A stretch of DNA of 6,982 bases from a virus (lineage: Duplodnaviria; Heunggongvirae; Uroviricota; Caudoviricetes). Below the pieces are notes generated by a model. The model did no database searches and was not told the origin of the DNA. It saw only the letters and a program-made list of their open reading frames with translations. Shown piece after piece: positions 1-6,982 of the stretch. The stretch is taken from the IMG/VR virus record IMGVR_UViG_2706794688_000015; one strand, 5' to 3'. Each line of letters opens with the position of its first letter. Positions within the stretch are counted from its first letter, which is position 1. The position numbers and the translations under genes were made by a program.

Positions 1-120
1 TCAATGATCGGAAGTATGCCAAATCGTGATCGATTGTGATGCCAAACTGTGATCGGAGATGGATGCCAAATCATGATCGATTCGAATGCCAAACTGCGAT
101 CGATTCAGATGCCATTTTGC
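1..120. repeat. Tandem array of ~23-bp direct repeats (approx ATGCCAAAYYGTGATCGATTNNG), 4 full units plus partial units, truncated by the window start
   Basis: ATGCC core recurs at 16, 39, 63, 86, 109 (periods 23/24/23/23). Each unit carries a GATC (6-9, 28-31, 51-54, 74-77, 98-101). The array overlaps the last ~16 codons and the stop of the minus-strand ORF ending at 71. Confidence 0.8.
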
Positions 121-662
121 ACACTGAGTACTTTTTAAGCTTTGAAGCTACTCGACCAGCGTTACTATTAGCATTGGTGACGTTGGTTTTTTCAGCTTCT
201 GTTAAGTCTGAATAGTCCAGCTTCCAAGCCTTATTACATTTAATCTGAGCATCGAGAATATCATTTCTGATAGCTGGAGCGTAACCGGATACATCGCTAA
301 TATTCATTAACTCTTTGCACGATAGCATAGGCGCGTTATTGCGTTCAGTGGTCACGTTACCTGCATTCTTCTTACTGGTCACACCACCGTCATTTGTGGT
401 AGCCGTTTTGCCAGTGGCTGCTGAAATATCAGTTTGACCTACGATTGCTTTAAAGTTAATTTCCTGAAAAGTTAGCTGGATACGAAGACCGTTAGAGATA
501 GTAACATCTTTAGAGGCTTTAAAGTTGGTAATAATGGAATCGTCAATTTTAATTCCATCTTTACAGATAACAGAAATAATCTGCTTCTGGTCACGCCAGT
601 TTTCCAGAGTGTCAATGAAGTTTTCTACTAATTGACCCTGACGAGTTAATAATAAGCTTCCT
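71..662 (-). CDS. C-terminal ~197 codons of a tail-associated protein immediately downstream of the tape measure gene (possibly distal-tail/baseplate-type); open frame with no ATG/GTG/TTG until GTG at 382
   Basis: Frame is open from 685 to the TGA at 73-71 (translation ...[43 protein letters not shown]...). It lies +1 relative to the 50-codon ORF 815..663, which has the strong RBS. The supplied ORF track only reports 71..382 (GTG start). Product guess rests on position after the tape measure gene only. Confidence 0.5.
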
Positions 663-876
<214 letters not shown>

Positions 877-906
877 TATATATGTATTTTCTCTGTTAAG
901 CGTGAG

Positions 907-959
907 CTACGTGAAAAATAATTTTTGGTGTGGGTATTAACTTTGCTTTATTCACGTAG
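907..959 (-). promoter_or_regulatory. 9-bp inverted repeat CTACGTGAA / TTCACGTAG with ~35-nt AT-rich spacer, just downstream of the tape measure stop
   Basis: Arms at 907-915 and 951-959 are exact reverse complements. Not followed by a U-run on the minus strand, so not a canonical intrinsic terminator; candidate RNA structure or protein-binding site. Confidence 0.35.
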
Positions 960-971
960 AACACCGTTAAA

Positions 972-3152
972 TCATTCTTCCTCTGGATAGCTTGAACTTA
1001 AGAGCATATCCTGCGTGAACTGGTCATTAGCTGATTGATTGAAAGTAAAGAAAGATGGTTCATCTGGTCGAACGACAACTTGACCACCAAGTGAAACTTT
1101 CACTGGCTCCTGAATACGCTTACTCAAAGCACTAATTTCATCCCTCAGACCCTGAATATCTGCACTCGTTAATGCTGAATCTTGCTTAATGTTGTTTAAC
1201 TCTGGATGATTGAATCTTGCAATATTCATTGTGGCATTGTTAAACAATTCACCCATTGAACTAAAAATTCTACTCCATCCTTCGTTAATCATATTCGGTT
1301 TATTAGGGTCACCAGAATACACGGGATTAAAGTCACTACCCACACCTACCCCAGACGGATGCATATTAGCGTTTTTGACTACTTCCTGATTCATAAAATC
1401 CAGTGCTTTCTTCAATGCATATAAACCAAGAGTGACGCCTCTGATTTGTGGAATCATTGAAGCTAATGCTAACGCTGTTTCATAACCGTCATCAGCATAA
1501 CCAATTGCAAGAGCACTACCTACACCACCAGCTACACCTTTCAGTTTTCCACCACCTTTACCAGTAGCTACCTGACCAGCCACCTGATTAGCTCTTGTAC
1601 CTAACGTTGTGATTGCTCTTGTCAGGTTCATAACCCCTGTAGTAGCACTGAATAGCGTCTTTGCAGATAACGCTATAGCAAGACCTTTGACGAAGTTGAT
1701 AAAACCATCACCGACTTCATCAAGTAGTTTTCGTTTAGTGTCATCAAGGCTGTAATAGAACTTCTTAGTCTGTAAAATCCAGCCTTCAATGGTGTTATTG
1801 AATACGCGAATATCATCTACACCAGCTTTAAGCATGTCGATAAGTCCACCGATAGCATCACCAGCGATAGAAGAACTCATCCCCATTTCACTAAGCAGGT
1901 TACTCAGGCTGGATAAGAAGCCGTTTAGCTCATCCTGTGAACCTGAGAAGATTTTCACCATCGTATCATCCCAATTGTTTGCTAACTTACCTAAAGCTGT
2001 CTGAGTGCTCTTAGTGACTTCAGCCCAGCCACCCGCTTTATCAATCATCAAGCCCATCTGTTTAGCGACTTTAGGGAGAGTATCAGCGGAAAGTACCTTC
2101 CCGTTTTTCATGGCTGCATCAAGCTCTGTAGCAGTCATACCCAATGCTTCAGCGAATAGCTTAAATGCACCAGCCATACGGTCACCTAACTGCCCACGTA
2201 ATTCCTCAGCCTGAATCTTGCCCTTGCTCGCCATCTGCTCAAATGCTCTCAAAATGCCGTTTAGCTCATCGTTAGAAAGCCCCATTAAGCGACTCATAGC
2301 CGTTGCATTACCAAATAGCTCCTGTGTCTGTTCCTGTGACATAGAACCCTGAGCACCTGCTGCAAACTTAGCGTAGCTTGATAGCCCTTCAGAGATATTA
2401 AGACCTGTCTTGTCTGCTAAATTTCGAATAAATACCTCAGCTTCAGATGCTTTATCACCAAGTACAAACTTAGCGGCTCTCTGTGCGGAATCTCGTTTAA
2501 GACCTGCATTCATAATGGCCTTGTAAGCGTTAAGAGCACCCATCACAGAGTAAAATGCACCAGATAATTTAATCGCATTGCTTGCAAGATTATTAAATGC
2601 GTCGCTTGTATTGTTAATGCTGGCGGTCTTTGTCTGTGACCTGAGTTTATTCAACGTTTCACGAAGAGATTGATTTAATTTTGCAAGTTCAGCGTTAAAC
2701 TTTTCACTTCCAATATTACCAGCCTTACCGCTTAAGCTGTAATACTGTGCTTTAAACATTTTAGCCATCAGCGGATTAATATCACCAAGCTTAGACATAT
2801 TCACGCTATGCGCTGCTGTGATTGCTCTGTTTCCGCTAATTCGTGGTTGCCTTGATTGTTTTGGAGGATTAACAGTGTCATTAAATCTGGTGGCAAACTG
2901 AAATGCTTTTGTGCTTCTTGCTCTCTGCTCAATCTTGTCAAAGGTCTTATTAAACTTCCTTTCAAGCTGCCCTAAAGAACTTGTCAGATTGCTGTCAAGT
3001 TGCTTGGTATCGACCTTAAACGCTCTATTCAAATTGCGTTCAATTCTTTGTGCTGACTGCAAAGCTGCCTTTTCAACTCTTTGCAAGCCCTTAATAACGT
3101 TTTCACTGAAACTAAGTTCAACGATAAAACTATCAACTGTGAATTTGCTCAT
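972..3152 (-). CDS. Phage tail tape measure protein (726 aa)
   Basis: Long uninterrupted ORF with RBS AGAGGTGA 7 nt before the ATG at 3152. Protein is Ala/Gly/Leu/Lys/Gln-rich, with a Gly-rich stretch (GKGGGKLKGVAGGVGSALAIGY) and a central segment (GLSSYAKFAAGAQGSMSQEQTQELFGNATAMSRLMGLSNDELNGILRAFEQMASKGKIQAEELRGQLGDRMAGAFKLF) of the kind I recognise from tape-measure N-terminal domains. Call is by recall, not search. Confidence 0.8.
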   Translation of the reverse strand: MSKFTVDSFIVELSFSENVIKGLQRVEKAALQSAQRIERNLNRAFKVDTKQLDSNLTSSLGQLERKFNKTFDKIEQRARSTKAFQFATRFNDTVNPPKQSRQPRISGNRAITAAHSVNMSKLGDINPLMAKMFKAQYYSLSGKAGNIGSEKFNAELAKLNQSLRETLNKLRSQTKTASINNTSDAFNNLASNAIKLSGAFYSVMGALNAYKAIMNAGLKRDSAQRAAKFVLGDKASEAEVFIRNLADKTGLNISEGLSSYAKFAAGAQGSMSQEQTQELFGNATAMSRLMGLSNDELNGILRAFEQMASKGKIQAEELRGQLGDRMAGAFKLFAEALGMTATELDAAMKNGKVLSADTLPKVAKQMGLMIDKAGGWAEVTKSTQTALGKLANNWDDTMVKIFSGSQDELNGFLSSLSNLLSEMGMSSSIAGDAIGGLIDMLKAGVDDIRVFNNTIEGWILQTKKFYYSLDDTKRKLLDEVGDGFINFVKGLAIALSAKTLFSATTGVMNLTRAITTLGTRANQVAGQVATGKGGGKLKGVAGGVGSALAIGYADDGYETALALASMIPQIRGVTLGLYALKKALDFMNQEVVKNANMHPSGVGVGSDFNPVYSGDPNKPNMINEGWSRIFSSMGELFNNATMNIARFNHPELNNIKQDSALTSADIQGLRDEISALSKRIQEPVKVSLGGQVVVRPDEPSFFTFNQSANDQFTQDMLLSSSYPEEE

Positions 3153-3182
3153 TCATGTTTCACCTCTTTAAGTGTTCATATA

Positions 3183-3225
3183 CGAAAAAGGGAAAGACTA
3201 CCGATATCACTCGATAATCTCTCCC
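3183..3225 (-). terminator. Possible intrinsic terminator/attenuator between the 68-aa gene and the tape measure gene
   Basis: Minus-strand RNA: GGGAGAGA (3225-3218), 20-nt loop, UCUUUCCC (3197-3190) giving an 8-bp stem with one G-U pair, followed by UUUUU (3189-3185). Loop is long and the position inside an operon is unusual, hence low confidence. Confidence 0.3.
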
Positions 3226-3250
3226 GTAGATTTTCACCCAACCAATCTTG

Positions 3251-3457
3251 TTACCTAACCAGATAATAATTACCATCTTCACCAACAATCTGACAATCAC
3301 TTGGTAATTTATCAAGACACCACTTAGCTATTTTCCTGATTCTATTCTTTTGCTTAGAGGAGGTGAATGATTTGATTCGTTTTGGTTTGTTGGGTTGTTC
3401 TTTCAATCGTTCACTAATTGCTTTAATAAGCTCATAGCGTTCTGTTAAATCAATCAT
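3251..3457 (-). CDS. Hypothetical small basic protein (68 aa)
   Basis: ATG at 3457 preceded by AAAAGGTGGTGA; Lys/Arg-rich middle (KPKRIKSFTSSKQKNRIRKIAKW). Same frame as the upstream 236-aa gene but separated by two stops (TAA, TGA). Confidence 0.55.
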   Translation of the reverse strand: MIDLTERYELIKAISERLKEQPNKPKRIKSFTSSKQKNRIRKIAKWCLDKLPSDCQIVGEDGNYYLVR

Positions 3458-3481
3458 TCACCACCACCTTTTAATTATTAA

Positions 3482-4192
3482 TTAAATAGCCTTTGCATAT
3501 TTGCTAGAAATCTTCGTAAGCTGCTCAATATCAGCCTGCATAGCAATCTTCTTAGCATCTTCATATTCTTTCACAAGCTCTTTCATAGCCTGAAGCTCTC
3601 TTGAGAGATACAACTTAACATTATCAAGTTGCTTGTTACGTGATGCCAAGATGTTCTGTCTAGCAATTTCAGCGAGTTCTTCATCGCTCTTATTAGTCAT
3701 GTAAATAAACTGACCAGCACCTCTTGATGCCTTAACCATCTTCACAATTCGATGTCCAGCAGGAAGACTACTAATCACGGCTGCGACGTTTTCTTGAAAA
3801 GTACCAAAACCATCATTATCTTCGTATTGGTAATAGACAAATGGTTTCTGTGACAATTCATCCTGAATCTCAAATTCTGACGGCTCAATAGCTGATTGCA
3901 TCAAGGTAACTTTGCTGTAAGCGTCATCTAATCTAAGGCGCTGTTCTTTCAGCAGTTGGTAATATTTCTTTTCAAGCTCAAGTAATGCTTCACTCTTGCA
4001 AATATCAGGCATCTCTTGAGGCTCAGGAGACACAAAGATGGTTGTTTTTGGTGACATCTTTAGCGATTGCTCAAGCTCAATACGCTTGTCATGCTCTTTA
4101 CGCTGAATAGTGATAGCTGGATGTTCAGTCTGTGGCGACCAGTCACTGAAGCTATCAATCACTTTGCCATTAATGTAAATATCATTTGTCAT
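3482..4192 (-). CDS. Hypothetical protein (236 aa from the RBS-supported ATG at 4192), acidic with a predicted coiled-coil C-terminus
   Basis: ORF track gives 3482..4240 from a GTG with no spacer to any SD. The internal ATG at 4192 is preceded by AGAGGAAAAGCA and starts MTNDIYINGK. No recognisable tail-tube or chaperone signature by eye. Confidence 0.6.
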   Translation of the reverse strand: MTNDIYINGKVIDSFSDWSPQTEHPAITIQRKEHDKRIELEQSLKMSPKTTIFVSPEPQEMPDICKSEALLELEKKYYQLLKEQRLRLDDAYSKVTLMQSAIEPSEFEIQDELSQKPFVYYQYEDNDGFGTFQENVAAVISSLPAGHRIVKMVKASRGAGQFIYMTNKSDEELAEIARQNILASRNKQLDNVKLYLSRELQAMKELVKEYEDAKKIAMQADIEQLTKISSKYAKAI

Positions 4193-4240
4193 TGCTTTTC
4201 CTCTTCTAAGCGGAAGTGTTTCAGTTTTTAAAAAGCACAC

Positions 4241-4590
4241 CTGACAGCCTATCTAAACTTAGAAGAGACTTAAAAGGCGGTTTGCCAAGTATGCTTTTTA
4301 AAAGCTGAATAGCCCTAGATAATTTCTTATAAAGGGCCATTCATAAGGTGAAGAAATTAAAACATCTAAAGGATTCAAAAAGGATTCAAACGAATGAACA
4401 AGAGTACTTTTCGAGATGACCTCTCAGACTAACCTGAAAGGTCATGTAGCGAAAAGCATTGCACCTTTCAGAATAACTATCATTGATGTAGAATGATTAA
4501 TAGTTTAATTCAGGAAGAGTTGCTCTTCCCTATTACCATCATCTCATGCTTAAGGTTATTTGTCAACAGCTTTTTAACAGATTGGTAACA
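4241..4590. other. ~350-bp noncoding, structured region between gene blocks: 11-bp tandem direct repeat AGGATTCAAAA (4370-4391), imperfect 12-bp-stem hairpin (4416-4445), 7-bp-stem hairpin GGAAGAG-ttg-CTCTTCC (4513-4529), TTGACA on the minus strand at 4566-4561
   Basis: No ORF with a credible RBS on either strand; repeats and inverted repeats read directly from the sequence. Confidence 0.5.
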
Positions 4591-4668
4591 TCAATTCTTA
4601 TTTACCGTATTACCTACCCAGCAACCAACAAATAACCCTAAAGTCATCCAGAGAATAACGAGTGTCAT
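4591..4668 (-). CDS. Putative 25-aa hydrophobic micropeptide (MTLVILWMTLGLFVGCWVGNTVNKN), translationally coupled to the upstream 101-aa gene
   Basis: ATG overlaps the TAA stop of the 101-aa ORF (TAATG at 4670-4666); GAGGTGA sits 5 nt upstream; stop TGA at 4593-4591. Below the ORF-track length cutoff. Confidence 0.3.
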   Translation of the reverse strand: MTLVILWMTLGLFVGCWVGNTVNKN

Positions 4669-4973
4669 TACATCACCTCGCTGTAAGGGTTTAATTCATT
4701 CTGATAGGTCAAGAATACATTCAGCTTCAATAATTGCTCAGGGCTTAAATCAAGTCGATTGCACTCTTCAATGATAAAGCGCTTATTGTATGGGTCTGTT
4801 ACTTCCAGCTTGTGAACATAGTCACCAAGTTTAATTTCGTTGATTATATGCTTGTCAATATACGTTGACGCTTCAAAACAATGCATGAAATAGATATTAA
4901 AGCCCGACCTGTTCAGGTCAATCAACCAATTCATGGTTTCTTGGTCAACCATAATTTGCATTGGGTAATTCAT
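4668..4973 (-). CDS. Hypothetical protein (101 aa)
   Basis: ATG at 4973 preceded by AGGAAGGA; a -10-like TAGAAT lies at 5002-4997 on the minus strand. Confidence 0.6.
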   Translation of the reverse strand: MNYPMQIMVDQETMNWLIDLNRSGFNIYFMHCFEASTYIDKHIINEIKLGDYVHKLEVTDPYNKRFIIEECNRLDLSPEQLLKLNVFLTYQNELNPYSEVM

Positions 4974-5119
4974 TTTTAAAATCCTTCCTGTATCGCATTC
5001 TAAGACGTTTTAACCCCTTTTTTAGACCACTTAAGGCGATTCCCTAAGTTACCCTGATTAGGGGCTTAAAAACGTTTCTGGTGCGTCTGGTAAAGCCTGA
5101 GAGATATGTTTTGCTGTTT

Positions 5120-5335
5120 TTAGCTCAAGTCTGAGACTAATAGCCCCATCTGGTGACCGTAGTCTTTTAACCAGCTTTGCTTAACCGGAGTCTTCAGAGA
5201 ATAGTTAGGGGCTGACAAGTGAAGATAGATATCATCTTTGCCGTGGATACTTCCCCATCCTTCGTATAACTCAAGCAAGTTTTCAAAATAACGAAATGCT
5301 TTATTAGTCTGAAGTTGTACTGTGATAGTTTTCAT
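5120..5335 (-). CDS. Hypothetical small protein (71 aa, MKTITVQLQTNKAF...), third gene of a coupled cassette
   Basis: ATG at 5335 overlaps the TGA stop of the upstream gene (TGATG), with GGGGTG upstream. The ORF track's longer start at 5347 lacks an SD. Confidence 0.55.
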   Translation of the reverse strand: MKTITVQLQTNKAFRYFENLLELYEGWGSIHGKDDIYLHLSAPNYSLKTPVKQSWLKDYGHQMGLLVSDLS

Positions 5336-5556
5336 CAAGCACCCCATTCAGAAATAAGCTTAATTCCCTGCTCAAGCTGTTCAGGGTCGTTATAGTCGAG
5401 TATTACCAGTGGCTTTAATTCGTGTTTAAGCTGGTGGATTTGAGAGGGTTTTAATCGTTTGTTTGCTTTGAGGGTCACATCTTCAAATTCAGCATCTGCT
5501 AAATTCTGTCTGATTAGGTGGCGGCCAAGTGTGGAATATTGGAACCTATAACACAT
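5335..5556 (-). CDS. Hypothetical small protein (73 aa), second gene of the coupled cassette
   Basis: ATG at 5556 overlaps the TAA stop of the upstream gene (TAATG) and is preceded by GGAGG at 5-nt spacing. Confidence 0.6.
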   Translation of the reverse strand: MCYRFQYSTLGRHLIRQNLADAEFEDVTLKANKRLKPSQIHQLKHELKPLVILDYNDPEQLEQGIKLISEWGA

Positions 5557-5846
5557 TAAACCTCCAATCTATCCGCCAGTTGATGGACCTTAGCGCTTAA
5601 CACCTGAATCATTGAGCAACCTGCTACTGCGGACTGTGCTTTGAGTAGTTCCAGTTGGCCCGTTGTGATTCTGATGGCCTTAGAACCCTCTGCGACGCCC
5701 TTAACGTTATCGAAAGGGCTAAGGTTTACCGACTCTTTTAAAATCTCCCCAACAAGCGCTGTGTGCTTCATATCGGGATATTTGGCTTTGATTGCTGCCA
5801 GTCGTTCAAATGCCTCTGGCAAAAGGCGCGTAACTGTGTGAGTCAT
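5556..5846 (-). CDS. Putative DNA-binding protein (96 aa) with two ribbon-helix-helix-like segments; first gene of the coupled cassette
   Basis: ATG at 5846 preceded by AAGGAGA (the track's start at 5876 has no SD). N-terminal TVTRLLPEAFERLAAIKAKYPDMKHTALVGEILKE and C-terminal AIRITTGQLELLKAQSAVAGCSMIQVLSAKV both fit a strand-helix-helix pattern as in Arc/CopG-type repressors. Pattern-based inference only. Confidence 0.55.
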   Translation of the reverse strand: MTHTVTRLLPEAFERLAAIKAKYPDMKHTALVGEILKESVNLSPFDNVKGVAEGSKAIRITTGQLELLKAQSAVAGCSMIQVLSAKVHQLADRLEV

Positions 5847-5904
5847 TGTAAAAATCTCCTTAAATCTCTTACTCATACTACAATCTTAACATCTATTTAA
5901 CATA

Positions 5905-5933
5905 TTGTCAGTACCTCATTTACATGATACTAT
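5905..5933 (+). promoter_or_regulatory. Sigma70-like promoter: -35 TTGTCA (5905-5910), 17-bp spacer, -10 TACTAT (5928-5933), driving the plus-strand small gene and overlapping the upstream region of the divergent minus-strand cassette
   Basis: Hexamers and spacing read directly; ~50 nt upstream of the ATG at 5984. ATACTA also recurs at 5875-5880 and 5927-5932. Confidence 0.45.
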
Positions 5934-5983
5934 GGTTGTAGGGGCTGATACAGGTGCTGTTTCCTTTCACAAAAGGAAAATTA

Positions 5984-6160
5984 ATGCATGATTTTTTCAC
6001 AGCAATTATTGAATCTCATCGTTTTAGCTCGTTGGGCTTTGCGGTATTTATTGTGCTATTGGTGTTTTGCGTTATGAATCGAGTCATTACAAAAAAGACA
6101 AAGCTTACAATTCGACTTAAACTTCTTCGTGTTGAGATAGAGATTTCAGTAAATAAATAG
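5984..6160 (+). CDS. Small single-pass membrane protein (58 aa, MHDFFTAIIESHRFSSLGFAVFIVLLVFCVMNRVITKKTKLTIRLKLLRVEIEISVNK), the only plus-strand gene
   Basis: ATG at 5984 preceded by AAAGGAAAA; one hydrophobic segment (LGFAVFIVLLVFCVM) followed by a Lys/Arg-rich tail; own promoter; convergent with the 98-aa gene (9-bp gap). Confidence 0.5.
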   Translation: MHDFFTAIIESHRFSSLGFAVFIVLLVFCVMNRVITKKTKLTIRLKLLRVEIEISVNK

Positions 6161-6169
6161 CTGGTGGCC

Positions 6170-6466
6170 TTACCGGCACTTTCCCTTGATAATATTGGTG
6201 GCCCTCAGATTACCGGGGTCACCGTCTTTTAATCGTAGCTGGTGGACTGAATCCCATAAATCGTAATGATACAGCACCGCAAACTTCAAAGCGTCAATCT
6301 TTAAATCTGTCACATCATCGACGAAATAATAATCCCTCCCTTCTTTCTTCGGTCGAATCCGGTAAACTTCCCCGTGAGTATCTTTCATCAAGTAACCTTC
6401 ACGAGAAATGCTGTAACGTCTGAGTAAATAGTCACGGTATTTTCTCTCGCCATTATAAGTTTTCAT
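6170..6466 (-). CDS. Hypothetical protein (98 aa), translationally coupled to the upstream acidic protein
   Basis: ATG at 6466 overlaps the TAA stop of the upstream ORF (TAATG) and is preceded by GGAGGA. Confidence 0.6.
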   Translation of the reverse strand: MKTYNGERKYRDYLLRRYSISREGYLMKDTHGEVYRIRPKKEGRDYYFVDDVTDLKIDALKFAVLYHYDLWDSVHQLRLKDGDPGNLRATNIIKGKCR

Positions 6467-6982
6467 TAAAACATTCCTCCACCATAAACACGTCTGACTT
6501 TAACTTTTTCTTTCTTTGGCTCGGTGTGAGTTTTCTTTTTTGGTGTAAAAGTAAAATCATCGTCACTATCATCAAAGTCATCGAGGTCACTAACCTTGTT
6601 CTTTAGCTTCGCATTTCTGAATCTTTCTTTAATTTCTGCTTTACGCTGTTCACGTTTCAATTCCTTTTCAGGGTCTTCTTCATCATCAAGGTCAACATCC
6701 GGTAATTCATCATCAGTGGCGGGGCACTGTGTGTTTTTATGGTCACTACTAGCAATCACATCAGAGATTTTATCTTCCTTTTTAACGACCTCTTTAGCAG
6801 CTTCACTATCAAGGTCATCTAAGTCAGATGTTTTAACAGTCTCTTTAATAGCCTCTTCAATACCAAGAGAATCACATTCATGTGAATCACAGAGCGAAGC
6901 TCCCTTCTTAAAATATTCTTCTTCAAAGTCATCTTCTTTATTGTTATTAATAAGTTCTTTCTTGTTATTACTGTTATTATAC
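6466..6982 (-). CDS. Acidic, low-complexity (Asp/Glu/Asn/Lys-rich) protein, 5'-partial: frame open to the window edge (at least 171 codons), basic C-terminal tail
   Basis: No stop between the window end and the TAA at 6468-6466 in this frame. The track's 97-aa version starts at an internal GTG (6759) with a poorly spaced SD. Contains DDFEEEY, DLDDLDSE, DVDLDDEEDPE, DLDDFDDSDDD and a C-terminal KKKTHTEPKKEKVKVRRV. Confidence 0.5.
   Translation of the reverse strand, partial: YNNSNNKKELINNNKEDDFEEEYFKKGASLCDSHECDSLGIEEAIKETVKTSDLDDLDSEAAKEVVKKEDKISDVIASSDHKNTQCPATDDELPDVDLDDEEDPEKELKREQRKAEIKERFRNAKLKNKVSDLDDFDDSDDDFTFTPKKKTHTEPKKEKVKVRRVYGGGMF

Follow-up and report, generated by a model that had tools for sequence, protein, structure and literature searches.

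A GATC-containing tandem repeat array next to a phage-derived tail gene is the left end of an insertion sequence of the IS21 family

The stretch of DNA analyzed here, which we refer to as the window, comprises 6,982 nucleotides of a viral record (IMG/VR record IMGVR_UViG_2706794688_000015, Caudoviricetes) and opens with a run of short direct repeats that overlaps the end of a tail gene. We conclude, at a probability of about 96%, that window positions 1–121 are the left terminal inverted repeat of an insertion sequence (IS) of the IS21 family, which has transposed into a phage-derived island six codons before the stop codon of a Dit-like gene. The repeats are accordingly a mobile element that is already known, lying at its insertion junction, and they form no part of the phage-like element beside them. 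An earlier interpretation, made from the sequence only, had assigned the array to the phage-like element itself; what stands of it is the description of a non-coding array of regularly spaced, predicted protein-binding sites, but the attribution to the phage-like element does not.

The array consists of five contiguous head-to-tail units of 22–24 bp, every one of which contains a GATC, and on the plus strand all five can be written as TGATCG-N5-7-ATGCCAAA-N3. The pattern GATCG-N5-8-ATGCCA is found five times, starting at positions 6, 28, 51, 75, and 98, against an expectation of 0.01 derived from 200 dinucleotide-preserving shuffles. Tandem Repeats Finder reports an array at 5–114 with a period of 23, 4.3 copies, and 70–73% matches, together with a higher-scoring call, namely a 47-bp super-period (2.1 copies, 84% matches, score 136), which arises because units containing the near-palindromic GATCGAT alternate with units containing GATCGGA. 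The sequence-only reading had described contiguous GATC repeats over positions 1–120, and in this it was right; its further statement that a GATCGAT core is present in every unit holds for three of the five (those at 28, 75, and 98), but not for the remaining two, which read GATCGGA. It was equally correct in regarding the array as unlike CRISPR, a possibility that is ruled out by the lack of unique spacers between the repeats.

The identity of the array emerges from its distribution. A blastn search with window 1–130 against complete Escherichia coli genomes matched 2,817 records belonging to 2,622 of the 5,426 genomes, chromosomes as well as plasmids, with a median of one place per genome and a maximum of 35. 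The outcome that the sequence-only reading had itself named as its refutation, a common dispersed repeat with no tie to the element, is what this search shows. The best E. coli matches are 97–99% identical and end at query positions 124–130. In the three copies that were inspected at this stage, the matched sequence adjoins istA (1,536 nt) and istB (756 nt), and the genes interrupted by them are those for a haemagglutinin and an IS66 transposase, and fimE. The IstA protein (511 aa) scores 283.6 bits on the NCBIfam model NF033546, "IS21 family transposase" (cut-off 160), and carries the Pfam domains rve and Mu-transpos_C_2, while IstB (251 aa) reaches 257.8 bits against NF038214 (cut-off 200) and 205.7 bits against Pfam IstB_IS21 (PF01695). 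The NCBI annotation names the former "IS21 family transposase" and the latter "IS21-like element ISSso4 family helper ATPase". It is solely from this IstB label that we take the name ISSso4-like for the element, and the literature mentioning ISSso4 gives neither an element length nor an end sequence.

The complete element in E. coli is 2,639 bp long and is bounded by TGC...GCA tips, reading TGCAAAATGGCATC... inward from the left, istA-side tip and TGCGTATTCCGCTC... from the right one. Its left end comprises five full units and a half unit, with GATC at IS positions 21, 44, 68, 91, and 113 (a spacing of 23, 24, 23, and 22) and (A/T)TGGCAT at IS positions 7, 30, 53, 77, 100, and 122, whereas the right end comprises three units; istA starts 232 bp inside the left tip. 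Taken together, the E. coli copies display the set of features by which the IS21 family is recognized: istA and istB genes, imperfect terminal inverted repeats with TG...CA tips, direct repeats of approximately 23 bp that are more numerous on the left than on the right, a short target duplication, and presence in multiple copies in unrelated contexts, with an empty target allele available for comparison. Three of the E. coli copies are flanked by 6-bp duplications (CCCTGA, ACTGAG, CCTGAA) and one by a 5-bp duplication (GGGAG).

When the window is laid onto this element, window base 1 corresponds to IS position 121 and window base 121 is the IS tip, which reads ...TTTTGCA on the plus strand and TGCAAAATGG... 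inward on the minus strand. All five units lie on the minus strand. The terminal unit, L1 (95–121), consists of the tip TGCA, the box ATGGCAT at 109–115, and the box CGATCG at 97–102, with its GATC at 98–101. It is followed inward by L2 (72–94; TTTGGCAT-TCGAAT-CGATCA, GATC at 75–78), L3 (48–71; TTTGGCAT-CCATCTC-CGATCA, GATC at 51–54), L4 (25–47; TTTGGCAT-CACAAT-CGATCA, GATC at 28–31), and L5 (1–24; TTTGGCAT-ACTTC-CGATCA, GATC at 6–9). Each unit is built of two conserved boxes, TTGGCAT and CGATCA, which lie about one helical turn from each other with a variable spacer of 5–7 bp in between. Over its 121 bases the window copy is identical to the E. coli copies at 120, shares their tip, their five units, and the spacing of the units, and differs from these copies of the ISSso4-like element, an IS of E. 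coli and Shigella, in its insertion site and in a single base, T15 in place of C, within L5. The earlier suspicion that the array reaches the window start and may go on beyond it is confirmed by the E. coli copies, which show just one more half unit, a TTGGCAT without GATC; the array barely extends past the window edge, because the window copy already holds L1–L5 and lacks the half unit alone.

The boundary between the IS and its host is equally sharp. In an alignment of the window with three E. coli contexts, the sequences are identical up to base 121 (...GATGCCATTTTGCA) and unrelated beyond it. E. coli OkiPb01716 has an uninterrupted allele of the host gene, whose match to the window begins at base 122 (CACTGAGTAC...); left of the junction this allele continues with sequence of its own that codes for the native C-terminus ...KKYSVNPNKRY*. 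At the empty site the sequence is ...GGATTCACTGAGTAC..., and it is because this allele matches the window from base 122 that we place the IS tip at base 121. The first six host bases next to the tip, CACTGA (122–127), represent the putative target-site duplication, one junction of which is visible in the window. In the IS21 family such duplications measure 4–8 bp. As a side observation, four of the five target sequences contain CTGA (CACTGA, CCCTGA, ACTGAG, and CCTGAA, the fifth being GGGAG), and the ACTGAGTAC next to the tip is common to the window and plasmid pCRST030_1; with no more than five sites, we do not claim that the element prefers CTGA as a target. Searches for the exact junction and flank patterns in viral, metagenome, and genome contig collections returned no match, and in a megablast of window 1–420 against the complete E. 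coli genomes none proved to have the IS at this site, the sole full-length match (O177:H21) carrying the same IS about 270 bp further away.

The interrupted gene is a Dit-like tail/baseplate gene on the minus strand (71–815), recognized from translations, from intact homologues, and from the Pfam match of an intact E. coli homologue to PF21821 Dit_like (E=2.9e-20). Bases 122–815 are native, while bases 71–121 supply 16 IS-encoded codons and a stop in place of the native NPNKRY*, so that the window protein runs ...KKYSV and then continues for 16 residues encoded by the IS; the minus-strand open reading frame (ORF) listed as 71–382 correspondingly ends at base 71, inside the array. The overlap between the repeats and the last codons of a tail gene, which had appeared unusual to the sequence-only reading, is therefore real, since the IS replaced the last six codons with 16 of its own, but it is read-through at an insertion junction rather than a designed arrangement. 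Even without the IS the gene would be a pseudogene, because a 74-nt deletion, placed by alignment at 667|668, shifts its frame and removes about 25 codons that are present in the E. coli relatives and in phage garuso.

The read-through raises the question of whether the array might itself be a coding low-complexity repeat, whether as the C-terminal part of the tail gene or as the N-terminal part of the gene that follows. Such a reading could appeal to the 16 codons for which the minus-strand ORF enters the array, and to an ATG overlapping the stop (ATGA, 73–76), which opens a frame that runs out of the window. It founders, however, on the periods of 22–24 and 47 bp, which are not multiples of three, so that successive units would be read in different frames, on the native protein, which ends in NPNKRY* without any array, and on the inspected IS copies, in which the same DNA is non-coding and lies upstream of istA. 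We consider its probability negligible, and retain the identification of the array as a non-coding IS end.

A less easily dismissed alternative is that the array is a solo or truncated IS end, namely a remnant of deletion or recombination or a MITE-like fragment, instead of part of a complete and active IS. With 121 bp of the IS visible, istA, istB, the right end, and the second duplication would all lie outside the window; the host gene, with its 74-nt deletion, is already decaying, which makes further rearrangement plausible; many of the E. coli matches are partial, with 625 of the 2,817 records covering at least 80% of the 130-nt query; and a partial transposase remnant bearing the same repeats is found in Stx2 prophages. 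Against this, all four of the inspected E. coli copies that have a complete end (E. coli MS 200-1, Ecol_517, plasmid pCRST030_1, and O177:H21) extend over the full 2,639 bp and have both istA and istB intact, and the one-base distance between the window copy and these elements suggests a recent insertion. That the window starts abruptly inside a multicopy IS is, moreover, what is expected of a short-read assembly break, and an Erwinia contig (2,553 bp, with a coverage of 1081 given in its record name) likewise begins inside the array. On balance, a solo end seems to us improbable. Were the window copy complete, istA would begin about 110 bp to the left of base 1 and would be followed in the same direction by istB, the right end TGCGTATTCC..., a second CACTGA, and then ...ATCCGAACAAG, the remainder of the 3' end of the Dit-like gene.

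The distribution of GATC sets the array apart from the host element as well. The window contains no GATC besides the five of the array, and outside the array 6,861 bp have 0 where approximately 24–26 would be expected; because GATC occurs there and nowhere else in the window, bases 1–121 are marked as foreign to the host element. GATC is also absent from the related E. coli islands (about 7.2 kb each) and from 12.8 kb of the Felix O1-like phage garuso (the loci surveyed besides the window being L006 3980–11144, L007 7373–14690, and L001), and Felix O1-like phages have been described in the literature as lacking GATC (PMC5477317, PMC4690856). Separately, we note that CTAG is low in window 122–6982, with four occurrences against 15 expected.

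These data bear directly on the reading proposed earlier, according to which the repeats are replication-origin iterons or partition or packaging sites of the phage-like element. The resemblance is genuine, in that contiguous GATC repeats of about 23 bp do recall some plasmid and phage origins, and iterons share with the array both contiguous direct repeats of about 20 bp and the cooperative protein binding that is predicted for it. Iterons, however, are replicon-specific and sit beside a rep gene, whereas the array studied here is multicopy, occurs in thousands of unrelated E. coli contexts, lies beside istA and istB wherever it was inspected, and is missing from uninterrupted alleles of the same element, the rest of which is without any GATC. 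Since the array is absent at the empty site, and since the repeat is multicopy and dispersed, we regard the iteron, partition, and packaging readings as excluded, leaving them a probability close to nil. A search of a phage database gave no match to the array among Felix O1-like phages, the only matches being the IS remnant of Stx2 prophages mentioned above and two short unannotated fragments. The array is, in our interpretation, the property of the IS.

What the units of the left end do can be approached through other members of the family. The terminal inverted repeats of IS21-family elements are composed of direct repeats (L1–L2 and R1–R2) that are 23 bp apart, and integration needs two complete repeats per end; each repeat presents two conserved boxes with about one DNA turn of variable sequence between them, which are contacted in the major groove by HTH-1 and HTH-2 of IstA; an IstA tetramer pairs both ends, the 3' CA of the tip is the reactive group, and the AAA+ ATPase IstB prepares the target (PMC10122671; PMC11208146). 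Because the units of the window share this logic, one unit can be equated with one predicted IstA site. Both the part played by the inner units and the binding of IstA to the two boxes are inferred, the latter from the biochemistry and cryo-EM of IS5376, an element whose repeat sequence is unrelated.

On this model, each 22–24-bp unit would be one binding site for the IstA transposase, and an IstA tetramer would bring the two outermost left-end units together with their outermost counterparts on the right. The 3'-terminal CA at window 120–121 of the plus strand, which is the cleavage and strand-transfer end to be expected after IS5376 (PMC10122671), would then be cleaved and joined to the target held by IstB, giving rise to the duplication of 5–6 bp. 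The outer two units would constitute the catalytic set, and L3–L5 together with the half unit would be additional to it, lying as they do between the tip and the istA start. Their most likely roles would be the cooperative loading of IstA, discrimination between the left and right ends, or autorepression of istA. A promoter and terminator scan from the IS tip to istA found none, with no sigma-70-like promoter, and because no promoter-like site was found in this interval we keep the autoregulation of istA as an inference.

The conservation of the boxes among relatives accords with the anatomy described above. IstA relatives with 79–92% amino acid identity are found in Serratia, Klebsiella, Enterobacter, Buttiauxella, and Rahnella, with three to six left-end units, counted in the 300 bp upstream of istA (loci L009–L019): three in Buttiauxella, four in Enterobacter hormaechei, five in E. 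coli and Serratia marcescens, and six in Klebsiella indica and Serratia fonticola. Across 23 distinct internal units from six genera, E. coli included, TTGGCA(T) and CGATCA are near-invariant and the spacer of 5–7 bp varies freely. Units thus appear to be gained and lost among relatives while both boxes stay conserved.

Set beside the archetypes of the family, IS21 and IS5376, the present element has the same direct repeats spaced 23 bp apart, the same layout of two boxes about one turn apart, the same terminal CA, and the same asymmetry between its ends (PMC10122671; PMC11208146); it departs from the archetypal "at least two" units in having five to six on the left and three on the right, and from IS5376 in the sequence of its boxes, in the presence of GATC in one of them, and in a duplication of 5–6 bp as opposed to 5 bp. 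ISEc12, another IS21-family element of E. coli (L006 2400–2600), also has an istA-istB pair and shows four GATCs exactly 23 bp apart at its left end, and its TGCGTATT tip is the tip found at the right end of the ISSso4-like element, but its repeat is a different one (...GGAGATC...AATAAC...) and is accompanied by one inverted unit. Further afield, the ends of phage Mu and Tn7 resemble the array in carrying multiple transposase-binding repeats in an asymmetric layout and in being served by a DDE transposase and an AAA+ target-selecting ATPase (PMC10122671), although these belong to other families and differ in repeat length and arrangement.

The island into which the IS has transposed merits a description of its own. 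All of the substantial ORFs of the window are on the minus strand, and among them is a tape measure protein ORF (972–3152; PHROG 4036, E=4e-93; Pfam TMP_3). Relatives that are about 94% identical over 3 kb, much closer than Felix O1-like phages, are chromosomal, being present in 452 of the 5,426 complete E. coli genomes. Window 356–791, the central part of the Dit-like gene, has 92–93% DNA identity to some 200 virulent Felix O1-like phages, whereas its flanks within the same gene, as well as the tape measure gene, are below the range of megablast or near 88%, and the window outside 356–791 is altogether much more distant from these phages; such a sharp mosaic boundary suggests that virulent phages and the island in the chromosome have exchanged DNA recently. 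In O177:H21 the island (L008, NZ_CP016546.1 ~385,200–399,550) is situated between ymdF and wrbA and measures about 14 kb with the IS and about 12 kb without it. It encodes a large serine recombinase, a DNA N6-adenine methyltransferase, an HNH endonuclease, and several small unknown genes, and its recognizable virion genes are two only, those for the tape measure and Dit-like proteins. The island may represent a prophage remnant, or else a satellite of Felix O1-like phages; in a literature search for wrbA-located satellites that carry a tape measure gene, judged by title and abstract, no paper on such an island turned up.

Two further observations on the island can be recorded here. Its recombinase-proximal end has received three independent IS21-family insertions (L006 1–2600; L007 4483–7121; window 1–121), namely the ISSso4-like element at the 3' end of the Dit-like gene in the window, the same IS at its offset position in O177:H21, and ISEc12 in the recombinase gene of OkiPb01716, and this end of the island may be a local insertion hot spot. 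The other is an inverted repeat at window 4220–4309, with 27-nt arms that are 85% complementary and 36 nt between them, centered on TTTTTAAAAAGC, which overlaps the start of a 252-aa ORF on the minus strand (3482–4240); this ORF has no Pfam or PHROG match, and a homologue of it is labeled "transposase" in one E. coli genome.

The regular presence of GATC within the units invites a more tentative suggestion, and it is here that a single element of the sequence-only reading, its mention of methylation-sensitive switches, lives on as a hypothesis. GATC lies inside one of the two conserved boxes, CGATCA, of every unit, both in the E. coli IS and in its relatives across the six genera, and each ISEc12 repeat contains one GATC too. 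In N6-methyladenine the methyl group projects into the major groove, the side from which IstA of IS5376 reads its boxes, and effects of Dam methylation are known for IS10, IS50, and IS903. In these three elements, as is predicted here, GATC falls inside a sequence recognized by the transposase; they have one or two such sites and an effect that is experimental, whereas the ISSso4-like element has one GATC per unit, five on the left and three on the right. It is conceivable, if rather less probable than otherwise, that GATC methylation could gate the binding of IstA and in this way tie transposition, or the expression of istA, to the passage of the replication fork. A full-text search of the literature found no description of Dam control in the IS21 family, the match it returned, judged by title, concerning metagenomic methylation binning.

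In practical terms, these findings mean that the repeats are to be masked as an IS end and not pursued as a phage origin, partition site, or packaging site. Of possible interest in its own right is the GATC-free island of about 12 kb next to wrbA, whose virion genes have close relatives in virulent Felix O1-like phages. The link between GATC methylation and IstA, if true, would offer a cheap and testable hypothesis on the control of IS21-family transposition in enterobacteria.

Follow-up and report, generated by a model that had tools for sequence, protein, structure and literature searches.

A three-gene cassette headed by a predicted tandem ribbon-helix-helix protein as a candidate regulatory module of a satellite-like enterobacterial island

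What does a compact operon, headed by a small predicted DNA-binding protein and continued by two short genes, do for the element that carries it? The question is raised by a cassette of three minus-strand open reading frames (5846–5120) in a stretch of DNA of 6,982 nucleotides, referred to here as the window. The best explanation, given moderate confidence, is that the cassette serves a satellite-like island of about 11–12 kb as its early module for regulation and accessory functions. The cassette and the two reading frames that follow it are arranged as listed below, the three cassette genes being linked by one-base overlaps of stop and start codons at the 96/73 and 73/71 junctions.

5556–5846, minus strand: 96-aa ribbon-helix-helix (RHH) gene, predicted to encode a single-chain tandem RHH protein; core gene of the island and predicted repressor.
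5335–5556, minus strand: 73-aa accessory gene, coupled via TAATG; optional in the island family.
5120–5335, minus strand: 71-aa accessory gene, coupled via TGATG; found in diverged versions in most, not all, islands.
4668–4973, minus strand: 101-aa gene, probably in the operon of the cassette, with no intervening terminator predicted.
4591–4668, minus strand: 25-aa hydrophobic ORF (MTLVILWMTLGLFVGCWVGNTVNKN), read from the sequence; starts on the 101-aa stop codon (TAATG).

Both overlaps, already reported in the preliminary description of the locus, are confirmed and are kept in nine further copies of the cassette, while a second version of the 73/71 pair, 47–54% identical, retains TAATG and ATGA overlaps. 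The start codon of the 96-aa gene lies behind an AAGGAG placed 9 nt upstream; a longer, 106-aa reading of the gene lacks conservation among the other alleles. The cassette probably extends into the 101-aa gene and the 25-aa ORF, since no terminator is predicted ahead of P2, the downstream promoter described below. The position of the 25-aa ORF is conserved in all aligned islands, and its stop codon overlaps the predicted operator O2. Pairwise dN/dS values of 0.1–0.4 for each of the 96-, 73- and 71-aa genes indicate that all three are under purifying selection.

Records of Shigella sonnei, S. flexneri and E. coli contain identical proteins, annotated as hypothetical. An assembly collection indexes the 96-aa protein in 4,461 blocks, and the exact sequence of each cassette protein occurs on at least 1,000 contigs. 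Among 5,426 complete E. coli genomes, the region is matched in 127, only 20 of which hold the full cassette, and in the commonest E. coli match class the homology ends exactly at the RHH stop codon. All copies are chromosomal and bacterial, the window itself not being a phage genome, and no plasmid copies of the cassette were found. The cassette never occurs alone and always occupies the same slot of the integrative island.

The AlphaFold2 model of the 96-aa protein, built with 28 homologues and of low confidence (pLDDT 58, pTM 0.44), folds into two successive β-α-α units, comprising strand 3–7 with helices 10–22 and 28–36, and strand 57–61 with helices 62–75 and 79–93. In this model each unit has the RHH-superfamily topology, with an N-terminal strand available for a two-stranded ribbon, and the two units of a single chain would form a pseudo-dimer of the TraY, VirC2, AvtR or DndE type. 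The predicted strand residues (H-T-x-[TL]-R and I-R-I-T) are near-invariant even at 37–44% identity. Together, the units cover residues 3–93 of 96, leaving only the linker between them, which is disordered in the model yet conserved at L42, F45, D46, V51 and G54. Searches of Pfam, NCBIfam and PHROG give no curated family match, RHH or other, for the protein or its halves, the sole family match being that of a distant RHH allele to DndE, below threshold at E 0.05. No sequence match exists in the PDB, and the two halves are not detectably similar to each other in sequence, so that no significant internal repeat is seen. The best structural match is TraY (PDB 9f0x chain E) at 11% identity. Fold prediction thus agrees, through a weak model, with the two strand-helix-helix segments first noticed in the sequence, and the protein probably adopts a tandem RHH fold.

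Protein searches covering 5.8 billion and 1.84 billion proteins, the latter being cluster representatives, place every RHH homologue in the same slot of the same island and in enterobacteria only. Word-indexed searches recover close relatives alone (RHH at least 61% identical), and an exhaustive profile search adds a pair of diverged RHH alleles, each again within this island type. No phage homologues of the cassette proteins were found, and a single Shewanella match (E 0.01) was dismissed as spurious, lying inside a large virion protein. The RHH gene is present in 16/16 islands compared and, besides the integrase, encodes the only predicted DNA-binding protein common to all of them, since four islands lack Dam, five carry a substitute for the replication initiator and seven lack the small recombinase. 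The RHH proteins constitute an orphan family with a rare fused single-chain architecture.

Behind this constant gene lies an exchangeable slot. It contains the 73-aa and 71-aa genes in the window type, the 47–54% identical version of the pair, a diverged 71-aa type alone, or an HNH_3 gene placed before or after the 71-aa type; in the islands L014 and L018 the 73-aa version is 51–54% identical. In each of the three islands sampled from the commonest E. coli class, the pair is replaced by a 128–141-aa protein, whose N-terminal part, weakly similar to the 73-aa protein (hhalign E 1e-3, probability 22%), may be related to it. A helix-turn-helix common to the 141-aa replacement protein and the Dam C-terminus was also considered and dropped, there being no similarity. 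In most E. coli islands the 73/71 genes are absent or replaced. The pair shows dS of 0–0.18 between islands whose RHH genes have dS of about 1, and it is therefore a separately exchanged module. The HNH_3 homing-endonuclease-like genes occupy differing positions in the slot (L012 10285–10557, L013 10285–10557, L015 3478–3765 and a truncated copy at L014 10333–10557), insertions that fit gene-boundary recombination between islands. A role of the 73/71 proteins as recombination directionality factors was rejected, since slot content follows neither recombinase type nor integration site.

Neither small protein matches a family in Pfam, PHROGs, NCBIfam or PADLOC, in keeping with the earlier remark that they carry no recognisable motifs, and both form orphan families with no homologues outside the island. 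The 71-aa protein is modelled with greater confidence (pLDDT 83) as β-α-β-β-α, a model for which no fold match, toxin fold or toxin family was found. These properties bear directly on one of the two architectures first proposed for the cassette, that of a type II toxin–antitoxin system, in which the RHH protein would be antitoxin and autorepressor and the 71-aa protein, the 73-aa protein or both would be the toxin stabilising the island. Such a system would explain why an RHH gene comes first and small genes with overlapping stop and start codons follow, why P1 contains a predicted operator of the autoregulation type and why a 71-aa-type gene stands directly behind the RHH gene in L011, L015 and L023; the unusually conserved inter-unit linker could then be a binding surface. 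The proposal is nevertheless very improbable and is not borne out: the modelled RHH protein has no toxin-binding tail and hence no neutralising region of the antitoxin kind, the partners match no toxin family or fold, and they are dispensable, swapped or missing while the RHH gene is kept, so that the pair is not conserved as a unit. Moreover, the cassette shows no mobility independent of its island slot, and its predicted operator is common to a structural operon, that of the tape-measure gene. Our guess is that, rather than being toxins, the 73- and 71-aa proteins most likely act on a helper phage or on the regulation of the island.

Regulation of the cassette is best approached through its promoters and the short repeats associated with them, for which the following features are predicted.

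5883–5911, minus strand: P1, promoter of the RHH operon, with −35 CTGACA (5911–5906) and −10 TAAGAT (5888–5883).
5905–5933, plus strand: divergent promoter, back to back with P1, with −35 TTGTCA and −10 TACTAT.
5984–6160, plus strand: divergent 58-aa ORF with one hydrophobic, transmembrane-like helix; a gene call in several genomes.
5887–5903, minus strand: predicted operator O1, ATGTTA-aatag-ATGTTA, in the P1 spacer and −10.
4575–4591, minus strand: predicted operator O2, ATGTTA-ccaat-CTGTTA; 11 bp on, CTGTTGACA forms the P2 −35.
4538–4566, minus strand: P2, with −35 TTGACA (4566–4561) and −10 GATGAT (4538–4543), preceding the genes for the 236-aa, 68-aa, tape-measure and Dit proteins.
972–4192, minus strand: P2-driven genes, namely the 236-aa (4192–3482), 68-aa (3457–3251) and tape-measure (3152–972) genes.

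P1 and the divergent promoter are both sigma70-like and overlap in their −35 boxes; the shared divergent promoter region and the autoregulation suggested for it earlier are supported by this arrangement together with the predicted O1. The divergent promoter serves the 58-aa ORF, which is kept in 45%-identical versions and annotated in some E. coli genomes (WP_000506009.1). In other alleles with this promoter region the P1 −35 is a perfect TTGACA, except in L006 (CTGGCA). The operator half-sites are invariant and their spacers, of 5 nt at P1, are variable; at P1 the −35 of most alleles is itself a third phased repeat, ATGTTGA. The same register recurs at P2, the most conserved non-coding block of the island, where the predicted O2 lies 9 nt upstream of the −35, and at both promoters the third repeat in the 11-bp register is TGTTGACA, i.e., the −35. 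The P2 −10 reads CATAAT in most islands and TAATAT, GAAGAT or TATAAT in a few.

The motif ATGTTA-N5-nTGTTA was defined on P1 and then searched with one mismatch on both strands over about 12 kb per island. It lies exactly at P1 and P2 in 14/16 islands and nowhere else in those 12 kb, with three to four phased pairs per island against 0.1 expected per 12 kb and 0.06 motif matches per window expected by chance. A clear O1 is absent in two of the 16 islands (L011 and L023), and in the 37%-identical islands, whose RHH gene lacks a promoter of its own, the motif instead precedes the TTGACA of the upstream gene. The island ends and the neighbourhood of the replication gene are free of phased repeats, and an att, ori or pac function of the TGTTA repeats was set aside, the phased pairs being confined to the two promoters.

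The P2 leader, about 340 nt between P2 and the 236-aa gene, contains two adjacent hairpins on the minus strand (4416–4469 of the window) that are conserved across islands, with compensatory changes in 9/19 pairs; the tape-measure operon may thus have a structured leader or a small RNA here. Farther downstream in this leader, a terminator-like hairpin is present in some islands. No Rfam or other known RNA family was found in the window, these hairpins included.

On the positions of the repeats, the RHH protein is a plausible regulator acting at the predicted TGTTA sites of P1 and P2, an assignment that we regard as evenly balanced; the binder could instead be another host or phage protein. Because both promoters are near consensus and need a repressor more than an activator, we infer that the RHH protein represses both, although the sign might be the opposite: at P2, and at P1 in distant islands, the repeats occupy a position upstream of the −35 that activators also use. 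The predicted regulon also bears on the other architecture first proposed, an autoregulated anti-defence or take-over operon in which an Aca-like RHH protein would control 73- and 71-aa inhibitors of host defence or host functions. Small, fast-swapping genes specific to a mobile element, standing behind a strong promoter with a predicted operator and belonging to orphan families without homologues elsewhere, are what such an operon would contain. Known acr–aca operons carry the regulator gene last, whereas here it is first; the small proteins resemble no known inhibitor and match no family in the databases named above; and the predicted regulon includes the tape-measure operon, so that the RHH protein would be more than a local autoregulator. 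An anti-defence operon is accordingly judged unlikely, and it differs from the regulatory and accessory module preferred here only in the role given to the 73- and 71-aa proteins.

The nature of the surrounding island supplies the context for this module. Gene order is constant, beginning with variable cargo, which is often a small serine recombinase, followed by a Dam-like methylase, a replication initiator and a 98-aa gene, continuing with the RHH gene, the small ORFs, an approximately 101-aa gene, a 236-aa gene, an approximately 70-aa gene, the tape-measure protein and a Dit-like baseplate protein, and ending with a convergent large serine recombinase of 506–553 aa. Four integration sites are represented: yecE, split by a 10.9-kb insert, wrbA/ymdF, yciI/tonB and the mdoH–lpxL region. 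The replication initiator (317–330 aa) matches PHROG replication-initiation families at E 2e-10. No relaxase or transfer gene was found in any of the islands. The structural genes are restricted to those for the tape-measure and Dit-like proteins (the latter 254–261 aa in intact E. coli islands), without capsid, terminase or other tail genes, and these two are homologous to the adjacent phage genes garuso_118 and garuso_119 of Felixounavirus garuso, with 68% amino-acid identity for Dit, 33% for the tape-measure protein and nucleotide patches at 87–95%.

The 236-aa protein (3482–4192; a homologue lies, e.g., at L008 18815–19525), whose alleles are only 26–62% identical between islands, bears the PGAP name transposase in several genomes, a name with no support in Pfam, PHROG or NCBIfam. 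The end of the island opposite the integrase forms a second variable slot (L017 12912–13577, L018 13101–13934 and L002 6298–6867), holding a small serine recombinase/invertase or unrelated 221–277-aa proteins of no assigned function.

The island looks like a phage satellite because it combines an integrase and a replication gene with the absence of capsid, terminase and other tail genes; discrete insertion, its own replication initiator and an incomplete virion set, with genes and sites common to a phage, are all present. Whether it is a Felix O1-type satellite or interference element stands at about an even chance. Five IMG/VR matches are genome-derived predictions, not virions, and are uninformative as virion evidence. 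No description of this island type was found in the literature searched, that on SpLE2 being irrelevant, nor any pairing of "ribbon-helix-helix" with "phage satellite".

The copy in the window is a decaying one. In this Shigella island the Dit-like gene is broken (71–836, within which 356–791 is 87–95% identical to Felixounavirus DNA), the element has taken up IS1 and IS21, and its recombinase is truncated. Additionally, the P1 −35 (CTGACA) and the P2 −10 (GATGAT) both depart from the consensus kept elsewhere, which suggests reduced expression. This damage and these apparent promoter down-mutations would suit a module that is a functionless relic in this genome. The three ORFs are intact, however, their sequences recur widely (the 4,461 blocks for the 96-aa protein and at least 1,000 contigs for each exact sequence noted above), and purifying selection acts on the family as a whole, leaving the relic reading quite improbable.

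The repeats themselves reappear in the phages to which the tail genes point. In garuso, 13/18 genome-wide motif matches fall within 750 bp of a 1.65-kb non-coding region, the whole 86-kb genome giving 18 matches against a shuffle mean of 4.45. This region contains 33 TGTTA copies, many spaced 11 bp apart. Its counterpart in phage vB_EcoM-Ro111lw is the 613-bp direct terminal repeat, and the record of that phage opens with GCCCCCT-TAACA-N6-TAACA-N6-TAACA. In Felix O1 the terminal-repeat region holds 34 TGTTA against 6.2 expected (about five-fold), TGTTA being its commonest 5-mer and 11/27 of the spacings being 11 bp, and the more distant phage SUSP1 has 30 copies in the region. Conservation of the terminal-repeat region extends to 284 phage records, of which those listed belong to Felix O1-like (Ounavirinae) phages, and the repeats are conserved across Ounavirinae genera (L036 4500–5700, i.e., garuso 49,400–50,600; L037 1–613; L039; L040). 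The Felix O1 genome paper makes no mention of the terminal TGTTA repeats (PMC3185647). In the phage these repeats may serve packaging, protection of the ends or replication.

No extended similarity joins the island to the phage terminal region, and no RHH protein was recognised near the garuso terminal repeat or terminase, garuso_8 being an HTH_3 protein. The TGTTA identity could be a coincidence of a short 5–6-bp core, with an estimated chance of roughly 1 in 500 to 1 in 2000; the match is taken as a lead because tail genes are shared as well. From these likenesses in sequence, a functional link between the island operator and the phage terminal repeats is tentatively proposed.

The same repeats suggest a different binder, such as a terminal-repeat-binding protein of the helper that would activate the island promoters, with the RHH protein left to a TraY-like architectural role in replication, excision or packaging. 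TraY, the best structural match, is indeed a DNA-processing accessory protein; the phage, its terminal repeat being filled with these repeats, presumably has a binder of its own; and the P2 repeats lie upstream of the −35, as activator sites do. Yet the near-consensus boxes of P1 and P2 call for repression more than activation, the window-type P1 repeats lie between −35 and −10, and the phased repeats are missing from the island ends and the rep-gene region. The slot contents are also independent of recombinase type and integration site, the garuso repeats are not at promoters, and there is no relaxase, all of which make a foreign binder an improbable account.

Under the preferred reading, with the RHH protein as regulator of the island, a simple scheme can be drawn. 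RHH proteins bind one 5-bp core per dimer unit, with neighbours one helical turn apart. Each 96-aa molecule would accordingly supply one pseudo-dimeric β-ribbon reading one TGTTA half-site, and two or three molecules would bind next to one another along repeats in the 11-bp register. Bound to the P1 repeats, which overlap −35 and −10, the protein would repress its own operon; bound to the P2 repeats, overlapping the −35, it would repress the tape-measure operon, and repression of both would keep the island quiet. When P1 fires, the translationally coupled 73- and 71-aa proteins would be produced as exchangeable accessories. More speculatively, incoming or replicating helper DNA may titrate the RHH protein through its terminal TGTTA repeats, or may itself be the target of the protein. 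The islands, in Escherichia, Shigella, Citrobacter and Kluyvera, may represent a hitherto undescribed satellite family of virulent Felix O1-like (Ounavirinae) phages, with an RHH repressor that reads the terminal TGTTA repeat of the helper, a possibility that we still consider doubtful. If true, a helper terminal repeat of about 30 copies would act as an operator sponge, making helper DNA, and not a helper protein, the inducer; alternatively, the RHH protein would coat the ends of the helper genome and block their processing or packaging. The scheme offers a hypothesis, open to direct testing, on how such an island might sense a virulent helper phage or attack it, and the cassette would be a possible determinant of resistance to, or interference with, Felix O1-type phages, which serve in the typing and biocontrol of Salmonella and E. 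coli.

Neither RHH repressors nor phage satellites are new as such; unusual here are the fused orphan RHH protein, an island with only two tail genes and a predicted operator that equals a phage-end repeat. Antitoxins of the CopG, ParD and MazE-like RHH class carry a toxin-binding tail, whereas the 96-aa protein is modelled with two RHH units and none, and the partners here, unlike those of such systems, match no toxin in sequence or fold tests and are dispensable across the family. In Arc and Mnt of phage P22 immI, and in omega/CopG-type systems, an RHH repressor heads the operon that it represses, a layout apparently repeated here. Those proteins bind cooperatively to short repeats one helical turn apart in a divergent promoter region. 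They are homodimers of single RHH units, whereas the present protein is a predicted fused pseudo-dimer with no sequence similarity to them, and a second, distant promoter here carries the same repeats. TraY of the F plasmid is likewise a single-chain tandem RHH protein (PDB 9f0x chain E), with the 11% identity noted above and no Pfam TraY match; it is encoded with a relaxase, an oriT and a transfer operon, of which the present island has none, its predicted sites being at two promoters.

The E. coli islands of Barth, Dunham and Seed, with tape-measure, baseplate and replication-initiator genes, were proposed to be satellites of virulent coliphages (PMC10055350 / PMC10448857) and, like the present island, are without the other tail genes (PMC10055350). 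Those islands, at least 13.5 kb long, have genes for capsid and decoration proteins and, in most cases, a tyrosine integrase beside a tRNA gene (PMC10055350), whereas the present island lacks a capsid gene and uses a large serine recombinase; five genomes containing it are absent from their supplementary tables. In SaPI and PLE satellites, a DNA-binding protein of the satellite (Stl and CapR, respectively) silences the element or targets helper DNA, and the 96-aa RHH protein can be likened to these by analogy, although neither is an RHH protein or homologous to it and the helper dependence of the present island is putative. Such satellites also possess their own integrase and replication initiator with an incomplete virion set, as does the present island. 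By this analogy, the closest functional counterpart of the present island would be the PLE of Vibrio cholerae, which likewise employs a large serine recombinase and is a parasite of a virulent myovirus (PMC6002521, PMC10055350).
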